A program made the position numbers and the translations under genes. The notes under the pieces were generated by a model that worked only from the letters and a program-made list of their open reading frames with translations, had not been told where the DNA came from and did not search any database. From assembly GCA_963714085.1 (NCBI GenBank), contig OY970229.1, positions 1,312,001-1,376,000 on the forward strand: a DNA stretch of 64,000 bases. The letters run 5' to 3'. Positions 1 to 64,000 of this stretch are shown here, in pieces. Each line of letters starts with the position of its first letter. Position 1 is the stretch's first letter. Source of the stretch: an uncultured Candidatus Micrarchaeota archaeon. Lineage in GTDB: Archaea > Micrarchaeota > Micrarchaeia > Anstonellales > Bilamarchaeaceae.

Positions 1-394
1 CGTTATTTTTCAACAGATCAGAAAAATGAGTAGTCAAAATGCCTTTTATCGTAGGATTTCCGTCTCCAGCTTCAATAATATCATGAACTGTTTTTGCATA
101 ATCGGTCGCAGATGAGAGATTCTGAGCAAGTGCATATTTTGCGACTCCCCGATCCTGTTCATCGCCAGTTTGAACTATCCTGACAAGGACGGCTAGGTAT
201 CCAGGCAGACTTGAGTTATCTTTTGCCTCAGCTATTTTATCCTTAAATCGATTTTGACATGGATGCGATCCTGAGCCATGTTTTTCTTGCTGCAGAGATG
301 GAGATGGCGTGCGCTCTAGGGGTTTGGATACCTGCTGAGGTGACTTTGGAGGTAAACCTCGCCGTGTAGCACTAGCTCCTTCATTTTCTGCCAT
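1..394 (-). CDS. Hypothetical protein, runs off the window edge
   Basis: Read by eye: ATG at 394 (MAENEGASATRRGLPPKSPQQ...), open to base 1; AT-rich. Confidence 0.6.
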   Translation of the reverse strand, partial: MAENEGASATRRGLPPKSPQQVSKPLERTPSPSLQQEKHGSGSHPCQNRFKDKIAEAKDNSSLPGYLAVLVRIVQTGDEQDRGVAKYALAQNLSSATDYAKTVHDIIEAGDGNPTIKGILTTHFSDLLKNN

Positions 395-504
395 TGGCAA
401 ATACATCGACAAAAATATTTATAATCCGTAGCATCATTTGAGAAAATATATCTCGATTATTTAGAGTTTAAGATAATAGATTGGAGCTGATTCACATTGG
501 CAAA

Positions 505-586
505 CGTCTAATCTCCCTCCGACCAAGCCTTAAATAGCTCTTACCTCAGAACCGCCCTCAGTGGAAGGCATAACTTGGCTTTCTTC
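505..586. repeat. Intergenic repeat copy 1 (core CTCAGAACCGCCCTCAGTGGAAGG at 545-568)
   Basis: 42 nt identical to 2129-2170; 38 nt identical to 3064-3101. Confidence 0.95.
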
Positions 587-1933
587 TTACTCTAGCATCC
601 CAACGAAAAACAATGGCCGACGCATATCATCCAGCATGCCAGGGTGAGTAAAGATTATTTTTTGTTTGGTCGTGAATCCCTTGAACTGAGTTCGCCCCTT
701 GTTACGCCCGCCTATTTCACATACCAGATCGTTCACTAGATAATCAGGAGTTTTCTCTCCTCTTGTCCCCTTGAGATAATCTAATTGGATACCAAGACGT
801 GAGATAGCGTCCACGAAAAAATCTTCACGCAACGCTCCTATCGCATCATCATACGATTTGAAAAGCAATCGATATGGCAGGGCGAATAATATCTTTGGCT
901 CTTTGGTAATATTGGTGCCCTTTGGAAGAATACACTTTAGTACAAAAGCTTTTTCCAGCAAATCTACGTATCTCTGAACTTTTGTCTTAGCAATTTGGCA
1001 GTTTTGAGAGATGCTTGAATAGCTAATGCCCTCGCTTTCTGAGCGGCCGATGAAAAGTAGGATTTGGCGCACCTCAAAGGATTCGGCAAGGGTGATGCCA
1101 GAAGCTCGAATCAGATCACGTTCGATGATTGTGTCTAGCATATTGCGAAATTGTGGAAGCGTATCCTGCTGACCAAAAGTGAAAAGGTAATTACTCCCAG
1201 TAAGATAATCCTTAAACAGGGATTCAAAACGCAGATTCAGACCGTAATATGTCCTGCAACGCTCGGTATCTGTTAGATCAGAAAAAGGGAGTGGTTGAAC
1301 TTGGATATCTCTTGAAAAAAAGATAAACTCTCGAAAAGACAACGATAGAACAGAGAACACCCTCACACGGCGTGAGAGATCATATGTGGAGCTATGGAGG
1401 GAAATTGCGGATGAACTGGTAAACACCACTTGTAATTGAGGAAGAAAGTCGTAGATTTTTTTGAGTTCGTTGCCATAGTTTGGATATGCATGGATCTCGT
1501 CTATAAGAAGCAATTTGATGCCTTTGTCCATAAGTTCGTTTGCCAATCCGAAAAGGTCGGTTTCGCTTCCTGTATCGAGTGAGATATAAAACGAAGTTTT
1601 GGCCTGATTATGAATTTGTTTCAACAGCGTACTTTTTCCCACCCCCCTCGGACCGATTAGCGCTATGAAGATGCGTTCTCCTAAATGGCGATTGATCTCT
1701 TCATACACAAAACGTTTCTTGGGATAAGTAGCGCCCTCTTGCCTTGCTTTGTCGCTTAGAGTTTGCTGCTCTTCGTTGGGTACGTTACGAACTCCAAAAA
1801 CTCCCAACCGAGCCGATGGCAAGGTTGTCATATCAACAATACGTCGTGGATCCACACCTTCGGGCGGAAGTTTATGCTCTTCCTTCTTGGCGCTACGACG
1901 TTTGGTTTGTTTTCTATTACTCATACAATTCAT
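587..1933 (-). CDS. AAA+ ATPase (AAA_14/DUF4143-like); start uncertain
   Basis: Walker A GPRGVGKST, Walker B LLLIDEIH, TSSS and DLSRR motifs, C-terminal PD...EIG nuclease-like motif. Confidence 0.85.
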   Translation of the reverse strand: MNCMSNRKQTKRRSAKKEEHKLPPEGVDPRRIVDMTTLPSARLGVFGVRNVPNEEQQTLSDKARQEGATYPKKRFVYEEINRHLGERIFIALIGPRGVGKSTLLKQIHNQAKTSFYISLDTGSETDLFGLANELMDKGIKLLLIDEIHAYPNYGNELKKIYDFLPQLQVVFTSSSAISLHSSTYDLSRRVRVFSVLSLSFREFIFFSRDIQVQPLPFSDLTDTERCRTYYGLNLRFESLFKDYLTGSNYLFTFGQQDTLPQFRNMLDTIIERDLIRASGITLAESFEVRQILLFIGRSESEGISYSSISQNCQIAKTKVQRYVDLLEKAFVLKCILPKGTNITKEPKILFALPYRLLFKSYDDAIGALREDFFVDAISRLGIQLDYLKGTRGEKTPDYLVNDLVCEIGGRNKGRTQFKGFTTKQKIIFTHPGMLDDMRRPLFFVGMLE

Positions 1934-2091
1934 TACACACCAAACTATATAAACCTATCATTTTGGCTAGTATTCATACGAAATGATAGTCATTTTAGAA
2001 TAATTTCAGACAAAATGATAGTTTGTTTATGACCGTGACTTCGCCAGATTTTCGATTCATCGAGCTTTTCCGAGGTAAATTTTCGTCAAAT

Positions 2092-2210
2092 CCCTAACCC
2101 TCCCGGCCAATCATTAAATAGAACCCATCTCAGAACCGCCCTCAGTGGAAGGCATAACTTGGCTTTCTTCGGTACACACTCAGATAACCTCTCTGCATTC
2201 GGCAGGAGCA
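2092..2210. repeat. Intergenic repeat copy 2 (core at 2129-2152)
   Basis: Direct alignment with copies 1 and 3. Confidence 0.95.
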
Positions 2211-2334
2211 CTCTGCTTTTATCTAAGTGTTCCCCCCATTTGGCACCGCGGTGTCAAGTAATTCTCCTAGATATAAACTTGAAAATGTGGGAAGTTTAGG
2301 AGAACCTTAAAATGACATATTCTTATTAGTAAGC

Positions 2335-3003
2335 ATGAAAGAATTACATATGGAAAATTCCTGGTTTTTAATCTCTAGCAAACTGAAAAAAATCAAATTC
2401 AATGGAGATACGGATATTCGGTATACAGAAGAATTTGTTAAAATGTTCATCCTTAAATTTACAAAAAGAGGGGATAGAATCTTAGACCCTTTTGCTGGTT
2501 TTGGTACAACGTTGTTTGTAGGCCAGCGACTGGGACGAACAGTTCTTGGGATAGAATACGACGAAAGTCAATATGAATACATTAACGACCGGATCAAAAA
2601 GCCCTGTAAAATCATTCATGGAAATTCCCTAAAACTCAGATCTTATAAATTGCCAAAGTTTGACTTTTCCATAACTTCTCCGCCCTACATGAGAAACTTT
2701 GATAAGGAAGATCCATTTACAAATTATACAAAAATTGGGAGTTACTCAAAATATTTGAAAGATATTGGAAGAATATACCGGCAGATCAAAAAGGTAATGA
2801 AAAAAAATGCCACAATCATAATCGAAGTGTCAAATACAATTGGTGAGGGCCGTCCCATGACTCCTTTAGCTTGGGACATAGGGAGAGAAATTTCGAAAAT
2901 ATTCTTTTTCGAACAAGAAATAATTTATTGTTCGACGGAAGGCGATCATAGCCACGTTTTAGTATTTAAGAACAAATGGCTGCAAAGTAATCATTTTCAT
3001 TGA
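2335..3003 (+). CDS. SAM-dependent amino-methyltransferase (N4-C/N6-A DNA methylase family)
   Basis: Motif I DPFAGFGTT, catalytic TSPPY; very AT-rich. Confidence 0.8.
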   Translation: MKELHMENSWFLISSKLKKIKFNGDTDIRYTEEFVKMFILKFTKRGDRILDPFAGFGTTLFVGQRLGRTVLGIEYDESQYEYINDRIKKPCKIIHGNSLKLRSYKLPKFDFSITSPPYMRNFDKEDPFTNYTKIGSYSKYLKDIGRIYRQIKKVMKKNATIIIEVSNTIGEGRPMTPLAWDIGREISKIFFFEQEIIYCSTEGDHSHVLVFKNKWLQSNHFH

Positions 3004-3037
3004 AGTTCAGTGTCCAAGTGCAAGCAGCAGTGCAAGT

Positions 3038-3148
3038 CGTCTAACCCCCCTCAGGCCAGAGTATAAATAGCTCTTACCTCAGAACCGCCCTCAGTGGAAG
3101 GTCATTGTCTTTCACACTCAGATAAGCCCTGTGCTTCCGGCAGGAGCA
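3038..3148. repeat. Intergenic repeat copy 3 (core at 3078-3101)
   Basis: Direct alignment with copies 1 and 2. Confidence 0.95.
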
Positions 3149-3241
3149 TTTAACTCCAATCCGGGAATCAGAACTATTAAGAACACTCTCAGCCCGTTCA
3201 TTTTGATGGCGCTGAAAGGCAAACCCGTCTCCCGGCTGACG

Positions 3242-3706
3242 ATGTTCAAGTTGAATTATAACAAGCTCATTTCGGGTGTTCTCAGCCTTGGCGTCATCGT
3301 AGTCGCCTTGTTCATCCTGCAATATCTATTCCATACGAACTCCATAATCATCTTTCTCGCCGCCCTGATCGTGGCGTCATCGGTCTTCTGGAAGCTTCTG
3401 CGGGGACTATACGATGTCGAAAAGTCCAAGCAGGCTATCCTCCTCTTGATAAACACATCCCTCCTCGTCCTGTTCCTGTTCGCAGCGCTTTATCTGGTAT
3501 CGGCAAGGATCCTGATGAAAGTAGACCCGTCCTTGGAATGCAAAACGGCGATAGAATGCACCTGGTCCAGCTGCCCCATCGTCTTCAATATCTCCGACCT
3601 GTGCTTTTTCACGCAACAGTTCCTGGCTGCGAACATACAGTTCACGGGTATCGAGATAATATACCTGATCCTGGCGCGCGGGATCGGCGACATCGTCCTG
3701 AGATAA
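3242..3706 (+). CDS. Hypothetical membrane protein
   Basis: 3-4 hydrophobic segments and a Cys-rich loop; ATG 3242 chosen as likely start. Confidence 0.65.
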   Translation: MFKLNYNKLISGVLSLGVIVVALFILQYLFHTNSIIIFLAALIVASSVFWKLLRGLYDVEKSKQAILLLINTSLLVLFLFAALYLVSARILMKVDPSLECKTAIECTWSSCPIVFNISDLCFFTQQFLAANIQFTGIEIIYLILARGIGDIVLR

Positions 3707-3751
3707 ACCCGCTTCCAAAAGGCTTTTTATCTGCCCCGTAGAATAACAATC

Positions 3752-5674
3752 ATGCATTTTTCCCTTGAATCCCCCTACAAGCCAGCAGGCGACCAGCCCC
3801 AGGCAATAGACAAGCTGGTCGCAGGGGTGGAGAAAGGGGGCTTCCAGACTCTTTTAGGTGTGACCGGGTCCGGAAAGACGTTCACGATGGCCAATGTCAT
3901 CGCCCGCAGCGGCAAGAACGCAATAATCGTCTCGCACAACAAGACTCTTGCAGCGCAGCTCTACGCCGAGTTCCAGCAGTTCTTCCCGCAGGACAACGTG
4001 GGATTCTTCATATCATATTACGACTACTACCAGCCGGAGAGCTACATCGCCTCCACGGACACGTACATAGAGAAGGAGGCCGAGAGGAACGAGAAGCTGG
4101 AAGAATTCAGGCTACAAGCGACATCGTATCTCCTTTCGGGCAGGCCCACGGTCATCATCGCCTCGGTCTCGTGCATCTACGGCCTGGGCAATCCCGGAAC
4201 GTACGCCCAGCTGGGATTGGACCTCAAGAAAGGCATGCGCATCCGGAGGAAGGAGCTGACGCACTCCCTGGTCAAGATGCAATACGAGAGGAACGAGACC
4301 GTCCTTGAGAAAGGCAGCTTCCGCATGCGGGGTGACATGCTGGAAGTCTTCCCGCCGTTCTCGGATTCCGCCATACGCGTGATGTTCGAGGACGACGAGT
4401 TGCAATGGATCGAATCATTCGACGTGCTCAGCGGAAGGAAGAGCAAAACATCGAGCTACCTCCTGCTCCCGGCCAAGCACTTCGTGGTCCCGGACGAGAC
4501 GAAGAACGATGCGTTGGAGTCCATATCCGCGGAGCTGGAGGAATCCGCCCCGTCGCTCAAACCACTGGAAAGGCAGCGATTGGAGCAGAGGACGCGCTAC
4601 GACCTGGAGATGATACGCGAGCTGGGCTATTGCTCGGGCATAGAGAACTATTCAAGGCATTTCGACGGCCGCAAGCCCGGCGAGAGGCCGTACTGCCTGC
4701 TGGATTACTTCCCCAAGGACTTCCTCATGTTCATAGACGAATCCCATGTCACCCTGCCGCAGGTCCGGGGCATGTACCACGGCGATCTCACCAGGAAGCA
4801 GGCCCTGGTGGAGAACGGGTTCAGGCTGCCGTGCGCGTACGACAACCGGCCCCTGAAGTTCGAGGAGTTCGAGAAATTCATGAAGAACGTGGTCTTCGTC
4901 TCCGCCACTCCGGCGCAATATGAGCTGGACCACTCGTCCCAGGTTGTCGAACAGATAGTGCGCCCGACCGGCCTGGTGGACCCGGAGATAGAGATAAGGA
5001 AGACCAAAGGCCAACTGGACGATCTTTTATCCGAAGTCAAGCTCAGGGCTGACCGGAACGAGCGCACGCTCGTCACCACGCTCACGAAAAGGATGGCAGA
5101 GGACCTCGCGTCCTACCTCCATGACAAGGGTGCGAGGGTGCGTTACCTGCACTCCGAGATAGAGACGCTCGAGCGCACGAAGCTCATACGCGCATTGAGA
5201 GCAGGGAAGTTCGACTGCCTGGTCGGCATAAATCTCCTCAGGGAAGGTTTAGACATCCCCGAGGTCTCCCTGGTCGCGATACTGGACGCGGACAAGACCG
5301 GCTTCCTCCGCTCCTCGCAAGCCCTGATCCAGACCATAGGCCGTGCAGCGAGGAACGTGAACGGCAGGGTCATCATGTACTCGGACACTGTTTCCGAAGC
5401 CATGCGCGCAGCGATAAGCGAGACCGACAGGCGGCGCAAGAAGCAGGTTCTGTTCAACAAGAAGTACGGGATAACCCCCAAGACGATAATCAAGCCGGTT
5501 CCACCTGAAGAGGAGATAGGCGAGGTCGAAGCCGCGATCCCGAAGAGCATGAATGAGAAACAGAAGGAGGAGCTCATCGCCCTGTTCGAGGAGGAGATGA
5601 TGGCAGCGGCCGAGCGGCTGGACTTCGAGAAGGCGATAGCGCTGAGGGACAGGATACGGCAGCTGAGGAAATGA
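3752..5674 (+). CDS. uvrB: Excinuclease ABC subunit B
   Basis: GVTGSGKT, YYDYYQPE, DESH, QTIGRAARN, C-terminal UVR domain. Confidence 0.98.
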   Translation: MHFSLESPYKPAGDQPQAIDKLVAGVEKGGFQTLLGVTGSGKTFTMANVIARSGKNAIIVSHNKTLAAQLYAEFQQFFPQDNVGFFISYYDYYQPESYIASTDTYIEKEAERNEKLEEFRLQATSYLLSGRPTVIIASVSCIYGLGNPGTYAQLGLDLKKGMRIRRKELTHSLVKMQYERNETVLEKGSFRMRGDMLEVFPPFSDSAIRVMFEDDELQWIESFDVLSGRKSKTSSYLLLPAKHFVVPDETKNDALESISAELEESAPSLKPLERQRLEQRTRYDLEMIRELGYCSGIENYSRHFDGRKPGERPYCLLDYFPKDFLMFIDESHVTLPQVRGMYHGDLTRKQALVENGFRLPCAYDNRPLKFEEFEKFMKNVVFVSATPAQYELDHSSQVVEQIVRPTGLVDPEIEIRKTKGQLDDLLSEVKLRADRNERTLVTTLTKRMAEDLASYLHDKGARVRYLHSEIETLERTKLIRALRAGKFDCLVGINLLREGLDIPEVSLVAILDADKTGFLRSSQALIQTIGRAARNVNGRVIMYSDTVSEAMRAAISETDRRRKKQVLFNKKYGITPKTIIKPVPPEEEIGEVEAAIPKSMNEKQKEELIALFEEEMMAAAERLDFEKAIALRDRIRQLRK

Positions 5675-5736
5675 CAAGCCATAAATACCTCTTTCGTCAT
5701 AATAGACTAGACTAATTCCCAGGTGATGTAATCCCA

Positions 5737-8574
5737 ATAGATTCAATCGTGATAAAAGGCGCGAGAGAGCACAATCTCCGGAACGTGGACGTAGAGATAC
5801 CCAGAGGAAAGATAACAGTCGTAACCGGCCTTTCGGGCTCGGGAAAATCCACGCTCGCCTTCGACACTTTGTACGCCGAAGGCCAGAGACGCTACGTCGA
5901 ATCCCTCTCAGCCTACGCCCGCCAGTTCCTGGGCATAATGAACAAGCCGGACGTGGATTCCATAGAAGGGCTTTCTCCGGCGATATCCATAGACCAGAAG
6001 ACGACCTCCAGGAACCCGCGCTCCACTGTCGGAACGGTCACGGAGATCTACGACTACATGCGCCTGCTCTTCGCGAGGGTGGGCCAGCCGCACTGTCCCG
6101 TATGCAGGAAGCCGATATCAAGGCAGGGCCCGGACGAGATCCGCGCCAATCTCTTCTCAAACTCCGAAGGCAAGAAGGTGGAGTTCCTCGCTCCGATAGC
6201 AAGAGGCGAGAAGGGCAGGTTCGAGAAGGAGTTCGAGAGGCTCAGGAAGGCGGGCTTCTACAAGGTCTATGTGAACAACGAGCTCCTCGACATCAGTGCG
6301 AAGAACCCGAAGCTCGACAAGAACATAAAACAGACGATATCCGTGGTGATAGACAAGATAACCATCGAGACCGCATCCAAGGACCGCATCCATGAGGCAA
6401 TAGAATCCTCGCTGAAGGAAGGCAACGGGGTGATGATCGCAAGGTGCGGCAAACTCGAAACGCTGTATTCGAGGCACAACGCCTGCCCGGAGCACGGGAT
6501 CTCGCTGGGAGAGATACAGCCCAGGGATTTCTCGTTCAACTCCCCGTTCGGCGCCTGCCCGGAATGCCACGGCCTGGGGTTCAAGATGGAGTTCGACCCT
6601 GACCTGGTGATACCGGACCGCTCGCGCTCCATCCTGGAAGGCGCGATAACCTGCTACAAGGGCCTGATGGAGGGCGGCTGGAGGATGCACACTGTCCGCG
6701 AGGTGGCTTCGAACAACGGCATAGACCTCGAGATGCCGGTCTCGAAGATACCGAAAGAGAAGCTGGACATCATACTCTACGGCACGAAGGACAGGATGAA
6801 ATTCACGTACGAGGGCAGGAACTCGCGGTACGAGTACGAGGGCGATTTCGAAGGCGTCATCCCCCAGCTCGAGCGCCTCTTCCAGCAGACGAAATCCGAG
6901 CGCAGGAAGGAGGAGATAGCCAAGTTCATGCTCGAGAGCACCTGCCCCAAATGCAAGGGCATGCGCCTGAAAGACGAGATACTGGGGGTGCTCATCGGAG
7001 ATAAGAACATCATGGAGATATGCCGCCTCCCGATAGGGGATGCGAAGGGGTATCTGAGATCGCTCGCACTGGACGATAACCAGAAGAAAATATCAGCCCC
7101 GATACTCAAGGAGATCAACACGCGGCTGGAGTTCCTGGAGAACGTGGGGTTGAACTACCTGGACCTCGCGAGGGAGAGCTCCACGCTCTCAGGAGGGGAG
7201 TCGCAGCGCATCCGCCTGGCCACGCAGATAGGCTCAAACCTCACCGGGATAATCTACGTGCTGGACGAGCCGTCCATAGGCCTGCACCAGCGCGACAACT
7301 CCAAGCTCCTCGCGACGCTAAAACGCCTCCGCGACCTGGGCAACACGCTCGTCGTGGTCGAGCATGACGAGGAGACCATGCGCGAGGCCGACCATATAAT
7401 AGACATGGGCCCAGGCGCCGGACTCAAAGGCGGGTATGTCGTCGCCACGGGCAAGGTCCAGGACATAATGCGCAACGACGCTTCGATAACCGGCGACTAT
7501 CTCTCCGGCCGGCGGACGATCAGGACACCCGGGGAAAGGAGGCCTGCGGACGGCAAGCTCATCCTGAAAGGCGCGTCGGAGAACAACCTCAAGAACATAG
7601 ACGTCACGTTCCCGCTCGGGACGTTCATCTGCGTGACCGGGGTCTCAGGATCCGGCAAATCGTCTTTGATAGCGGAGACGTTATACCCAGCGCTCTCGAA
7701 CCTCCTCAACGGCTCCAAGCTGAGGGTCGGCAAGAGCAGGGAGATAGACGGCCCGTACCAGCTCGACAAGGTCATCACCGTCGACCAGTCGCCCATAGGC
7801 CGCACCCCGAGGTCGAACCCGGCCACGTACATCGGCGCGTTCACGCCAATAAGGGACCTGTTCTCCAGGACGGAAGAATCAAGGGCGCGCGGCTACGGGC
7901 CCGGGAGGTTCTCCTTCAACGTCCCGCAGGGCAGGTGCGAGAACTGCGAGGGCGACGGCCTCATAAAGATAGAGATGCACTTCCTGGCCGACGTCTACGT
8001 GCCGTGCGAGGTCTGCAAGGGGAAGCGCTACGACTCCCAGACGCTCGAGATAACGTACAAGGGCAAGAACATCGCGGACATACTGGACATGAGCGTGGAC
8101 GAGGCGCACGGGTTCTTCGCCAGCATACCCATGATCAGCCGCAAGCTCGAGACCATCAAGGACGTGGGGCTCGGATACATCAAGCTCGGCCAGCCCGCGA
8201 CCACGCTCTCAGGAGGGGAGGCCCAGCGCGTGAAGCTCGCGACAGAGCTCTCCAAGCGCTCCACCGGCAAGACCATGTACCTGCTGGACGAGCCGACCAC
8301 GGGATTGCATTTCGACGACGTGAACAGGCTCCTCGAGGTATTGCAGCGGCTGGTGGACCGGGGCAACACCGTGATAGTGATAGAGCACAACCTCGACGTG
8401 ATAAAGAGCGCGGACTGGATCATAGACCTGGGCCCTGAAGGCGGCGAGGCAGGGGGCAGGGTCGTCGCAGCAGGGACTCCTGAGGCAATCGCGCGCAGCC
8501 ACACGCACACCGGCGCATACCTGAAGAAGGCCCTGGCCGCCGGTAGAAAGAGATCCTCGGAAGTGGATCGATGA
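5737..8574 (+). CDS. uvrA: Excinuclease ABC subunit A (start ATA 5737 or GTG 5749)
   Basis: GAREHNL, two ABC cassettes ([16 protein letters not shown]), Zn fingers. Confidence 0.98.
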
Positions 8575-10130
8575 TATTCGAACGGGACAAATATCCTGAG
8601 GAGCCCGGCGTCTATCTCATGAAAGGCGATGATGGGGCCGTGATATACGTGGGCAAGGCCTCCTCGTTGCGTGACCGGCTCTCGCAGTATTTCCTCAAAG
8701 GTAGGGACGTGAAGACCAGCACGCTGGTGTCCCACATATCGGCGATAGATTTCGTGGTGACCAAGGACGCGAAAGAGGCGCTCATACTCGAATCCAATCT
8801 GATAAAGAGCTATCAGCCCAGGTACAACCTCTGCCTCAAGGACGCGAAGCATTTCTCGTACCTCGCGCTCACAGAAGAGCGTTTCCCAAGGCTGCTCCTC
8901 GCGAGGAAGAACACCGCCGGCGCCTTCCGCATCAAGGGGGCGAAGTTCTACGGCCCGTTCGTGGAGGGCTCGAAGAGGGCGATCTCCGCGAGGTACCTCA
9001 GGAAGCTCTTCAGGATACGGATCTGCGGCACGAAGATGCCCAAAAAGGAGTGCCTCCAGTTCCACCTCGGGAACTGCGACGCGCCGTGCGTGGGCAACGT
9101 TGGCGAGGCTGATTATGGAGCGAATGTCGCAGCGCTCCGTTCCGTGCTGGAAGGGAGATTGCAAGCGGGCGTGCTCATCGAATCCCTGCGCAAGCGCATG
9201 GCCGAGGCGTCTGCCGCGATGGACTACGAACGCGCGATGTCTCTGCGCGACCAGATGGAATCGCTGAAGATATTCCTCGACAGGCAAAGAGTGGAAAAGA
9301 AACGCGGTTATGACGAGGACTACCTCTGGCTGCAGAGGATAGGACCTAACCTGCACGTGCAGATACTCCGGAGCCGCCACGGAGTCATCGGAAAGGTGGA
9401 GAAGCATTCCATGGCCATAAAGGAGCAGGAGGAGCCTGAGCTATCCTTCTGCCTCCAATATTATACCGAGATCCCGGACAGGGTGTACTCGAACCTCTCG
9501 GAATCCCAGGACAAAGCGCTCAATCTCGCGCTGGGGACCGAGGCGTTCTCGCACCCTGGCAGGGAGAAAGCCAAAGTGCTGGACATCGCGGCGCGCTCGC
9601 TCGTCATGGGCGAGGTGGACCAATCCGTCCTGAGGCTGCGCGAGAGGCTGGGCCTGGAGAACAACCCGATAACCATAGAGACCTTCGACATATCCACGCT
9701 GTTCGGGGAGGAGTCCGTGGGCTCCATGGTGAGGTTCGTGAACGGCAGGCCGGACAAGGACGGCTACCGCAGGTTCAGGATCAAGACCGTGTCAGGGCAG
9801 GACGATTTCGCCATGATGAAGGAGGTCGTGCTAAGGAGGTACCAGCGCGTCATGAAGGAGGGCGGTCCTTTGCCGGACCTCGTGCTGCTCGACGGCGGCG
9901 CAGGGCAATTGCATGCTGCCATGGACGGGATGGACGAGGCGGGCGTGCGCATCCCAGCGGCAGCGATAGCCAAGAAAGAGGAGGAGATATACCTTCCTAA
10001 CAGGATGGAGACGCTGCGCATGGAGCGCTCGGACCAGGCGCTAAAGCTCCTCCAGCGCTGCAGGGACGAGGCGCACAGGTTCGCGGTGACCTATCAGCGG
10101 CTCAGGCGCGGGAAGAAGGCCAGGGAATGA
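8571..10130 (+). CDS. uvrC: Excinuclease ABC subunit C, lacking C-terminal HhH domain
   Basis: GIY-YIG (PGVYLM..IYVGKA), Cys cluster, UVR, ETFDIS, LLDGGAGQ, RDEAHRFA. Confidence 0.95.
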   Translation: MIFERDKYPEEPGVYLMKGDDGAVIYVGKASSLRDRLSQYFLKGRDVKTSTLVSHISAIDFVVTKDAKEALILESNLIKSYQPRYNLCLKDAKHFSYLALTEERFPRLLLARKNTAGAFRIKGAKFYGPFVEGSKRAISARYLRKLFRIRICGTKMPKKECLQFHLGNCDAPCVGNVGEADYGANVAALRSVLEGRLQAGVLIESLRKRMAEASAAMDYERAMSLRDQMESLKIFLDRQRVEKKRGYDEDYLWLQRIGPNLHVQILRSRHGVIGKVEKHSMAIKEQEEPELSFCLQYYTEIPDRVYSNLSESQDKALNLALGTEAFSHPGREKAKVLDIAARSLVMGEVDQSVLRLRERLGLENNPITIETFDISTLFGEESVGSMVRFVNGRPDKDGYRRFRIKTVSGQDDFAMMKEVVLRRYQRVMKEGGPLPDLVLLDGGAGQLHAAMDGMDEAGVRIPAAAIAKKEEEIYLPNRMETLRMERSDQALKLLQRCRDEAHRFAVTYQRLRRGKKARE

Positions 10131-10132
10131 TC

Positions 10133-10966
10133 CTACTCAAGGCCAGCAGACTCGTCGAAACCGCACATGATATTCATGTTCTGGACCGCCTGGCCCGCAG
10201 CCCCTTTCATGAGGTTGTCCAGCGCGGAGATGATCACAGCCTCCCTGCCCTTCTGCGTGACGGAGATATCGCAATAATTGGTGCCCAGAGATGCCTTGGT
10301 TCCGACATCATCCTTTATCCTCACGAAAGTCTCGTGCGAATAATGCGTTTCGAGCGCATAGTGCACGCTGAAGTCAGCTTTTAGGGTCAGGTTTATGGTA
10401 GAAACGATCCCCCTTTCCAGACATTCGGCTACGATGGGTGTGAATGCCATGCCGGTCAATCCAAGCTCATGCTCCATCTCTCCTATATGGTCATGCTCCC
10501 ATCCGACCTTATACGCCCTAAGGCCGCCGTCAACGATTGCGTTCCTACCAGCCCCGGATATGCCTGAAACGGAAACCACTTTGATGCCCTCCACCAATCC
10601 CTTTATCGGCAAAAGGCCGAGTATTATGCTGGTCGCATAGCACCCGGGGTTGGAGACGAGCTTCGCAGCCCTTATCCTGTCCCTGTTTTTCTCCGGCAGA
10701 CCGTAAACCGCGTTCCCGCTAAGCCGGAATGCCCTGCTGAAATCTATTATTCTCTTGTGTTCCCCCAGTAAACACGGGACTCTTTCTCGAGAGACGTCAT
10801 TCGGTGTGGCCAAGAACATGATTTCCGCATCCTTCAACTGTCCGTCGCTAACCTTGCTGGACGAGCAATAAATCAGATCGACCAATGGGTGTTTCTGCAG
10901 CAATTCCTTTGCAACCCCGCCGCTCATTCCGGTACTGCCAACCAATCCGACCCTGACTTTGTGCAT
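10133..10966 (-). CDS. argC: N-acetyl-gamma-glutamyl-phosphate reductase (ArgC/LysY family)
   Basis: VSNPGCYAT, SGISGAGR, DNLMKGAAGQAVQNMN. Confidence 0.9.
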   Translation of the reverse strand: MHKVRVGLVGSTGMSGGVAKELLQKHPLVDLIYCSSSKVSDGQLKDAEIMFLATPNDVSRERVPCLLGEHKRIIDFSRAFRLSGNAVYGLPEKNRDRIRAAKLVSNPGCYATSIILGLLPIKGLVEGIKVVSVSGISGAGRNAIVDGGLRAYKVGWEHDHIGEMEHELGLTGMAFTPIVAECLERGIVSTINLTLKADFSVHYALETHYSHETFVRIKDDVGTKASLGTNYCDISVTQKGREAVIISALDNLMKGAAGQAVQNMNIMCGFDESAGLE

Positions 10967-11015
10967 AATGTATCATCGTTTTTAACATTTTTAAATTTTT
11001 GTAACCAATCTCCTC

Positions 11016-11088
11016 CTGCAGGGACGAGGCGCACAGGTTCGCTGTCTCTTACCAGCGGCTGCGGCGCGGGAAGAAGGCCAGGGAGTGA
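11016..11088 (+). pseudogene. Duplicate fragment of the uvrC 3' end
   Basis: 65/73 nt identical to 10058-10130, ungapped, ending in the same TGA. Confidence 0.92.
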
Positions 11089-11105
11089 GGCGCGGCCAGG
11101 GCGAT

Positions 11106-12098
11106 TCAAATCGGGAAATACAGGAACTTGTGCTCTTTGAGGACATAGAGCGTCTGGTAGCTTTTTATCAGGCCTTTGAACTTATCCAGGATGTCAGCTA
11201 TGATCTCGTGATAGTGCTCGTTGTCCCTGGCCTCCAGGTCAATCTCCATCTGCCAGGGGGCGAGGGTTTTCGCGTAGTCGATCACATAAGGATTCATGGC
11301 GATGAAGGCCGCGAGTTCCTTCTCTCTCCTCTCCCCGAGGGGGTTCACATAGAGAAGAGTTTTGTAAAGCTGCGTTCCGCCTTTCCTGTGGTCGAGCAAG
11401 AGGAAATATTTGGCGATCAGACCGCTTTTCTCGAACTTTTTTATCTTATAGGACACGGTCTCTGGCGAAAGGCCCGCCTTTTTCGCTATCCTGCTGATGG
11501 GCGCCCTCGCGTTCTCCGCGAGCATGGCTAGGATGCTCCTGTCGTTCTCGTCGAACACGAACGGCGTTTGCTTCACGTACGGCGCTTCCGTCCCGACCAT
11601 GTATTTCAGTTCGGGTGATTTCTTGTCGAGCCAGTAGCCCCGGTTGAAAAGCACGAGCCGGGTCACGATGACGAAATCATAGCTCGCTATGCGCTCCCTG
11701 TGCGGGGCGAGGATGTCGCTCACGGTCTTTTCGATTTCCATTTCGTTTTTGCCCACCAGCCCGACAAGAAGGTCGTAGGGGCCGTCGCTGCTCGCGACCC
11801 AGTGGGCCTTTTCATTTTTCGTTATCGTATCGATTATGCCTTTCTCGTCCGCCCTGTCGCTATTGAGAAAATTTATGTGAAGCCGGCAATACATGAAGCC
11901 CAGGGAGCTGAGATTCCCGATCATCCTGTAACCGCGCAAAAGCCCGGAAGATTCCATTTTGCCGATCCTGTACTTCACGGACTGCTTGCTCAGCCTCACC
12001 GCCCGGGCGATTTCTGAGTAGCTGTATCTCGAGTTGACATCCAGATTCCATAATATGGAGCGGTCGAACTTGTCCAGCTTGGCACGGGAGTCTTCCAT
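11106..12098 (-). CDS. Lrp/AsnC-family regulator, tandem-duplicated (two HTH+RAM units)
   Basis: LDKFDRSIL..SYSEIARAVRLS and FDENDRSIL..PISRIAKKAGLS. Confidence 0.88.
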   Translation of the reverse strand: MEDSRAKLDKFDRSILWNLDVNSRYSYSEIARAVRLSKQSVKYRIGKMESSGLLRGYRMIGNLSSLGFMYCRLHINFLNSDRADEKGIIDTITKNEKAHWVASSDGPYDLLVGLVGKNEMEIEKTVSDILAPHRERIASYDFVIVTRLVLFNRGYWLDKKSPELKYMVGTEAPYVKQTPFVFDENDRSILAMLAENARAPISRIAKKAGLSPETVSYKIKKFEKSGLIAKYFLLLDHRKGGTQLYKTLLYVNPLGERREKELAAFIAMNPYVIDYAKTLAPWQMEIDLEARDNEHYHEIIADILDKFKGLIKSYQTLYVLKEHKFLYFPI

Positions 12099-12192
12099 AT
12101 GTTAACTTTATCCATATATAATTTAAAATATTTTTGTTTTGTTCCAAAATAATGAAATAACATTAATATATCACAAAGAACCAAATAATACC

Positions 12193-13143
12193 ATGAAGTT
12201 AAACGGAAGGCGGCCAACGGGCCCGATCGCCGGGCCTCGCTGGGATCCGTACGCGCTCCACGACTCCGGGCGTAACATCTACGAGAATGAAGCGTCCGGA
12301 ATAACGCACAAGTACCCCCATACGGTCCGTTTCGCGCTCACCGACAAGTGCAGCCATGGCTGCGACTACTGCTACGAAGCCGGGCGCGTCTTCGGGACGA
12401 AAAGAACGCCGGGCAATCCGCTGGAAAAAAGAGTCCATGACGTCGTCGAATACGCAAGAAGCCGCCAGCAGATCTACGACATGGTACTCAGCGGCGGAGA
12501 ACCGCTCATCCTCCCGAACGACGGGTTGGAATTCGTGCTCCGTAGCCTTGCGCAGATTCCGCATCTTAAGGACATCAGGTTTTGCACCTACTCGCTGATA
12601 AAAACTCCGGACAGGATAGACAACGGCTTCCTCGCGATGCTCGATCGCTTCAGCAGCAGGTTCTCGGTCCAGATGATGTTGCACGTCGTTCATCCGGACC
12701 AGCTCACGGAAACCACGAAAGACGCGATTCGAAAGCTGCTCCGGGCGGGTGCCAGATGCTTTTCGCAGGTCCCGCTGCTTAAAGGGAAGAACCTATTCGA
12801 TGATGCCGAAAAGTCGAGGCTGCTATTGAAGGAGCTGCTCCGCAAGCTCAATGACCAGAGGATAGCGCCATATTCCTTTGTCGTCAAGATGGCCGTGCCA
12901 GGGACCGAGGCGTATGCGATGCCGCTGGAGAGGATAGTCGAGATCTTCCGGCCGCTTTTGCAGCACGAACGGGATTCGATCGGCCTTGAGCTCACCTTCA
13001 AGCTGATGGTCGCAGCCCCTGAAACCAAGGTATTCCTGTACCCAGAGACCAGGTTCGAGTACGATGGGGAGCGCGGCGGATATGTCATCCATGCCGGAGA
13101 GAAAAAGATATTCTATCCTTACGAGGATCCCTCCACGTTATAG
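12193..13143 (+). CDS. Radical SAM protein, KamA/lysine 2,3-aminomutase-like
   Basis: GITHKYP, CxxxCxxC (CSHGCDYC), LSGGEPL, HPDQL, SQVPLLKG. Confidence 0.8.
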   Translation: MKLNGRRPTGPIAGPRWDPYALHDSGRNIYENEASGITHKYPHTVRFALTDKCSHGCDYCYEAGRVFGTKRTPGNPLEKRVHDVVEYARSRQQIYDMVLSGGEPLILPNDGLEFVLRSLAQIPHLKDIRFCTYSLIKTPDRIDNGFLAMLDRFSSRFSVQMMLHVVHPDQLTETTKDAIRKLLRAGARCFSQVPLLKGKNLFDDAEKSRLLLKELLRKLNDQRIAPYSFVVKMAVPGTEAYAMPLERIVEIFRPLLQHERDSIGLELTFKLMVAAPETKVFLYPETRFEYDGERGGYVIHAGEKKIFYPYEDPSTL

Positions 13144-13166
13144 CATCCGGAAACCAGCGTCCGCGC

Positions 13167-13445
13167 CTACCAGATCCTTATCCCGCCGCTGAATATTATT
13201 ATGATGAGCAGATACAGCGGAGCGCAGCAGATCAGTCCCAGGTAGTCCCAAACATCCAGTCCGCGGGTGCAGACGTCCTTCAGGTAGCCGGTCGCGGTCC
13301 CGTCCGCGCAGCTGTAATGTATCACGGCGAGGGCGAGCACGATGCAGATCACCCACGTCAGGCCGCCTCCGATGTCAAACACGGTCTTGTGCTCGCTTAT
13401 GACCTTCCTGCCCTGCTGGTCGAACACATCCATGGTTGCCATCAA
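13167..13445 (-). CDS. Small hypothetical membrane protein
   Basis: Two hydrophobic segments. Confidence 0.6.
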   Translation of the reverse strand: MMATMDVFDQQGRKVISEHKTVFDIGGGLTWVICIVLALAVIHYSCADGTATGYLKDVCTRGLDVWDYLGLICCAPLYLLIIIIFSGGIRIW

Positions 13446-13496
13446 CTCTGGAAATGAGCATCCGTCTTTTTATCGAGCCCTGCTCCAAAAGACGCG

Positions 13497-13649
13497 CTAA
13501 AGCGATTTCAGGAAGCCGTCTTTCCCGAGCTTGAACTTGTGCTCAGGGTTCTTCGGGCAGACGAACACGTCGTTTCTCTTGGCCAGCTGGTAGTTCATGC
13601 TTGAACTCATGCGGCACGTCGGGCATATCAGAGTATACTCGTTTGTCAT
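13497..13649 (-). CDS. 50-aa Zn-ribbon-like microprotein (not in ORF track)
   Basis: MTNEYTLICPTCRMSSSMNYQLAKRNDVFVCPKNPEHKFKLGKDGFLKSL; GGAGGT SD; paralog at 35521-35661. Confidence 0.85.
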   Translation of the reverse strand: MTNEYTLICPTCRMSSSMNYQLAKRNDVFVCPKNPEHKFKLGKDGFLKSL

Positions 13650-13668
13650 GGGATTCTACCTCCGGAAA

Positions 13669-13728
13669 GTAGAAGCTATCAGCCCGCTGAGGGCGGTTTG
13701 GTTCGATGCCTGGTGAGCTTCATCGCCA
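13669..13728 (-). ncRNA. Fluoride riboswitch (crcB motif)-like aptamer
   Basis: UGGCGAUGAAGCUCACC...AAACCGCCCUCAGCGGGCUGAUAGCUUCUAC: GAUG motif, GAAGCU/AGCUUC pseudoknot, GCUGAU..CUAC end. Confidence 0.8.
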
Positions 13729-13796
13729 TGTCGCATTTACGGGTCAATTCTTAAAAAGCCTTTGATTCGGCTGCCGTACACGCGCCTCGACACGGG

Positions 13797-14960
13797 TCAT
13801 CTCCTCAATACTATCAGCGGGACGTACATCTCCTCGTCGCTAACGCCGCCATGGACGCCGACGGGATTCTTCATCTTCTCCCCGCAGACGAAATCGTCCA
13901 TCACGTAATTCCCCTTCATTATCAGGACGTAATCCCCGATCCTGCTGTTTAATTTTTCATTGGCGGAGAACAATCCGAAATAGCCTTTTTTGACGAGGCT
14001 TTCGGATCTATGCAAACTGCATTTGTTTTTGAACTCGGTTCTCACATATTTCTCGAATTGCCTGGCTTTGGAAGGGTGCACATAGCAATAGGCGGCACGG
14101 TGTTCGCCGGACAGGGGCATGGAGAGACACTCCTCCAATTTCGGGTGGTCCCTGAGGAATATCCTCTTCGACGGTTCGATATTGATCAGCCCATGGTCCG
14201 CTGTGATCACTATCGTTGTGCCCGGCTCCAGGGAGCGGTAAAGCGAGCGGAACCTCCTGTCCAGTTGTTTCAGGTGCCTCTCGACCCTTTTGTCGGATGT
14301 GCCGTATTTGTGGGCCAGGGAATCGATATCCGGCCAATAGGCATAGACGAATTTCCTCCCTTTCCTGGCAAGGGCCTTTTTCAGTTTATTGAAGAATCCC
14401 GTGAGATTCCGGTATCCGAGCCGTTTCGCCTTTCCGGAGTGGGCCACGCTATAAGCCGAATCCGCGATGCCTTCCCTCGTGACGATGTAAGATCTGGTTT
14501 TTATCCTCTCGAATATGGATTTTTGGTCGAAAATGACCTTTGGATTGATCTTCTGCCTGGTGAACGAGGCAGTCCTGTCAACACCCGCATAACGGGGAGT
14601 GAACGTGAGGATGGTCGATATCGTCCCCATCTCCTTCAGGTATACGAACCAGCCGGTGATCGCGTGCTGCTGCGGGGCGAGGCCGGTATTGAATGTGGTG
14701 ACGCAGGCCGCGGTGGTGGAAGGGAATACGGAGGTGATCCTTCCTTCCAATCTGTCGCTGAATATCGAGCCTTTGCCGTGTTTCCGCAAATACTCGTAGC
14801 CGAGGCCGTCCAGGACTACCAAGACGATGTTCTTGGAGCCTTTAAGCTCAGCCGGAGGAAGGAGCCTCAGAGGCGCATACTGCGACTTGGAGCCGTAGGA
14901 CTCCAACAGCGACGCCATCAGGTTGACGATGCTTCCGCCTTTGTAATCAGGAAGGACCAT
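13797..14960 (-). CDS. Alkaline phosphatase superfamily (type I phosphodiesterase/NPP) protein
   Basis: VVLDGLG, SVFPSTT, DSLAH, ITADHG, GVHGG. Confidence 0.9.
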   Translation of the reverse strand: MVLPDYKGGSIVNLMASLLESYGSKSQYAPLRLLPPAELKGSKNIVLVVLDGLGYEYLRKHGKGSIFSDRLEGRITSVFPSTTAACVTTFNTGLAPQQHAITGWFVYLKEMGTISTILTFTPRYAGVDRTASFTRQKINPKVIFDQKSIFERIKTRSYIVTREGIADSAYSVAHSGKAKRLGYRNLTGFFNKLKKALARKGRKFVYAYWPDIDSLAHKYGTSDKRVERHLKQLDRRFRSLYRSLEPGTTIVITADHGLINIEPSKRIFLRDHPKLEECLSMPLSGEHRAAYCYVHPSKARQFEKYVRTEFKNKCSLHRSESLVKKGYFGLFSANEKLNSRIGDYVLIMKGNYVMDDFVCGEKMKNPVGVHGGVSDEEMYVPLIVLRR

Positions 14961-15012
14961 GGTTCCGATTATCCATTATTCATTATAAATGATTGTCACA
15001 TCAATACCCATC

Positions 15013-16395
15013 ATGGCGAGGAGCTTCGGATCCACGGCGCAAATAACGGTCCCTACCGACCCCTTCAGCCGCATCATCGGGCAGGACAACGCGGCGAACA
15101 TGGCACGCGTGGCCGCGCTCCAGAGGCGCCATCTCCTTCTCGTCGGCCCTCCGGGCACCGGCAAATCGCTCATCGCGCGCGCCATGGCGTCCGTGCTCCC
15201 GTCACCGAAGCAGGAGATCTCCGTACTGGACAATCCGGAAAGGCCCGAGCGGCCGGTGGTGGAGATAAGGGACGGGGATAAGATCGCCAGGGATTCCGGC
15301 GCCGAAAGATCCGGGAAGGAAATCCCCGCGAAGGACGTCCCGGTCTTCCTGGCCGAGCGCTTGGGCATCCGCTGCAGGAGGTGCGGCATGCTCCTGGACG
15401 AGCGGGGCGCGCCATGCTCCATATGCGGCGCATATCCTGCCCGCGAGGCTGTCGGCACAAGGTTCGCGACCGCGCAAAAGGGCGCTTCAGGCAGGCAGGA
15501 GACCATCTTCTACTCAATGGATTCGCGCGGCAGCGTCGTCATGCTCACCGAGGCCGAAGTGAAGACGGAGGAGGAGCAGAGGAAGAAGAGCAGGAGGAAG
15601 GTGCTGCTCCCTCTCAAGCGCAATCCGTTCGTCCAAGCCAGCGGGGCGAGCGAGACCGAGCTCCTGGGAGACGTGAGCCACGATCCGTACGGAGGGCACA
15701 GGGAATTGGGCACGCCGCCGTTCATGCGCGTGATCCCGGGCGCCGTGCACGAGGCGCACGAGGGCGTGCTCTTCATAGACGAGCTTTCGACTCTTGGCGG
15801 CCTCCAGCGCCATCTTCTCACCGCGATGCAGGACAAATCGTTCCCCATAAGCGGCAGGAACGCGACATCGTCCGGTGCCTCGGTGCGTGTGGACGCGGTG
15901 CCCTGCGACTTCATACTCGTGGGCGCGGTGAACGTGAACGACCTCCAGCCGATACTCCCGGCATTGCGCTCCAGGATAAACGGGGACGGCTACGAGGTGC
16001 TCATGAACGCGGCCATGGCGGACACGCCGGTCAACCGCATGAAGCTCGCCCAGTTCGTGGCCCAGGAGATCGTCCGCGACGGGAGGATCCCCCATGCCGG
16101 CTACGATGCTTTCGATTCCATCGCGATGCACGCGAGGAGGATGGCGAAGGAGATAGACGGCGAGGCGGACTCGTTGACGCTGCGCCTGCGCGCGATAAGC
16201 GGGGTCGTCAAGCTCGCGGGCGATCTGGCCGCGGTGAACAGGAACGAATTGATAACGAAAGAGGACGTGCTCGCTGCGATACGGAACGCCCGCTCCATAG
16301 AGGAGAAGATGCAGGAAAAGTACGGGAGCGCGTGGAGGGCCGGCGCCTCGGACGTCCAATCGAAGCAGGCACCAGCTGGAAGGGAAACTAGGTAA
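15013..16395 (+). CDS. LonB-like AAA+ ATPase without a protease domain
   Basis: IIGQD, GPPGTGKS, ELLGDVSHDPY, GAVHEAHEGVLFIDE, VPCDF; CxxC..CxxC insert; ORF ends before any Lon protease domain. Confidence 0.85.
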   Translation: MARSFGSTAQITVPTDPFSRIIGQDNAANMARVAALQRRHLLLVGPPGTGKSLIARAMASVLPSPKQEISVLDNPERPERPVVEIRDGDKIARDSGAERSGKEIPAKDVPVFLAERLGIRCRRCGMLLDERGAPCSICGAYPAREAVGTRFATAQKGASGRQETIFYSMDSRGSVVMLTEAEVKTEEEQRKKSRRKVLLPLKRNPFVQASGASETELLGDVSHDPYGGHRELGTPPFMRVIPGAVHEAHEGVLFIDELSTLGGLQRHLLTAMQDKSFPISGRNATSSGASVRVDAVPCDFILVGAVNVNDLQPILPALRSRINGDGYEVLMNAAMADTPVNRMKLAQFVAQEIVRDGRIPHAGYDAFDSIAMHARRMAKEIDGEADSLTLRLRAISGVVKLAGDLAAVNRNELITKEDVLAAIRNARSIEEKMQEKYGSAWRAGASDVQSKQAPAGRETR

Positions 16396-16399
16396 CGAA

Positions 16400-17365
16400 T
16401 CAGAGCGGTATGCCGGCTATGATCTCTTTTATCGCGCTGAGCGGCAGCCCGAAAAGATGCTCGTAGGTCCGCTCGAACTCTTCGTTGGCATGGCGCAGTA
16501 GAGCTTCCTTGTGAACCGCATCCGCCGGGTCGCATTCTGCCTCTGTGCCGCAAGCCTTAGCGAGATAACGGTCTGTCTCAGTCGGCGTTTCCCTGTATGA
16601 CATGCCGCGCATTATCTCGTCCTCTCTCATCCCATACCTCCCCTTCAGCCGATCGATGAAGCGGAAGGAGGCTTTGAGATGGGGCTCTCCAGTGGGGTTC
16701 CTGGCTCTGGACCTGCGATTGGTTATCATTGCCCTCAGAAGTATCATCGGGTCGTCGAAATGCATGAGCTCCAGCAGCGTTGAGAGGTACTCGCCATTAG
16801 AAGCGCCTATGGGGATAGGGAGCCCGGTCATGCGCCAGATGCTCAGATGCACCCCGTGCTCGCATTCATGGGCGGCATCGCTTTCCAGGCCGGTGAAAAC
16901 GAATGCCTGATGGAGCTCAGAGAGGTAAAGGCCGCCGGGGAGCCCGGGCGCTTTGCTGAACGGCTCCGGGACCCTCGAAACCAGCATGTCACCTATCATC
17001 TCGGTCGGACACGAGCATACGATGAACCCCAAAGGCTTGATGCCAGACATCTCCTGCGGCACTGCCTGCAAACCCGAGATCAAGGCAGACCGGTTGAAGT
17101 CGCGGATCCGGTCAAGGAAATCGCTGTATCTAAACGGCGCAAATCCGGATTCCGTCCTAAAAACCGTGCCTTCCTTGAAACCAACCGGCTTTACCGGAAC
17201 GGACCAATGGACGTCCTGGCCGCAGAGATGCTGCTTCAGGAACGGGAGGTGGGTCGGGCGGCCTTCCTTCGAATCTTTCTCCACGCTCCTAAGAATTCTT
17301 TCCCTCAGCCGTAGGGCTCTCGATTCGGCGCTGAGGCCCAGCGAGTACGCGGTGAGGGAGTGCAT
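16400..17365 (-). CDS. Hypothetical protein with HExxH motif
   Basis: 321-aa ORF with AHECEHGVH; AT-rich upstream promoter. Confidence 0.6.
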   Translation of the reverse strand: MHSLTAYSLGLSAESRALRLRERILRSVEKDSKEGRPTHLPFLKQHLCGQDVHWSVPVKPVGFKEGTVFRTESGFAPFRYSDFLDRIRDFNRSALISGLQAVPQEMSGIKPLGFIVCSCPTEMIGDMLVSRVPEPFSKAPGLPGGLYLSELHQAFVFTGLESDAAHECEHGVHLSIWRMTGLPIPIGASNGEYLSTLLELMHFDDPMILLRAMITNRRSRARNPTGEPHLKASFRFIDRLKGRYGMREDEIMRGMSYRETPTETDRYLAKACGTEAECDPADAVHKEALLRHANEEFERTYEHLFGLPLSAIKEIIAGIPL

Positions 17366-17478
17366 ATGTTAATTGTGTTGGCAAATGATTAAAAAGGGTA
17401 ACCAAAGCGCTCTCTGAAGCTGGCTAGGGGAAGTGTAAAAGAAAAATAAAGAATCCCCTGGTCAGAGGATCCTTTTTA

Positions 17479-17564
17479 TGGGGGGATAACAAGGTGGAAC
17501 GGACCCTATAATGAGAGAGGCGGGAGCGGGCCCGTCCATGCCTTGCCATATCTTTCGATTAGTG
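17479..17564 (-). ncRNA. Putative structured RNA, copy A
   Basis: Long hairpin whose G-U pairs work only on the minus strand; loop GCUCCCGCCUCUCU. Confidence 0.6.
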
Positions 17565-17590
17565 TGATTGCACCAGCCCCGTTTTTTGAG

Positions 17591-17676
17591 TGGGAGGATA
17601 ACAAGGTAGAACGGGCCTAAAAACAGAGAGGCGGGAGCGGCCCGTTCTTTGCCTTGCCAATTTTTCGAGACTAGTG
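17591..17676 (-). ncRNA. Putative structured RNA, copy B
   Basis: Repeat of copy A at a 112-nt period; stem preserved despite substitutions. Confidence 0.6.
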
Positions 17677-17691
17677 CAATTTACGCACGAA

Positions 17692-18120
17692 TCACATCGG
17701 GAAGAAGAAGACCTTCTTTCCGACCTGCTTTTTGCCGAGCAGGTTCAGCTCGTATAACCGATTCAGTCTTGCGCAGGCGGCGTTCTTTCCCTTGTAGCTG
17801 AAATGCTGCCGCACGTCCTCGGCGCTTATCCTCCCCTTCTCCCGGACGAATTCCATGATTTTCTCGTCCACTTCGGGCAGGAGGGGCTCGCCTCCGGGCG
17901 CTGCGGCAGTGCCTGTTGGGATGTTCTCGAGTTTTGCGAGTATGTTCTTCAGTATCCGGTTGGTGTTCTCCCTCTCCTCGAGGAGCTTGTACATAAGCTC
18001 TCCGAGGATGACCGGGTCGCTGAATTTCTGCATGTTGTTCTCGAGGTCATTCCTGATTTCGCTGCGCAACGGGCTGCGTTCGGTGTTAAGTTTATATATG
18101 TTAACACTGTTATCTTCCAT
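17692..18120 (-). CDS. Coiled-coil plus C-terminal winged-helix DNA-binding protein
   Basis: VDEKIMEFVREKGRISAEDVRQHF..NAACARLNRLYELNLLGK; GGTGA SD before ATG 18120. Confidence 0.75.
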   Translation of the reverse strand: MEDNSVNIYKLNTERSPLRSEIRNDLENNMQKFSDPVILGELMYKLLEERENTNRILKNILAKLENIPTGTAAAPGGEPLLPEVDEKIMEFVREKGRISAEDVRQHFSYKGKNAACARLNRLYELNLLGKKQVGKKVFFFPM

Positions 18121-18175
18121 CGAAGTCACCCCGTTGTTGAGTGGTTTCCTGACAACGTTGCGATAAGATCACGCA

Positions 18176-18199
18176 ACTATCATGATAGTATCATGATAG
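18176..18199. promoter_or_regulatory. Palindromic operator candidate ACTATCATGATAGTATCATGATAG
   Basis: Two TATCATGATA palindromes next to a TTTATAAA box in a divergent promoter. Confidence 0.6.
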
Positions 18200-18238
18200 G
18201 GTTTATAAAGCTAACGTTTCTCCCATGAATCTATTTGG

Positions 18239-18799
18239 ATGCTAGGTGGCGATTTGAAATCAATGAAAGACATGGCTTTCCAGGTGCTCGACGCATTCAG
18301 GGCCAGGAACCAGAAGAGCCTCAGGAAGATAAACGACGTCGTGCTCAAAGAGGCGAGCCTGGATTTCACCAGCACCGCGTACGAGATGGCCGTGCTCTCC
18401 TACGTTTTATCCAAGATAGTCTCAAAGCCGCGATTCCTCGGCAAGGATGCGGCCCCGCGCATCAGGAAGATCGAGGACGAGATCAGGGGCCTGGTGCAGA
18501 TACTGGGCACGAACCAGGACACCGCGCCGTACTTCAAGCGCATCGCGACCGCGATCGGGCAGCTGGAGAAGCTGGACCCGCGGTTCGTGCGCGACCTGGT
18601 CTCCAAGGGCAGGCTCAAGACCGCGGCCACCATGTACGCCCAGGGCATATCGCTGGGGCTGGCTTCGGAGATGACCGGCATCTCGAAGCAGGACATACTG
18701 AGCTACGCCGGAAGGACCATGATGTTCGACAGGATAAAGGAGGAGATGCCCGTGGCGGAACGGCTCAAGGCCGCGCGCAGGGCGCTGGGCGGTGCGTGA
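18239..18799 (+). CDS. Conserved archaeal protein with C-terminal HTH (UPF0175-like)
   Basis: GISLGLASEMTGISKQDILSY; coupled to the PIN gene. Confidence 0.65.
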   Translation: MLGGDLKSMKDMAFQVLDAFRARNQKSLRKINDVVLKEASLDFTSTAYEMAVLSYVLSKIVSKPRFLGKDAAPRIRKIEDEIRGLVQILGTNQDTAPYFKRIATAIGQLEKLDPRFVRDLVSKGRLKTAATMYAQGISLGLASEMTGISKQDILSYAGRTMMFDRIKEEMPVAERLKAARRALGGA

Positions 18800-19483
18800 A
18801 TGGAATCCAAGGACATACTCTGCGACTCCGGCTCGTTCATATCCCTGACCACCGCGTGCCTGGACCCCATAATCTATTTCCTTTCGGAGAAGTTCAAGGT
18901 CCGGTTCGTGATACCGACCATGGTCCGCAAGGAGACCGTGGACTATCCGCTGGAAAAGGGCCTCAAGCAGTACGCGTTCTCGGCCATCAAGATAAAGGAG
19001 GCATTGAAAGACGGAGTGATAAACGCGGTGGACATGGACGTCTCGTCGCAGACCCAGCGCATACTGCGCATGGCCAACGGGATCTTCTACGTCCAGGGCA
19101 AGCCGCTGCAGCTCATACAGCACGGGGAGGCCGAGATGCTCGCCCTGGCGAAGGCTTTGGACATAAGGGACATACTGATAGACGAGCGCACCACCAGGAT
19201 GCTCATAGAGGCGCCCTTCAGCATGAAGGACCATCTGGCCGAGGAGTTCGGCGTGAACGTCATGCTTGACCGGAAGGCGCTCACGGAGTTCGGCGCCATC
19301 ACCAAGGGCATGACCGCGCTCCGCTCGAGCGAGCTGGTGATGGTCGCGTACGAGGACGGGTACTTCGACCACTTCGACGAGCTCAAGCGCGAGGCGCTGG
19401 AGGCCGCATTGTACAAGGTCCGATTCTCCGGCTGCTCCATCAGGTTCGACGAGATCGAGGAATACGTGAAGATGGTCAGATAG
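18800..19483 (+). CDS. PIN-domain protein
   Basis: ILCDSGSFISL, HGEAEMLALA, ILIDERTTR. Confidence 0.75.
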   Translation: MESKDILCDSGSFISLTTACLDPIIYFLSEKFKVRFVIPTMVRKETVDYPLEKGLKQYAFSAIKIKEALKDGVINAVDMDVSSQTQRILRMANGIFYVQGKPLQLIQHGEAEMLALAKALDIRDILIDERTTRMLIEAPFSMKDHLAEEFGVNVMLDRKALTEFGAITKGMTALRSSELVMVAYEDGYFDHFDELKREALEAALYKVRFSGCSIRFDEIEEYVKMVR

Positions 19484-19491
19484 GTGCGCTG

Positions 19492-20160
19492 ATGGAGACC
19501 AAAGACCGCGCACTGATAGTGATGGACCAGAGGGAGAGCGCGGATTTCGTAAGGCTTCTTTCCGATGCCGGAGTGGACGTGGAGCGCAAGCAGCTCCAGG
19601 TCGGCGATTTCCTCTGCTCCGAACGGCTTGCCGTTGAGCGCAAGACGCGCTCGGATTTCGAGCAGTCCATAATGGACGGCCGGTTGTTCTCCCAGCTCTC
19701 CAATCTCATTTCCAATTTTCCGCGGGTAGCGGTCGTGGTGGAAGGCGAGAGCGCCGAGGGAAGGATCTCGAAGCAGGCGCTGCTCGGCGCGTATGCGGCC
19801 GTGGTCTCGGATTTCGGCGCCAGCATGTTCTTCACCAGGGACACGGAGGGGACCGCAGAACTCCTCTGCGCGCTGGCCAAGCACGAGCAATTGGCCAAGA
19901 AAATCCCGATGCGCGTGTTCGCGAAGAGGAAGACGCTCACCGCGTCCGCGAACCAGCGGGCGATAGCAGAGATGCTTCCCATGGTCGGCCCGAAGCTCGC
20001 AAAGGCGCTGCTCGAGCGCTTCGGGAACGTGGAGAGCCTGTTCACCGCGAGCGAAGAGGAACTGAGGAAAGTGGAAGGCGTGGGCGCCAAGCGTGCGAAG
20101 GCCATAAGGAGCGTAATCGAGAACCCATATTCTAGCGAGGAAGACGCGGACCACCAATGA
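19492..20160 (+). CDS. xpf: ERCC4/XPF nuclease (short form, with HhH)
   Basis: VMDQRE, GDF..VERKT..D, HhH motifs PMVGPK and EGVGAK. Confidence 0.9.
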   Translation: METKDRALIVMDQRESADFVRLLSDAGVDVERKQLQVGDFLCSERLAVERKTRSDFEQSIMDGRLFSQLSNLISNFPRVAVVVEGESAEGRISKQALLGAYAAVVSDFGASMFFTRDTEGTAELLCALAKHEQLAKKIPMRVFAKRKTLTASANQRAIAEMLPMVGPKLAKALLERFGNVESLFTASEEELRKVEGVGAKRAKAIRSVIENPYSSEEDADHQ

Positions 20161-20194
20161 ATTCTTTTATAATTCTTGGGCGAGAAATAGCACC

Positions 20195-21076
20195 ATGCAG
20201 CTCCAGTGCCAAGGCTTCACCCTCGGTCTCGACCATCCGGCGGGCGATTTCTCGTTCCTCTCCCACGCCCACAAGGACCATTCCGCGGGCATGCAAAGGC
20301 AGAAGAGGATAATCGCGAGCCAGGAGACGCTCGCTATCGTGGGGCTGGAGAAGTCCGCCTGCGTCCCTCCAGATGGCGTTAAGCTCAGGATGCCGGACGC
20401 CGGGCACATGCTGGGCTCCAGGCAGCTATTACTGGAGCAGGACGGAAAAGTGACGATCTACACAGGAGACATCTCGCTCAAGGAGAATGTGTTCGGCCAG
20501 AAGGCGGAGATCCCCTCCTGCGACCGGCTCATCATGGAGGCCACCTACGGCAGCGACCCGGTGTACAGGTTCCCCAGCCATGAGAGCGTATACGAGGAGA
20601 TATCCTCCTTCATCCGCTCCAACGACTCGAGCAACGTACTGCTGGGCTGCTACGAGATAGGAAAGGCCCAGGAGATGGTGAGGATACTCAACGAGCGCTG
20701 CGGCATCGCCCCTGTCGTGAACGAGACCACGGAGGAGATCTGCGCGGTCTACGAGAGGTTCGGCCTGAAGCTGGACCGCCTGGAGATAGGAAGAGAGGAG
20801 GCGGAGGAGGTAATGAACCGCAGGTTCGTCGCTGTGGTGCCCATGCGCCACGCGAAGAGATACTTCGCAAGAAAGCTCGCGGACGCGTTCGGGAAGAAGA
20901 CGCTCTGCGCGGCGGTGACCGGCTGGGCGCTGACAATGAGGTTCGACGCGGACGCCGCGTTCCCGCTCAGCGACCACGCGGACTTCCACGAATTGCGCGA
21001 ATACATAAGCCGCTCCGGAGCGAAAGAGATAGAATTCTTCTGCGGAGACGGAAGAAGGCTCCTCGAATTCTTATAA
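20195..21076 (+). CDS. MBL-fold beta-CASP nuclease
   Basis: SHAHKDH, AGHMLGS, YTGD, MEATYG, LSDHAD. Confidence 0.88.
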   Translation: MQLQCQGFTLGLDHPAGDFSFLSHAHKDHSAGMQRQKRIIASQETLAIVGLEKSACVPPDGVKLRMPDAGHMLGSRQLLLEQDGKVTIYTGDISLKENVFGQKAEIPSCDRLIMEATYGSDPVYRFPSHESVYEEISSFIRSNDSSNVLLGCYEIGKAQEMVRILNERCGIAPVVNETTEEICAVYERFGLKLDRLEIGREEAEEVMNRRFVAVVPMRHAKRYFARKLADAFGKKTLCAAVTGWALTMRFDADAAFPLSDHADFHELREYISRSGAKEIEFFCGDGRRLLEFL

Positions 21077-21451
21077 CAAGCTGGCGCTCAGCGAACGCAC
21101 CATCTTCCCGCTCTTCAATGCGGCGAAAAGCTCCCTTATCCTCCCAGCTTCGCCGCAGATTATCAGCACCCGCATGTGGACGCCCTCGTGGTGCTGGTGC
21201 ATCTCGGTCCTTATGACGTCCTCGAACTGCGCAAGCAGGTGGCCGAGCTCGTCCTTCCTGCGGTAGTTGTACGTCACCGTGAGCACAGCGTCGCAATGGC
21301 CCTCGAGCTCCTCCATGACCCGGTACTCGTTGAGCATCGAATCTATGGTGGCGCGCATGAGCTTGGAGCGGCTCCTGAAGCCCAGCTTCTTCTGGATCGA
21401 GTCCAGGTTGGTCACCGTCTCCTTGTCGAGCGATATGCTGATTATCTCCAA
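21071..21451 (-). CDS. NikR-like metal-responsive RHH regulator
   Basis: IISISLD..FRSRSKLMR RHH plus ACT-like domain with MHQHH; TTG start after GGTGA. Confidence 0.85.
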   Translation of the reverse strand: MEIISISLDKETVTNLDSIQKKLGFRSRSKLMRATIDSMLNEYRVMEELEGHCDAVLTVTYNYRRKDELGHLLAQFEDVIRTEMHQHHEGVHMRVLIICGEAGRIRELFAALKSGKMVRSLSASLL

Positions 21452-21466
21452 AACATCACCCAAGAA

Positions 21467-21619
21467 TCAGCGGAGCTTCTCCCGTACCCCGTGCAGTATG
21501 AGGGCGCTGCTGGAGATTATGCACACCGGGCACGGGCAGGCCGCGACGGCGCCTATGCCCCAGAGTACGCCCACCGCGATGCTCTCATTGCCCTTGCTTA
21601 TGATATTCTCTTTCTTCAT
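21467..21619 (-). CDS. 50-aa membrane microprotein with CPCPVC motif (not in ORF track)
   Basis: MKKENIISKGNESIAVGVLWGIGAVAACPCPVCIISSSALILHGVREKLR; GGAG SD; just upstream of the regulator. Confidence 0.7.
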   Translation of the reverse strand: MKKENIISKGNESIAVGVLWGIGAVAACPCPVCIISSSALILHGVREKLR

Positions 21620-21630
21620 GATGCTCCGCC

Positions 21631-21672
21631 TGTTATTAACTTTTCAAGGATATCTCCCTATAGTTAATAATA
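21631..21672. promoter_or_regulatory. Inverted repeat TGTTATTAACT-N20-AGTTAATAATA, operator candidate
   Basis: 10/11 arm match, in the divergent region between regulator and transporter. Confidence 0.6.
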
Positions 21673-21721
21673 TATGTGCAAATATTTATTAATACTGCTT
21701 TTGACCAATATCCCTGGTGAT

Positions 21722-22660
21722 ATGGTGGATAGGAAGTTATTGGCTATATCGATGCTTTGCATATGCATGTTCATGGGATGCACCTCCGCGCCGAGCGCGT
21801 CATCCGCTCCAGCTCCGGGCAGGCTGCAGGTGGTGACTTCCTTCAGGCCGTTCACCCTGCTGGTCGGCCCGGTCGCTGGAGATGACGCAGAGATAACCCA
21901 GATACTTCCGCCCGGAGCAGACCCCCATGATTATGAGCCGACGCCGCGGGACGCGGTGACGCTGCAGAACGCATCGATATTCTTCTTCGACGGCCCGTTC
22001 CTCGAGCCGTGGGCGTCCTCCATAGCCGCCTCGGCCAATCCGGACATAAAACTCGTGTCGTTCGCGGATTCCATACCTGCGCAGGCTTTCGCGCAGATGG
22101 AGAGCCAGTACCCTAACTTCCCGAACGTAAGCCAGGATCCGCACTTATGGCTCTCACCCAAGCTGGCGGAATATTTCGTGCCGTACGTCGCGCAACAGCT
22201 ATCTGCGGCAGACCCGGCTCATGCGGCTGATTACAACTCCAACGCCCAGGCATATGTGATAAGATTGCAGAAGCTGGATGCGGATTACACCGCAGGATTG
22301 GCCAACTGCACGACCCGGACGTTCCTGAGCTCGCACGCGTTCCTCGACTACGTGGCCGCTGACTATAACCTCACGGCCATCTCAATAGCCGGCCTGAGCC
22401 CGGATGCCGAGCCGTCCATAGAGCAGATGGATTCCATAATCAACGAATCCAAGACTGACCATGTGATGGGCGTCCTGGCGGAACCGGACGAGGCGCAGCA
22501 GCTGAGCCAGTCCGTGGCGGGCGAGCTCGGCCTGCCGGTCTACCCGTTCAGCACCATGGAGATCCTGCCCGCCGCGAACCAGAACGCCAGCGCAAACGAT
22601 TATATCTCCATACAGGAAGAGAATCTGCAGGAACTGAGGTCTGCGTTGGGATGCCGGTGA
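21722..22660 (+). CDS. znuA: Zn/Mn ABC transporter substrate-binding lipoprotein
   Basis: MGC lipobox, ADPHDYEP, DPHLWLSP, SHAFLDY. Confidence 0.9.
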   Translation: MVDRKLLAISMLCICMFMGCTSAPSASSAPAPGRLQVVTSFRPFTLLVGPVAGDDAEITQILPPGADPHDYEPTPRDAVTLQNASIFFFDGPFLEPWASSIAASANPDIKLVSFADSIPAQAFAQMESQYPNFPNVSQDPHLWLSPKLAEYFVPYVAQQLSAADPAHAADYNSNAQAYVIRLQKLDADYTAGLANCTTRTFLSSHAFLDYVAADYNLTAISIAGLSPDAEPSIEQMDSIINESKTDHVMGVLAEPDEAQQLSQSVAGELGLPVYPFSTMEILPAANQNASANDYISIQEENLQELRSALGCR

Positions 22661-23409
22661 AAAACGAGGAAGACGTCTGCCTGAGGGCAAAGCACATATG
22701 GTTCTCCTACGGGAGCGACCACATACTGCAGGACGTTTCGGTCACGATAAATGAGGGGGAGTTCGTGGGCATAGCCGGGCCCAACGGGGCGGGCAAGACC
22801 ACGCTCATGAAGATACTCGTGGGCCTTCTCAAACCCCAGAAGGGGACGGTGGAGTTCACATGCCAGCAGGGCGAGTGCAAGGGCGAGAGCCCGTGCAGGC
22901 CGTGTGTCGGCTACGTGCCCCAGGATCCCATGCTGAGGGAGCGGCAGTTCCCGGTGACTGTGCGCGAGGTCGTGGAGATGGGCAGGTTCAGCCAGGCAGG
23001 GATGCTCCGCCCGCTTTCGTCAAGCGACAGGGAAGACGTCCACCAGGCCATAGCCGAGGCGGGCCTTGGCAGGATAGAGGACGAGATGTTCGGGGACCTC
23101 TCAGGCGGGCAGCAGCAGCGCGTGCTCGTCGCCCGCGCCTTGGTGAGCAAGCCGCACCTGCTGGCCTTGGACGAGCCGACGAGCGGAGTGGATGCCAAGG
23201 GCAAGCAGGGGTTCTATGAACTGCTGACGCACCTCCACGAGGCGCACAACATGTCCGTCCTGATAATACTGCACGACCTGCCGGACCTCACGGAGCGGGT
23301 CGAGCGCCTGATATTCCTCCAGCGGAAGGTCCTCTACGACGGCCCGGCGAAGAAGATCGGCGCCGACGGGCTCTGGGAGCTGATGAAAAAAGCAAGCGTC
23401 AATGAATGA
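22651..23409 (+). CDS. znuC: Metal ABC transporter ATPase
   Basis: GPNGAGKTT, GYVPQ, LSGGQQQR, LDEPT. Confidence 0.92.
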   Translation: MPVKNEEDVCLRAKHIWFSYGSDHILQDVSVTINEGEFVGIAGPNGAGKTTLMKILVGLLKPQKGTVEFTCQQGECKGESPCRPCVGYVPQDPMLRERQFPVTVREVVEMGRFSQAGMLRPLSSSDREDVHQAIAEAGLGRIEDEMFGDLSGGQQQRVLVARALVSKPHLLALDEPTSGVDAKGKQGFYELLTHLHEAHNMSVLIILHDLPDLTERVERLIFLQRKVLYDGPAKKIGADGLWELMKKASVNE

Positions 23410-23418
23410 GGTGTTGCC

Positions 23419-24264
23419 CTGTTTGAATTCCTGGTCTATGAGTTCGGCAAGCGTGCGCTGGTCGGCGGCCTGATAGTCGCCATCACCTGCGCCGTGCTCG
23501 GGGTCTTCCTGGTCCTGCGCAGGCTCTCCCTCATAGCCGACGGCCTTGGCCATGTTGCGTTCGGCGGCATAGCGTACGGCTTCTTCTCCGGCATCTACCC
23601 GCTGTTCGGCGCCATCGCAGCGGTGGTGCTCGGCTCCCTCGGCATATACGGATTGAGGAGGATCCGCGTGTTCTCGGACGCGGCCATAGGCATGATGTCC
23701 GCCGGGGGGCTGGCGCTCGGCATCGTCCTGGTGAGTCTCACCCAGTCTGTCCCGGCCGACCTCTACAGCTACCTGTTCGGCACGATCCTGGGGATCGCGA
23801 CAAGCAACGTCTACCTCGCCGCCGGCCTGGGTGCGTTCGTGCTCCTGGTTTTGGCGGCACTGTGGAAGGAGTGGATATCCATAACATTGGACGAGGATTT
23901 CGCGAAGGTCAGCGGCATCCCTGTGGAGGCCCTGGAGGTGCTGTTCGTCCTGCTCACCGGCCTCACGGTGGTCATCGCCACCAAGATCGTCGGGGTGCTC
24001 CTGGTATCCAGCCTGATGATAATCCCGGCCAGCACCGCCATCCAGCTGAGGCTCCCCTTCACAAGGACGGTGCTCGCATCCTGCATCATAGCGGTGTTGT
24101 CCGTGCTGGCAGGGTTGCAGATATCCTTCTCCTATAATATCTCCCCCGGAGGGGCTATAGTCCTGGTGTCCATCGCGCTCTTCCTCCTGGCCGCGTCCTT
24201 GACCAGGCTCATTTCCAGGATAAGGCCAGCCCTGACGATCGGCCAGTGGAGCCACACGGACTGA
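23419..24264 (+). CDS. znuB: Metal ABC transporter permease (probable CTG start)
   Basis: LFEFLVYEFGKRAL..GVFLVLRRLSLIADGLGHVAFGG, YLFGTIL, VGVLLVSSLMIIPA. Confidence 0.9.
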   Translation: MFEFLVYEFGKRALVGGLIVAITCAVLGVFLVLRRLSLIADGLGHVAFGGIAYGFFSGIYPLFGAIAAVVLGSLGIYGLRRIRVFSDAAIGMMSAGGLALGIVLVSLTQSVPADLYSYLFGTILGIATSNVYLAAGLGAFVLLVLAALWKEWISITLDEDFAKVSGIPVEALEVLFVLLTGLTVVIATKIVGVLLVSSLMIIPASTAIQLRLPFTRTVLASCIIAVLSVLAGLQISFSYNISPGGAIVLVSIALFLLAASLTRLISRIRPALTIGQWSHTD

Positions 24265-24318
24265 GTGCCTGGTGATACGTTTAAAAAATGGTGAAACAGA
24301 AATAATTCACTCCTACTT

Positions 24319-24423
24319 GGCCACGGTAGTGTAACGGTAGCATAGGAGCCTGTGGTGTCGTCTTGGCTGAGGCCAGGGCGTCATGGCAAGCTCTTGAACC
24401 GAGTTCGAGTCTCGGCCGTGGCC
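24319..24423 (+). tRNA. tRNA-His(GUG) with 33-nt intron (24356-24388) and encoded G-1
   Basis: Cloverleaf GCCACGG/CCGTGGC, C discriminator, BHB-type intron at 37/38. Confidence 0.93.
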
Positions 24424-24553
24424 CTATCCTACTTTGCTAGAAGCCAGGATCCTGCGAATCCTCGTGCAGGGCCATCCCGATGGGCCAGGCGATCCAGTCC
24501 GGGCGCTTCGGCCGCCTGGATGGCAAAGAGAGGATGCGATCCATCCACCTGAA

Positions 24554-26611
24554 TCACCTCACCCCCAGGATGGACTTGAAGAAGTCGATTATCTGGCTGA
24601 ATATGTCCTTCTGAGCCGGAGGAGGCGCCGCAGCGTTTGTCGAAGCTGTCGCATTCGCCGCCGGCGCGCCAGATGTGGCATATGCGGAGCTGTTGAGCGC
24701 AGGCTGGGTCGAGTTCTGAGGGGGCGCCGGCCTCGTATTCCCCTGGCTCGTGTTCTGCTCCGGCATCTGCCTCGGAACCAGCGGTCTTGAGAAGTTCTGC
24801 GAGCTGCCATTCTGGGGCTGCAGCGTGATGTTTATCTGGATGGGCGGCATGATCCTCAAGGTGCCTGATAGGTTCAATGTGGAATTGATCGAAGGCACCG
24901 GGAGGCTGGATATGTTCCTGGTCGTGAATCCCCATTGATAATCCACACCGAGGGTCTCCCCGCTCTTGTCTCCTATCCGCGAGGAGAGGTGCGCTACATA
25001 ATCGCTGTCGGGGTCGAGCGTCGAATTGAGCTCGAGCACTGCCAGTTTCGCCGATGCGCTGACCGATGCAGGTATGACCGTGCCGTTCTGGTCGGTCAGC
25101 CAGAACGTGCTGCCGTTGACTGTGCTTTTATCCAGAGGCTCTGAGAACGTGGCATAGATCACGAAATATTCGTCCTTGTAGTTGCTCGCGAAGGAGTCGT
25201 TCGCCGGATGGAACGAGGTAGGCACGAATGGGAAGGACATGTTCAGGATGGATGGAGGTACCCCTATGGATTGCTGGAGCCAGCTGTAGTCCGGAGGAGG
25301 GTTGAAGGCTATCATGGACGGAGAGACCGCTATGTCGTTGACCGTGTCATTGGCGCTAATGGTCTTGAGCTGGCTCATGCTGCTCAGGTCGTAGATGATT
25401 ATGCCGTCCCCGATATCATTCCCCATCCAATCGCTATAGACCGTCGATATGAATGCGTATCTTCCGTCCCCGCTTATCGCTAGATTGGAGGGGTAGTCCT
25501 TATCGGGAGCGGTTACGGTGCCTGAAGAATCCGACGAGTAGAACTTGCTCGGCGTTGTTACCGCATAATCCATGAGCGAGCTGTGGTACGGACCCACCAG
25601 CTGCAGCCCGCTGTATTTGTGGATGGAATACTGCTTGTTGTTGTTCGAGTCGTATGTGTAGCCTATGGCGTAGAGCGTCAGCCCGTCCGATGAGGCGGCC
25701 AAAGCGAGCGGATAGTAATCCGTCGGTATCACCTGCTTGCCCTCATCGATGTCGTCCATCGCGAATATCCCCTTGCGCAGGTTTATCGCGGAATAGACCA
25801 TGTATCCGTACCTTCCGACCGCTACGCTCCTCGGGTACTGGTCATCATTGTTCGTGCTGCCTGGAATCGCGTAGTACGCCCCCTGGTTCTCGCTCCAATC
25901 GAACGAATAGAGCGCGCCCGGATTGTACCATCCGCCGTAGAAAATCATGTTCCCGGTCGGATAGTAGGCGAACTCCTCCATCATCATGGCCTGGCTGGAG
26001 GTTATCTGCCACATCTTGCCCTGCTGGAAATCCATTATCTTCACTCCGCCGTAGGATTCGGGGCTGAAGTCCTGGTACCCGAGGTAGATTTTGCCATCAG
26101 GTGAGACAGAAAGGTGCTCCGGATAGATGTTGTCTATCTCGAAATAATCGACCGGTTGATCGGTGGTGGTGTTAATCCGCACCACCCTGCTGTATCTGTT
26201 GTAATAATCCCCGGTAGGGTCGCTCACATGCTCTTCCCACGAATAAACCATGTAGAGATACGATCCGTCCGGAGAGACTGCGACGGCCTCGACTACCGAG
26301 TTATCCGCATCCGGCTTTATGCTCGAGACGATGTTCATGGTGGAGGTGTCTATCACAAGGACCGATTTCTGGGTCGCGGCATAAGCCATGGGCCCCTGCT
26401 CCAAGACGAACTGCGGTATCGTGGTATTGCTTATCAGGCTGATGTTGGCCATGAGCTGGAAGCTGCCGCCCGATGCGTTGGCCGCGGTCATCTGCGTGCT
26501 TATCACCGGGTTATTAAGGCCAGAGCCCGGAGCCATGGCGGCCAGAGAGGAACCGGCCATCAGCAAAAGAGCGAATACCACACAAACGGCAGAATCCCTT
26601 AGAATGACCAT
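24554..26611 (-). CDS. Secreted YncE-like beta-propeller plus Ig-like (Big_5) surface protein
   Basis: Signal peptide, AVSPDG-type repeats, TFSEPLDKSTVN, Pro/Ala/Asn linker, amphipathic C-terminus. Confidence 0.75.
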   Translation of the reverse strand: MVILRDSAVCVVFALLLMAGSSLAAMAPGSGLNNPVISTQMTAANASGGSFQLMANISLISNTTIPQFVLEQGPMAYAATQKSVLVIDTSTMNIVSSIKPDADNSVVEAVAVSPDGSYLYMVYSWEEHVSDPTGDYYNRYSRVVRINTTTDQPVDYFEIDNIYPEHLSVSPDGKIYLGYQDFSPESYGGVKIMDFQQGKMWQITSSQAMMMEEFAYYPTGNMIFYGGWYNPGALYSFDWSENQGAYYAIPGSTNNDDQYPRSVAVGRYGYMVYSAINLRKGIFAMDDIDEGKQVIPTDYYPLALAASSDGLTLYAIGYTYDSNNNKQYSIHKYSGLQLVGPYHSSLMDYAVTTPSKFYSSDSSGTVTAPDKDYPSNLAISGDGRYAFISTVYSDWMGNDIGDGIIIYDLSSMSQLKTISANDTVNDIAVSPSMIAFNPPPDYSWLQQSIGVPPSILNMSFPFVPTSFHPANDSFASNYKDEYFVIYATFSEPLDKSTVNGSTFWLTDQNGTVIPASVSASAKLAVLELNSTLDPDSDYVAHLSSRIGDKSGETLGVDYQWGFTTRNISSLPVPSINSTLNLSGTLRIMPPIQINITLQPQNGSSQNFSRPLVPRQMPEQNTSQGNTRPAPPQNSTQPALNSSAYATSGAPAANATASTNAAAPPPAQKDIFSQIIDFFKSILGVR

Positions 26612-26743
26612 CCAATCGACCAATCCAATTACTTGTCGAAGGATTAATAATATTGCATAAAACCGATTTTCCAGCCGCCATGGTGCCGGAAGAGAGGCGG
26701 TCCTCACTCTAGCTCCCGGTCTATTTAAATAAAAAAAGAAGGT

Positions 26744-29700
26744 CTATTTCTTTTTGCTGGCCCTCGGCTTGGGCATCATGAAGATTATGCCCCCGATCAC
26801 CACTATCACGACCAGGAGGATTGTTCCGAAGAGCAGCCAGTTGGTGCCAGGAGGCGCTGGAGCCGGGGCGGATACCGAGGATGAGGCGGGCGCCTGGGGC
26901 GCGCTCGTGGGGGCTCCGGCGGCGTTCAATGCCGCCTGTTCCGCCTCGTTCGCGAACTGCATGGCGCCGGTATAATTGCCCGCTGCCAAAGCCGCATTGG
27001 CCTCTCCAAGCAGGGTGTTGGCAGACGAGGTGTCCTTCCCTGCCTGCTCGGCATTGCTGATGGCCGCAGTCGCGGCGGATATCGCGTCGGACGCGTCCTG
27101 CTGCGTCGGCCCTGACGGCGTCACATTGGCGGGAGCTGTCGTATTGGTCGTCTGCCCGGTCGTGTTTGTCGTCACGTTCTGGGTCCCGTTGTTATTCTGT
27201 TGCGGGGGGACGTAGGGCGGCGTGCTATTGGTCGGGCACAAGGCCAGGTCGAACGGATCCGATGTGTAGGACTTGTAATCGCTTGAAGTCGGCTGGTAGA
27301 CCTTGTAAGTCCCGGTCGCAGTTATAGTGAAGATCGCATTTCCGTACTGGTCCGACCGCTCGGTGTCGCTGTAGCCGTTCGACGTCCCTATCAACCTGAC
27401 ATCCAAACCGGACGCGCCATCCGCTGCGGTCAAGGTGACCTGCCCGCTCGTGCAGTCGAACTGCTCGGTCCAGGTCGTGGATTTCAGGTTCGTTGCGCTG
27501 GATGTTGACGTCGGCCCGGTGTTCGTAGGCGCAGGAGGCGGCAACGTGCCGGACTGGGTCAGGGGCGCGTAGTCCGTCACACCCACGGTCTTGCCCAAGG
27601 AATCAGCGTCGTCATACGGGTAGCCGCTGCCTTCCGATCCTATGAAATACTGCGGGAAGCCGGTCGACAGGTTGGTCCCTGCCACCACGACCTGCCCGTT
27701 GATCACATTCGCCCAGATGTTGCCCTCGTCCGTGTCGGATGGGGTCGTGGCATCATAGGCGTTTCCGCCGTTCGAGTCATTGACGTAGAGCCCGGGCGTG
27801 TCCACGAAGGTGTTCCAGTAGAATGTGTTCTCTCCGGAGTCCGAATCCAGGGTGAGAAGGTCCGAAGACGGCGATGACAGCGTGTTGTTCACGAAAAGGT
27901 TGTCTCCGGCATCCTGCAGGTTAACGACCGGCATCTGGGATTCGAACGTATTGTTCGCTACCAAGTTGTCCCCGGTGTCCTGCAGCAGGAGCGCGGAACG
28001 GTCATAATCGTAGAGGAAACCCTGGTATCCGGTGCCTGCGACGAGGGAAGTCTGGTCCGTGACGGTATTGATGCTTCGGACGCGGTTGTTGTCGGTGTCC
28101 GCGATGTACACCGTATTGCCCGGCCCGGCCGAAAGGCCTTCTGGGTAATGGAAGCTGGCGCCGGATCCGATGCCTTCCTGGTAATACGTGCTCAGATTCC
28201 CGGCTACGAAATACGTCTGGCCAGTGTCCACGTTCACTTTCCTGATCAGCGAGTTGCTGCTGTCGGATATGTAGAGGAAACCGTCCTGGCCGAAGGCAAG
28301 GCCATACGGATAGCAGAAGGAAGCCGAAGTGTTGACCCCCTCAGCGTACCCGCAATTGCTTTGCGGGCTGCCGGTCACGTAATACGTCCCCGTGGTCGTG
28401 ATGTTGATCCTCCTTATCACGCCATTTTCGCTGTCTGCGACGTAGAGATAGCCGTCGGGTCCGAAAGTGAGCGCTTCGGGGTAACTGAATCTGGCATAAG
28501 ACCCGTTCGTATCGTTTTCCACGTAGCCCCAGCTATCCGGGGTACCCGCTACCAGGGACGTTTCGTTGGTCGTGACATTGATCTTCCTTATTACGGTATT
28601 GTCGGAGTCCGCGACGTAGAGGTAGCCGTCGGGCCCGGATACGAAGCCTCGGGGCCAATCGAATTCTGCGGAAGAGCCGTTACCGTCCTGATAACCGCAA
28701 CTGCCCGTGTTTCCTGCCACGAGGAAGGTCTCGTTGGTCGTGACGTTTATCTTCCTTATCGCACAGTAGTCCGAGACGTAGAGGTAGCCATCGGGCCCGA
28801 AAGCGAGGGCCATAGGGTATCTGAACAGCGCGCCGGATCCGATGCCTTCCTGGTAGCCGTAAGCCTGGGGCTGCCCTGCGACCACGTCGGTTTCGGAAGT
28901 CGTGGTGTTTACCCTCTCTATGACACGGTTGTCCTCGTCGCTCACGTAGACATAGCCGTCCGGGCCGTACGCCACATCTTGCGGATAGTCGAATGCGGAC
29001 GCCGTGCCTGCCGTGCTGACCGAGTTGCCCAGGATCGTGTCCGAATGAGCTCCGTCGGTCAGGCTGATGCCGTTTACGGCCTGGGATATGGTGTTCCCGG
29101 AGATTAGGTCGCCCGAGTCATCGTCGGTATAGACCCCCCAGGTGACGCCGGATATGCCGTTGTCCAGCAATTGCGTGTCGCTCTCCTCATAGAGGTAGAG
29201 CCCTATGCTGGAGCTAGCGCCGGTTATGGAGTTATTGAACACCACGTTGCCGCTGGAGTACGGAAGCGAACCCCCTGCCAGGGCCGGGGAGCCGTGCGTG
29301 TAGTTGCGGGTGTCCCATGTGGACAGGTACGCGGTGTGGGCTGCATCGGACGGATAGCTCTCGTTCGACTGATATGGGTAGTTGGACATGTTTTTGAACG
29401 GCAGCGGGTCCACTGTCCCGCCGTACACGTTCGAGGCCGGCTTGTAGTAATCGTAGCTGTAGAAGAGGAAATCCCTGACATCGCTGGAGTTCTGCATCGC
29501 GACATACGGGAACTGGGCGCTGATCTCGTCTCCGTGGCGCATTATGACGTACTCGTCGTCCACTGACGCGAGCAGCGGCGTGACATCGCCGTATTTCGTG
29601 AAGTCGCCCGTCGGATTGGAATAGAGCGTATCATTGATGACCGAGTTGTAATCGTATTGCGGGACCACGCCTCCGCTGTAGTTGGAGTACCCGCGCCAAT

Positions 29701-32179
29701 GCAGGTCCGCGGATTCCGGCGAATACGTGTTGACCGTGAAGTTCTGCTGCGGAGAGGTGTCGAGCGCCACATAATCGAAGCTCGAGCGGACGAAGCCGAG
29801 CTTCACCGAGACGTCGCTGGTGTTGACCTTCCCAGTCAGGTTGATCACGTACGTCCTGGGCAATCCAGAGGGCCGCTTTATGTCGCTGTTCGAATAGACG
29901 GTCACCCACTTCCCCTGCGCGTTCTTCACCTGTACGAGACGGGTGTTGGACGAACCGTTCCCGAACGTGCTGAATCCGGTCAAAACCAGCTTCATGTCAT
30001 TGGCGCTGACGTTGCCGAAGTCGAGGGTGAGGTTGTTCATCGTGTCGTTCTCCGCGAGGGCGTAATACCCGTCCTGCGCCGAGACCTGCGCCAGGCAATT
30101 CTTGCCGTTCCCGTCTATGCACGAGATCGGCGCGGTGAGGCTCTTCCCGACCGTGTATATCTTGCCGAGGTCCGAGCGCAGGAGGCCCGGATAGACGTCG
30201 AAAGCGGGCGAGTGGTCTACGGTGACGAGCGCGACCTGGTCCAGGTATGATATCTCATCGTATTCCTCGGTCACCTGCATGTCGTATGTGCCGTTGGCCT
30301 CATCCAGCTGGTCCGAGCTTATCTTGGCATAGTCGCCCGGGATCGATTTCTTATAGGTGCCGTTCCCCAGATTGACTCCCAGGATGCCGGATTCAGCCGA
30401 TATGTCGGTCACCATCCCGTAGCCCGTGCCGTTCCACGAATAAAGGAACGGGCAAGAGGACTCCTCGTCGTAATAGTTGGAGAGCAGCGCGTTGTTTATG
30501 GTGTTGAGGCCGATCTGGTTGTAATTCGAGTACCAGACGCCGAACCCGTTCTGGTCCCCGTCCATGCTGTTGTTCAGCACGGAGTCGTAGTCTGAATAAT
30601 AGAGATAGAAGCCGTCGTAGTTGTTCGAGAGGTTGTTCTGGGTTATCGTCCCGTTCTCGTTGTATTCGAAGTCAATCCCGTAATAGAGATCCTTCATGTT
30701 GCAGTTCTCGACGGTCGTGTTGAAGGAATCCGAGTAGACGCCGTCCCCGACCGGGTTATAGTACTGATAAAATCCGCTGTTCGAGGGCCCGATTATGGAA
30801 TGGCCCGAGCAATCGACCGTGACATTGTCCGCTTCCACGTCCAGGCACGAGGGTCCGTTCGAATTCCCTGCGAGGCCGTGCATGTCCCTAGTGAGGTTGT
30901 ACACGCTGTTCGGGGTATCCAGGACATGGCAAATGCTTGTATTGTCCGTTGAAGCGGTCAGCGGGGCGTAGTCGGTATCGCCGTATACCCTGTAGCCAGA
31001 CGAGTCATAGTCGTACGGCACTGCGCCATCGGTCCCTATGTACATGCCGGAGATGGACGAAGGCACTGATCCTGACACGGGGTCCGTGCCGTCCATGACG
31101 TTCGCATAGATGTTCCCCTGGTTCTTTCCGTCCACGGTGGCGTTGAGGTAGTTGTTTTCCCACGGGTTATACACGTAATACTGATCGGTCTGGGTGAAAT
31201 TGTTCAGGTAGAAGACGTTATAGTACGAGTCGTAATATATAAAGACCAATTCCCCCGAATTCCCGCTGACAGAAATGAACGTGTTGTTGGCGAAAGTATT
31301 GTAGTTGCAATCGTAGTAGATATACACGGGGGTGCTCGTCGTCGATGATATCGTGGAGTTGGCGACGGTATTGTACGAGCTGTAATAGTAATACACCCCG
31401 TATTTCCCAGGGCTGCTGAGCCGGCTCCCTGATATCGTGTTGTTATTCGATTCATGGAAATAGGCGCCGATGAAGTCATTGGACGTGGATGATGCATTGA
31501 CTCCGGTGAGTGTATTATATTCGGAATAGTCTAGATATACTCCGTAGTAGTCGGAGGACGCGTTCAGATTGGTGAACGTGTTATTGGAGGAATCGTAGGC
31601 ATATACGCCATATTCATCTCCGGATGATGCGTTGACATTGGTGAAGGTGTTATTGTAGGCTGAATACAAGTATACGCCGTAATCGCCTTCGGGCGAAGAA
31701 GCTTGGACATTGGCGAAGGCATTGCCGTTCGAATAGTAATCGTTGATGGCTTGCGAACCGTTGGTGGTCACGGAGGTGTTGAGGACGCTGACGGATCCGG
31801 ATGGCGATTGCAGATAGATGCCGTTTCCATCGTTAGCGGATATGCTGGAATTGGTCAGAGTGTCGTTCATCGTGTTGTAATAATCGACGCCGTCGCTGAA
31901 ATCCTGCACGGTGCAGTTCCCCACGGTCATGTTGTTCGCGTCCTGGACAACGATGCCTGCGCCAGTGCCGTCCCCGGTGATGTTATAGCCACGGCAGTTG
32001 AAGGTGCTGTTCTCGGCTTGAAGGATTATGCAAGTGCCCGACGTGCTGAGCGGCCCGGTCAGAAAATAGTTGACATTAGGCGTGCTATATGTCCCGCAGG
32101 ACGATATCCCGCCAATAGGGAACGCATACGCCGATCCAAGTACCAGAAACGCCAACAAAACGACTACTGTCAAACGCAT
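26744..32179 (-). CDS. 1811-aa surface glycoprotein: parallel beta-helix (NosD-like), NHL propeller, C-terminal TM anchor
   Basis: Signal peptide, GVYLYSAYNNTF repeats, six FxYPxxLxxGPDGYLYVAD-type repeats, SCPFLY insert, TM plus basic tail. Confidence 0.85.
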   Translation of the reverse strand: MRLTVVVLLAFLVLGSAYAFPIGGISSCGTYSTPNVNYFLTGPLSTSGTCIILQAENSTFNCRGYNITGDGTGAGIVVQDANNMTVGNCTVQDFSDGVDYYNTMNDTLTNSSISANDGNGIYLQSPSGSVSVLNTSVTTNGSQAINDYYSNGNAFANVQASSPEGDYGVYLYSAYNNTFTNVNASSGDEYGVYAYDSSNNTFTNLNASSDYYGVYLDYSEYNTLTGVNASSTSNDFIGAYFHESNNNTISGSRLSSPGKYGVYYYYSSYNTVANSTISSTTSTPVYIYYDCNYNTFANNTFISVSGNSGELVFIYYDSYYNVFYLNNFTQTDQYYVYNPWENNYLNATVDGKNQGNIYANVMDGTDPVSGSVPSSISGMYIGTDGAVPYDYDSSGYRVYGDTDYAPLTASTDNTSICHVLDTPNSVYNLTRDMHGLAGNSNGPSCLDVEADNVTVDCSGHSIIGPSNSGFYQYYNPVGDGVYSDSFNTTVENCNMKDLYYGIDFEYNENGTITQNNLSNNYDGFYLYYSDYDSVLNNSMDGDQNGFGVWYSNYNQIGLNTINNALLSNYYDEESSCPFLYSWNGTGYGMVTDISAESGILGVNLGNGTYKKSIPGDYAKISSDQLDEANGTYDMQVTEEYDEISYLDQVALVTVDHSPAFDVYPGLLRSDLGKIYTVGKSLTAPISCIDGNGKNCLAQVSAQDGYYALAENDTMNNLTLDFGNVSANDMKLVLTGFSTFGNGSSNTRLVQVKNAQGKWVTVYSNSDIKRPSGLPRTYVINLTGKVNTSDVSVKLGFVRSSFDYVALDTSPQQNFTVNTYSPESADLHWRGYSNYSGGVVPQYDYNSVINDTLYSNPTGDFTKYGDVTPLLASVDDEYVIMRHGDEISAQFPYVAMQNSSDVRDFLFYSYDYYKPASNVYGGTVDPLPFKNMSNYPYQSNESYPSDAAHTAYLSTWDTRNYTHGSPALAGGSLPYSSGNVVFNNSITGASSSIGLYLYEESDTQLLDNGISGVTWGVYTDDDSGDLISGNTISQAVNGISLTDGAHSDTILGNSVSTAGTASAFDYPQDVAYGPDGYVYVSDEDNRVIERVNTTTSETDVVAGQPQAYGYQEGIGSGALFRYPMALAFGPDGYLYVSDYCAIRKINVTTNETFLVAGNTGSCGYQDGNGSSAEFDWPRGFVSGPDGYLYVADSDNTVIRKINVTTNETSLVAGTPDSWGYVENDTNGSYARFSYPEALTFGPDGYLYVADSENGVIRRINITTTGTYYVTGSPQSNCGYAEGVNTSASFCYPYGLAFGQDGFLYISDSSNSLIRKVNVDTGQTYFVAGNLSTYYQEGIGSGASFHYPEGLSAGPGNTVYIADTDNNRVRSINTVTDQTSLVAGTGYQGFLYDYDRSALLLQDTGDNLVANNTFESQMPVVNLQDAGDNLFVNNTLSSPSSDLLTLDSDSGENTFYWNTFVDTPGLYVNDSNGGNAYDATTPSDTDEGNIWANVINGQVVVAGTNLSTGFPQYFIGSEGSGYPYDDADSLGKTVGVTDYAPLTQSGTLPPPAPTNTGPTSTSSATNLKSTTWTEQFDCTSGQVTLTAADGASGLDVRLIGTSNGYSDTERSDQYGNAIFTITATGTYKVYQPTSSDYKSYTSDPFDLALCPTNSTPPYVPPQQNNNGTQNVTTNTTGQTTNTTAPANVTPSGPTQQDASDAISAATAAISNAEQAGKDTSSANTLLGEANAALAAGNYTGAMQFANEAEQAALNAAGAPTSAPQAPASSSVSAPAPAPPGTNWLLFGTILLVVIVVIGGIIFMMPKPRASKKK

Positions 32180-32267
32180 GTCAAAGCACCTTTTAGTGGT
32201 TAACGAATGTTAGCTTTATAAAGCTCATGAATAGCTCGGGGAGCATGAGCCGCGGCCCTTTCAGGTG

Positions 32268-33101
32268 TCAAATCTTCCTTCCGATGGCCTCGATGTGCCT
32301 GCTCAAGCCGACGATGGATGGTTCCGAATTGAATCTTAACTCAAGCTCGAGGAGCCGATTATAGAACCTCTTGTCGGAGAGCATCTTCTCGAGCTGGTCC
32401 TGCGTGAATGGGACGACTAGTTTGCCGAATATCCTTTTAATCTCGAGTCCGTTCTCCTCGAACAGCCTGTTCAGTTCGCTGACCGTGAAATTACGCGCAG
32501 GGAACGAGCCATGGAATTCCGTCACGTGCGTTTTGACGAACCGGTCGATCTTCCCGTAATCCTTGGCCGCCAGGAGGTCCGAGAGCGTCCAATAGAAACC
32601 GTCTATCGAGATGCAGACATGAGCGCCTTTGGTGGCCACTCTTGATAGCTCCCCGACCGCCTTGCCCGGTTTGCCGCAGTATCCGACCGGGTCGCCCTGG
32701 GCGATGACCATTCCGAACGACCCGTCCTCGAAGCAGGACAGGTCGGTTATGTCCGCCTGCACGAACTCAATGCGCCCTTCGAGTCCTTCCTCTTTCGATT
32801 TTTTCTCCGCGACTTCGAGCATCTTCTTGGACAGGTCGGAGCAGACGACCTTGAAACCGAGTTTGGCCAATCGCCTCGACCAATAGCCGGTCCCCCCGCC
32901 CACATCCAGTATCAGATCTTTCTTTTTGGGGAGGTATCCCTTCATCATCCTCCAGGTTATGTCGTCGTACAATTCCCAATACGGGCTGCTGTAATCCGAC
33001 TCGTATCTCTCGGCTATCTGGTCGTGGAATATCGATGATCTGGTCTTCTTCACGGATGACGACCTCCGGGTAGTCATATGAGCGCTCGAAAAGCTTTCCA
33101 T
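32268..33101 (-). CDS. Class I SAM-dependent methyltransferase
   Basis: ILDVGGGTG, DLSKKML, ADITDL. Confidence 0.88.
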   Translation of the reverse strand: MESFSSAHMTTRRSSSVKKTRSSIFHDQIAERYESDYSSPYWELYDDITWRMMKGYLPKKKDLILDVGGGTGYWSRRLAKLGFKVVCSDLSKKMLEVAEKKSKEEGLEGRIEFVQADITDLSCFEDGSFGMVIAQGDPVGYCGKPGKAVGELSRVATKGAHVCISIDGFYWTLSDLLAAKDYGKIDRFVKTHVTEFHGSFPARNFTVSELNRLFEENGLEIKRIFGKLVVPFTQDQLEKMLSDKRFYNRLLELELRFNSEPSIVGLSRHIEAIGRKI

Positions 33102-33167
33102 CGCGCACTCTTAGCAGAGTTCATAGAAACAAAATAATCATAAACCATCCCGTCCCTATTCATCACT

Positions 33168-33485
33168 ATGGTTTCCCGCAGGAGCTTGGACAGGAATCTC
33201 GCCACCGAGAAGGTGGACCTCCAGTTCTACCTGGTCATCGAGCGCGGCGGGAAGCGAATGCTCAAGCCGCTCAAGCTCGATACGAAAGTGCCCCTGAAGC
33301 TGGTGAGAGCGATAGCCGACGACACGATAATCCCCGAGTTCTACGCCACGCTGGCCAAGGACCTGCGCGCCCGGGGTGTGGAGCCCGGCTCCAAGGTGCA
33401 GGTACGCGCTAAGTTCGGACCCGAGCACGAGATGTTCGACCCGGCGCTAAAGGGCACCAGGGTCCTCTGCGAAGTAGACGTCTGA
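33168..33485 (+). CDS. Hypothetical protein
   Basis: 105-aa ORF with host-like codon usage. Confidence 0.65.
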   Translation: MVSRRSLDRNLATEKVDLQFYLVIERGGKRMLKPLKLDTKVPLKLVRAIADDTIIPEFYATLAKDLRARGVEPGSKVQVRAKFGPEHEMFDPALKGTRVLCEVDV

Positions 33486-33487
33486 CG

Positions 33488-34825
33488 TCAGCCTGTGACA
33501 AGTGCCATGGCCGCCTGCTCGAAGGCGCGCCCCGCTTCCTCAAGCAGTTTCTTTCTCGCCGCCAGCTCTTTCGGGTCCCCTTTTTCCAGGATCAGCTCCT
33601 TGTGCAACGCCTCTACGCGCGTGCCCGCGAACTCGGCTTTCACTTCATCGACCCATGCGAGCGCCCTGCGGAGCGGGTCCCCGGCTACCGCTTCCCGTAT
33701 CTTCCTGTTGCCGGCTTCCATCAATGCTATCGTTTTGCCGTCCCCCTTCATGTATGCGTCATCGGTTTTAATCAGCTCGTCGAGTATGTACCGGGTGTTC
33801 CGCTGGCCGAGGAGCCGGGCGAACTCTTCGAGCATTTTCCTCGCCTCCTCCCTCCAGCCTCTCCGGCCCATCGCCCTGGAGTCCTTCGCATAAAGATAAG
33901 CCGTCCGCAGCTTGCCCTTGAACCAGTCTACCTTGAACGCCTTGCCACAGGCGTCGATTATATGGAGGGCTTCGTCGTGCTCCCCCGTCTTTATCTTCTC
34001 CTGCGCCACCCTCATGGCGCTTATCACCACGCGGTCCGAGACCAGGGTGCATGCGACGCCCAGCCCTTCCTCGCCTTCCAGCTTTCCCGCGAGGTCCAAG
34101 AGGACGCCTTTGAGCCTCATGTCCCGGAACGCCCGGAGGCCGTTCTCTCTTACCTCCTCGTAAGCGTCTATCCCCACCACCTCCCCGTCGCGCCAGAGGT
34201 ACCTGTTCTTGAACGCGGTGAGCAGCGTGCATGCCTCGCTTATGGAGCGCCTTCTCCTGAACCTGGTACGGTACCAGATTCCCTCTTTCATCGCTTCCAG
34301 AGCCTTATCCATCTTCATGTCTGCGAGCAGCTTGCAGCCGGATTCGGTCTTGCCCACTTCGGCGTTGTAAGCCGCCAGCACGTCCCGTATCTCCTCGAGC
34401 CGCCTTTCATCTAACCGGGCGCCCTGCGTGTATAGCATCGCATGGAGCTCATCTATGTTCTGGCATAGGATTTCGTTGTCCTTGAGTTCCCCCACGTGAT
34501 TCTGGCGGATGTGCTTCATGGCCCTGACTGCGTGGTATATGTCTGTAAAGACCATCACCGTTGTGCTGGGTATGGGGTCGCCTTCCACGAACCCCTCCCC
34601 TATCCGCGAGGCGCGTTCCCTCCTGAATCCGACCAGCACCCTCCAGCTCTCGATATTGACCTTCAGGTCCACGCGCCTGCCGCTTTCATCCACGCCGTAG
34701 AACTGGTCCGCCCCTATGCCTAGCATCAGCTGCTTTCCGCTCATCGAGCGCCGTCTGGCCCTGTCCCTGTTCCTTTGCATTCCCATGTTGAGGGCGAGTT
34801 CGCGCGTCTCTCTATTGAGTCTCAT
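33488..34825 (-). CDS. Hypothetical alpha-helical protein
   Basis: Long charged ORF, no recognised motif. Confidence 0.7.
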   Translation of the reverse strand: MRLNRETRELALNMGMQRNRDRARRRSMSGKQLMLGIGADQFYGVDESGRRVDLKVNIESWRVLVGFRRERASRIGEGFVEGDPIPSTTVMVFTDIYHAVRAMKHIRQNHVGELKDNEILCQNIDELHAMLYTQGARLDERRLEEIRDVLAAYNAEVGKTESGCKLLADMKMDKALEAMKEGIWYRTRFRRRRSISEACTLLTAFKNRYLWRDGEVVGIDAYEEVRENGLRAFRDMRLKGVLLDLAGKLEGEEGLGVACTLVSDRVVISAMRVAQEKIKTGEHDEALHIIDACGKAFKVDWFKGKLRTAYLYAKDSRAMGRRGWREEARKMLEEFARLLGQRNTRYILDELIKTDDAYMKGDGKTIALMEAGNRKIREAVAGDPLRRALAWVDEVKAEFAGTRVEALHKELILEKGDPKELAARKKLLEEAGRAFEQAAMALVTG

Positions 34826-35059
34826 ATCTCCACGTATTATGATTAGATGGCACAAGTTTATAGTATTTATGGTTTGTTGGCATTTTTCATGGTTCTACCG
34901 CGGAAACGTTCCTCCGCGGAAATCCACCCTCCTGCGAATCGTTTATAAAGCGGCCAAGCACCGGTCATATCGTGAACCTTTTGGGCGGATTTGCCCGACG
35001 GAAAATGGTTGGGGGCCTGCGAGGGCCTCTTCATACTCACGGAACGGAAGGTGATCGGA

Positions 35060-35419
35060 ATGGACAGGAAGAAAGCGGAGCGCCGCGCTGCGGCAAGGGA
35101 TGAGATGCATTCCCTGATGGAATACAGGAAAGCGCTTCAGGAGGACTACCAAGGCGTGTTCGACAAGCTGCTCGGCTATGCAAAGGAGCACGCGGGTGCA
35201 TGCGCACGTGCGGGAAACATGAAACTGTCCGAATCCATGCTGCTGGCAATGATCCTCGAGCAACAGAAGCGGATAGACGCGTTGGCTGCGGAGCGGGGCG
35301 GCCCAGGGACCAGGAAGCCGGTCCAAGAGGAGGCGCGCTCACGCCCGCAGGACGTAGATCTGTTCGCATTATTGAATAAGACGGAGGTGAAGGAGTACCC
35401 GCCATGGGTCGTCTGCTAG
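35060..35419 (+). CDS. Small helical protein resembling the PolB2-associated arCOG07300 family
   Basis: YRKAL..FDKL..A..HA.A..ESMLLAMILEQQKRI pattern (recalled similarity, not searched). Confidence 0.55.
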   Translation: MDRKKAERRAAARDEMHSLMEYRKALQEDYQGVFDKLLGYAKEHAGACARAGNMKLSESMLLAMILEQQKRIDALAAERGGPGTRKPVQEEARSRPQDVDLFALLNKTEVKEYPPWVVC

Positions 35420-35520
35420 AGACTGCCCGCCCACTCTTCGGATTAGCACTCTTTTTTTGCCTTTGGAACAACCCTGCCGGGTTCTGCGCGGGAGCCGGGA
35501 CCCGGCTCTAATTCTCTTCT

Positions 35521-35661
35521 TCAGACCGAGTGGAAATTGCCTTCCTTGTCCCTCCTGAACTTGTGGACCGGATTCGAGGGGCAGACGAAGACGCCTTGGT
35601 TATTCTCCTTCATATCTGAGAACATTCCTTTGTACACGTGGCAATTCGGACATGCTGGCAT
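35521..35661 (-). CDS. 46-aa Zn-ribbon-like microprotein (not in ORF track)
   Basis: MPACPNCHVYKGMFSDMKENNQGVFVCPSNPVHKFRRDKEGNFHSV; GGTGA SD; paralog of 13497-13649. Confidence 0.85.
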   Translation of the reverse strand: MPACPNCHVYKGMFSDMKENNQGVFVCPSNPVHKFRRDKEGNFHSV

Positions 35662-35735
35662 GGGGGTCACCGTTTCACTAATTTATTCAGCAATATTTAA
35701 AAAGAATCATCCCGCTCTTCTGTCAAGGAGATGCA

Positions 35736-36539
35736 ATGGAAGCATACACGAGGCGGCCCGCGGTGGCCGGCGCATTCTATCCGGACGAGCCGGCCGAACT
35801 AAGGAGCATGATAAGCAGCTATCTTGAGAAGGCCGGCAGCGTGAAGGTAGATGGCAGGCTCAGGGCCCTGGTCGAGCCGCATGCGGGCTACGTCTATTCC
35901 GGGCCTGTCGCCGCGTTCGGTTACAAGCTGCTCGCGAGTCTCGCGAAGCAGCCTTCGAAGATAATAATACTCGGGCCGTCGCACTACGCCGGATTCTTCG
36001 GAGCCGCGGAGGCCGGCGCGGACTCGTGGCAGACCCCGCTTGGAATCGTGAAGGCCGGCTCGATAACGTCCGAGATCGGGAAGACCGATATAATCAAGAC
36101 CATTCCAGAAGCCCATGCCCCGGAGCATTGCATAGAGGTCCAGCTTCCGTTCCTCCAGACCGTCATGAAAAAGGACTTCACGGTGTATCCTTTGCTCTGC
36201 GGGGACGCATCCCCGTCCGCGCTCGCGGAAGCGCTCGTAAAGGCGGTGGACGACGACACGCTCATAATCGCCAGCTCGGACCTGAGCCACTACAACCCCT
36301 ACGAGCGCGCCAAGCGCCTCGACTCCATATGCAACAAGGCGGTCCCAGCCCTCGACATCCCAACAATGGAAGACAGCGGGGACGCGTGCGGCAAGACCGG
36401 GATACTGACGCTCATGCACATAGCGAAGAAGATGAAATGGAAGGGGAAGATGCTGGACTACCGGAATTCCGGGGACACGGCCGGGCCCAAGGACGCGGTC
36501 GTGGGCTACGGATGCTACGCGTTCCACAGCGCGAAGTGA
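35736..36539 (+). CDS. amrB: AmmeMemoRadiSam protein B (MEMO1 family)
   Basis: PAVAGAFYP, PHAGYVYSG, GPSH, EHCIEVQLPFLQ, SSDLSHY. Confidence 0.93.
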   Translation: MEAYTRRPAVAGAFYPDEPAELRSMISSYLEKAGSVKVDGRLRALVEPHAGYVYSGPVAAFGYKLLASLAKQPSKIIILGPSHYAGFFGAAEAGADSWQTPLGIVKAGSITSEIGKTDIIKTIPEAHAPEHCIEVQLPFLQTVMKKDFTVYPLLCGDASPSALAEALVKAVDDDTLIIASSDLSHYNPYERAKRLDSICNKAVPALDIPTMEDSGDACGKTGILTLMHIAKKMKWKGKMLDYRNSGDTAGPKDAVVGYGCYAFHSAK

Positions 36540-36543
36540 TTCC

Positions 36544-36807
36544 ATGGACGCGGACGTTCGTGCCGAACTGGAGAAAATAAAGGAGCGCAACCGGCGCGTG
36601 GAGGCGGACAAAGCATGGGAGACCAGCTGGACGAGGAAGCTCGTCATCGCGGCTTTCATATACATATTCGCGGTCATCGTGCTGGCGAGCATAAGGGCGC
36701 TTTCTCCGTTGCTGAACGGGCTCATACCATCTCTCGCCTTCCTGTTCTCCACAGAGACGTTCGATCTCCTCAAAAAATGGTGGATTGGGAATCGCTATAA
36801 GAAATGA
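36544..36807 (+). CDS. Small conserved membrane protein
   Basis: IKERNRRVEADKAWETSWTR plus two TM segments. Confidence 0.75.
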   Translation: MDADVRAELEKIKERNRRVEADKAWETSWTRKLVIAAFIYIFAVIVLASIRALSPLLNGLIPSLAFLFSTETFDLLKKWWIGNRYKK

Positions 36808-36816
36808 GGTGCTCTG

Positions 36817-37389
36817 ATGGCCGAGAAGCTCAACGAGAAAGAGAAGAAGTTCATGCTCGCCCTCGCGCGCGACGCGATAAAAAACTACCTGGAGAAGGGC
36901 GTGAAACCCGACGTCAAGCCCTCCGAGGTCCCGTCGAAGCGGCTCACCGAGGACGGCGCCTGCTTCGTCACGCTCCGCATCGGGAAGGACCTGCGCGGCT
37001 GCATCGGCTCGCTCGAGGCGCACCGGCCCCTTGTGATGGACGTGGTGGACAACGCCATCAGCTCGGCCTTCGGCGACCCGAGGTTCAGCGGACTCAGGAA
37101 GCAGGAGTTCGCGAAGATAAAAATAAGCATATCCGTGCTCACGAAACCCATCCCGTTCCCGGTCAGCGGCCCGGACGATTTGCTCAAGAAGCTTGTTGCC
37201 GGAAAGCACGGATTGATCCTCAAGCAGGGGTGGGCCAGGGCCACGTTCCTGCCCGCGGTCTGGGAGGAGCTCCCGGACAAGGAGCAGTTCCTCTCGCAGC
37301 TGAGCATGAAGGCCGGCCTCTCGCCTGACGCCTGGAAGGACCCTGAGACGGAGTTCGAGGTCTACGAGGCCGAGGAGTTCTCGGAATGA
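36817..37389 (+). CDS. amrA: AmmeMemoRadiSam protein A (AMMECR1 family)
   Basis: ACFVTL..LRGCIG, DPRF, ATFLPAVW. Confidence 0.93.
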   Translation: MAEKLNEKEKKFMLALARDAIKNYLEKGVKPDVKPSEVPSKRLTEDGACFVTLRIGKDLRGCIGSLEAHRPLVMDVVDNAISSAFGDPRFSGLRKQEFAKIKISISVLTKPIPFPVSGPDDLLKKLVAGKHGLILKQGWARATFLPAVWEELPDKEQFLSQLSMKAGLSPDAWKDPETEFEVYEAEEFSE

Positions 37390-37437
37390 CAACGACTTTA
37401 CTCGACTTTTTATAACTTTGCAGACAATATGGTGTTC

Positions 37438-38610
37438 ATGGGAAAGTCAGTCTTCCTCATGACCGATGCGCAAGGGGCGGCAGCGGCAGCACAGGCATGC
37501 AGGCTCAAGGAGAAATTGGAGAGGTCCAGCCTCAGCCTCAGTGGTCCGCTCTCGGACAAGGGGGGCGCGGTGGAGCGGTTCGTGGGTGATGTCCGGGTCA
37601 TGGCAGAATTCATCGGGACCGATGAGCTCAGCATGGCCGTGCGCAATCTCATGCCGCGGAACAAGCCATCCATAAACGCTCTGCAGGCCACGATACCGAT
37701 GCTCGAAGTGCCGTTCATCCTGGCCGAAGCGCCGGAATGCGGATGGGGTGACTATCCGGTAAGCGCGGGAGAGGCGGCATCGGCCCCCACCGTCGGATTC
37801 AACGGAGGCTTGGCAAGGCCGCTATGCATAGCCGAGCTCACCACGCTCGCCGTGTCCGTGCTCAGGAGGCTCGGATTCGCGTGCCATTTCTCGATATCCA
37901 GCTGCTGCGCGTCCGAACCCGGCGAAAATCCCGCATCAGGAACGGAGAGCCGCATCGTACCCACGATCGTCATGCCCACGGACGATGATTTCCTGCTGCT
38001 GTCCGTGATCCATGACCAGGAGGGCTTCTTTTCTATGTACCCTCCGGTCTTTTCCGAGGCGCTGGATGACGACGCGCTCATGGCGTTCCTCGAGCTCAAT
38101 GACGCATGGTACCATGCCAAGACGCTGATGGCGGACATGTCGAAGCGTGCGATAAAGTTCGACGGCGAGCCCGAGCTCAGGTCCGCGCAAATCGGCCATC
38201 TGCTCAGCGAAGGGGCGTCCCACTGGTCCCTGTCCGAAGCCGAGGCGGACGCGGCCGATGCGAGGGGGCTCATTGGGTCGGATGCGATCAAGAGCTACAG
38301 GGAGGCCAACGGGCAAGAGGTCGTAAGGACCCTGACCGATCCAAAGCGCCATGAAAGAATGGCCGCTTGGGCGATGCTCTGCGACGACCTCAAGCGCGCG
38401 CTTAGCGAAACCCCGGATGCGGACGAGCCTGGGGTCGCCTCGCTCCATCGTAAGCTCGCAGTCTCCAGCCACACCTGCTGCGTGCCGCAGTTCAGGGACT
38501 ACCTGAATCAGTGCATACCTATAGTCAATAAGCACCTGCACCCGGCTTCGGACTGCCGGGCGGATGGAAGACCAAGTGAAACAGGCAATTCGGCGAACCG
38601 ATTAGATTAG
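37438..38610 (+). CDS. Hypothetical protein, paralog 1 (possible degenerate transglutaminase-like fold)
   Basis: Shares MGKSVF, GPxxDKxGA, LExPFI, NGGLARP, LTTLAxSVLR, HLHxAS with the next gene. Confidence 0.75.
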   Translation: MGKSVFLMTDAQGAAAAAQACRLKEKLERSSLSLSGPLSDKGGAVERFVGDVRVMAEFIGTDELSMAVRNLMPRNKPSINALQATIPMLEVPFILAEAPECGWGDYPVSAGEAASAPTVGFNGGLARPLCIAELTTLAVSVLRRLGFACHFSISSCCASEPGENPASGTESRIVPTIVMPTDDDFLLLSVIHDQEGFFSMYPPVFSEALDDDALMAFLELNDAWYHAKTLMADMSKRAIKFDGEPELRSAQIGHLLSEGASHWSLSEAEADAADARGLIGSDAIKSYREANGQEVVRTLTDPKRHERMAAWAMLCDDLKRALSETPDADEPGVASLHRKLAVSSHTCCVPQFRDYLNQCIPIVNKHLHPASDCRADGRPSETGNSANRLD

Positions 38611-38695
38611 GGAAAAGGAGCGATTCCCGGAATAGAAAATCATTCTGGTAACTACTTTACTTAACTTTTTATAACTTTGCAGATAATATACAATC

Positions 38696-39790
38696 ATGGG
38701 AAAGTCAGTCTTCTTCGGGCCTTCAAAGGAAAAGGACGCGCAAATCAAGCAGATGCGAAAGCTGCGGGACAAATTCGGCCTGGACAGCCTTAAGCTCGAC
38801 GGGCCGTTCTTGGACAAGTCGGGCGCGGCAGCGAAAATAGCTGCCCAAGTGCAGTCGTGGACCGAAGATTCCCCCAGGGACAACGTGATACAGACCGCCG
38901 TACGCACCCTCCTGCCGCAGAACAAGCTTCCTGGAAACCTTCCGTCAGACTGCAGATCCAGGCTGGAAATCCCGTTCATCGCAGGCACCGCCCCGGGAGG
39001 CTGGCAGAAGCGCTATCCGGAGATCGCAGGAGAGACGGCATCAGCCGGCGCCGTGGAATACAACGGGGGCCTGGCAAGGCCGGCGGGTGCGGTTGCTCTC
39101 ACAACCCTCGCCATGTCCGTGCTCAGGATGCTCGGAGTCGAGTGCTATTTTTCGCAATGCACCTGCATCCCGAACATTCCCGAAGAGGCGCTTCCCGCGG
39201 GAACAGAGGCCACCATCGTCCTGCATGTCCTGCCCTTACGAACCGCGCCTATAATCATCGTACCCGACGGCCCGCGGCCCAGGCAGTTATCGCTGATTCC
39301 CGACTATGGCTTTTTCTCGAATGTCACGAACCTCTCGTTCGAGGTGCTGGATAGCGACGCGCTCATGGCGTTGATCAAGCTGCATAACGCGCGCCGGCAT
39401 GCCATGGCTCTGATGACGGACTTGATGAACTATCTGCCAGGGTCCGACGAAGAGCGCACCTCCAGGGCCGTGCGGATCGGGCATATGGTCCATGAAGGCG
39501 TGTCGCTCTGGAAACTGTCCGATGCGGAGGAAGACCTCGGAAGCGCAAGGAAGCTTTTCGGGCCGTACGAGCACCAGCTGAATAGCGCCAGGTATGACCT
39601 CGAGGACGATATCGTGCACGCTATCACCTGCCTCGAACGCCATGCCGAGGTGGCCGCTTTGGTGATGCGCACCGAAGACTTCCATGGGCCTCCATTCACC
39701 GATTATATGGACCTGGCGCGTCTGATGAACGAGCACCTGCACGAGGCTTCGGAATGCAATGCCGATAGCGGCGGCGAAAAGAAGAATTGA
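38696..39790 (+). CDS. Hypothetical protein, paralog 2
   Basis: Same motifs; duplicated promoter ACTTTTTATAACTTTGCAGA. Confidence 0.75.
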   Translation: MGKSVFFGPSKEKDAQIKQMRKLRDKFGLDSLKLDGPFLDKSGAAAKIAAQVQSWTEDSPRDNVIQTAVRTLLPQNKLPGNLPSDCRSRLEIPFIAGTAPGGWQKRYPEIAGETASAGAVEYNGGLARPAGAVALTTLAMSVLRMLGVECYFSQCTCIPNIPEEALPAGTEATIVLHVLPLRTAPIIIVPDGPRPRQLSLIPDYGFFSNVTNLSFEVLDSDALMALIKLHNARRHAMALMTDLMNYLPGSDEERTSRAVRIGHMVHEGVSLWKLSDAEEDLGSARKLFGPYEHQLNSARYDLEDDIVHAITCLERHAEVAALVMRTEDFHGPPFTDYMDLARLMNEHLHEASECNADSGGEKKN

Positions 39791-39792
39791 CT

Positions 39793-40533
39793 TCACTGAA
39801 GCAGTCCAGATATCCCCAGGACTTCCTCCTTGCCGAGCGTGCGGACCTTCCTCTTCTCATACTTCCCTAGCGCTCCGAGCTCGTCCTTCTCGAACATCTT
39901 GGAGTCGAGCAGCGCGTTGCGCACGGTCTTGTTCTTGTGCGTGAAAAGGCACCGGATCACGTTCTCCTCGAACTGCGTGAGCGTCCTCCCCGTGGGCTTC
40001 AGCATTATCATGGCCGAGTCCACTTTGGGCGCGGGCCGGAAAAGGTGGCGCGGCACCAGCTGCACGAGCTCCACCTCGAAAGCTAGCTGCGCGGTCACGG
40101 ACAGGCGCCCATAGTTCTTGTCCTTCGGAGTCGCGGCCATCTTCTGCGCGAACTCCTTCTGGACGATGAGGACGGCGCGCTCGAATTTAACCCTCGCTAT
40201 CCTGAAGATGATCTGCGACGTGATGTAATACGGGATGTTCCCTGCGATCAGGTCCACGTCCGGCAATTCGAATTCAAGGAAATCCGCTTCAATCAGCGTC
40301 AGGTTCTTCCCTTTGAACTTTTCGCTCAGAAGCTCCGCCATCCGCGGGTCCTTCTCTATGGCGAATAATCTCGACGGCCCGAGCTCGAGTATCTTCTCCG
40401 TCAGCCTTCCGTCCCCAGGGCCGATCTCCAGGACGGTCCGTCCTTCTGGCTTGAGCAGCGCGGCCTCCTTGCGTAGTATGTTCTGGTCCATGAGGAAGTT
40501 CTGGCCCAGGGATTTCTTGGCTCTCAGTTCCAT
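39793..40533 (-). CDS. ksgA: 16S rRNA dimethyladenosine transferase
   Basis: KKSLGQNFL, LEIGPG, GNIPYYIT, YGRLSV, PKVDS. Confidence 0.96.
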   Translation of the reverse strand: MELRAKKSLGQNFLMDQNILRKEAALLKPEGRTVLEIGPGDGRLTEKILELGPSRLFAIEKDPRMAELLSEKFKGKNLTLIEADFLEFELPDVDLIAGNIPYYITSQIIFRIARVKFERAVLIVQKEFAQKMAATPKDKNYGRLSVTAQLAFEVELVQLVPRHLFRPAPKVDSAMIMLKPTGRTLTQFEENVIRCLFTHKNKTVRNALLDSKMFEKDELGALGKYEKRKVRTLGKEEVLGISGLLQ

Positions 40534-40549
40534 GGTAGCGAATTGGTTG

Positions 40550-41977
40550 TCAAATCTTCTTAACCGTTCCCCTGTTGCCGTCCACTTCCACCATGTCCCC
40601 GGTCCTTATCGCCTTTGTCGCGATCTTGGTCCCCACGACGCAGGGGATGCCGAATTCGCGGGATATCACCGCAGCGTGGCAGAGGATTCCGCCTTCGTTG
40701 GTGACGACCGCGGCGGCCTTTTTCATGGCTGTCACGAAATCAGGGGTCGTCATGGAGGTGACAAGGACCTCCCCGGGATTGATTTTCGCGGCTTCGGAGG
40801 CGCTCATGGTCACCAAAGCCCTCCCCCTCGCGATGCCGCCGCTCGCAGGCGCGCCGCCCAGCTCCAGCTGCTCAGAGTCGTGCCTTATGTGCGGGTCGAG
40901 GCGTTTCCATGCATCCGCAGCATCCTCGCTGAAGCATTCGATGGCATCCTTGTCCGGCCGCCAGACCGCGAGGAAACTGCGCATCCGCTTCCCGAGCAGC
41001 GAGGTGTCGAAACTTCCATCCAGGATCCCCTGCACTTCCGAGGCCATGCTGTATTTCATGGCCTTGAGGGCAAGCCCCTTCCTCCGCCCGATCTCCGCCA
41101 GGACCGAATCAAGGTGGTGGAGCGCCTTCATGATGTACTCCTTGCGGTAATCCTGGTACCAGGCGAAGAATTCCAGGAGCTCTATGAGCTTACGCTGCTC
41201 CTGCGTCAGCTTCAGGCTTTCCATGAGTTGCTGCTTCTTTTCAAGGATTGCATGGAATTCTTTTTTGGTCTTCTCCAGGTAGGCGGTCGGATCGCCGTTC
41301 TTCAAAAGCAGGATGAGCTGGGAGCTGAAGAAATCCATCCCTAAAATTTCAGTGGAGAAATAATTGTTGTGCAGCCAGAAGTACTTCCGCGCATGGCCGC
41401 GTAAATCGCTTTCAACATCCGCGCCGTCCTGCGCCTTGATCGCGATGGAAAGCAGGTCTTTGAGCTCCCTCATGGAGAACGACTCGCGGGGAGAGATGGT
41501 GAGCGCAGAAAGCTGCGCGTCGATGTCCTTCTCCGCGACGCCTTTCTCACTGAGCAGTACGCGCACCTGCCGCTCTCCGTCCAGGCCCACAGGCTCGACC
41601 AGCGCGCCAGGGACGAACCATTCCACGAGGCCCCTCTTGATGAGCAGGTAGTGGTCGAAGAGCCCGCGTTCGGTGAGCTTTGCGAGGTCTGCTTGTTGCG
41701 AGGTTTCGAATATCCGGTCGAGCTTCTGCGCTGTACGTGCTATGTCCTGCTCCAGCGCCTTCCTCTTTTCTGGTTTCAGGCAGGCCGATATAAGGTGCCT
41801 GCCATAGTCCTCCAATTCATCAAGAGGGGTCATCCAGTGTATGATGTCGCCTTTGTAGTGCAGGTACGTCGTCGGCCATGGCCTTCCGCAGTAGTCCCTC
41901 GTCGGCTTCGCCCATGCCTCCATGCAGAGGAGTATCGGGTGGACGGTGGCTTCCCGCTCCCATTCGAACCATCGCAT
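40550..41977 (-). CDS. Protein with C-terminal PEP-utilizing phospho-His (swivel) domain
   Basis: VLVTSMTTPD..TNEGGILCHAAVISREFGIPCVVG; no ATP-grasp domain recognised. Confidence 0.85.
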   Translation of the reverse strand: MRWFEWEREATVHPILLCMEAWAKPTRDYCGRPWPTTYLHYKGDIIHWMTPLDELEDYGRHLISACLKPEKRKALEQDIARTAQKLDRIFETSQQADLAKLTERGLFDHYLLIKRGLVEWFVPGALVEPVGLDGERQVRVLLSEKGVAEKDIDAQLSALTISPRESFSMRELKDLLSIAIKAQDGADVESDLRGHARKYFWLHNNYFSTEILGMDFFSSQLILLLKNGDPTAYLEKTKKEFHAILEKKQQLMESLKLTQEQRKLIELLEFFAWYQDYRKEYIMKALHHLDSVLAEIGRRKGLALKAMKYSMASEVQGILDGSFDTSLLGKRMRSFLAVWRPDKDAIECFSEDAADAWKRLDPHIRHDSEQLELGGAPASGGIARGRALVTMSASEAAKINPGEVLVTSMTTPDFVTAMKKAAAVVTNEGGILCHAAVISREFGIPCVVGTKIATKAIRTGDMVEVDGNRGTVKKI

Positions 41978-42591
41978 CAGCTCACGCTCCTGCCCGCCAG
42001 TCGCTGGCTGAAGTACTGTTTTTTCGGCAAGCCCAGCTCTTCCCTAACGGAGACGATGCGCCTGTAATAATGGCCGCGCATGGCTTCCGGCTTGTATTCG
42101 TATATCTCATCCCCGTAAAAGAAGGCGTCCAGCAGGTCTGCATCCTTGATCAGCTCCGCCAGTGCGCCATCCGAATATACGTGCTTGTCGCTGTGCGCCG
42201 CCACCGCTTTCTCGACTTCCGCCATCTCGTGCTCCGAGAATTGGCCGGTCTCTTCAAGCAGCGCCCGAGCGACGGGCCCGCCGAGGCGGCCATGGTCCTT
42301 GTAATTGCCGTGGATTATAACGTAGATATCATGAAGGGCCGCGGCTACGGCCGCCAGTTCCTCGTCCACGCCCCTCTTCTGCGCGAGCAGCTTCGCGAAC
42401 TGTATGACCGAAGACGAGTGCTTGAGCTCCCACTGAACCGAGCTCTCCCTGTCTTCCTGCGGCAGCTTCGAAGACAGCAGCATCTCGATAACCTTAGCCT
42501 GTATCTTTTCGCTCCTGTTCATGCCGTCGTGTACGAAATAATGGAAACCCGAAGGATTGTTCGTTTTCATGTCAACCGTGTCCATTGCCAT
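41977..42591 (-). CDS. HD-domain protein
   Basis: LKHS..AALHDI..DHG..AHS..KDADLLD. Confidence 0.88.
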   Translation of the reverse strand: MAMDTVDMKTNNPSGFHYFVHDGMNRSEKIQAKVIEMLLSSKLPQEDRESSVQWELKHSSSVIQFAKLLAQKRGVDEELAAVAAALHDIYVIIHGNYKDHGRLGGPVARALLEETGQFSEHEMAEVEKAVAAHSDKHVYSDGALAELIKDADLLDAFFYGDEIYEYKPEAMRGHYYRRIVSVREELGLPKKQYFSQRLAGRSVS

Positions 42592-42630
42592 AGCGGATAT
42601 TGATGACTAGCGATTTATTTATTAAATCAC

Positions 42631-42651
42631 TACTACTATATGATAGTAGTA
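42631..42651. promoter_or_regulatory. Inverted repeat TACTACTAT-N3-ATAGTAGTA, TrmB-type operator candidate
   Basis: Perfect 9-bp arms abutting the regulator start codon. Confidence 0.6.
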
Positions 42652-43409
42652 TGTATGACGATATCCTACGAAAGCTCGGCATGTCTCCCAACGAGGTGAA
42701 GGCGTACCTGGCGCTACTCTCGCTAGGGAAGACCACGACCGGGCCGCTTGTGAAGAGGACTGGGATACCGTCCTCGAGGATATACGCGACGCTCGATTCC
42801 CTGGTGGAGAAGGGTGCGGTAGGGTTCGTCGTGCAGGGCAAGGTGAAATGGTTCAACGCCAACAGGCCCGAAGTCCTCGGTCACCTCATAGACCTCAAGG
42901 AGCAGGAGCTGGAGCTGACAAAGCACGAGTTCGAATCCGTGTTGCCTGGTTTGTCGGTGGAATACGCGACTGAGAAACAGACCTACAGCGTGGAGGTGCT
43001 GGAAGGCCTCAGGGGCATCAAGTCGGTCTACGATTTCTCGCTGGCTCTGCTCCGGCCCGGGGATTGCATCTATAGCCTGGGATATCCGATGCTGGCGAGC
43101 CGGCTGCTCGACGCCTATTTCAAGGATTACCACCGGAAGCTGCGCAAAAGGAGGCTCAGGGCGAAGACCATCTATGATTACGACGCCTGGTTCGCGAAGA
43201 AACGCGCTCCACGACCCCATGCGGAGGAGCGTTATCTCCCAAAGGGTATCCACACCCCCGGATTCATCCACATCGTGAAGGACTATGTCGCCATCATGGT
43301 CGTTACGGAGAAGCAGAAGACCGCCATCCTCATAAAGAACAGGGAGGTCGCGGAGAGCTATATGCAGTATTTCAACCTGATATGGGGCGTCTCGCACCGG
43401 ACACGATAG
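42651..43409 (+). CDS. TrmB-family transcriptional regulator
   Basis: LGMSPNEVKAYLALL..TGIPSSRIYATLDSLVEKG, VEVLEGLRGIK. Confidence 0.9.
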   Translation: MYDDILRKLGMSPNEVKAYLALLSLGKTTTGPLVKRTGIPSSRIYATLDSLVEKGAVGFVVQGKVKWFNANRPEVLGHLIDLKEQELELTKHEFESVLPGLSVEYATEKQTYSVEVLEGLRGIKSVYDFSLALLRPGDCIYSLGYPMLASRLLDAYFKDYHRKLRKRRLRAKTIYDYDAWFAKKRAPRPHAEERYLPKGIHTPGFIHIVKDYVAIMVVTEKQKTAILIKNREVAESYMQYFNLIWGVSHRTR

Positions 43410-43413
43410 AAAA

Positions 43414-43460
43414 TCAGAATGCGTTCGTCTCGTCCTCTCTTCTCTATTGCCAGCACGCAG
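43414..43460 (-). pseudogene. Degenerate duplicate of the DUF357 gene 3' end
   Basis: Reads CVLAIE..DETNAF* versus CVLVIEGKKDEENAF* at 45023-45071; 2 nt shorter. Confidence 0.75.
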
Positions 43461-43538
43461 CGGTAAGCCCTGCCCATATTCGATATAAAATTAGAGAAAC
43501 AGCAACAATTTAAAAATGGTTTCCAGTATCATAAAAGC

Positions 43539-45026
43539 ATGGATATGACTTTGCCTAGTTACATCACGATAGAGCGCGGAGAGTCGACCTCGATTTGCAC
43601 GATAACCCTTGGCCGGGTCGTGCAGCAGCCTGTAGAGTATGGGGTCTCCGGAGACGGGATTCGCGGCGGGGTCGGAATGGCGAAAAAGCCATGCGCCAGC
43701 TATGACATTTCGCTGCTTGTAGGGAACATCTTCGGCAGCCAGGCATTGGATTCCGCAGACGTATGGGAAGGTCAGGGTGCCTGGAGGGGCGGCGGTTTTG
43801 GGGGCGGCTACACGAGCGACAATAATTCACGGACAACAATCGACTTTTTCGTGGGCCTGAGCCGCGAAGTCCTCCATATAGAATTCGAAACCGAGATGGA
43901 GAATCCGCTCGATTACATCCCGCCTTGGTCGGACAAAGAGAAAAGGCAGGTCATCACCATAAAAGCCAGGAATAAAATGATGGAAACGATGCTCAACCAC
44001 CCTGAATTCCTGGACATATGCAGCGTCCTTCGGGCCGGGCCGGCTGCAAGGTACAAGCCGAGAGCGCACGAGTTCAAGATGGACATTGGAAGGCCCGTGT
44101 TCCAGCCCATGGCAGGGGTTGCGATCACCGGGGCTGCCGCGCAAGGCGACGTGGCAGTGGTGTTAGGAAGAATCTACGGGGAACGGATACTCCACAATGT
44201 CGAGACTGCGACCGAAAGGCCGCGCAGGACACGGAAAATTATCGTGAAACCCCAGACGCTCAAATACCAGGGATTAGAAATCAAGCGCCCCGAACCAGTG
44301 CCGGACCAGATGGTGGAATCGACGCATTTCAGCGAGTGGAACATCGTGAGGGAGTTCACTTTCAAATCGGAAGGCAAGCCTATCACCGCGTGCTTCGAAA
44401 CTGCATTCAAGGCGGGCGAACCCGACCCCCTGCCTGCAGAAGATGCTGCGGCAAGGCAGGTAATCACGATAAAGGGCCCGAAAGACCTGGTCGAAATGGT
44501 TTCAGGATATGGAGGCCTGGAAGCTCTGTGCACTGAATTGAGAGAAAGGGACGTCGCGACGCTACAGAAAAAAGTGGCAGCTGCGACGACCGCGCCGATT
44601 CCAGACCCAAAAACGCCGCGAGGCTATGGCCCGAGATTCCCGAAGAGGACGGAATCCGGCGTTGATGAGCGTCAACCGTGTTTCAGTGACGGCATAAGCG
44701 TCCCGCCGAGGTTCAGGGACGAGCGGCAGGGCGGTTTCCACGATGACGGGCGCGGCAGGTTCGAGCGTGACCGCTCGGAGGTCTTGCAGATATGGAAAGA
44801 CGGGCATTCAGATCATAAGGGATTGCCGGGTGCCTCAAGAAGGGAAAGGGACAACAGGCGCCCGTTCAGGGAAGGCGATTTCGTGAGGCCTCCGGCGAGG
44901 TTCAGACAGCCCGAGCCTCCAAAATCGCAGTCCAAACCGCCGGCCAATACCGCTGAAGGGATCGCAAGGCTGACGATGAAACCGACCAGGCTTGGTTACG
45001 ACCGGCTCGGCAGGCGCACGCGCTAG
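43539..45026 (+). CDS. Hypothetical protein with internal duplicated domain and disordered basic tail
   Basis: FET..RQVITIK..E....C..LR occurs twice. Confidence 0.7.
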   Translation: MDMTLPSYITIERGESTSICTITLGRVVQQPVEYGVSGDGIRGGVGMAKKPCASYDISLLVGNIFGSQALDSADVWEGQGAWRGGGFGGGYTSDNNSRTTIDFFVGLSREVLHIEFETEMENPLDYIPPWSDKEKRQVITIKARNKMMETMLNHPEFLDICSVLRAGPAARYKPRAHEFKMDIGRPVFQPMAGVAITGAAAQGDVAVVLGRIYGERILHNVETATERPRRTRKIIVKPQTLKYQGLEIKRPEPVPDQMVESTHFSEWNIVREFTFKSEGKPITACFETAFKAGEPDPLPAEDAAARQVITIKGPKDLVEMVSGYGGLEALCTELRERDVATLQKKVAAATTAPIPDPKTPRGYGPRFPKRTESGVDERQPCFSDGISVPPRFRDERQGGFHDDGRGRFERDRSEVLQIWKDGHSDHKGLPGASRRERDNRRPFREGDFVRPPARFRQPEPPKSQSKPPANTAEGIARLTMKPTRLGYDRLGRRTR

Positions 45027-45274
45027 AATGCATTCTCTTCATCCTTCTTTCCTTCTATTACCAGCACGCAGTCTATGAACCCGTAGGCGTAATTCGCGGC
45101 TCCGAAGCTGGTGAAATAGTCCCCCTTGTCGTAGTAGTGCTTCGCATCCTTGGCGTAGTTCTCCGCCCATTCCATGACGGGCGGGTATTTCGCGTCGAGC
45201 CCGAGTTTCCTGAACTCCTCCAGTATGCGCTCGAGTTTCTTGAGGTCCTTCTCCGCGCGCGCCTTCTCGTCCAT
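45023..45274 (-). CDS. DUF357 family protein
   Basis: AENYAKDAKHYYDKGDYFTSFGAANYAYGFID. Confidence 0.88.
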   Translation of the reverse strand: MDEKARAEKDLKKLERILEEFRKLGLDAKYPPVMEWAENYAKDAKHYYDKGDYFTSFGAANYAYGFIDCVLVIEGKKDEENAF

Positions 45275-45275
45275 G

Positions 45276-45791
45276 TCAGATCTCCTGCACCAGCTCCTTG
45301 AGGTCCTTCCGTCTGGTCCGTTCAGGCTTCTCCGCTGGATATCCCACGGGGATGACCGCCACAGGGACCTCGTGCTCGCCCAGCCTCAGTATCCTGGACA
45401 CCTCGAGCGGGTCGAATCCGCCGACCCAGACGCTGCTCAGCCCCAGGGCGGTCGCTGCCAGCTGGCAGTATGCCGCGGCGATGGTCGCGTCCTGTATGGC
45501 ATAAAGCTCGTAGCCCCGCTCGGCGTACCTGGCCTCGGACTGCATCTTTTCCGCGCAGAAGACGAGCAAGGCCGGGGCATGCGCCACGGGCTCCTGCTCC
45601 ATGCAGGCGATCACCATGTCCTCCCTCGTCTTCCTGTCCCTCACCAGGAATATGCGGTACGCCTGCAGGCCCCCCGCGGAGGGCGCCAGGTTAACGGTAT
45701 CCAGCAGCCTCTTGAGCAGCTTCGGGTCTATCTTCCTGTCCTCGTAAACCCTCACCGACCTCCGTCCGTCCACGGTTTCGAAAAAGTCCAT
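45276..45791 (-). CDS. Nitroreductase family protein
   Basis: RRSVRVY, APSAGGLQ, LGLSSVWVG, PVGYP. Confidence 0.92.
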   Translation of the reverse strand: MDFFETVDGRRSVRVYEDRKIDPKLLKRLLDTVNLAPSAGGLQAYRIFLVRDRKTREDMVIACMEQEPVAHAPALLVFCAEKMQSEARYAERGYELYAIQDATIAAAYCQLAATALGLSSVWVGGFDPLEVSRILRLGEHEVPVAVIPVGYPAEKPERTRRKDLKELVQEI

Positions 45792-45842
45792 GCACAATAG
45801 CTTAAGCGAAACTAATAATAAACATCACGCGGAGAAGGTCAT

Positions 45843-46934
45843 ATGCCGGTCGAGAAAAAAACGGTTTCGCCAAAAGCCGGAGCCGCAAAACCTGAAACGC
45901 CGCGTGCCGTACAGCCTGGAGCGCCCGCCCCAGGCGCGGTTCAGAAAGACGGCATGTCCGATTTCATCACGGGCCCCTTCCGCAAGTGGTGGGATTTCAT
46001 CCGCATTAACCCTGTGGGTTACTGGCTGGGGCTGGTCAGGATATCGCTCGCCTCCACTCTCGTTTACGTGCTTTTCTATATCCTCATGCTAGCGGCGCTC
46101 GTAGGCGTGGTGTTCGCCCTTGGCGGGGTGGGAGAAGTGCTTAAGATGGCTCCGCTTCAGCTGGTCCTCCTCATCGCTCTTTTCGGGATCGTTTTTCTCG
46201 TAGGTTCCCTTGCCATTGCATGGCTCGCCAGTTCGATAAGCATGACATCGATCGCATATACCGATGCGCGGCTGACCGGAGGGAGCTTCTCGATATCCGA
46301 GTGCTTTTCCAGGATAAAGTACCGCGTGCTCAAGTTCCTGCTGGCTTTGACCGGGATCCTCTTCGCAGTGCGGATTCCATTGTACCTGCTGTTCGCCGCG
46401 TTCATAGCGGTTGTCATATGCATGGCCCTTGCTTCCAGCGCCTACACCGGGTTGTCGCTGGTGCTTCTCCCCTTTGGAATGATGTTCTATCTGGTATTCT
46501 ATCTCCTCGTCCTGATGTACATCTTTCTCCTCTTGGTATTCTACGCGGCCTTCGCTTTCGTGGCCCAGTTCTGGCTGCTAGGGATCGTCCTTGAAGGGAA
46601 GGGCGTGGTGGTGTCCCTGAAAAGAAGCTTTGCCATCGTCAAGGCAAGCCCTCTCGAATCGTTCCTTTTCTGCGTCTTATGGGCCATCGGGACGTGCATC
46701 GCGTCCCTGCCCATGATGGCATTCGTGTTCGTGATATACATCGGCGTTTTCGCGAGCGTATACATCGTAGCGTCGCTCGGCGTGCTCTGGGGCGGCGTGA
46801 TCGTGGCGTTCCTGTTTCTGCTGGACATGCTGATTTCTGTCCTGCTGGGCTCGATCACATCCGCTTTCAGCCAGCCGACCCAGATCCTTTTCTGGAAGAG
46901 CGCCAGGGACAGGATGGAAAAAGCGCAAGCGTAA
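45843..46934 (+). CDS. Polytopic membrane protein
   Basis: About six long hydrophobic segments. Confidence 0.75.
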   Translation: MPVEKKTVSPKAGAAKPETPRAVQPGAPAPGAVQKDGMSDFITGPFRKWWDFIRINPVGYWLGLVRISLASTLVYVLFYILMLAALVGVVFALGGVGEVLKMAPLQLVLLIALFGIVFLVGSLAIAWLASSISMTSIAYTDARLTGGSFSISECFSRIKYRVLKFLLALTGILFAVRIPLYLLFAAFIAVVICMALASSAYTGLSLVLLPFGMMFYLVFYLLVLMYIFLLLVFYAAFAFVAQFWLLGIVLEGKGVVVSLKRSFAIVKASPLESFLFCVLWAIGTCIASLPMMAFVFVIYIGVFASVYIVASLGVLWGGVIVAFLFLLDMLISVLLGSITSAFSQPTQILFWKSARDRMEKAQA

Positions 46935-46979
46935 AACAAAGCGGAAACGACAAGAAGCAGGCTGATGAGAAAATATAAG

Positions 46980-47095
46980 TGTCAGCAGCAGCGCGCTTTT
47001 CCGTCCGTAGGACAGTACCGGCAACGCCGTGAGGAGGCTTAACTTCTGAGTTCGAGATGGGATCAGGTGTTTCCCCCCTCCTATGGCCGCTGACA
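46980..47095 (-). rRNA. rrf: 5S rRNA (unlinked)
   Basis: GTCAGCGGCCATA..CACCTGATCCCATCTCGAACTCAGAAGTTAAG..GCTGCTGAC; terminal helix pairs. Confidence 0.93.
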
Positions 47096-47176
47096 AACAG
47101 AGGTATGTTCATATATGTTTATAAAACTGATTAGTCAAACTTGTAGCGTGTACTCCTTCTACCGGTAGGTGATTCA

Positions 47177-48328
47177 GTGCAGGAACAATTCGCCACACAA
47201 CCGCAACCGATTCCCGGACCATCGGCCCCAGAGCCGGTCATAGCAGCGCAGGCCACGGCAGAGCCCAAGGAAGCCAAGTCGCTAAGCGACGACGAGGAGA
47301 TACTCAAGTTCATAGAGGAGACCAAGCAGAGGATATACATCGTGGGCGCGGGAGGGAGCGGCAGCAACACGCTCGACCGGCTTTTCGACCTCGGCACCTC
47401 GGGCGTCAACCTGATAGCCATGAACACCGATGCCAAGCACCTGCTCAGGGTGCGCGCCAACAAGAAGATAATACTGGGCAAGCAGGTGAGCAAGGGAAGG
47501 GGGGCCGGCTCGAACCCTGCGGTGGGGGAGAAGGCCGCGCAGGAGTCCATAGAAGAGATAAAGGGGGCCATCGGAGATGCGGCCCTGGTGTTCATAACCT
47601 GCGGCATGGGCGGAGGCACGGGCACGGGCTCGGCGCCGGTCATAGCCGAGGCCGCGAAGAAAGCGGGCGCGCTCACCGTGGCGGTGGTCACCCTCCCATT
47701 CGCATCCGAGGGCAAGATCCGCATGGAGAACGCGCTCCAGGGCCTAGACAAGCTGCGCAAGCAGACCGACACCCTCATAGTGATAAAGAACGACAAGCTG
47801 CTCAACCTGGTCCCGGACCTGCCGCTCAACACCGCGTTCAAGGTCTGCGACGAGGTGCTCGCGGGCTCCGTGAAGGGCATAGCCGAGCTGGTCACGAAAT
47901 CCGGCCTGGTGAACGTGGACTTCGCGGACCTGCGGACCATCCTCTCAGAGGCGGGCTTCGCGGCGATAGGCCTGGGCGAGGCGTCGCTGGACGCGAAGCA
48001 CGAGGACCGCGCGAGGGTGGCGGTGGAGACCGCGCTGACCTCGCCGCTCCTGGACGCTGACATAAGCTCCAGCAGCAGGGCGCTGATAAACGTCATAGGC
48101 GGCGAGGACATGACGCTCAAGGAGGCCGAGTACATAGTGGCCGAGACCTCCAAGCGCATAAGCCCCAACGCGCACATAATCTGGGGCGCGCGGGTTGAGG
48201 GGAACATAAAAAAATCTTCCATGCGAGTGCTGGTCGTGCTCGCCGGGGTGAAATTCCCGAAGTACGACTATGTGCCCAAGGACGGCAACGTGGAGGTCGA
48301 GAACCTCGACCTTGACCTCATAGGATGA
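47177..48328 (+). CDS. ftsZ: Cell division protein FtsZ
   Basis: GAGGSGSN, GMGGGTGTG, LVNVDFAD; upstream of secE-spt5. Confidence 0.97.
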   Translation: MQEQFATQPQPIPGPSAPEPVIAAQATAEPKEAKSLSDDEEILKFIEETKQRIYIVGAGGSGSNTLDRLFDLGTSGVNLIAMNTDAKHLLRVRANKKIILGKQVSKGRGAGSNPAVGEKAAQESIEEIKGAIGDAALVFITCGMGGGTGTGSAPVIAEAAKKAGALTVAVVTLPFASEGKIRMENALQGLDKLRKQTDTLIVIKNDKLLNLVPDLPLNTAFKVCDEVLAGSVKGIAELVTKSGLVNVDFADLRTILSEAGFAAIGLGEASLDAKHEDRARVAVETALTSPLLDADISSSSRALINVIGGEDMTLKEAEYIVAETSKRISPNAHIIWGARVEGNIKKSSMRVLVVLAGVKFPKYDYVPKDGNVEVENLDLDLIG

Positions 48329-48339
48329 ACGGTGATTGT

Positions 48340-48501
48340 TTGGAAACGATGGAACTGATAAGGAGATGCGTCAGGATATTGCACATAGCCAGGAAGCCGA
48401 CCTCCCAGGAGTTCGAGACGGTCGCAAAGGTGACTTCGCTCGGCATGGTGGTCTTCGGCCTCATAGGGCTGATAATCACGTTCGTGCTCAATTCGTTCTG
48501 A
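48340..48501 (+). CDS. secE: Translocase subunit SecE/Sec61-gamma (not in ORF track)
   Basis: RILHIARKPTSQEFETVAKVTSLGMVVFGLIG; conserved synteny. Confidence 0.92.
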   Translation: METMELIRRCVRILHIARKPTSQEFETVAKVTSLGMVVFGLIGLIITFVLNSF

Positions 48502-48513
48502 GGTGCTGCACAC

Positions 48514-48966
48514 ATGATATTCACTATAAGGGTGACATCCGGACAGGAAAAGATACTCTCGGAGATACTCGTGAAGAAGGCGAGGGCGGAGAGGCTTGGC
48601 ATATACTCGATAGTCCACATCGACGCGGTGAAGGGCTACCTCTTCGTGGAAGCCCCGGAGGAGAACACGGTCGTGAAGCTCATCCAGAAGGTCAAGCACG
48701 TGAAGGGCTTCCTCAGGACCCCGATAACCACCGAGGAGATAAAGAAGCTCATAACCATCACCAAGAAGCCGGCGCTCACCATCGAAGTCGGCGACATGGT
48801 CGAGATGATCTCGGGCCCGTTCAAGGGAGAGCGCGCGAGGGTGACGCAGCACGACGACGCCAAGGACGAGATAACCGTGGAGCTACTCGAGGTCGCGGTG
48901 CCCATCCCCGTCACGGTGAAGGGCAAGATGGTGAGGCTCTTCCAGAAGAAAGGGGCGACGGATTAG
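48514..48966 (+). CDS. spt5: Transcription elongation factor Spt5
   Basis: RVTSGQE, KGYLFVE, KOW GDMVEMISGPFKG. Confidence 0.96.
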   Translation: MIFTIRVTSGQEKILSEILVKKARAERLGIYSIVHIDAVKGYLFVEAPEENTVVKLIQKVKHVKGFLRTPITTEEIKKLITITKKPALTIEVGDMVEMISGPFKGERARVTQHDDAKDEITVELLEVAVPIPVTVKGKMVRLFQKKGATD

Positions 48967-49026
48967 CCCCGTTTTTCTTATTCTTTTATTCAAGGGCGTG
49001 CCCCGAAAAATAAGTTGAAAAGAAGA

Positions 49027-49097
49027 TGCGGCCACCGGGAATTGAACCCGGATCGCCAGCTTGGGAAGCTGGAATCATACCGGTAGACCATGGCCGC
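49027..49097 (-). tRNA. tRNA-Gly(CCC)
   Basis: GCGGCCA/TGGCCGC acceptor, CCAGC-TTCCCAA-GCTGG anticodon arm. Confidence 0.96.
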
Positions 49098-49103
49098 AAG
49101 AAT

Positions 49104-50339
49104 CTAATTCTTGTATATCGGGAACTTCCCGCAGAGCTCCTCGACGTCCTTCCTGACTTTCAGCTTCAGCTCGCTGTCGTTCGGGTTCTCCAGCACCTTC
49201 ACGATCAGGGAGGCGACGTGCTTCATCTCGCCCTCCTTCATGCCGCGGGTGGTGAGCGCCGCGGAGCCGAACCTCATGCCGCTGGTCACGAACGGCTTCT
49301 GCTTGTCGAACGGGATCATGTTCCTGTTGGCTATTATGCCGGCCTCCTCCAGCGCGATCTGCGCCTCCTTGCCGGTTATCCCCTTGGGGGTGAGGTCCAC
49401 GAGTATCAGATGCGTCTCTGTCTTTCCCGCGACCAGCCGCACCCCGGAGGCGACCAGCTCGTCCGCGAGCACCTTCGCGTTCTTCACGACCTGCGCGGCG
49501 TATAATTTGAATTCGGGCTGCAGCGCCTCCTGGTAGCACACCGCCTTGCCCGCGATGACGTTCTCCAGCGGCCCGCCCTGCGTGCCGGGGAACACGGCCT
49601 TGTCCATTATCTGGGCGTTCCTCTCCGGGGCCATCATCATGGCGCCGCGCGGCCCGCGCAGCGTCTTGTGCGTGGTGGACGTTATTATGTCCGCATAGGG
49701 CACCGGGCTCGGGTACACCCCGCCTGCGACCAGGCCGGAGAAATGGCTGATGTCCGCCATGAGCACCGCGCCCACCGCGTCGCATACCTCGCGGAACGCC
49801 TTGAAGTCTATGATGAGCGGATAGGCGGTGTAGCCGCATATCACGAGCTTGGGCATCTCCTCCTTCGCCCTCTTCATTATGACATCGTAGTCCAATGCCT
49901 CGGTCTCGCGGTCGACCATGTAGGAGACTGGCTTGAACCATTTCCCGGAATAATTCACCGGCGAGCCGTGGGTGAGGTGCCCGCCCTGCGGCAGCTCCAG
50001 GCCCATGAACTTGTCCCCGGGCTGCAGGAACGCGTAGAACGCGGCTATATTCGCGCTCGCGCCTGAGTGCGGCTGGACATTGGCATGGTAGACTCCGAAG
50101 AGCTTCTTAGCGCGCTCTATCGCGAGGCTCTCCACCTCGTCGACGTATTTGTTGCCGGCGTAGTACCTCTTCCCGGGATAGCCCTCGGCGTACTTGTTGG
50201 TGAGCACGGACCCTGTCGCCTCCATGACTGCCTTGGAGGCGTAATTCTCGGACGCGATGAGCCTCAGAGTGGACTGCTGGTAAGAGAGCTCGTTTGAAAT
50301 CAGACCATAAATCTCGCTGTCCGTTTGTTTCAGAGACAT
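49104..50339 (-). CDS. glyA: Serine hydroxymethyltransferase
   Basis: LIASEN, NKYAEGYPGKRYY, GGHLTHG, STTHKTLRGPRG. Confidence 0.97.
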   Translation of the reverse strand: MSLKQTDSEIYGLISNELSYQQSTLRLIASENYASKAVMEATGSVLTNKYAEGYPGKRYYAGNKYVDEVESLAIERAKKLFGVYHANVQPHSGASANIAAFYAFLQPGDKFMGLELPQGGHLTHGSPVNYSGKWFKPVSYMVDRETEALDYDVIMKRAKEEMPKLVICGYTAYPLIIDFKAFREVCDAVGAVLMADISHFSGLVAGGVYPSPVPYADIITSTTHKTLRGPRGAMMMAPERNAQIMDKAVFPGTQGGPLENVIAGKAVCYQEALQPEFKLYAAQVVKNAKVLADELVASGVRLVAGKTETHLILVDLTPKGITGKEAQIALEEAGIIANRNMIPFDKQKPFVTSGMRFGSAALTTRGMKEGEMKHVASLIVKVLENPNDSELKLKVRKDVEELCGKFPIYKN

Positions 50340-50460
50340 AGTAACCCCACCAATCATTTCATGGCTGGCAAGAGTTAAAATACTTAGGTTGGGCGGGAAA
50401 GAGAAACGAAGCAAGGTTTATATTTTGAACATCGATACAAAAAGGCAGGCCGGATTTTAG

Positions 50461-50562
50461 GCCGAGGTCGCATAACCCGGTAGTGCGCACGCCTGGAACC
50501 TAAGCGTTCCGCTAGATAGCGTGTTCCCTCGTGGATTGGGTGTTCAAATCACCCCCTCGGCG
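50461..50562 (+). tRNA. tRNA-Ser(GGA) with 19-nt intron (50499-50517)
   Basis: GCCGAGG/CCTCGGC, long variable arm, G discriminator, intron at 37/38. Confidence 0.93.
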
Positions 50563-50581
50563 AACTTTCTAATAATCAGGA

Positions 50582-51151
50582 CTATTCCCGCGATGCCGCG
50601 TCAGCCCGCTTTTCGGTTCCTTGCAGGATGGACCACGAAGTTTCCACTGACTCGCGGACAAGGCCGCTGGCTTCGTTCATGGCCTGCTCGAAAGTGAGTT
50701 TGATCCTGAGCACCTTCCCAACCACCCCGGAAATCAAGGAGCACGCCAGGATTACGATTGCCGCCGCACCCATTATATCGACAGCCTCGTTCTGGTGGCT
50801 GCCTGCAGAGACCAATGCGTCCGCAAGCCTCGCAAAAATAAGGACCCCGCCGAACACTATCCCGGCATAGGTGAGCGACGTCTTCATCCCGTCAAACTCG
50901 TATCTGTTCTTCGCATCCCGTCTCTTCTGCTCGAATTCCCAGGCGAACGTGCCTTCCAGCTCCCTCACATTCCTCCCCAGCCAGGTTCCCCGCTCGCGCA
51001 CAAGCTCTGTTTCGTCCCTGTGCTTGAACCTGCGCAGTTCAGACCTCAGTATCTTGAGCCCGCTGGCGGTGTCCGGCATGGCGAGGTCTGCGGCCTTGAT
51101 TTCCGCCCTGCGCAGTTTCTTCACCAGCGCGGCTACCCTGGTCCCTGCCAT
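50582..51151 (-). CDS. Hypothetical two-TM protein
   Basis: Two hydrophobic segments; convergent on tRNA-Ser. Confidence 0.65.
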   Translation of the reverse strand: MAGTRVAALVKKLRRAEIKAADLAMPDTASGLKILRSELRRFKHRDETELVRERGTWLGRNVRELEGTFAWEFEQKRRDAKNRYEFDGMKTSLTYAGIVFGGVLIFARLADALVSAGSHQNEAVDIMGAAAIVILACSLISGVVGKVLRIKLTFEQAMNEASGLVRESVETSWSILQGTEKRADAASRE

Positions 51152-51296
51152 TATTTAACTTTTGGAAAAACAATATAAAAATCCAACACCCTGGTCTATG
51201 TGGATAGCGGCATACCGCATCCGTGCCGCCCGCGGTTCCCCATAAGAAATATAAACCATTGCGGAGGATAGATGGTCAGGTGATTTTCTGGAATCC

Positions 51297-51920
51297 ATGC
51301 ACGTTCTCAGCGTTGTTTTCGCATTAGCGCTCGTCTTAGGCTGTGTTTCCCCGGTCGGTCCTATCCAAACCAACACAAGCGTAGCCAATACATCCACATG
51401 CAAGGTAGTGATCACGAACCAGCCCTACAACGCCACCGTGTGCGAGAACGTCTCCGGCATGCAGCAGGTGTGCAACACGGTCGTGCTGAACTATACCATG
51501 AGCAATATCAGCGTGGTCAATCTATGCCTGCAGAAGAACCTCTGCTCCCAGACTGGTTCGTCGGGCAGCGCCGGGAACTGCGTCGCCTACGAGTGCTCCA
51601 AGGGCCTGACGACATGCGCGGTCAACATCACGAACCTGGACGCGCAGAGCTCGGCCGTATGGTCCGTGGCCGCGACCTTCAAGGCGGATGGCACCACGTT
51701 CAGCGAGACCCCGATCAACCAGACCATCGCGCCGCTGCAGACATCCACATTCAAATTCCAGCGGACGTACAGCATGGACCTCAGCCAGCAGACGATGTCA
51801 TGCAACGTCACCATGGCCGCGCCACCCGCGGTCCAGCAATGCGGCTACATCACCACGCTCAAGGAGGTCTGCCACCAGGTGCCGTCCACCCAGGCGGTAC
51901 AGACACAGGTGTGCAGCTAG
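51297..51920 (+). CDS. Cys-rich secreted protein or lipoprotein
   Basis: LVLGC lipobox, many Cys, many N-x-S/T sites. Confidence 0.75.
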   Translation: MHVLSVVFALALVLGCVSPVGPIQTNTSVANTSTCKVVITNQPYNATVCENVSGMQQVCNTVVLNYTMSNISVVNLCLQKNLCSQTGSSGSAGNCVAYECSKGLTTCAVNITNLDAQSSAVWSVAATFKADGTTFSETPINQTIAPLQTSTFKFQRTYSMDLSQQTMSCNVTMAAPPAVQQCGYITTLKEVCHQVPSTQAVQTQVCS

Positions 51921-51947
51921 CGTTCCGTCCGCGGACCGGTGTTTAAT

Positions 51948-53087
51948 TTGCCTTCCGAAGCAATCAGCGTCCATTTCGCGGAGATCGCCCTCAAGGGAAG
52001 GAACAGGTCCCAGTTCGAGAGCGCGCTTGTTGACAGCATACGGTCCCAGGTGGGCGGCGGGAAGATCTCACGGGCGGAAAGCAGGATAATGGTCTTCCCA
52101 GAGGGCGGCATGGAGGCCGCGCTCAAAAGCCTCTCGAAGGTCTTCGGCATCGCATGGTTCTCACAATCCTGCATCGCAGGCAGGGACGTGGATGGGATAA
52201 CCGCGCTCGTCCTGGAGCGCGCCGCGCCGTGGAAGGGGAAGCGCCTGCGCGTGGAGGCCAGCCGCTCGGACAAGTCCTTCGCGCTCACCTCGCCGGAGAT
52301 AAACCGCCAGGTTGGTAAGGCGCTGGAGCTGGCCGGCCACAACATCGATCTGAACACCCCCGAGCAGAAGATATACATAGAGATATTGAGGGACAGCGCG
52401 GTCATCTCTTTCGGCAGGACCCCGGGGCTCGGCGGCCTGCCGGTCGGAGTGTCCGGAAGGGTGCTCTCCATGCTCTCCGGCGGCATAGACTCCCCGGTCG
52501 CGTCCTGGCTCATGATGAAGCGCGGCTGCGCAGTGGATTTCCTGCACCTCCACGCCGGCAAGTCCGCCGACGAGGTGCGCGGCTCGAAGATGCCGAAGAT
52601 AATAAAGGTGCTCAAGCAGTACCATCCGCCCAGATGCAGGCTCTTCATCGCACCGTACACCGAATTCTACAAGCGCAGCCTGGCCGTGGACCCGAGGATG
52701 GAACTGGTGGTTTTCAGGAGGTTCCTGCTCAGGCTCGCCAGTAGAATAGCCGCTGAGAACGGCCATCTCGGGCTCGTGACCGGGGACAGCATAGGCCAGG
52801 TCGCGTCACAAACTCTCGATAACCTGCTTGCAGTGAACGAGGCCGCGTCGCTGCCGGTCTACCGCCCGCTCGCGACATACGACAAGCAGGAGATAGTCTC
52901 CCTGGCCAAGAGGGTCGGCACCTACGACCTCTCCATAGAGGATTACAAGGACTGCTGCTCGCTCGTGGCCGCGAAGCACCCCTCGACGAAAGTCAAGCCG
53001 GAGAAGGCGCGCGCTATAGAAAATGAGATAAACATACAAGATATAGTCGAGAAGACGCTCGCACAGACCGAAACGATCGAATTCTAG
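51948..53087 (+). CDS. thiI: tRNA 4-thiouridine synthase (no rhodanese domain)
   Basis: EIALKGRNR, THUMP, SGGIDSPVA, GQVASQT, DCC. Confidence 0.95.
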   Translation: MPSEAISVHFAEIALKGRNRSQFESALVDSIRSQVGGGKISRAESRIMVFPEGGMEAALKSLSKVFGIAWFSQSCIAGRDVDGITALVLERAAPWKGKRLRVEASRSDKSFALTSPEINRQVGKALELAGHNIDLNTPEQKIYIEILRDSAVISFGRTPGLGGLPVGVSGRVLSMLSGGIDSPVASWLMMKRGCAVDFLHLHAGKSADEVRGSKMPKIIKVLKQYHPPRCRLFIAPYTEFYKRSLAVDPRMELVVFRRFLLRLASRIAAENGHLGLVTGDSIGQVASQTLDNLLAVNEAASLPVYRPLATYDKQEIVSLAKRVGTYDLSIEDYKDCCSLVAAKHPSTKVKPEKARAIENEINIQDIVEKTLAQTETIEF

Positions 53088-53944
53088 AAGTGCACCCTTT
53101 CCGGCTTTATCACGATGCCCTTCTTCCGCTCCTTCAAGTCTTCAGAAGACATCCTGGCGATTCCGACGCCCACGAACTTCCCGCTCTCCGAATAGAGCGC
53201 GAGCTTCTGCCCCATGAGGGCGCTCTCCATGGAAACCATGGCCGGTGCGGCTATCTGCGCGCCCGCGCGTATGGACGCGACCGCCGAATCCTTTATCACG
53301 GCCTTGGGCAGGAAGATGAACTTTTGCGGCGGGCTGACGATTTTCTCCAGCGCAGAGCCATCCTTCCTGTTGCTGAGCAGCCACATGGCGTCCGTGAGCG
53401 TTTCCATGGTGGCCGCATCGGCTTCCTTGATCTCGCCCACCGCGGTGCGCCGGAGCTCCTCCATGCGCGCGCCTCCGCACTCCTTGCCGATGTCCTCGCA
53501 TAAAGTCCTTATGTAAGTGCCTGCGCCGACCTTGGCCTCGAAAAGCGCGAGCCGCGGGTTCTGCGCGCTCACCTCCAGCAATCTAAGTGAATAGACCGTC
53601 CGCTTCCTGGGCACCTTGCGCACGGCGCTTATCTTGGGCGGGGTCTGCACCAGCTCGCCGGTGAACTTCCTGAACAGCGCCTCTATCTGCGCCTGCGTCT
53701 GCACGTTCCTGAATTTTATTATGCCCACGTAGACCTTCGTCTCGCCGGCTATGTAGCGGAGGAGCTTCGTCGCCCTTCCCAGCGCCACGGGTAGCACCCC
53801 GGAGACCTCGGGGTCGAGGGTCCCGGCGTGGCCCGTCCTCTTGGCGCCCGTTATTCTCTTCACGAACGCGGATATCTCGTGGCTGGTGTGGCCCGGCGGC
53901 TTGTCGATCACCACAAGGCCGTCGTCCAGCAGTTCATGGGCCAT
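53084..53944 (-). CDS. cbf5: Pseudouridine synthase Cbf5/TruB
   Basis: GHAGTLDP, GTYIRTL, MEELRR, PUA domain. Confidence 0.95.
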   Translation of the reverse strand: MAHELLDDGLVVIDKPPGHTSHEISAFVKRITGAKRTGHAGTLDPEVSGVLPVALGRATKLLRYIAGETKVYVGIIKFRNVQTQAQIEALFRKFTGELVQTPPKISAVRKVPRKRTVYSLRLLEVSAQNPRLALFEAKVGAGTYIRTLCEDIGKECGGARMEELRRTAVGEIKEADAATMETLTDAMWLLSNRKDGSALEKIVSPPQKFIFLPKAVIKDSAVASIRAGAQIAAPAMVSMESALMGQKLALYSESGKFVGVGIARMSSEDLKERKKGIVIKPERVHF

Positions 53945-53953
53945 GAAAAAAAG

Positions 53954-54127
53954 TCACTCTTTTTTGCCGGTCGGCTCCAGGTGCCCGATCGACACCTTGC
54001 GCTCCTTGCCGCTTTTGAGCTTCACAAGCGCGAAATTGTCAGTGACCACCTTGGTCACCACGGCTTCCTCCCCCTTTCGCCTTCCCATCTTCAGTATGCA
54101 AACGCTGCCTTTCTCTATCGCTGCCAT
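53954..54127 (-). CDS. rpl14e: Ribosomal protein eL14
   Basis: IEKGSVCILKMGRRKG..HLEPT; conserved cmk-L14e-cbf5 order. Confidence 0.9.
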   Translation of the reverse strand: MAAIEKGSVCILKMGRRKGEEAVVTKVVTDNFALVKLKSGKERKVSIGHLEPTGKKE

Positions 54128-54131
54128 TTCA

Positions 54132-54650
54132 TCACCGTTTTTTCTTGGTTTCAATCGCTTTCATGACTATCTCCGCAAGCTCCTCCGGGGTGTAGAGCCC
54201 GGAGTTCACGCAGATGTCGAATCCGCTATGGTCGTAGATGTCCACGCCGTAGAGCTTCAGGTAGCGCTTCTGGTTCGCGGCGTCCCTCTCCGCGATGTGC
54301 AGCCGCGCTTCTTTGAGTGTCACGCCGTCCCTCTTGGCCAGCCGCTCCGCGCGCACATCGTCCGGTGCGAACACCCAGACGCGGATGTTCGGGTTCACCA
54401 TCCACGGCCCGAGCCAGGTCGTCACTACGCAGTTGCCCTTGCCAGCCTCTTCCTTGAGCAGGGCGTCGAACTTCCGGTCTATGTCCGGGTCCTTCTCCGC
54501 CCTTTTCTGGAATTCCATCAGGGAAACCCCCTCCTTGGCGGCGAGGTCCTTGAACGTCGGGCACACGAGCCTGTAGCGGAGCTGCTCCGCCAGCACGCTG
54601 CCCAGCGTGTTCTTGCCGCTCCCAGCCAGGCCGGAGATCGAGATTATCAT
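54132..54650 (-). CDS. cmk: Cytidylate kinase
   Basis: ISISGLAGSGK, RYLKLYGVD. Confidence 0.92.
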   Translation of the reverse strand: MIISISGLAGSGKNTLGSVLAEQLRYRLVCPTFKDLAAKEGVSLMEFQKRAEKDPDIDRKFDALLKEEAGKGNCVVTTWLGPWMVNPNIRVWVFAPDDVRAERLAKRDGVTLKEARLHIAERDAANQKRYLKLYGVDIYDHSGFDICVNSGLYTPEELAEIVMKAIETKKKR

Positions 54651-55444
54651 TTGGTCTCACCCTTTTTCTGCGTCATCATCGAGTATGCGATCGATATGAT
54701 CATGCCCCCTATCAGGGCCACGAATATGAACCACCAGTAGGGCTCGTGCAGCCGCTGGACGTTCACCAGCGGTATGGTGAAGGGCAGGTCCACGTAGAAC
54801 GAGGTTCCCATATTCAGCGTCACATTGACCCCGGTCGCGCCAGGTGGAGGCGTGACCATCACCTCCAACGTGTCTCCCGGGTAATATGTCTGCTTGTCCG
54901 TGGACACCGCCATGGGCTGGCCCTTTGGTGCAAGCAGGAACGTATCCGTGGTGTTGTCCACGTTGTACAGGAAATACGTGGAGTTGTCCGCTATATCCGC
55001 GCCCGCGTCGTACGCGGTCGCGCTCGCCACCCATTTGCCGTAAGTGGTGCTGTTGAGCATGTAGTACGCGGTGTACGTCCCGTTGCCGCTTCCGTTGAGG
55101 TGCGCCATGAGCGTGACGTCGTCCAGTTTCGCAGGGTCGTAGGCCGTTATCGCCCAGTTGACGAAGAAGAACACCACGAGTATCACTATCATGGGCTTGA
55201 ACTGCGACAAGAGCACCTTGTTCATCCTGGGGAAGAGCTCCATCTGCTCCTTCATCAGCCGCTCCGACTTCGCCTTGTCGTGGGCCTTCTCCGCAGCCTT
55301 GTACTCCTCGTTGAGGCGCTTGGACTCCGCCTGCACGGCGTCCATCTCCGCCTTGTTGATCAGCTTGAGCTGGATGAAGCGCGCGACGCCGGAGTAGATG
55401 ACTGCCAGTACCGCTAGTAATATCTCATAATTCTCAAAAGGCAT
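54647..55444 (-). CDS. DUF106/EMC3-like (Oxa1 superfamily) membrane protein with inserted extracellular domain
   Basis: TM, coiled coil, QFKPM, WWFI; upstream of cmk. Confidence 0.8.
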   Translation of the reverse strand: MPFENYEILLAVLAVIYSGVARFIQLKLINKAEMDAVQAESKRLNEEYKAAEKAHDKAKSERLMKEQMELFPRMNKVLLSQFKPMIVILVVFFFVNWAITAYDPAKLDDVTLMAHLNGSGNGTYTAYYMLNSTTYGKWVASATAYDAGADIADNSTYFLYNVDNTTDTFLLAPKGQPMAVSTDKQTYYPGDTLEVMVTPPPGATGVNVTLNMGTSFYVDLPFTIPLVNVQRLHEPYWWFIFVALIGGMIISIAYSMMTQKKGETK

Positions 55445-55501
55445 GTTACCCTTATGAATCGGGAAAGATTAAATATTTGCGTATGAGACAGATACCATCA
55501 G

Positions 55502-56056
55502 ATGGCAGCCGAACTTGACGCCGAGACGAAGCTGAAGATATACATGCTCGTTGTGAACAGGTACAAGGACCTCATCAGCGAGAAGGAGGAGCGCTCGGTG
55601 TCCGAGATACGGCAGCGGGTCTCGCCCTACAACGACCTGGTGAAATCCCTGCGCGATCGGCTGCTCTCCGACTACCACCCCTACACCTACGAGCGCGACT
55701 TCATGCAGGCGGCACAGGGCGCGATAAGCCACGTCACGGAGATGAAGACATTCAGGATGCTCATACCTTTCTGGATGACCTTCGAGGAGATGGAAGAGCT
55801 CAAGGCAGGCGGGATCATGGACAAGGCGCTGCTGCTCACATCGCTGCTCCGCGCATTGGACAGCCGCGACGCCCGGGTGATGGTGACGCGCTCGGGCCGC
55901 GTGTTCGTGGGCTTCGAGTGGAAGGGCGCGAAGCACATGGTGGTCCCTGAATCCGGCTCCCTCCTGAGCGGCGATGACGCGGCGAGGCTCCTTGCCGGCG
56001 ACCCGCTCTCATACTCGTTCTCGGACCTCGCCTATGAGAATTACGATGAATCGTAA
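55502..56056 (+). CDS. Hypothetical protein, transglutaminase-like (probably inactive)
   Basis: GGIMDKALLLTSLLRAL, without the catalytic Cys. Confidence 0.6.
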   Translation: MAAELDAETKLKIYMLVVNRYKDLISEKEERSVSEIRQRVSPYNDLVKSLRDRLLSDYHPYTYERDFMQAAQGAISHVTEMKTFRMLIPFWMTFEEMEELKAGGIMDKALLLTSLLRALDSRDARVMVTRSGRVFVGFEWKGAKHMVVPESGSLLSGDDAARLLAGDPLSYSFSDLAYENYDES

Positions 56057-56149
56057 GTTGTTTCTTTTAGTGGTCTTTCGTAAGTATCACCTAAGCCTCC
56101 GGCCCTTTTAAAAGGGTTATGGTACAAAATAGATTTTACTGGTGATAAC

Positions 56150-56758
56150 TTGCAGGACGAAAGGGGGAAAGTGCTCGGATTCAGGCCACATGCTCCAGGG
56201 GCGCAAACCCCGGCACCCGTTAGGCTGCCGGAGCCCAGCGTGGACTCGAAGCGCGAACAGGTGCTTCCCATCGTAGGTGGCGTGATCAAGGGAGCCGAGA
56301 TCTACATGAAACGCGTGGCGCGCCAATGCGCCTGCTCCATGCTTAACCACGACCAGGCAGTATCTGAAATGGCGCGGGCAAAAGCCATATATGACATGGG
56401 GAAATTCTACGAATCCGCGCTTGGCGGGGTCGCGAAGAAAGTCCCCCATGCCCGGGACGCGGTGGTGGAGTCGGCAGAGGCCTTCGCAGACGCTGTGAAG
56501 GAGGGCAATTACCTGCCCGAATCGGTCCATGTGCCCAAGTTAAGCCACGAACTAGAGATCCTGCGCGTATGGGAGATGTACAACGGCTTCGTTCCGGAAA
56601 CCATGAGATCCGAAATTCCGGAAACCCGGGAAACGCCTCTGAGTATGCTTTCCGGTATAGGCGTGAGCGTGAAAGAGTTCGCATCTGTCTTCGCGGATGC
56701 CGAGCAGCTTCTCAGGTTCACTATGGAAGCCCTGACTCCCCCGCCGGTCATATCATAA
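56150..56758 (+). CDS. Hypothetical protein
   Basis: 202-aa ORF, GGTGA SD before TTG. Confidence 0.6.
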   Translation: MQDERGKVLGFRPHAPGAQTPAPVRLPEPSVDSKREQVLPIVGGVIKGAEIYMKRVARQCACSMLNHDQAVSEMARAKAIYDMGKFYESALGGVAKKVPHARDAVVESAEAFADAVKEGNYLPESVHVPKLSHELEILRVWEMYNGFVPETMRSEIPETRETPLSMLSGIGVSVKEFASVFADAEQLLRFTMEALTPPPVIS

Positions 56759-58318
56759 TTCTGAGATCAGGTCTATCAGGCTGTTCCTGAGCTCCTTGCC
56801 CCAGGTCGATGCGAATTTCCATAGGTTGCGCTCTGCGCTCTTCGCATTCGCTCCTTCGCGCGCCCTTACCGACCATATGAGGTCATCACCGCCCCGGACC
56901 GCGCCCTTTTCGAGGTGCCTTTCCACGGTCGCGATGACGCCAGCCGCATGAACGGAAGCGTTTGGGTGGGCGCGCCTCACGGAATCGAAGGCCGCGGATA
57001 CGATCTCCCTCCGCATGATGTCTATCGCGCCCACGATCAGGTCCAGGTAGGTCAGCACCTGGGTGGGTTTGCGTACGCCCATGCCCTCGAGCGAAAGCGC
57101 GGCGCGCAGGTCGTTGGTGTGCATGTCTGATGCGTCTATGGCGATCGCAGCCGGTGCCATGGTCCTGCCGACCCCGTTCGCAGCCATCCTCCTCTCGAGC
57201 GCCGCATTCACCTTCTCCGCCGCGATGCCTGGCGCGCCAGCGACTATGAATATGAGATTGGAGCCCGTGCGCCCGACCGCCATGCCCTGGCCTTCCACGT
57301 CCTTCAACGCCATGCCCGCGAGCTTGATCAGGTGGTCCGAAGCCTGCTTGCCCATATAAGTGTTTGAATAGCTCAGGCCGAACCTTCCGGAGAATATCTC
57401 CGCCAGCCCTTTCTTGCTGTGGTGTATGAAATCCAGGGGCGCGAACCTGTCATTCTGGCTCCTGTGGCTGAACTTGACTTCCACTGCGGACAGCCCCTTG
57501 GGCAGTATCATGGGCTCGTGTTTCCCTAGTCCGGGCTCGGGTTCTCCCTTTGGGAACGCGGGCCTGAACGCGGGGGGCATGCTGGGCACGAACCAGAGCT
57601 CCTCTCCCTCCGCCTTCACCACCGCCTCGTGGACGAATCCCGGCTTCAGCATTTCCGAAGTCACGATCTGCGGCTCGCTTATGTGGCTTTCTGCCACCAA
57701 CTCGGGCCTATTGAGGGCCCTTGAATATCTGCCCAGGTCCATGGGCACCAGCTCCACGCTCTCCTGCCCGTCAGTCCCGAACACGAGTTTCCTGACGTGG
57801 TATCCATACTCGGGCAGCTGCTCCATGTATTCCCTCAGCACCTGCGCGTGAACGTCAGCGAACTTCTCACGGCCTGTCTGGGAAAGCTGTTTCCGGTCTC
57901 CGGTCGCTATGAGTAGGATCTCGTCCGATACCGGGGAGTGCCTGACCAGGTAGGGATTGCCGCAGCCGGGTCCGTAAACCCTGGCCATGGTCGTTGCGAG
58001 CACGTCCATGTACAGCGCGAGCGCGGCGCCCCCGGCGCCATCGTGGTCGCCGGTCCGGTTTATCTGGTTCTGGCGTGCCTTGTCCGCACCGATTACCACG
58101 CATGCCGCCCCCTGGCGCGTGGCAGCCCTCTGCATAAGCGTCTCTTCTATCTCTCTCACGAACGCAGTCTTCTCCGGGACAGCGCCGCTGGAGCACACCG
58201 CCCATCTTCCCTCGTGCCTGAGCCGCTCGCACAGGGGCAGGACGCTCGAGAGCCTCGGCTCGGGGTCGACGTAGGCCGGCCATTGCTTCAGCGTCCTGGC
58301 GAGTTTTTGTGTGTTCAT
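56753..58318 (-). CDS. Hypothetical protein with two degenerate GGDEF-like segments
   Basis: GADK..NQINRTGDH..RHSPVSDEILL and SNTYMGKQASDHLI..VGRTGSNLIF. Confidence 0.55.
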   Translation of the reverse strand: MNTQKLARTLKQWPAYVDPEPRLSSVLPLCERLRHEGRWAVCSSGAVPEKTAFVREIEETLMQRAATRQGAACVVIGADKARQNQINRTGDHDGAGGAALALYMDVLATTMARVYGPGCGNPYLVRHSPVSDEILLIATGDRKQLSQTGREKFADVHAQVLREYMEQLPEYGYHVRKLVFGTDGQESVELVPMDLGRYSRALNRPELVAESHISEPQIVTSEMLKPGFVHEAVVKAEGEELWFVPSMPPAFRPAFPKGEPEPGLGKHEPMILPKGLSAVEVKFSHRSQNDRFAPLDFIHHSKKGLAEIFSGRFGLSYSNTYMGKQASDHLIKLAGMALKDVEGQGMAVGRTGSNLIFIVAGAPGIAAEKVNAALERRMAANGVGRTMAPAAIAIDASDMHTNDLRAALSLEGMGVRKPTQVLTYLDLIVGAIDIMRREIVSAAFDSVRRAHPNASVHAAGVIATVERHLEKGAVRGGDDLIWSVRAREGANAKSAERNLWKFASTWGKELRNSLIDLISEL

Positions 58319-58622
58319 GGTACTACCGCTATGGTGTTGCTGTAAGTATATATATGCGATAAACAGTATTTAAACCTATGGTTTTTCACTTTCTAACACA
58401 AAATGGGCCAGCGGGCCGGCCCTGGCCCGCCATCCGGCCTCCCCCGCCTTGAGATTCGTTTAAAAGCTTTTCTTTCCATACCCTTTTCCTGCGTATTATT
58501 TCCGGCGCAGAAGGGGTTTCCCCTTCGCCTCGAGAACATGTTTCCCGGGGTCCCGTGTCAACCGATAGGAGACTCGCTCTCTGAACGGTTTTCGGGCTAG
58601 CGCACGAAATAGGTGCAAATGC

Positions 58623-59567
58623 ATGGTAGACATCAATAAACCGAGACGAGGTTCCATGGGCTTCAGGCCCAGGAAGAGGGCCACGACCCAGAACGTGAGG
58701 GTATGCTGGCTTCCGGTGGCTGACAAGAGGGTCACCGGGTTCGCAGGCTACAAGGTGGGCATGACGCACGTCTCCTACACCGACCTGACGGAATCTCCGA
58801 CGAAGAACCAGGAGATCATGTCCGCGGCTACGGTCATCGAGGTGCCGCCCATGGTGGTCTACGGGGTCCGCTGCTACGACGCCGCGCGCTCCATAGGGGA
58901 CATACTCGCGCAGGACGAGAAGATACTCGCGACGCTTCGGATGAAGAAGAAGCAGCAGAAGGAGATAAAGGATGCCGAAGTGATGGATGTCCGCCTCCTG
59001 GCCTTCAGCCAGCCGGACAAGACGCTCATCGGCAAGAAGCACATAGAGTCCATGGAGCTCGGTCTCGGCGGCAAGGACGCGAAGGAGAAATTAGAGCTCG
59101 CGAAATCGCTCCTGGGCAAGGAGCTCAAGGCCAAGGGCATATTCAAATCAGGCGAATTCGTGGACCTCTGCGCAGTGACCAAGGGCAAGGGCTGGCAGGG
59201 GCCGGTGAAGCGCTTCGGGATCGCGAAACAGAGGCGCAAGGCCACGAACAAGGCGAGGCACGTCGGTACGCTGGGCCAGTGGCACCCGGCCTACGTATTA
59301 TATACGGTGCCGCAGGCGGGCCAGACCGGCTACCACACGAGGACGGAGCTCAACAAGCAGCTGCTCGCGGTGAAGGCCTCTGACGCCATAAACGACATAA
59401 ACCCGAAAAGCGGATTCCCCGGATACGGGTTCGTGAAGAACGATTACGTCATAGTGAAGGGCTCGGTTCCGGGCCCTGTGAAAAGGCTTGTTAAGCTCAG
59501 GCTCGCGGGAAGGGCCAAGACGGCGAAGGAGACCCCGTTGTCATACGTCTCCCTAGAGCCCAGGTGA
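58623..59567 (+). CDS. rpl3: Ribosomal protein uL3
   Basis: PRRGSMGFRPRKR, GYKVGMTH, TKGKGWQG. Confidence 0.98.
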   Translation: MVDINKPRRGSMGFRPRKRATTQNVRVCWLPVADKRVTGFAGYKVGMTHVSYTDLTESPTKNQEIMSAATVIEVPPMVVYGVRCYDAARSIGDILAQDEKILATLRMKKKQQKEIKDAEVMDVRLLAFSQPDKTLIGKKHIESMELGLGGKDAKEKLELAKSLLGKELKAKGIFKSGEFVDLCAVTKGKGWQGPVKRFGIAKQRRKATNKARHVGTLGQWHPAYVLYTVPQAGQTGYHTRTELNKQLLAVKASDAINDINPKSGFPGYGFVKNDYVIVKGSVPGPVKRLVKLRLAGRAKTAKETPLSYVSLEPR

Positions 59568-59572
59568 TGTCT

Positions 59573-60325
59573 ATGAAAGCCACCGTATATTCACTAGAAG
59601 GGAAGGTCCTCAAGCAGATAGAGCTGCCGCAGCAGTTCGAGGCCGCGGCAAGGGACGACCTCATAAAGAGGGCGGTCCTGAGCGAGGAGAGCAAGCTCTA
59701 CCAGCCGAAGGGCAACTACAAGTTCGCAGGACTCGAGACCAGCGCCAGGTACAAGGGGCGCAAAGAGGATTTCGGTACGGTCAAGAACAAGGGCATCCCG
59801 CACCTGCCCCACGAGGTCCTTCCGAAGGGCCAGCTGGGCAAGGTGAAGAGGGTCCCGCACGCGGTGAAAGGAAGGCGCGCGCATCCGCCCAAGCCGGAGA
59901 AGATACTCATCGAGAAGATGAACCCGAAGGAATACCAGAGGGCGCTCATATCCGCGATCGCCATGACCGCGGACCGCAAGGCCGTGGTCGCGCGCTGCAG
60001 CAGCGACATAGGCGTCTCGCTCCCGATCGTGATGGAGGACTCCTTCGAGAAGCTGGCCAAGACCAGCGACGTGGAGAAGGTGCTCGTCGCGCTCAAGCTC
60101 GACCGGTTCGTAGAAAAGGCGAAGAGGTCCGGCAGCAAGGCTCCGCTCATGGTGGTGGCCGGCGGCGCGGTGCTCAAAGCCGCAAGGAACCTCCCTGGCG
60201 TGGACGTGGTGACCGCGGACGCGCTCCAGGTGAGGCAGCTCGCCCCGGGCACGCACCCGGGCAGGATAACGCTATTCTCGGAATCTGCCCTGCTCAAGCT
60301 GGGCCAGAGGTTCGCAGGTGGATGA
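59573..60325 (+). CDS. rpl4: Ribosomal protein uL4
   Basis: GRRAHPPK, RNLPGVD, LAPGTHPGR. Confidence 0.97.
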   Translation: MKATVYSLEGKVLKQIELPQQFEAAARDDLIKRAVLSEESKLYQPKGNYKFAGLETSARYKGRKEDFGTVKNKGIPHLPHEVLPKGQLGKVKRVPHAVKGRRAHPPKPEKILIEKMNPKEYQRALISAIAMTADRKAVVARCSSDIGVSLPIVMEDSFEKLAKTSDVEKVLVALKLDRFVEKAKRSGSKAPLMVVAGGAVLKAARNLPGVDVVTADALQVRQLAPGTHPGRITLFSESALLKLGQRFAGG

Positions 60326-60326
60326 C

Positions 60327-60578
60327 ATGATGCTTATCGCGCCATTGAAGACGGAGAAGGCCGTTGGGAAGATAGAGTTCGAGAACGCGCTCACGTTCCG
60401 GGTGACCATGAACGCCACCAAGGAGGGCGTCAAGAAGGACGTCGAGTCGCTGTTCAACGTGAAGGTCGCATCGGTCCGCACGCTCATAGCCGCCAAAGGC
60501 GAGAAGCACGCGGTCGTGAAGCTCGCCAAGGAGTTCAAGGCCGACGACGTGGCCACGAAGCTCAAGATGATCGCTTAA
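60327..60578 (+). CDS. rpl23: Ribosomal protein uL23
   Basis: TEKA..ENALTFRV..ATK..LFNVKV. Confidence 0.96.
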   Translation: MMLIAPLKTEKAVGKIEFENALTFRVTMNATKEGVKKDVESLFNVKVASVRTLIAAKGEKHAVVKLAKEFKADDVATKLKMIA

Positions 60579-60590
60579 CGGTGAACGCTT

Positions 60591-61349
60591 ATGGGAAAGA
60601 GACTAAAACAGCAAAGGAGGGGAAGCGGGAGTCCGTCTTACCGGTCTCCGCACACGCGCTACAAGGTAGACTTGATGTACAGGACCTACGACGACACCGA
60701 GAAGGCCAGCGTGCTCACGGGCACGGTGCTCGCCTTCGTGGACGACCCTGCCAGGGACGCGCCGCTGATGAAGGTCCGCTACGAGAACAACGAGTCCGGC
60801 TACCTGCTCGCGCCCGAGGGCATCGCGAAAGGCGACACCGTCGACCTGGGCGCCCAGGCGAAGCTGAAGCTCGGCTCCGTGCTTCCGCTCTATCGGTTCC
60901 CGGACGGTGCGTACATATTCAATGTGGAAAGGAACCCGGGGGACGGGGGCAAGCTGGTCCGCGCGCCGGGCTCCTTCGCAACCGTGATCTCCAAGGAGGA
61001 CAGGTACGTCTACCTGAAGCTCCCGAGCAAGACCACGCTCATACTCTCAAACGAATGCAGGGCGCAGCTGGGGATAGTCGCCGGCGGCGGAAGGGGCGAG
61101 AGGCCCCTCATGACCGCAGGCGCCGCGCACTACAAGTACCACGCGCGCAACCGCTACTGGCCGCAGCTAAGGGGCGTGCACATGGCCGCTTATTGCCACC
61201 CGCACGGGGGCAAGCAGCACCACGTGGGCAAGCCCACGACTGTAGCGAGAGGGACTCCGCCCGGAGGCAAGGTCGGACACATCGCGGCCAGGAGCACCGG
61301 AAGGAGGAAGGCCAAGAAACAGGGCGCCGACGAGGAAGCCCAAAGGTGA
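60591..61349 (+). CDS. rpl2: Ribosomal protein uL2
   Basis: MGKRLKQQRRG, HPHGG, PPGGKVGHIAAR. Confidence 0.98.
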   Translation: MGKRLKQQRRGSGSPSYRSPHTRYKVDLMYRTYDDTEKASVLTGTVLAFVDDPARDAPLMKVRYENNESGYLLAPEGIAKGDTVDLGAQAKLKLGSVLPLYRFPDGAYIFNVERNPGDGGKLVRAPGSFATVISKEDRYVYLKLPSKTTLILSNECRAQLGIVAGGGRGERPLMTAGAAHYKYHARNRYWPQLRGVHMAAYCHPHGGKQHHVGKPTTVARGTPPGGKVGHIAARSTGRRKAKKQGADEEAQR

Positions 61350-61353
61350 CGCT

Positions 61354-61752
61354 ATGGCAAGGAAATACACGTACAAGGGGATCTCCGAGGAGGAAATCCC
61401 GAACATACCGATGGATCAGTTCGTGAAGATATCCACTTCCAGGACCAGGAGGACGCTGCTGCGCCTGAAATTCAATCCCAGGCTCAAGGCGTTCATAGAC
61501 TCGGTCCGGAACGCCAAGAAGACCAACCCGAAGAAGATGATAAAGACGCATGTGCGCGACGCGCCCATACTGCCCGAGTGGGTGGGGCTCGTGTTCGGGG
61601 TGCACAACGGCAAGGAATTCAAGCGCGTGGACATCACGGTCGACAAGGTCGGCAGGCGCCTCGGCGATTTCTCGCACACCACCACAAGGGTGCTCCATTC
61701 GGGGCCGGGTGTGGGAGCCACAAGAGGCTCGAAGTTCGTGCCGCTTAAGTAG
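61354..61752 (+). CDS. rps19: Ribosomal protein uS19
   Basis: KTHVRD..VHNGKEF..GVGATRGS. Confidence 0.97.
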   Translation: MARKYTYKGISEEEIPNIPMDQFVKISTSRTRRTLLRLKFNPRLKAFIDSVRNAKKTNPKKMIKTHVRDAPILPEWVGLVFGVHNGKEFKRVDITVDKVGRRLGDFSHTTTRVLHSGPGVGATRGSKFVPLK

Positions 61753-61762
61753 AGTGGTCAGC

Positions 61763-62434
61763 ATGAAAGGTTACTCACTGGAATTCGACACAAAGGAATG
61801 CGCCTCCGCGAGGCTGGAAGGCGTCGACGCCTCATACAAGGACCTCTCCGAGGTCTGCGGCAGGATAAGGAGGAAGAACTCCGTATGGGCGCTGACCTTC
61901 CTGGAGAAGGCCGCGGCCGCGGAGATACCCATCCTCTATAGGACGCACAACACCAAGCTCGGCCATCGCAGGGAGCTCGGCGGAAAGCAGGGCCGATACC
62001 CGAAGAAGGCCGCTGGCATAGTGCTAAAAGTCCTCGAATCCGCGATAGCCAACGGGATGGCCAAGGGGCTGGGCGAGGTCTACACCATACGCACGTCCAC
62101 GGCGAACAAGAAGTTCTCCTACCCGCGCATGGCGCCAAAGGGCCGGACCGCGCGCTCCTACTACGAGCTTTCGCGGATCGAGATAGTGCTCAAGCCGTCG
62201 GCCACAGCGCCGAAGGCGAAGCCGGAAGCCAAGAAGGACGCCAAGCCGGAGCCGAAGAAGGACGAGAAGGCGGTGGCAAAAGCCGAGGACAAGAAGGCCG
62301 AACCACGCGCGACGCTCCCCCACGAGCACAAGCACGAGATCGAGAAGGAGGGGCAGTCCGCACACACTCACCACGACCAGTACGCAGTAGATCGTACGAA
62401 GGCGAGGAAGACGGAGATCAATAACGCGAGGTAA
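61763..62434 (+). CDS. rpl22: Ribosomal protein uL22 with long C-terminal extension
   Basis: GRYPKKAA, SAIAN, PKGR; ATG 61763. Confidence 0.95.
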   Translation: MKGYSLEFDTKECASARLEGVDASYKDLSEVCGRIRRKNSVWALTFLEKAAAAEIPILYRTHNTKLGHRRELGGKQGRYPKKAAGIVLKVLESAIANGMAKGLGEVYTIRTSTANKKFSYPRMAPKGRTARSYYELSRIEIVLKPSATAPKAKPEAKKDAKPEPKKDEKAVAKAEDKKAEPRATLPHEHKHEIEKEGQSAHTHHDQYAVDRTKARKTEINNAR

Positions 62435-62438
62435 TGGA

Positions 62439-63206
62439 ATGCTTTACCACGACAAACTTATCGAGGAGTACTATACGAAGTACAAGATAATGAAGTACCT
62501 GGAGAAGGAGCTCGACAGGGCCGGCCTTGCGAGCATAGACATCCAGCGGACCCCGCTGGTGACCAGGATCACCCTCGAGGTGACCAACCCCGCGAGGATC
62601 ATCGGCAGGAAGGGCAGGCTCATCAACGAGCTCACAGACAACATCAAGAGGGAGTTCGGCATAGAGAACCCGCAGATATCGGTCATAGACGTGCGCGAGC
62701 CGTTCCTCGAACCGAGGATGGTGGCGAAGCGCGCCGCTAAATACATAGAGATGGGCAAGAAGGTGCGCGCAGTTTTGCACTACCTGCTGAAAGAGGTCAT
62801 CCGCGCAGGAGCGCTAGGAGCGGAGATCGTCGCCTCTGGGAAGATAGGCGCAAAGGGCGCGAAGGCCAAGAGGCTGCGCGTCTCAGGCGGCTACATACCC
62901 CAGGCCGGCGAGCCGGTGCGCCTCGTGCGCGTCGCGCACCTGGCCGCGAACACCAAGTCCGGTGTCATCGGCGTGCTGGTCAGGATAGTCCCTCCGGGCA
63001 CGGTGTTCCCGGGCCAGAAGGTGGAGGCGGTCCCGCTGCCCAAGGTCGTGCAGAGCGCGGAATCCGTCGAGGCCCCGAGCCCTCCGGAAGCACGCCCCAC
63101 GCACGCGAGCACCGCAGAAGCGGAGCAGCACGGGCGCGGAACGCGCGGCCATGACAACCGCGGACACGGCGGCCATGGGTACAGGCCCAGGCCCCCAGGC
63201 AGGTGA
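62439..63206 (+). CDS. rps3: Ribosomal protein uS3
   Basis: KH domain IIGRKG, GALGAEIVASGK, GVIGVLVRI. Confidence 0.96.
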   Translation: MLYHDKLIEEYYTKYKIMKYLEKELDRAGLASIDIQRTPLVTRITLEVTNPARIIGRKGRLINELTDNIKREFGIENPQISVIDVREPFLEPRMVAKRAAKYIEMGKKVRAVLHYLLKEVIRAGALGAEIVASGKIGAKGAKAKRLRVSGGYIPQAGEPVRLVRVAHLAANTKSGVIGVLVRIVPPGTVFPGQKVEAVPLPKVVQSAESVEAPSPPEARPTHASTAEAEQHGRGTRGHDNRGHGGHGYRPRPPGR

Positions 63207-63211
63207 TTTTG

Positions 63212-63481
63212 ATGCCAGTGCTACGTACGAACGATATCAAGAAGATGTCTCCCAAGGAGATCCAGGCCAAGATGGCGCAGCTGGAGCGCACGCTCCTCGA
63301 ACTGGAGGGCGAAGGCAAGCACGAGAAGAGGAAGCCGGTTAAGAAGGCGATAGCCAAGCTGTTGACCGCGATCTCGCTCGCCAAGAAGGCAGCGGGCGCT
63401 CCCAAAACATTAAATACGGGTTCCGCTCCAAAAACATTAAATAGAGGCCCGGCCCCTAATATAAAAGCAGGAAAAAGGTGA
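63212..63481 (+). CDS. rpl29: Ribosomal protein uL29 with repeat tail
   Basis: LRTNDIKKMS..KKAIAKLLT; operon position. Confidence 0.92.
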   Translation: MPVLRTNDIKKMSPKEIQAKMAQLERTLLELEGEGKHEKRKPVKKAIAKLLTAISLAKKAAGAPKTLNTGSAPKTLNRGPAPNIKAGKR

Positions 63482-63491
63482 ATGAGAAAAG

Positions 63492-63812
63492 ATGGCTGAT
63501 ATCTGCAACAAGTGCGGAATGCTCAAGGACCTCTGCGTATGCGAGATCCTTGACAAACAGGGAGTAGCGAAAATCAAGATTTTTACGACCAAGAAGAAAT
63601 TCAAGAAGCTGGTCACCATCGTGGAGGGCATAGACAGCGCCCAGATAGAGCAGACCACGAGGGAATTGAAGCACAAGCTCGCCTGCGGCGGCTCGGCCAA
63701 GGAGGGCGTGATAATCCTCCAGGGCGACCACAAGAAGAAGGTTCCGGGGGTTCTCAAGGCGCTGGGATACCTGCCAGAGAGCATCGAGGTCTCGGAAAGG
63801 TTCGGCGGATGA
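63492..63812 (+). CDS. sui1: Translation initiation factor aIF1/SUI1
   Basis: CNKCGMLKDLCVC, LACGG, LQGDH. Confidence 0.96.
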   Translation: MADICNKCGMLKDLCVCEILDKQGVAKIKIFTTKKKFKKLVTIVEGIDSAQIEQTTRELKHKLACGGSAKEGVIILQGDHKKKVPGVLKALGYLPESIEVSERFGG

Positions 63813-64000
63813 GTTCCGTGAGGAACAAAAGCAATCTTCTTTATTCCACTTTCATAGGCCTAGCCGTGGAGATATCGAACAGCTCGCAGCGCGAGCTCGT
63901 CGGCTTGAAGGGGAAAGTGGTCGACGAGACGAAGAACCTGATCGTGATCGAGAAGCCCGACGGGAAGGAGACCAGGATCCCGAAGGCGTCTGCAGAGTTC
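63809..64000 (+). CDS. rnp1: RNase P protein Rpp29 (partial)
   Basis: FIGLAVEI..GLKGKVVDETKN..IPK; follows sui1. Confidence 0.92.
   Translation, partial: MSSVRNKSNLLYSTFIGLAVEISNSSQRELVGLKGKVVDETKNLIVIEKPDGKETRIPKASAEF

Follow-up and report, generated by a model that had tools for sequence, protein, structure and literature searches.

The left end of the analysed window, a stretch of 64,000 nucleotides (G000:C1:1312001-1376000) of a 1.57-Mb single-contig genome with a GC content of 57% (0.573), probably contains part of an island of tandem units that adjoins the 3' end of tRNA-Glu(CTC) and was built by site-specific accretion, which is the reading of the sequence that best explains the whole. 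From left to right, the island consists of tRNA-Glu(CTC), an integrase, a 164-aa ORF, a 703-aa ORF, a coreless arm, an ATPase, an arm+core+arm' junction, a methyltransferase and a final arm+core, followed by host DNA (Table 1). Both a tRNA and a tyrosine recombinase had been expected leftward of the repeats in a preliminary description of this DNA, and they are found there as tRNA-Glu(CTC) and a PF00589 integrase. The last 11 bases of the tRNA gene (G000:C1:1308204-1308214) recur at 2200-2210 and 3138-3148, these repeats of the 3' end (11-12 nt) being located 5,996 and 6,934 bp further on. The core-to-core length of the island, 6,934 bp, is the sum of 5,996 bp with the integrase and the ATPase and 938 bp with the methyltransferase.

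Table 1. Features of the island. Positions are those of the window, except where G000:C1 coordinates are given.
Feature	Position	Strand	Reading
tRNA-Glu(CTC)	G000:C1:1308139-1308215		outside the window, 3.8 kb to its left
Tyrosine integrase, 405 aa	G000:C1:1308419-1309636		outside the window
164-aa ORF	G000:C1:1309633-1310127		outside the window
5' part of 703-codon orphan ORF	1..412	-	last cargo gene of the integrase unit; rest beyond the window
Repeat 1	505..586	+	putative att arm without core, touching the ATPase stop codon
24-mer, copy 1	545..568	+	CTCAGA-type motif, predicted start site and motif mirrored in the integrase leader
AAA_14 + DUF4143-type ATPase	587..1933	-	cargo
35-nt imperfect inverted repeat	1952..2024	n/a	upstream of the ATPase
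Repeat 2	2092..2227	+	complete attP-like junction
Solitary N6/N4 DNA methyltransferase	2335..3003	+	cargo of the 938-bp integrase-less unit
Repeat 3	3038..3148	+	probable attR; host-side DNA beyond

The cores are embedded in a regular arrangement. An inverted 9-nt site stands 8 nt past the tRNA core and likewise 8 nt past the core of repeat 2, and its complement stands 12 nt ahead of the cores in repeats 2 and 3. On the basis of the core copies and these flanking inverted sites, the tRNA is assigned as attL, repeat 3 as attR and repeat 2 as a full attP-like junction; the 11-nt core by itself occurs 9 times in the genome and is significant only together with its arms. The 938-bp unit (2200-3148) carries the methyltransferase only, without integrase or transfer genes, and is flanked by arm' on its left and arm+core on its right. 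No conjugation genes were found in this island, and in an Rfam scan of the 9-kb island the tRNA was the only match. Base composition follows the same boundaries, with GC at 0.37-0.45 between tRNA-Glu and repeat 3. Within the window it is 0.34-0.44 up to 3000 and at least 0.54 from 3500 on, so the last copy does lie near the shift to host GC, as originally described. In the genus, the contig of one genome (G001) stops at the tRNA 3' end and another genome (G002) has different neighbours there; the right-hand flank gene was not found in either of these genomes. Neither an empty site nor a strain-level change of gene order was seen.

It is proposed that the 11-nt tRNA end, flanked by two CTCAGA-type inverted sites, is where the integrase carries out recombination. 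Repeats 2 and 3 would bound the 938-bp integrase-less unit, which the integrase could excise alone or with the rest of the island. Repeat 1 would formerly have been such a junction, its core and right arm having been deleted up to the ATPase stop codon, a deletion that long ago would have joined the ATPase and the integrase unit. In a later step, gene conversion would have exchanged sequence among the arms, and this proposed exchange would account for the identity of the 24-mer in the three repeats.

The repeats themselves are largely as first described. A 24-mer core is invariant in them (545-568, 2129-2152 and 3078-3101) and TAAATAG is retained in every copy. The 24-mer occurs exactly three times in the genome even when 5 mismatches are allowed, and the exact sequence is private to this genome among the sequences searched. 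An exact 22-base pattern gave one match among metagenome contigs, within coding sequence on a phage-like contig that is unrelated, and this match is attributed to chance. Exact blocks span 42 nt between repeats 1 and 2 (24+18), 38 nt between repeats 1 and 3 (14+24) and 24 nt between repeats 2 and 3. The 38 and 42 nt previously reported for copy 1 are thus correct as lengths, but each includes the 24-mer, which is counted twice, and the flanks shared are only 14 nt long for copy 3 and 18 nt long for copy 2. TATA-like boxes lie at 530-537, 2114-2121 and 3063-3070. In repeat 2, an inverted-repeat site (2179-2187) is followed by 12 nt, the tRNA-Glu core, 8 nt and a second inverted-repeat site (2219-2227); in repeat 3, a single such site (3117-3125) precedes the core. 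Repeat 1 has no tRNA-end core and, as had been noticed, stops exactly at the ATPase stop codon (587-589). Likeness to a decayed tRNA 3' end had been placed at the left edge of the copies, where relatives show an imperfect palindrome and that reading is rejected; the likeness belongs instead to the right-hand ends of copies 2 and 3 (11 nt) and is missing from copy 1. The idea that gene units were stacked by repeated use of one recombination site is right, with the crossover core probably being the 11-nt tRNA end and the 24-mer a part of the arm. Single genes between repeats, also claimed, are found for the ATPase and the methyltransferase but not for the first segment, whose orphan is the 5' end of the 703-codon ORF and is preceded by the integrase and the 164-aa ORF.

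The integrase (PF00589, E 5e-22) is intact, with its ATG ~205 nt past the tRNA core. Its translation shows the catalytic R-K-HxxR-W-Y motifs and a weak C-terminal zinc-ribbon match. Among 176 genomes of the order, 59 contain relatives of it (E <= 1e-40). For comparison, 40 regions around integrase relatives, mostly from the top of the list, were combined with 24 loci, and sequence duplicates were discarded, as these sets overlap. An arm profile built from 10 arms was run on 77 related loci and its matches were sorted by eye. At element ends, 12 distinct arms were found ahead of a tRNA-end-like core (7 of them were profile seeds), along with one weak partial arm ahead of a core, and 9 distinct loci had a match directly before the integrase start. 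Across the 77 loci, matches were confined to element ends before cores or to integrase ATGs. No arm match was obtained in 42 integrase-bearing loci among the 77, so the arm is either not universal or too divergent for the profile. Behind tRNA-Glu, the inverted site/arm pattern occurs in 5 of 30 loci, its own one included, and the arm is missing there from most members of the family.

The cores behind the arm differ, being of Glu type in the forward orientation and of Thr, Leu and Gly type in reverse. The integrase most similar to this one (L058; 80% identity) has tRNA-Gly as its target, in the opposite orientation, and the attP deduced for it, when inverted, equals repeat 2 at 40 of 49 nt, with four of the differences in the core centre. 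Such a pair of integrases, 80% alike with different tRNAs, opposite orientations and near-identical att flanks, offers a clean test of target change. The att anatomy is now mapped for an integrase family common in this DPANN order, and the family appears to be a main route by which single accessory genes are gained there.

Less surely, each arm may be an archaeal promoter aimed at the core. In a sister integrase group, the arm sequence is found before the ATG, without a Shine-Dalgarno (SD) sequence, in 7 of 9 loci, at 22-23 nt as measured from the TATA box, the TATA-to-start distance of leaderless genes in the host. Host ORFs (n=724) gave 22, 40 and 27 TATA-to-ATG matches at 21, 22 and 23 nt, 19 at 24 nt and 0-12 elsewhere, and 36 of 60 integrase leaders have a spacing equal to the host peak. 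Applied to the arms, the spacing of these three sets predicts +1 at 560, 2144 and 3093, inside the 24-mer. The arm's TATA box and host-like spacing are placed at the distal end of the element, facing the core, on the integrase strand, which by sequence is the arrangement of a Pcirc-type promoter. The BRE, an archaeal promoter element located before the TATA box, is expected to be purine-rich, and none was evident by eye ahead of the TATA-like box. In the excised circle, the arm promoter would stand upstream of the integrase gene as a Pcirc-type switch; in tandem, transcription from repeat 2 would enter the methyltransferase, and transcription from repeat 1 would run antisense into the ATPase. 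Core-facing promoters that switch on an integrase or the next cassette are known from bacteria, and no archaeal Pcirc-type case was found by title or abstract in the open-licence literature.

The bases at the predicted +1 have an inverted copy immediately before the SD of the integrase. Genome-wide, the mirrored 10-mer has 7 copies, 4 of them inside this island. Arms match their own integrase leader (9.2) better than other leaders (6.5), with a permutation p of 1.4e-4 for 11 of 13 two-ended elements, two having been dropped for want of a TATA pattern and two TATA offsets having been moved one base by hand; these elements are kin and hence not independent. In subsets with one element per clade, the true pairing ranked 1/120, 1/120 and 1/24, and in the closest clade a foreign leader scores higher for some arms than their own one does. 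The leader motif of most relatives is situated past the integrase's own TATA box and ahead of its ATG. The mirrored motif is most simply regarded as a set of protein-binding (arm-type/operator) sites, the favoured reading, by analogy with KplE1 IntS, and the start-site motif and its inverted leader copy would then couple recombination with integrase autorepression.

The same island can also be read with the mirrored motif acting as RNA. The first 8-13 bases of a circle-junction transcript would pair just 5' of the integrase SD and switch translation, or a small RNA born in the arm would act in trans. This version competes only with the DNA-operator step of the best explanation. In 8 of 11 elements, the best helix begins at most 2 nt from the predicted +1 (no null was computed), G-U pairs occur in the helix in 10 of 11, and in the element of the window the duplex reaches -19 to -20 kcal/mol against -8 for a local hairpin. 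For 10 valid elements (L041 was dropped because its core variant gave a 52-nt construct), minimum free energy (MFE) folding joins the 5' end of the transcript to the leader in six. However, any inverted repeat would fold so, 4 of the 10 elements show no MFE pairing, and the predictions for the SD disagree (0.20 unpaired in the ensemble, for the first element only, vs 0.71 by MFE). Several mismatches are C-A/A-C (L104, L058), the usual position of the leader motif leaves it untranscribed from the integrase's own promoter, and the arm motif persists in L155, which has no integrase leader. Altogether, an RNA-level action seems unlikely, if with some chance of being right. Similarly unlikely is its most elaborate form, in which excision yields a 180-300-nt RNA running from the arm across the attP core, a covarying helix closes this RNA on the integrase leader, and the whole serves as a circle sensor for the tyrosine integrase, in a family that retargets tRNAs by a few core bases and a flipped central att segment and shares one-gene defence-like cassettes across tRNA loci and genera.

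The accretion reading, with operator sites as its favoured regulatory step, also has to account for repeat 1. In locus L104, from another genus, tRNA-Glu and an integrase stub are followed by a coreless arm, which abuts the same ATPase at its stop codon, and then by arm + core; the locus is 77% identical in DNA to window positions 524-2025, with an identical arm/ATPase joint. In L114, a shorter coreless arm abuts a 53%-identical ATPase, and L115 has the intact form arm-core-arm'-ATPase-arm; in 11 of 14 non-self ATPase loci there is no arm match at the ATPase stop. Since the joint is shared with another genus, it must be old. Each half of repeat 1 is an allele common in the arm family, and the original view of copy 1 as a chimera from a crossover in the core, which would make it a recent product, fails on these two points and is rejected as its origin. 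Repeat 1 is 91% like repeat 2 and only 77% like its counterpart in L104, which suggests that arms were homogenised after the joint arose. The two arms of L104 are themselves 69% alike overall, with two short private blocks in common. The mosaic of repeat 1 is thus better read as later homogenisation among arms, and its simplest history would be the deletion of a core that fixed the ATPase to the integrase unit.

Alternatively, the arms could be portable promoter-like repeats between which genes swap by homologous recombination, independently of the tRNA core, with repeat 1 a duplication left by an [arm + ATPase] circle crossing into an arm, which corresponds to the switch inside the core of the preliminary description. 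The identical bases that repeat 1 shares with each of the other copies would suit such exchange, as would the recurrence, in L104, L114 and L122, of arms that lack a core and point at the 3' end of a cargo gene. The methyltransferase block changes arm type, and homology of its unit to relatives (~2257-3037) stops at the edge of repeat 3. Promoter-bearing intergenic repeats are also described for halovirus HF2 (PMC8707807). Nevertheless, homologous exchange presupposes a coreless joint whereas L115 has the intact arm-core form, it has no need of the exact core spacing kept in repeats 2 and 3, and the joint of L104, being the same as that of the window, points to inheritance, not to repetition. 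This explanation is considered quite improbable.

The 703-codon ORF has no Pfam or NCBIfam match, either for its two parts, scanned one by one, or for its C-terminal part, and no PADLOC match as a whole. Scoring of 8000 candidates gave 2 distant homologues other than the ORF itself. The ATPase matches PF13173 (E 6e-23), with DUF4143 slightly below its cut-off, and fits the candidate defence model PDC-S01 (PDLC04789, E 1e-30). The inverted repeat upstream of it, likely its operator, has similar counterparts adjoining related ATPases (L104, L108). The methyltransferase (PF01555, E 2e-21) has copies, 86-99% identical, in 7 others of the 176 genomes. Upstream of it, the 8 non-self loci have a Leu-type core in five cases and a Glu-type core in one (L124), two being cut by contig ends. 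A further copy begins directly behind tRNA-Glu in L147, and in L155 a one-gene integrase-less unit with a repeat-2-type arm lies directly at tRNA-Glu.

Repeats alternating with single AT-rich accessory genes recall integron attC arrays, integrons exist in archaea (10.1101/2022.02.06.479319), and the left edge of repeat 3 has a perfect R-box heptamer. A cassette array of integron type, with unusual attC sites, is nonetheless extremely improbable. The R-box likeness, which the preliminary description had extended to the left edge of all copies, is perfect in copy 3 only and has no partner box. No repeat contains an R''...R' pair and neither strand of the repeats forms a stable hairpin (z -0.8 to +0.8), in agreement with the earlier statement that the site is not a canonical attC; the criteria were those of 10.1101/2022.02.06.479319 together with the box consensus. 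The integrase scores far below the cut-offs of IntI-type models (46 bits against 265 for TIGR02249, 28.6 against 435 for NF011946), the repeats terminate in a tRNA 3' end where crossover would take place, and cargo genes are found on both strands.

An assembly chimera, once named as a possible refutation, has next to no chance of being right given the same arm/ATPase joint and junction architecture in independent genomes, even though none of the listed contigs spans a repeat in the one DNA run that contains the stretch (~1-6 fold coverage); no RNA run containing it was listed. One contig of the DNA run ends just past the tRNA and its inverted site, and the contigs of this run, thin over the island, contained no circle or deletion joint.

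Tandem accretion stacks units at one tRNA-type target with a short 3'-end repeat between them (PMC5704250), as described for the Dehalococcoides ssrA islands (PMC3146451). In cis-mobilizable elements (CIMEs), integrase-less units retain attL and attR, inner junctions are chimeric att sites and old units may become fixed (PMC5704250, PMC3146451). The island resembles these descriptions in its stacked units, its 3'-end repeats and its integrase-less unit with both putative att sites, and by these features would count as an archaeal form of tandem accretion with CIMEs. Unlike those cases, the host is a Micrarchaeota-type archaeon, the units hold one gene in <1.5 kb, conjugation genes are missing, cargo moves between Glu-type and Leu-type arms, and the central att segment occurs in either orientation. 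Stacking itself is ordinary and already known; of more interest are the arm, with its predicted promoter and its motif mirrored in the integrase leader, and the core, which is flipped and retargeted. No paper on a Micrarchaeota genomic island with an integrase at a tRNA was found in the open-licence literature.

For ICEclc, Pcirc is described as an outward-facing promoter at the integrase-distal end that comes to lie upstream of the integrase's own promoter once the element is circular (PMC5812530). The arm shares this Pcirc/Pint geometry as predicted, the differences being a predicted TATA-type archaeal promoter, a motif mirrored in the integrase leader and repetition at each tandem junction. 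In KplE1, an att arm overlaps the promoter of intS, which is autoregulated (PMC2951348); by analogy, sites near the promoter could repress the integrase here, although binding is putative and the island has no recognised directionality factor. Archaeal tRNA-targeting tyrosine integrases (SNJ2 family, thaumarchaeal elements) are reported to use a short att core at the tRNA acceptor end with conserved P/P' arms (PMC5861418, PMC6563490, PMC8371274), and tandem integration and integrase-less remnants have been described in archaea (PMC8371274, PMC6563490). The island shares this att layout, without an SNJ2-type three-gene operon upstream of the 405-aa integrase, and this integrase family could already be present in the element tables that accompany PMC8371274 and PMC6563490.

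Elsewhere in the genome, 6 of the 43 called tRNAs, besides tRNA-Glu, have convincing downstream repeats of their 3' ends, picked out by eye from among some 10-11-mers due to chance, and three weak BLAST/nhmmer arm copies each lie just ahead of such tRNA-end cores.

Units targeted to tRNA genes appear to be scattered through this genome beyond the island at tRNA-Glu(CTC). At tRNA-Leu(TAA), the 3' end of the tRNA gene is repeated three times downstream, and at one of the junctions one arm type (arms being the repeats at element ends that face a core, the repeated tRNA 3' end) meets the arm that follows the core in the tRNA-Leu(GAG) element. No integrase of the tRNA-Glu island's family is present in this region, and the locus is another tandem of integrase-less units. 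The units at tRNA-Thr(GGT) and tRNA-Lys(TTT) each terminate where 12-16 nt of the tRNA end recur, and the element at tRNA-Asn, 19 kb from the tRNA-Glu island, carries an integrase 41% identical to that of the island.

Among related loci, the paired cores of L041 and L154 form empty att units. A further arm without a core, in L122 (2500-3500), points at the 3' end of an apparently Fic-like gene, upstream of a methyltransferase unit.

Features of the genome, of the tRNA-Glu island and of related loci
Feature	Location	Remark
Tandem of integrase-less units, tRNA-Leu(TAA)	G000:C1:487085-498410 (L003)	
0.7-0.8-kb units, tRNA-Thr(GGT) and tRNA-Lys(TTT)	G000:C1:159331-160222 and 1472726-1473562	
30.7-kb element, tRNA-Asn	G000:C1:1258476-1289329	34-nt repeat
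Paired cores, no gene between	L041:19930-20045 and L154	~90-120 nt apart
130-nt non-coding block	G000:C1:1310096-1310245 (L001:18096-18245)	left of the window
164-aa ORF	L001:17633-18127	overlaps integrase stop
Last 73 nt of uvrC and repeat	window 10058-10130 and 11016-11088	89% alike
G000:C1, contig OY970229.1; L001, region around the tRNA-Glu island.

The non-coding block contains three direct repeats of CA(G/T)TGTG type, one inverted copy and an AT-rich box. It is carried at 69-80% identity by about nine distinct related elements, shortly behind the integrase or shortly ahead of the arm, and may be an origin, an oriT or a regulatory region.

The 164-aa ORF is similar (E 6e-7) to the C-terminal part of a 751-aa VirB4-like ATPase belonging to the tRNA-Leu(GAG) element of the same genome. 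The methyltransferase extends a few codons beyond its relatives (window 2970-3003), whose stop falls inside the aligned end. At L001:12379-14256 the translation presumably gives an RNA ligase of RtcB type that carries an apparent mini-intein. Inside the window, the second copy of the uvrC 3' end sits past an argC-like gene on the opposite strand, an arrangement that reads as a gene-end duplication flanking a small insert.

Follow-up and report, generated by a model that had tools for sequence, protein, structure and literature searches.

Tandem structured RNA units in the 3' flank of a winged helix-turn-helix gene of Micrarchaeota and a candidate small RNA partner

The 3' flank of a gene for a winged helix-turn-helix (wHTH) protein in an uncultured archaeon of the Micrarchaeota contains two tandem units of an undescribed, widely conserved structured RNA family. 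The units were found in a window of 64,000 nucleotides, meaning the whole stretch of DNA that was analyzed, which belongs to the single 1.57-Mb contig (C1) of a genome that is 87.65% complete by marker genes (G000). The reading of their function that we favor, at slightly less than even confidence, is that of a co-transcribed, multivalent pairing RNA with likeness to an anti-Shine-Dalgarno (anti-SD) sequence. Such an RNA may serve as a sponge or decoy for a predicted small RNA from a second locus, termed RNA-X, or else the wHTH mRNA may itself be the target of RNA-X. The features discussed below are collected in Table 1.

Table 1. Location and composition of the units, the wHTH gene and the two further small RNA loci. 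Positions are those of the window unless the contig is given.
Feature	Position	Strand	Sequence elements or layout	Basis
Unit 2, proximal to the wHTH stop codon	17586..17662	minus	outer stem GGCAAGG/CCUUGUU; inner stem AGAACGGGCC/GGCCCGUUCU; 21-nt loop GCUCCCGCCUCUCUGUUUUUA; tail AUCCUCCCACUC	model R1, 80.5 bits, E 1.8e-18; fold; repeats
Unit 1, distal to the wHTH stop codon	17474..17551	minus	outer stem GGCAAGG/CCUUGUU; inner stem GGACGGGCCC/GGGUCCGUUC, two G-U pairs; loop GCUCCCGCCUCUCUCAUUAUA; tail AUCCCCCCAUAA	model R1, 87.1 bits, E 3.4e-20; fold
Predicted long-range helix enclosing unit 2	17567..17680	minus	arms 17567-17581 and 17666-17680	inverted repeat I8, 15 nt at 80%; MFE fold of 17400-17700
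Terminator-like hairpin	17438..17475	minus	AAAGGAUCCUCUGACCAGGGGAUUCUUU, conserved (U)GACCA loop, then AUUUUUCUUU	terminator scan
Gene for the 142-aa wHTH protein, with the units as its 3' flank	17692..18120	minus	N-terminal coiled coil and C-terminal winged helix-turn-helix	ORF
wHTH promoter region	18130..18210	minus	TATA box 18203-18210; GGGGUGA Shine-Dalgarno sequence	
Palindrome in the wHTH promoter	18177-18199	minus	CTATCATGATA/TATCATGATAG	inverted repeat I9
5'-UTR hairpin of the wHTH gene	18157-18177	minus	GUUGCGUGAUCUUAUCGCAAC	
RNA-X, predicted small RNA of ~85 nt	C1, about 1086652 to 1086566	minus	5' hairpin; invariant single strand GCAUGGGAGGAUAACUGGUCGCCUUGCC; terminator hairpin; U-tract	TATA box; hairpin and U-tract
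G-RNA	C1:1566457-1566377	minus	TATA box; small covarying hairpin; (A)GAGUGGGAGG or GCGUGGGAGGUGAG; hairpin with UUCG loop	nhmmer, E 9.4e-12

At the level of the DNA, the units are seen as two families of direct repeats with spacings of 111 and 112 nt (44 nt at 82% identity and 27 nt at 89%) that cover positions 17479-17548 and 17591-17659. The minus strand of each folds as the initial annotation had described, that is, as one of two tandem hairpins with a 10-bp stem and a 21-nt loop. An outer stem is followed by an internal loop of 3+1 or 3+2 nt, the 10-bp inner stem and the 21-nt loop, and both folds are better than those of shuffled sequences. For unit 1, the fold energy is -28.4 kcal/mol (z = -2.76), which 2 of 200 shuffles equaled or bettered; for unit 2, it is -28.0 kcal/mol (z = -3.81), which none of 200 did. 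The plus strand was no better than its shuffles for unit 1 (z = -0.53) and better for unit 2 (z = -3.34). Two G-U pairs occur in the inner stem of unit 1 and two in the outer stem of each unit; all of these would be A-C mismatches if read on the plus strand and are valid on the minus strand only, as had been noted.

Conservation of the loop prefix GCUCCCGCCUCUCU and of the tail UUAUCCYCCCA had also been claimed, and both are kept in the two units. Each unit's fold leaves two pyrimidine-rich sequences single-stranded: (A)CCUCCCGCCUCUC, which is the loop, and GUUAUCCUCCCA, which is the 3' tail. A further claim, that the stems of the two units differ and nevertheless both pair, stands with respect to the pairing. 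The difference is smaller than was claimed: when the inner stems are aligned by homology, it consists of two one-sided changes (G-U/A-U and G-U/G-C) and a one-base register shift, and since there is nothing beyond these, the G000 units alone yield only weak covariation.

The family may be considered in terms of its absence from Rfam, its distribution and its covariation. A scan of the whole window against Rfam 15 with gathering thresholds, as the initial annotation had proposed, returned only 5S rRNA, tRNA and fluoride riboswitch matches and left the units unmatched. A permissive scan of positions 17300-17800 gave sR24 as the best match, with 18 bits against the 36 needed (E 0.14), and locus L068 had no Rfam match. 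Within G000, the element occurs at this locus only, the whole genome having been searched. A genome of the same genus has both units at 94% identity, and homologs in three other genomes, reached via short BLAST matches, have inner stems that are wholly different in sequence and still pair.

A covariance model (R1) was built from a seven-sequence alignment (A2) and applied with a cut-off of E <= 0.01. Matches were obtained in 57 of the 99 genomes of family f1 of the Micrarchaeota, including 37 of 40 in the largest genus, with one to four tandem copies in each. A second model (R2), applied to an order-wide sample, matched 34/73 genomes of family f1 and 1/77 genomes of other families. The alignment on which covariation was measured was fitted to the model and has 58 distinct rows, drawn from 61 matches in 30 sources. 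Over these rows, 90.5% of the cells are paired compared to 37-47% when the partners are slid. Double changes are present in 17 of the 20 pairs, including all 12 pairs of the inner helix, and none of 500 column shuffles reached any of the measures. RNAalifold, which is independent of the model, found compensatory changes in 10 of the 20 pairs from seven sequences. The strong covariation is that of the copies in other genomes, not of the two G000 units. The loop CCUCCCGCCUCUC is retained even in decayed copies that have no tail.

The search for linkage to the wHTH gene, suggested at the outset together with a covariance model, placed that gene directly upstream, in the same orientation, at 29 of 30 unit loci, the thirtieth being cut by a contig end. 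From the stop codon to the unit, the distance is about 10-25 nt in many relatives. The view of the units as an unnamed noncoding RNA family is thereby borne out by the lack of an Rfam match, the presence in 57 of the family's 99 genomes, the compensatory covariation and the wHTH linkage. The covariance models and alignments (R1, R2 and A3) may be used to annotate the family in metagenomes.

The units also have properties of a DNA-level feature, either a set of protein binding sites or a small mobile repeat, in that they are tandem direct repeats with inverted-repeat cores and a related sequence is found at a second locus. This explanation is very improbable since compensatory changes keep the pairing and the G-U pairs are valid on one strand only. 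Furthermore, there is one locus per genome, fixed behind one gene, which is not the distribution of a dispersed repeat.

The 301-nt region at the 3' side of the gene (17400-17700) folds better than all of 100 shuffles (z = -5.44). Behind the units in G000, a T-run follows the terminator-like hairpin and closes the RNA module, and the same hairpin with a U-run lies behind the unit in two other genomes (G035 and G024) and at several further loci. The position of the units, with a stop codon before them and a terminator-like hairpin and T-run behind, in a strongly structured region, is one that a purely cis-acting 3'-end element could occupy, with hairpins that do no more than stabilize or terminate the wHTH transcript. 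We find this improbable. Neither stability nor termination needs invariant loops and tails beside stems that change freely, and the one to four tandem copies and the exact 24-mer found at a second locus (see below) would be left unexplained.

Several known classes of RNA were compared to the units and set aside. Archaeal C/D box sRNAs are about 50-70 nt in length and have a C box (RUGAUGA) near the 5' end, a D box (CUGA) near the 3' end, a K-turn formed by the two boxes, and, upstream of D/D', a guide that is 10-12 nt long. The G000 units begin with AUAUGG and AAUUGG, and no CUGA is present after the tail; UGAUGG and CUCUGA do occur in the units of some relatives and are not conserved across the family. 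Archaeal H/ACA sRNAs are hairpins in which a large internal pocket serves pseudouridylation, the upper stem contains a K-turn or K-loop, and the lower stem is followed on its 3' side by an ACA box. In the G000 units, the internal loop measures only 3+1 or 3+2 nt, the lower stem is followed by AUCCUCCCA and not by ACA, and there is no GA/AG K-turn. Sponges of the Csr/Rsm type bind CsrA or RsmA through many GGA motifs in hairpin loops, and the loops of the units are C/U-rich (GCUCCCGCCUCUCU) with no GGA.

The wHTH protein has a weak, sub-threshold match to Penicillinase_R as its only Pfam result. Among its 382 homologs, a few are named as members of the BlaI/MecI/CopY family or as a 'predicted HTH transcriptional regulator'. 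Those homologs that have a name come from Micrarchaeota, Bilamarchaeaceae and 'ainarchaeum' records. Of 151 genomes of the order, 134 have the protein, in nearly every case as a single copy; among the high-quality genomes, the figure is 58 of 62. In a structure model (pLDDT = 82), a pair of long helices at the N terminus is followed by a winged helix at the C terminus, and a Foldseek search with the model identified DNA binders of the AspA, ArsR/SmtB, MarR and MecI types. No RNA-binding domain was detected in the protein by domain search. In most of 46 wHTH genes of family f1, the promoter region has by eye the same TATA box, palindrome (ATCATGAT-N3-ATCATGA type), 5'-UTR hairpin and GGUGA SD sequence; the f6-family loci examined have a layout that differs or is harder to make out. 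Since the modeled fold is that of a DNA binder and the gene's own promoter has a palindrome that is a putative operator, the wHTH protein would most simply be an autoregulated DNA-binding regulator.

These properties also bear on a proposal of the initial annotation that the units are a ligand or antitoxin of the wHTH protein. The proposal found no support, as the gene is a single-copy core gene whose product has a DNA-binding fold, with a putative palindromic operator. In type III toxin-antitoxin systems, the antitoxin RNA is made of short tandem repeats directly upstream of an endoribonuclease toxin gene, with a terminator between them. A ToxI-like system was rejected here: the repeats are downstream of the gene, and the gene encodes a coiled coil with a wHTH and belongs to the single-copy core (134/151 genomes).

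The surroundings of the module are conserved. Two genes, p186 followed by p227, point away from the wHTH gene on one side, and on the other the order is wHTH, RNA and a LonB-like AAA gene, all in the direction of wHTH. The AAA gene is inverted in the genus of G000, and a 321-aa ORF is inserted between the wHTH-RNA module and the AAA gene in G000 and not in the other genome compared (n = 2). A 213-nt metatranscriptome contig that is 90-95% identical over positions 17556-17766 bridges the end of the wHTH coding sequence and unit 2. The contig is from the sole RNA run in which any of the stretch was detected, with 9% of sampled words, at low depth and from a relative. No other part of the stretch was covered in this run, which does not speak against transcription there. 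It offers a weak hint that the wHTH gene and unit 2 are co-transcribed, with DNA carry-over as a possible source.

Outside of family f1, wHTH 3' flanks were taken from 20 genomes of genera or families without a model match. In 18 of the 20 loci, a motif of the CCUCCCAC type is found no more than about 200 nt from the wHTH stop codon; the two loci without it are both of family f9. In most loci, the motif is preceded by (U)GCAAGGCGACC and is located in the loop of a long hairpin. The layout in family f6 is a small hairpin that ends in GCAAG, followed by GCGACC and a long G/C-rich hairpin with the loop UUAUUCACCUCCCACACCC. The wobble pairs in two of the f6 hairpins, read by eye, fit the wHTH strand only. 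Other families of the order than f1 carry a related RNA at the same place behind the wHTH gene.

The C-rich motifs of these RNAs resemble the 3' end of 16S rRNA. This end is GAUCACCUCCA (...GGAUAGAUCACCUCCA) in G000 and in three of four other genomes checked, and GAUCACCUCCU (...CACCUCCU) in the fourth. The f6-family loop UUCACCUCCCAC has the 8-mer UCACCUCC in common with it. In G000, the loop shares ACCUCC/CUCCC and the tail shares CCUCC with the 16S end, both with the CCUCC anti-SD core. As in SD-masking sRNAs, the C-rich motifs (ACCUCC/CUCCC in the loop and CCUCCC in the tail) are unpaired in the consensus fold. An RNA fixed behind a core regulator gene across the order displays a sequence like the ribosome's anti-SD end. 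The opposite arrangement, with the units antisense to 16S rRNA, was considered and rejected: the plus strand UAACAAGGUAG is like 16S GUAACAAGGUAUCC, and the RNA strand would pair with 16S over only about 8 nt. No rRNA site came up in the G000 duplex scans of unit segments.

Targets of the loop were sought through its complement, AGAGAGGCGGGAGC, as the initial annotation had advised, and the search did not find one. In the window, the complement occurs only as the antisense of the units. Elsewhere in G000, no site with 0-1 mismatch was found save one 1-mismatch site inside a coding region. In five further genomes, every 0-mismatch match is the RNA locus itself, and the 1-mismatch matches are about as many as those of the reversed control. 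In silico scans of G000 and five other genomes found no conserved extended mRNA target of the loop. The best G000 duplex of a 28-nt conserved segment (-39.5 kcal/mol) lies inside the coding sequence of a C-terminal membrane segment and was taken as chance.

These results may be weighed against a general anti-SD mimic, in which the CCUCC loop and tail pair with the SD sequences of many mRNAs and mask their ribosome binding sites. Apart from the ACCUCC/CCUCCC motifs of the loop and tail and the UCACCUCC shared by the f6 loop and the 16S end, the mimic would agree with the use of GGUGA/GGAGG-type SD sequences by the organism's genes, for instance upstream of wHTH. In a duplex scan of G000 with the unit 1 loop, the best non-self match covers the start-codon region of a 1078-aa ORF on the minus strand (C1:512247) with -34.7 kcal/mol, compared to a background mean of -18.5 (sd 3.8 over 2404 seeded windows, G000 alone). 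However, the scans above found no conserved extended target and no perfect copy of the loop complement beyond the RNA loci. Moreover, conservation extends far past the SD core, into GUUAUCCUCCCA and GGCAAGGC, which a generic mask would not need, and a general mimic is for these reasons unlikely.

A protein may also be the partner. The loop is nearly invariant without a complementary RNA, the linkage to one protein gene is strict across the order, and the motifs resemble the 16S 3' end. A protein-binding element might be recognized by the wHTH protein, which would then autoregulate via its own 3' UTR, or by a ribosome maturation factor whose usual site is the 16S 3' end, with the tandem units titrating the protein. 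Archaea have KH-domain and PIN-domain factors that bind the 16S 3' end. The wHTH protein, however, looks like an ordinary DNA-binding regulator with a putative palindromic operator and no detected RNA-binding domain, and we would not expect protein binding to be the explanation, though it deserves a place among the alternatives.

The evidence for an RNA partner comes from a second locus. The pattern GCAAGGCGA-N(2-150)-CCTCCCA has matches in 97 of the 151 genomes of the order, compared to three in all for the reversed control. An exact 24-mer, GCAAGGCGACCAGTTATCCTCCCA, is present away from wHTH once per genome in 38 of 74 family f1 genomes, with variants of one or two bases in eight more, and no such locus was found in genomes of other families in the 151-genome order sample. 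The 24-mer is the unit 5' flank GGCAAGGC joined to the tail GUUAUCCUCCCA with the hairpin absent. In G000, it is located at C1:1086604-1086627, far from the window.

Promoter and terminator signals were searched on both strands of 40 second-locus loci. On the strand opposite the 24-mer, a TATA-like box in canonical orientation lies no more than 90 nt upstream in 31 of the 40, at 47-74 nt (mostly 50-58) from UGGGAGG; on the other strand, a box is found in five of 40, at scattered distances. Directly after a covarying GC hairpin on the opposite strand, the mean count of T per 12 nt is 7.2, compared to 4.3 past the C-rich motif on the other strand. Three transitions in two lineages, read by eye, give G-U on the RNA-X strand and A-C on the other. 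RNAalifold did not separate the strands (-42.4 versus -40.9). An rtcA-like gene is next on the same strand in 7 of 20 second-locus loci. Together, the signals indicate that the second locus is a candidate gene for a small RNA of ~85 nt, on the strand opposite the 24-mer and complementary to the units. The complementarity applies if RNA-X is read on the strand with its TATA box and terminator; were it transcribed from the other strand, RNA-X would be a paralogue of the units rather than their partner.

Read on this strand, GCAUGGGAGGAUAACUGGUCGCCUUGCC of RNA-X is perfectly complementary to the unit tail over 12 nt and to the 5' flank UGGCAAGGC over 9 nt, and the loop CCUCCCGCCUCUC is complementary to it over GGGAGG only. 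Cofolding with RNA-X gains -20.8 kcal/mol for unit 2 and -16.0 kcal/mol for unit 1 compared to -2.5 +/- 1.9 for shuffled RNA-X (0/200 as good), which is not an independent test since the complementarity was known beforehand. The cofolded model is a three-way junction that retains the inner hairpin. In a genome-wide duplex scan with the unit 2 tail, the RNA-X locus scored best besides the antisense strands of the units (-28.9 kcal/mol; background mean -15.5, sd 4.2, 2276 seeded windows), by a small margin over the next match at -27.7. Since the tail and RNA-X are both nearly invariant, no intermolecular covariation can be counted between them.

With this locus in mind, the initial description of the units as an anti-SD-like base-pairing RNA is plausible in view of the 16S-like motifs and the complementary RNA-X locus, and lacks a target of the loop. 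In the mechanism that we favor, the units would be an RNA module in the 3' untranslated part of the wHTH mRNA, or an RNA cut from that part. The module would act by base pairing with GGGAGG-bearing RNAs, of which RNA-X is the best candidate. Pairing with RNA-X would open the outer stem of a unit and give rise to the three-way junction. With one to four tandem units of two C-rich sites each, the transcript could be a multivalent sponge or decoy for RNA-X. Control could also run in the other direction, with the wHTH mRNA as the target of RNA-X. RNA-X cannot explain an ancestral function since the families outside f1 have the wHTH-linked RNA without the 24-mer locus.

Among known systems, the units would work most like the C-rich, SD-binding sRNAs, namely RsaE/RoxS and sRNA41 of Methanosarcina mazei. 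RsaE and RoxS are C-rich sRNAs of Firmicutes that mask SD sequences and are encoded by stand-alone bacterial genes. Like these, the units have several unpaired C-rich motifs in hairpin loops and linkers that are complementary to G-rich ribosome binding sites. Unlike these, the units are archaeal, tandem and in the 3' flank of a regulator gene, the motif extends well past the C-run, and no sequence or model is shared (no Rfam match).

Bacterial sponges and 3'-UTR-derived sRNAs titrate other sRNAs and are made from the end of another transcript. In the reading that we prefer, the units would be similar in that one molecule has several sites at which the seed of an sRNA with its own transcript can pair, and extended complementarity of 12 + 9 nt to such a seed is found if RNA-X has the predicted strand. 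They would differ in that the predicted pairing is bipartite across a hairpin and forms a three-way junction. The known rRNA mimics of ribosomal-protein mRNAs form part of the 5' leader and are bound by the ribosomal protein that the mRNA encodes. A messenger with a copy of an rRNA site is common to both cases, the f6 loop UUCACCUCCCAC sharing 8 nt with the 16S end; in contrast, the units lie in the flank 3' of a gene whose product resembles a DNA-binding regulator.

The DPANN archaea have very small genomes with few recognizable regulators. Outside of subscription-only papers, nothing was found in the full-text literature on regulatory or small RNAs of Micrarchaeota or other DPANN archaea. 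Likewise, no archaeal sponge RNA was found in the open full-text literature by searches that were not worded for sponges, and we know of no earlier case of sponge-type RNA-RNA antagonism in archaea. If the predicted pairing is true, this would be the first known, and it would give a way into post-transcriptional control in organisms beyond present genetic handling.

Two archaeal precedents may be drawn from a review. The sRNA41 of M. mazei was proposed there to mask SD sequences and is an independent gene with known mRNA targets (PMC5867862). The units are in a different phylum, no conserved mRNA target was found for them, and their best partner is another small RNA. In Saccharolobus (Sulfolobus) solfataricus, an intergenic sRNA binds the 3' UTR of its target mRNA (PMC5867862), which is a precedent for RNA-X acting on the wHTH mRNA. 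The S. solfataricus case, as described there, belongs to a different lineage with different RNAs and involves neither a repeated structured module nor a likeness to the anti-SD sequence.

A further conserved intergenic RNA, termed G-RNA, was reached via the complement of the f6 loop. It is present in 29 of 42 genomes of family f6 and 46 of 99 of family f1. A loose pattern for G-RNA and RNA-X gave mostly chance matches, and BLAST and nhmmer were used instead. As judged from sequence, the C-rich motifs of the wHTH-linked RNA could be bound by GUGGGAGG(UGA) of G-RNA. When the cognate duplex of G-RNA and the wHTH-linked RNA was ranked against non-cognate ones in 28 genomes, the ranks ran from 1 to 28 of 28 and were about the middle on average, which gives no co-evolution signal between the two RNAs in this set. 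Covariation of the f1 and f6 flanks, as read by eye, was not supported by this test.

On a wider view, a circuit might exist across the order in which a mimic of the 16S 3' end in the regulator's 3' UTR antagonizes sRNAs with an SD-like GGGAGG seed, namely RNA-X and the order-wide G-RNA, or sequesters the factors of the 16S 3' end, and so couples expression of the regulator to translation initiation or ribosome maturation. We regard such a circuit as speculative and rather unlikely. G-RNA had no match in Rfam and, together with the units and RNA-X, makes up three conserved small-RNA loci that are absent from this database. Within G-RNA, the 3' side of the UUCG hairpin (CCUC) is able to cover GGGAGG.

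When the loop of unit 1, the distal one of the two tandem hairpin RNAs, was compared with the source genome for predicted duplexes, the top non-self partner was the start-codon region of an ORF encoding 1078 aa, with a duplex energy of -34.7 kcal/mol. The proposed pairing partner of both units is RNA-X, a candidate sRNA whose locus is carried by 46 of 74 family genomes. The predicted layout of this RNA comprises a TATA box, a 5' hairpin, an invariant single strand of 25 nt (GCAUGGGAGGAUAACUGGUCGCCUU) and a terminator hairpin followed by a U-tract. A same-strand rtcA-like gene lies 3' of RNA-X in 7 of 20 loci.

Also predicted is G-RNA, a third conserved small RNA with a TATA box of its own; its 5' hairpin shows covariation, and it also contains a GUGGGAGG motif and a hairpin capped by UUCG. 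It is distributed over 46 of the 99 genomes from the family of the source archaeon (Bilamarchaeaceae) and 29 of 42 from another family of the same order, and in many genomes of a single genus of the latter, a uvrC-like gene is found downstream. Neither RNA-X nor G-RNA matches an Rfam family. The coordinates of these RNAs and of the features discussed below are collected in the following table.

Features within the window and elsewhere on the source contig (G000:C1)
Feature	Position	Strand	Basis or remarks
1078-aa ORF, start-codon region GGUGUAAUGAUGGGAGAGGCAGGGAGU	G000:C1:512247, outside window	minus	duplex energy
RNA-X, candidate sRNA gene, ~85 nt	G000:C1:1086566-1086652, outside window		further loci L148-L167, L172-L191
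G-RNA, predicted third conserved small RNA	G000:C1:1566377-1566457, outside window	minus	further loci L225-L249, L251-L280
Fluoride riboswitch RF01734	window 13663-13736	minus	Rfam, 40.1 bits (gathering score 34)
LonB-like AAA+ protein, 468 aa	window 14989-16395	plus	
321-aa ORF	window 16400-17365	minus	between RNA module and convergent LonB-like AAA gene
Two conserved genes without family name, products of 186 and 227 aa	window 18239-19483	plus	
tRNA-Pro (UGG), 94 nt	window 24331-24424	plus	ARAGORN

The 321-aa ORF has no match in Pfam or NCBIfam. It is missing from the corresponding place in a genome of the same genus (G001), where the units adjoin the AAA gene directly; thus, the two genomes differ by an insertion or deletion. 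The LonB-like AAA+ protein contains a Cys-rich insert, and its lon_rel match is limited to the ATPase part, with no match to a protease domain. In most relatives its gene shares the strand of the RNA and lies 3' to it; in the source genus the gene is inverted.

On the other side of the module, the 186-aa and 227-aa genes are transcribed divergently from the wHTH regulator gene, and their position next to it is kept in most of 30 loci. Judged by eye, the 227-aa protein looks PIN-like.

A PglZ/phosphodiesterase-like gene (13797-14960) ends just 5' of the fluoride riboswitch. The tRNA-Pro, which was missing from the Rfam gathering scan of the window, is long enough to accommodate an intron.

Follow-up and report, generated by a model that had tools for sequence, protein, structure and literature searches.

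The closest precedents for gene gain without an encoded recombinase are CIMEs, insertion with long target duplication and the displacement of gene ends at rhs loci. CIMEs lack an integrase, are flanked by att sites and accumulate next to ICEs and IMEs. Long target duplication was reportedly described by Nobusato and colleagues in 2000. In a later account of such events, small inserts that lack an integrase or transposase are flanked by direct repeats of >30 bp that are single in the empty genome, and some of these repeats overlap the 3' end of a gene (Furuta, Abe & Kobayashi 2010, PMC2853133). That account describes the process for bacterial restriction-modification genes, and no archaeal case passed its screen. 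At rhs loci an incoming unit gives the resident gene a new 3' end, while the earlier end is retained further downstream and displaced ends pile up in arrays; homologous recombination via circular intermediates was proposed to drive this (Jackson et al. 2009, PMC2935791). A related picture is given for T6SS effector-immunity genes, which are sequentially displaced by homology-facilitated illegitimate recombination (PMC5361080). The locus described here is a variant of this known recombinase-less gene gain, and the suggestion in the original prediction of an undescribed mechanism gives way to the precedents of rhs displacement and long target duplication.

The window analyzed is the whole stretch of 64,000 nucleotides, and positions are counted from its first letter. 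At the locus under study, where the neighbors are TrmB, DUF357 and nitroreductase genes, a one-gene cassette sits in the last 47 bases of DUF357, to which it supplies a new gene end, with the old end left 1.6 kb downstream. Specifically, the DUF357 gene (45023-45274, minus strand) codes for 83 aa (Pfam PF04010, E 2e-14) with 84% amino acid identity to its counterpart in the same-genus genome G001. Its 5' part up to the start of the repeat (45072..45274, minus strand, GC3 0.85) is read as native, and its functional 3' end (CVLVIEGKKDEENAF-TAG; 45023..45071, minus strand) is the cassette-linked copy. The TAG stop of DUF357 overlaps the TAG of the cargo within the palindrome CTAG, the cargo being a 495-aa ORF convergent on DUF357 (43539..45026, plus strand). 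Upstream of the cargo lies an AT-rich region (43461..43538, plus strand) that is kept with the cargo in five lineages and probably serves as its promoter. This is followed by the displaced DUF357 tail remnant (43414..43460, minus strand), which lacks 2 nt and ends in a TGA; this stop and that of TrmB are 4 nt apart. The TrmB-family regulator gene (42600..43409, plus strand, Pfam PF01978) is the original convergent neighbor of DUF357 in this locus type, and the remnant still adjoins it. A search for structured RNA in the region returned a sub-threshold snoRNA match alone (E 0.33), and no repeats flank the extra membrane-protein gene at 45843-46934 (best score 18).

The last 49 nt of DUF357 (45023-45071) and the remnant (43414-43460), compared on the same strand, are identical in 40 of 49 columns. 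The repeat opens with an 11-nt identical stretch, CTGCGTGCTGG, and the homology sets in sharply 49 nt ahead of the stop codon and keeps the frame of the gene end. Because of its 2-nt deletion the remnant reads CVLAIEKRG and then DETNAF-TGA in the +1 frame, in agreement with the reading CVLAIE..DETNAF-TGA that had been proposed for it. None of the 2 x 1154 control comparisons reached the repeat's score of 44, the maxima being 37 with a reversed query and 34 on the opposite strand. The claim that the two copies differ in codon usage was equally accurate: the functional tail uses GAT, GAA and AAT, whereas the remnant carries the host-like GAC, GAG and AAC, which the genome prefers at 77%, 75% and 81%, respectively. 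Four of the last 12 codons of the functional tail end in G or C, in a genome with a GC3 of 0.807, and four or fewer such codons are present in 22 of 1160 crude genes. This A/T-ending bias resembles that of the cargo, which with a GC3 of 0.67 falls in the lowest 4% of genes. The arrangement is not an assembly artefact, as independent X1 contigs span the two junctions (42937-43803 and 44374-45328) and one from a second study (X2, 43317-43689) shows a single mismatch. Among the contigs of public runs X1-X3, which match this organism at 99% or more and whose ~5x depth is uninformative on absence, there was no empty-site allele, excision joint or circular form.

An empty site is present in G055 (L135), a genome from another genus with ~70% nucleotide identity to this one. 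Its gene order is ksgA-PEPut-HD-TrmB><DUF357-NitroR, with TrmB and DUF357 tail to tail, no cargo between them and one DUF357 tail directly facing TrmB, and window positions 39891-43401 and 45039-45568 flank a 30-nt gap in their alignment to it. TrmB and DUF357 are also adjacent without cargo in G074 and G076, and in these three genomes the intact tail lies 9-16 nt from TrmB, at the place that is held by the remnant in the present genome (G000). The cassette is a true insertion at the DUF357 3' end that keeps the gene whole. With the gene whole, the old tail beside TrmB and an empty site in a relative, the idea of gene acquisition at a core-gene 3' end stands. The same-genus genomes G001 and G002 were considered as empty sites and rejected, as DUF357 is followed there by ksgA, which is a different locus type and not an empty form.

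The cargo had been taken for an orphan, but it is a member of a conserved family that occupies this gene end in five Micrarchaeota lineages (G000, L089, G071, G072 and L090). A remnant tail lies just beyond the conserved cargo promoter in all five. The far neighbors differ, being TrmB in G000, an unrelated gene in L089 and a p364-like array in G071, G072 and L090. In G000, G071 and L090 the stops of cargo and tail overlap as CTAG, and in G072 the cargo stop overlaps in this way with the remnant linked to the cargo. Among 30 DUF357 loci of genus g19, the tail repeat occurs only in the two that have this cargo (scores 39 and 59), and the other 28, including nine with other inserts or neighbors, score 23 or less. 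G072 has another ORF, of 376 aa, that separates DUF357 from the cargo and is bracketed by a perfect 28-nt tail repeat, so that two tail remnants are stacked behind one DUF357. The insertion is old and not a fresh capture. The full-length cargo is patchily distributed (two of 98 other genomes of the family), and a comparison of G000 with L089, a close relative, gives 95-96% amino acid identity for the flanks vs only 40% for the cargo.

The cargo protein consists of two repeated alpha/beta domains and a disordered Arg-rich C-terminus (structure model pLDDT 65). Its 495 aa match no family in Pfam, PHROGs, PADLOC or NCBIfam, and four homologues, at 41-53% identity, were found in 5.8 billion proteins. 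A recombinase or other known family was considered and discarded, with the best Foldseek hit (4xrt_B, E 7.7e-4, probability 0.38, TM 0.12-0.17) taken as no match. A PDB sequence profile gave 0 matches, the ESM Atlas gave nothing usable, and kinship to the neighboring p364 family was rejected at an hhalign probability of 0.1. Overall, no recombinase was found within the DUF357 cassette by Pfam, PHROGs, PADLOC, NCBIfam or fold search.

The DUF357 locus resembles rhs in that the new end comes together with linked DNA while the former end persists downstream, and also in the array of displaced ends seen in G072. However, the exchanged end of rhs is a large functional toxin tip together with an immunity gene, whereas the DUF357 end is a conserved 15-residue tail that provides docking homology only. 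Further differences from rhs are an unrelated, convergent cargo with a promoter of its own, ordinary housekeeping genes as hosts and an archaeal organism. The likeness to the T6SS modules is that each incoming module displaces its predecessors and arrays of orphans build up behind a conserved gene. Those, however, are effector and immunity modules of Vibrio, whereas here unrelated single genes stand behind housekeeping genes with a short duplicated tail. Unlike an integron, the locus has no recombinase beside it, and the conserved AT-rich stretch upstream of the cargo belongs to the cassette itself. The cassette ends show no conspicuous inverted repeat, and a literature search on direct repeats with an integrase in Micrarchaeota found nothing.

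A genome-wide scan, for which the gene set came from a crude, purpose-made ORF caller, detected 27 gene tails that are repeated downstream vs at most one in two controls. About 12 of these, sorted by eye, are displaced tails at core genes, so the recurrence inferred in the original prediction holds above control levels. Internal control segments also matched downstream DNA in 14 of 994 cases because of tandem paralogues. The scan includes the uvrC/argC locus to which the DUF357 geometry had, correctly, been likened. There, the functional uvrC 3' end (10058..10130, plus strand, a 73-nt repeat; uvrC domains found) and the displaced, in-frame tail remnant (11016..11088, plus strand) are identical at 65 of 73 positions, with six synonymous codon differences and one non-synonymous. 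Between the two tails lies a 277-aa argC-like cargo ORF (10133..10966, minus strand) with Pfam domains Semialdhyde_dh and dhC and a TIGR01850 argC score of 223 bits, under the cut-off of 233.6; its nearest homologue, 72% identical at the amino acid level in G042, is not beside uvrC. The observation that both homologies begin at CTGC is right for DUF357 and uvrC, but CTGC fails as a shared junction motif, being present in only two of 12 cases. Another case, c2, is a small two-gene cassette found at three different loci in G000, G001 and G072; the nucleotide identity among them, ~80%, stops at the promoter and the stop codon of the cassette.

Differences between the paired copies are unevenly placed. 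Over the 12 cases, third codon positions hold 40 of 62 differences, and codon differences are 27 synonymous vs 12 non-synonymous. The third-position excess is significant against one third (p 6e-7) and also against a rough 46% expectation for a decaying remnant (p 0.0026). Both copies therefore appear to have evolved as working gene ends, and these third-position differences suggest that one of them came in from a diverged relative. The DUF357 repeat pairs of three genomes also share a core that is identical over the first 11 nt in G000 and over 28 nt in G072, and matches at 25 of 26 nt in L089. Mismatches cluster after this core, as seen in G072 (0/28 vs 6/13, p 0.0004) and L089 (1/26 vs 7/21, p 0.015). 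Identity to orthologous tails favors neither copy as native: the functional and remnant DUF357 tails match G001 at 37/47 and 36/48 positions and the distant G055, of another genus, at 36/52 and 34/52, and the functional and remnant uvrC tails match the orthologous tail at 63/72 and 60/72. The polarity can also be reversed, as indicated by an RtcB case where the gene-linked copy and its downstream DNA are 86% identical to G001 and the remnant side 67%.

On balance we favor, by a modest lean, a reading in which cassettes that carry a short mimic of a gene end, and encode no recombinase, recombine with the resident end. A promoter-bearing one-gene cassette would end in a short copy of the DUF357 3' end, and this copy would recombine with the resident gene end inside the short shared core (CTGCGTGCTGG...). 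The likeliest route would be a single crossover of the Campbell type by a presumed circular form of the cassette, carried out either by host RadA-type recombination on 30-70 nt or by a tyrosine recombinase acting in trans. As a result, DUF357 would read into the cassette-borne tail and the old tail would stay unused beside TrmB. Recombination between the tail copies could re-excise the cassette as a circle with one tail, and such a circle could enter any relative with a similar gene end, whereby the tail would act as an address. Repeated entry would give stacked cassettes like those in G072, and the same process with other tails and other cargo could leave the roughly one dozen scars at core-gene ends in this genome. 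In its favor are the empty site in G055, the same cassette at one gene end amid different far neighbors, the limitation of the g19 tail repeats to loci with this cargo, the stacking in G072, the mismatches that follow a core, the codon bias of the functional tail, the third-position differences and the patchy cargo. Counting against this reading, the orthologous-tail identities do not mark the remnant as native, the RtcB case points to the opposite polarity, the contigs of X1-X3 at ~5x depth contain no circle or empty-site allele, and the c2 and argC-like cargoes are not tied to one tail.

That same feature of c2, which occupies three loci without a fixed tail, favors long target duplication, an alternative that we regard as unlikely. 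According to this explanation, a tail-less cassette entered, with 30-70 nt of the target being copied in the process through a staggered break or a switch of template, and the copies later diverged or were partly homogenised by gene conversion. Several features known from long target duplication are present at DUF357, including repeats of 49 and 47 nt, a single tail at the G055 site and no integrase or transposase in or beside the insert. Elsewhere in the genome some tail repeats are perfect or nearly so (52 nt at 100%, 33 nt at 100%, 55/59), and in recent cases the repeat continues past the stop codon into intergenic DNA. Integrase-less inserts with duplications of 46-423 bp are likewise documented in bacteria, some overlapping gene 3' ends (PMC2853133), and the orthologous-tail identities mark neither copy as foreign. 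However, in that published account the two copies match the target almost equally, whereas here the differences are mainly synonymous, sitting at third positions and after the identical core and not evenly. The cargo-like codon usage of the gene-linked functional tail also suggests import over duplication. Furthermore, the same cassette would have to strike the same 47-nt stretch of DUF357 amid three different far neighbors, or else three later rearrangements would have to stop exactly at the stop of the remnant.

Quite unlikely, in our estimate, is that the cassettes are att-flanked remnants or satellites of integrase-borne elements, comparable to CIMEs, in which the tails would be the attL and attR sites of a tyrosine recombinase now deleted or supplied in trans. 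The likenesses are direct repeats, a small unit without its own integrase, a regenerated gene end and stacking at one site that recalls tandem accretion; moreover, an identical core common to both repeat copies, with diverged arms, is the classic att picture. One archaeal integrase is known to recombine pairs of unrelated sequences as short as 104 bp (PMC5495485). The original description of the route as integrase-free is valid in cis, the cassette having no recombinase, but the genome encodes three tyrosine recombinases (PF00589) elsewhere. The nearest of these is ~46 kb from the DUF357 cassette (genome position 1308830), a distance that speaks against this explanation. In addition, no core is shared among the 12 target-gene tails, where the only enriched word is GAAGAAG (5 of 12 repeats), and a search that was not systematic met no integrase-bearing element using these tails. 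Unlike in CIMEs, no cognate integrase-bearing element was found on these sites, and a dozen unrelated gene ends are involved in one 1.57-Mb genome. A tRNA-type att site was considered for case c11 and rejected, as an ARAGORN search of L009 detected no tRNA.

Chance similarity, paralogy or mis-assembly with nothing inserted is refuted and has next to no probability: short repeats are common and some internal segments do match downstream DNA, but the score beats all 2308 control comparisons, the homology starts abruptly and in frame, independent contigs bridge both junctions, an empty site exists and the same architecture recurs in four other lineages.

Classical mobile elements are scarce in the tiny genomes of DPANN archaea, and for this reason the gain of accessory genes by these organisms is poorly understood. 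At about a dozen loci of this 1.57-Mb genome, single genes have been slotted into the ends of essential genes, which are undamaged, without a recombinase of their own. If the copy of the gene end is an address for homology-driven entry and exit, this would be a simple and testable route of gene flow. More speculative, and doubtful in our view, is an integron-like system without an integron in Micrarchaeota, and perhaps in other small-genome archaea and CPR bacteria, with circles, regenerated genes and arrays. Mimics of 30-70 nt would there address promoter-bearing single-gene cassettes to housekeeping 3' ends, with entry and exit by short homology; if true, gene flow in these reduced genomes would use this as one of its main routes. 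Short orphan gene ends that lie in intergenic DNA flag the places of insertion, and with their help accessory genes, as well as empty and filled alleles, can be located in metagenomes. Displaced gene heads were also considered in the genome-wide scan; most were paralogue N-termini, with at most one or two candidates left, and head-only matches numbered six vs 15 tail-only matches.

The 3' end of the DUF357 gene (45023-45274, minus strand; 83 aa, PF04010, E 2e-14) is present twice in the window. The last 49 nt of the functional gene (45023-45071, minus) align with a second minus-strand copy at 43414-43460, with 40/49 columns identical and the first 11 bases (CTGCGTGCTGG) matching exactly. This second copy, here called the remnant, carries a 2-nt deletion that shifts its frame, and it ends in TGA. 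Between the two copies are an AT-rich stretch (43461-43538) and a plus-strand cargo ORF of 495 aa (43539-45026), whose TAG stop overlaps that of DUF357 within the palindrome CTAG; cargo and upstream region together form the cassette. A TrmB-family gene (42600-43409), convergent with DUF357, stops 4 nt away from the remnant TGA. The alignment score of 44 tops every one of 2308 control comparisons, bearing out the repeated tail that the original prediction had placed around this ORF. The uvrC/argC geometry to which it had been likened is also real, with two copies of a 73-nt uvrC tail repeat (10058-10130 and 11016-11088; 65/73 identical) flanking an argC-like ORF. An assembly artefact is ruled out, as Logan contigs from sequencing run X1 span both cassette junctions and a contig from run X2, a separate study, agrees over 43317-43689 with 1 mismatch.

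DUF357 is followed by ksgA in all seven relatives first examined, including G001 and G002, both of the same genus as G000, the genome under study. We also sorted 30 DUF357 loci (L105-L134) of g19, a second genus, by downstream neighbour. Specifically, ksgA is located within 120 nt of DUF357 in 19 loci and 657-930 nt downstream in five, a convergent TrmB-HD-PEP-utiliser block is located 10-16 nt away in three, the 495-aa cargo is downstream in two, and one locus has none of these neighbours. Only the two loci carrying cargo have the tail repeat. Since the five loci with 657-930 nt between DUF357 and ksgA hold other DNA with no tail repeat, the DUF357 3' flank appears to be a general insertion hot spot. 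An empty-site allele, as sought by the original prediction, is found in G055, whose locus is among those three with the convergent TrmB block, though this relative belongs to another genus than G000; its order (ksgA-PEPut-HD-TrmB><DUF357-NitroR) is the G000 arrangement without the cassette, and it aligns at 70% with 39891-43401 and 45039-45568, which flank a 30-nt gap. As judged from this alignment, the comparison shows the remnant to be the probable old tail, left in place next to TrmB.

The cargo was predicted to be an orphan, which it is not. Four homologues (41-53% identity) are present among 5.8 billion clustered proteins, and the full-length cargo occurs in 2 of 98 other genomes of the family (G071 and G072) and on two metagenome contigs (L089 and L090). 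All five lineages keep it at the same gene end and in one order, with the remnant of the DUF357 tail first, then the conserved AT-rich region upstream of the cargo, the cargo itself and DUF357. The far neighbour beyond the remnant varies: G000 has TrmB there, L089 an unrelated gene, and G071, G072 and L090 a p364-like array of three to four paralogues. L089 is close to G000, with NitroR 96% and FtsZ 95% identical at the amino acid level, but its cargo is just 40% identical, and its DUF357 tail, closed by TGA, is separated from the cargo stop by a 9-nt spacer. G072 has a second cassette, a 376-aa ORF between cargo and DUF357 (L063, 6829-8075), and a perfect 28-nt tail repeat brackets this ORF, indicating that cassettes stack at the DUF357 end. 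The 376-aa ORF matches no Pfam, PADLOC or NCBIfam family and contains, by eye, a HEAAHH motif. The modeled cargo protein has two alpha/beta domains and a disordered tail (pLDDT 65), and a fold search gave no convincing match. An internal repeat with a spacing of 510 nt (43943-43986 and 44453-44496; RQVITIKA/RQVITIKG) reflects two homologous domains of ~170 aa. The p364/p393 family, which lacks a Pfam match, forms tandem arrays of three to four copies adjoining cargo in g19 (L063, 599-5254; L064, 1993-5433; L090, 438-3893), with two copies next to ksgA in G000 (window 37429-39790); hhalign detected no relation to the cargo.

The recurrence at core-gene 3' ends that had been proposed is borne out by a genome-wide search with controls. 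For the single-contig G000 genome (1,571,539 bp, 57.3% GC), a crude codon-score ORF picker gave 1160 genes, and for 1154 of these the final 60 nt were aligned against the 5 kb downstream. Downstream tail repeats were found for 27 genes at a score of at least 36 and for 24 at a score of at least 40, versus 1 and 0 with reversed queries and 0 and 0 on the opposite strand. The upstream control was high (16 and 13 genes) because of tandem paralogues, so hits were sorted by hand. About 12 are tail-only repeats with homology starting abruptly 18-73 nt before the stop, and the remaining hits represent paralogues or local repeats. A second run on the 994 genes with a length of 400 nt or more gave 15 tail-only versus 6 head-only hits, the heads being mostly paralogue N-termini. 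CTGC, the proposed junction motif, starts only 2 of the 12 repeats, and no junction word is common to all. The sole enriched word is GAAGAAG, which is present in 5/12 duplicated tails and reached by 0.5% of random gene-tail sets; as AAG AAG (Lys-Lys) it may represent Lys-rich protein ends or a recombination-prone purine run.

The hosts of the 12 cases are core genes, namely DUF63, a 258-aa family-less gene, uvrC, RtcB, an amino-acid kinase, Kae1/TsaD, a pyridine-nucleotide disulphide oxidoreductase, RNase P p29, DUF357, glutamate dehydrogenase, a YgjP-like peptidase and ATP synthase subunit D, with inserts of 0.37-1.56 kb. In the window, the DUF357-case ORF has no family and the uvrC-case ORF is argC-like. 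Among 12 cargo ORFs from the ten cases outside the window, 10 have no Pfam family at E <=0.001; of the remaining two, one is a sigma-70-like gene and one encodes a nucleotidyltransferase that weakly matches the MntA antitoxin. By eye only, one cassette looks RelE-like and another HEPN-like. The DUF63-case cargo is similar to the genes next in line, and the sigma-like and DUF63 cases may be tandem duplications instead of imports. The RelE-like cassette, c2, is small, with two genes that lack a family match and a GC content of 47%. Its copies at three unrelated loci in two genera (G000, L002 3732-4414; G001, L082 1501-2169; G072, L078 1501-2172) are ~80% identical in nucleotide sequence, with homology stopping at the cassette's own promoter and stop, and a gene-tail repeat flanks only the G000 copy. 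The nearest homologue of the argC-like cargo (72% at the amino acid level), in G042, does not adjoin uvrC. In the G001 MAG at least the final 129 nt of uvrC are located at the ends of two contigs (L025 and L029) that continue differently, one into AT-rich DNA, which may mark a hot spot or a second slot for cassettes at uvrC, or else a mixture of strains. Finally, the RtcB gene (L003 3379-5256; genome 1304379-1306256, minus) carries an intein (Intein_splicing match) as well as a duplicated tail. Identity to G001 is 86% for its gene-linked copy and downstream DNA and 67% for the remnant side, so that the gene-linked side looks native, and the remnant side with the next gene looks like a diverged allele.

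Several points favour the functional, cassette-linked DUF357 tail as the probable import. Only 4 of its last 12 codons end in G or C, versus a GC3 of 0.81 for the genome and 0.85 for the DUF357 head; the last 12 codons are as poor in such endings in only 22/1160 genes, and the cargo has a GC3 of 0.67. A TAG overlapping the cargo stop closes the cargo-linked tails of G000, G071 and L090 and also the inner remnant in G072, whereas other DUF357 tails mostly end in TGA. Mismatches between paired copies gather after an identical core (G072, 0/28 versus 6/13; L089, 1/26 versus 7/21). In the 12 cases pooled, third codon positions hold 40/62 copy differences, and 27 of the differing codons are synonymous versus 12 non-synonymous; this excess would be too high for a freely decaying remnant (p 0.0026 against a rough, inferred expectation of 46%). 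A simple rule that the cassette-linked tail is foreign is weakened by the RtcB polarity, the c2 loci, the context of the argC homologue, the G001 uvrC ends and the tail identities, which, compared over whole repeats with orthologous tails, do not mark out the remnant as native. The main rival readings are duplication of the tail at insertion, which we regard as unlikely, and, a little less likely still, att sites for integrases that act in trans. Such an enzyme is conceivable, given an archaeal integrase reported to recombine unrelated sequences with lengths down to 104 bp (PMC5495485). The cassette has no recognisable recombinase, and none of the three G000 tyrosine recombinases is near the DUF357 locus.

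We lean modestly towards tail-addressed recombination of the cassette with the resident gene end. The cassette would bear a short copy of the gene's 3' end and through it recombine with the resident one, in the simplest case by a single crossover of a circular form, swapping in a new end and displacing the old one. Recombination between both tail copies would set the circle free to re-enter at a gene end, and such re-entry would account for one cassette recurring at one gene end amid different neighbourhoods, for stacking and for the patchy distribution.

The geometry and recurrence of the original prediction thus hold, but the route is not undescribed. For rhs genes, laterally acquired C-termini were proposed to displace existing ones via homologous recombination involving circular intermediates, with arrays of displaced tips left behind, which is the same logic of a new end displacing an old one (PMC2935791). 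Integrase-less inserts of bacterial restriction-modification genes are flanked by target repeats >30 bp, some overlapping gene 3' ends, and no archaeal case came through that screen (PMC2853133). A literature search on Micrarchaeota, direct repeats and integrase found no matching paper. Here, in contrast to the known systems, the docking site is a short conserved stretch at the end of ordinary housekeeping genes, an unrelated gene with its own putative promoter forms the cargo, one cassette family is faithful to a single gene end across genera, and about 12 sites occur within one 1.57-Mb archaeal genome.

Nearby, a 5S rRNA gene (46980-47094, minus; Rfam RF00001, 75 bits) that is highly conserved in L089 and G001 is located between ftsZ and a gene for a 363-aa polytopic membrane protein (45843-46934, plus). 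The latter follows the nitroreductase gene in G000 and is absent from the same place in L089 and G001; no repeat flanks it (best score 18), indicating an insertion of another kind. At 587-3003 the window contains an ATPase gene (AAA_14/DUF4143) as well as a DNA-methylase fragment whose Pfam match covers only the model's C-terminal part, and a tyrosine recombinase gene is located ~3 kb before the window start (genome 1308830-1309330); the three may jointly be what is left of a mobile element next to uvrB.
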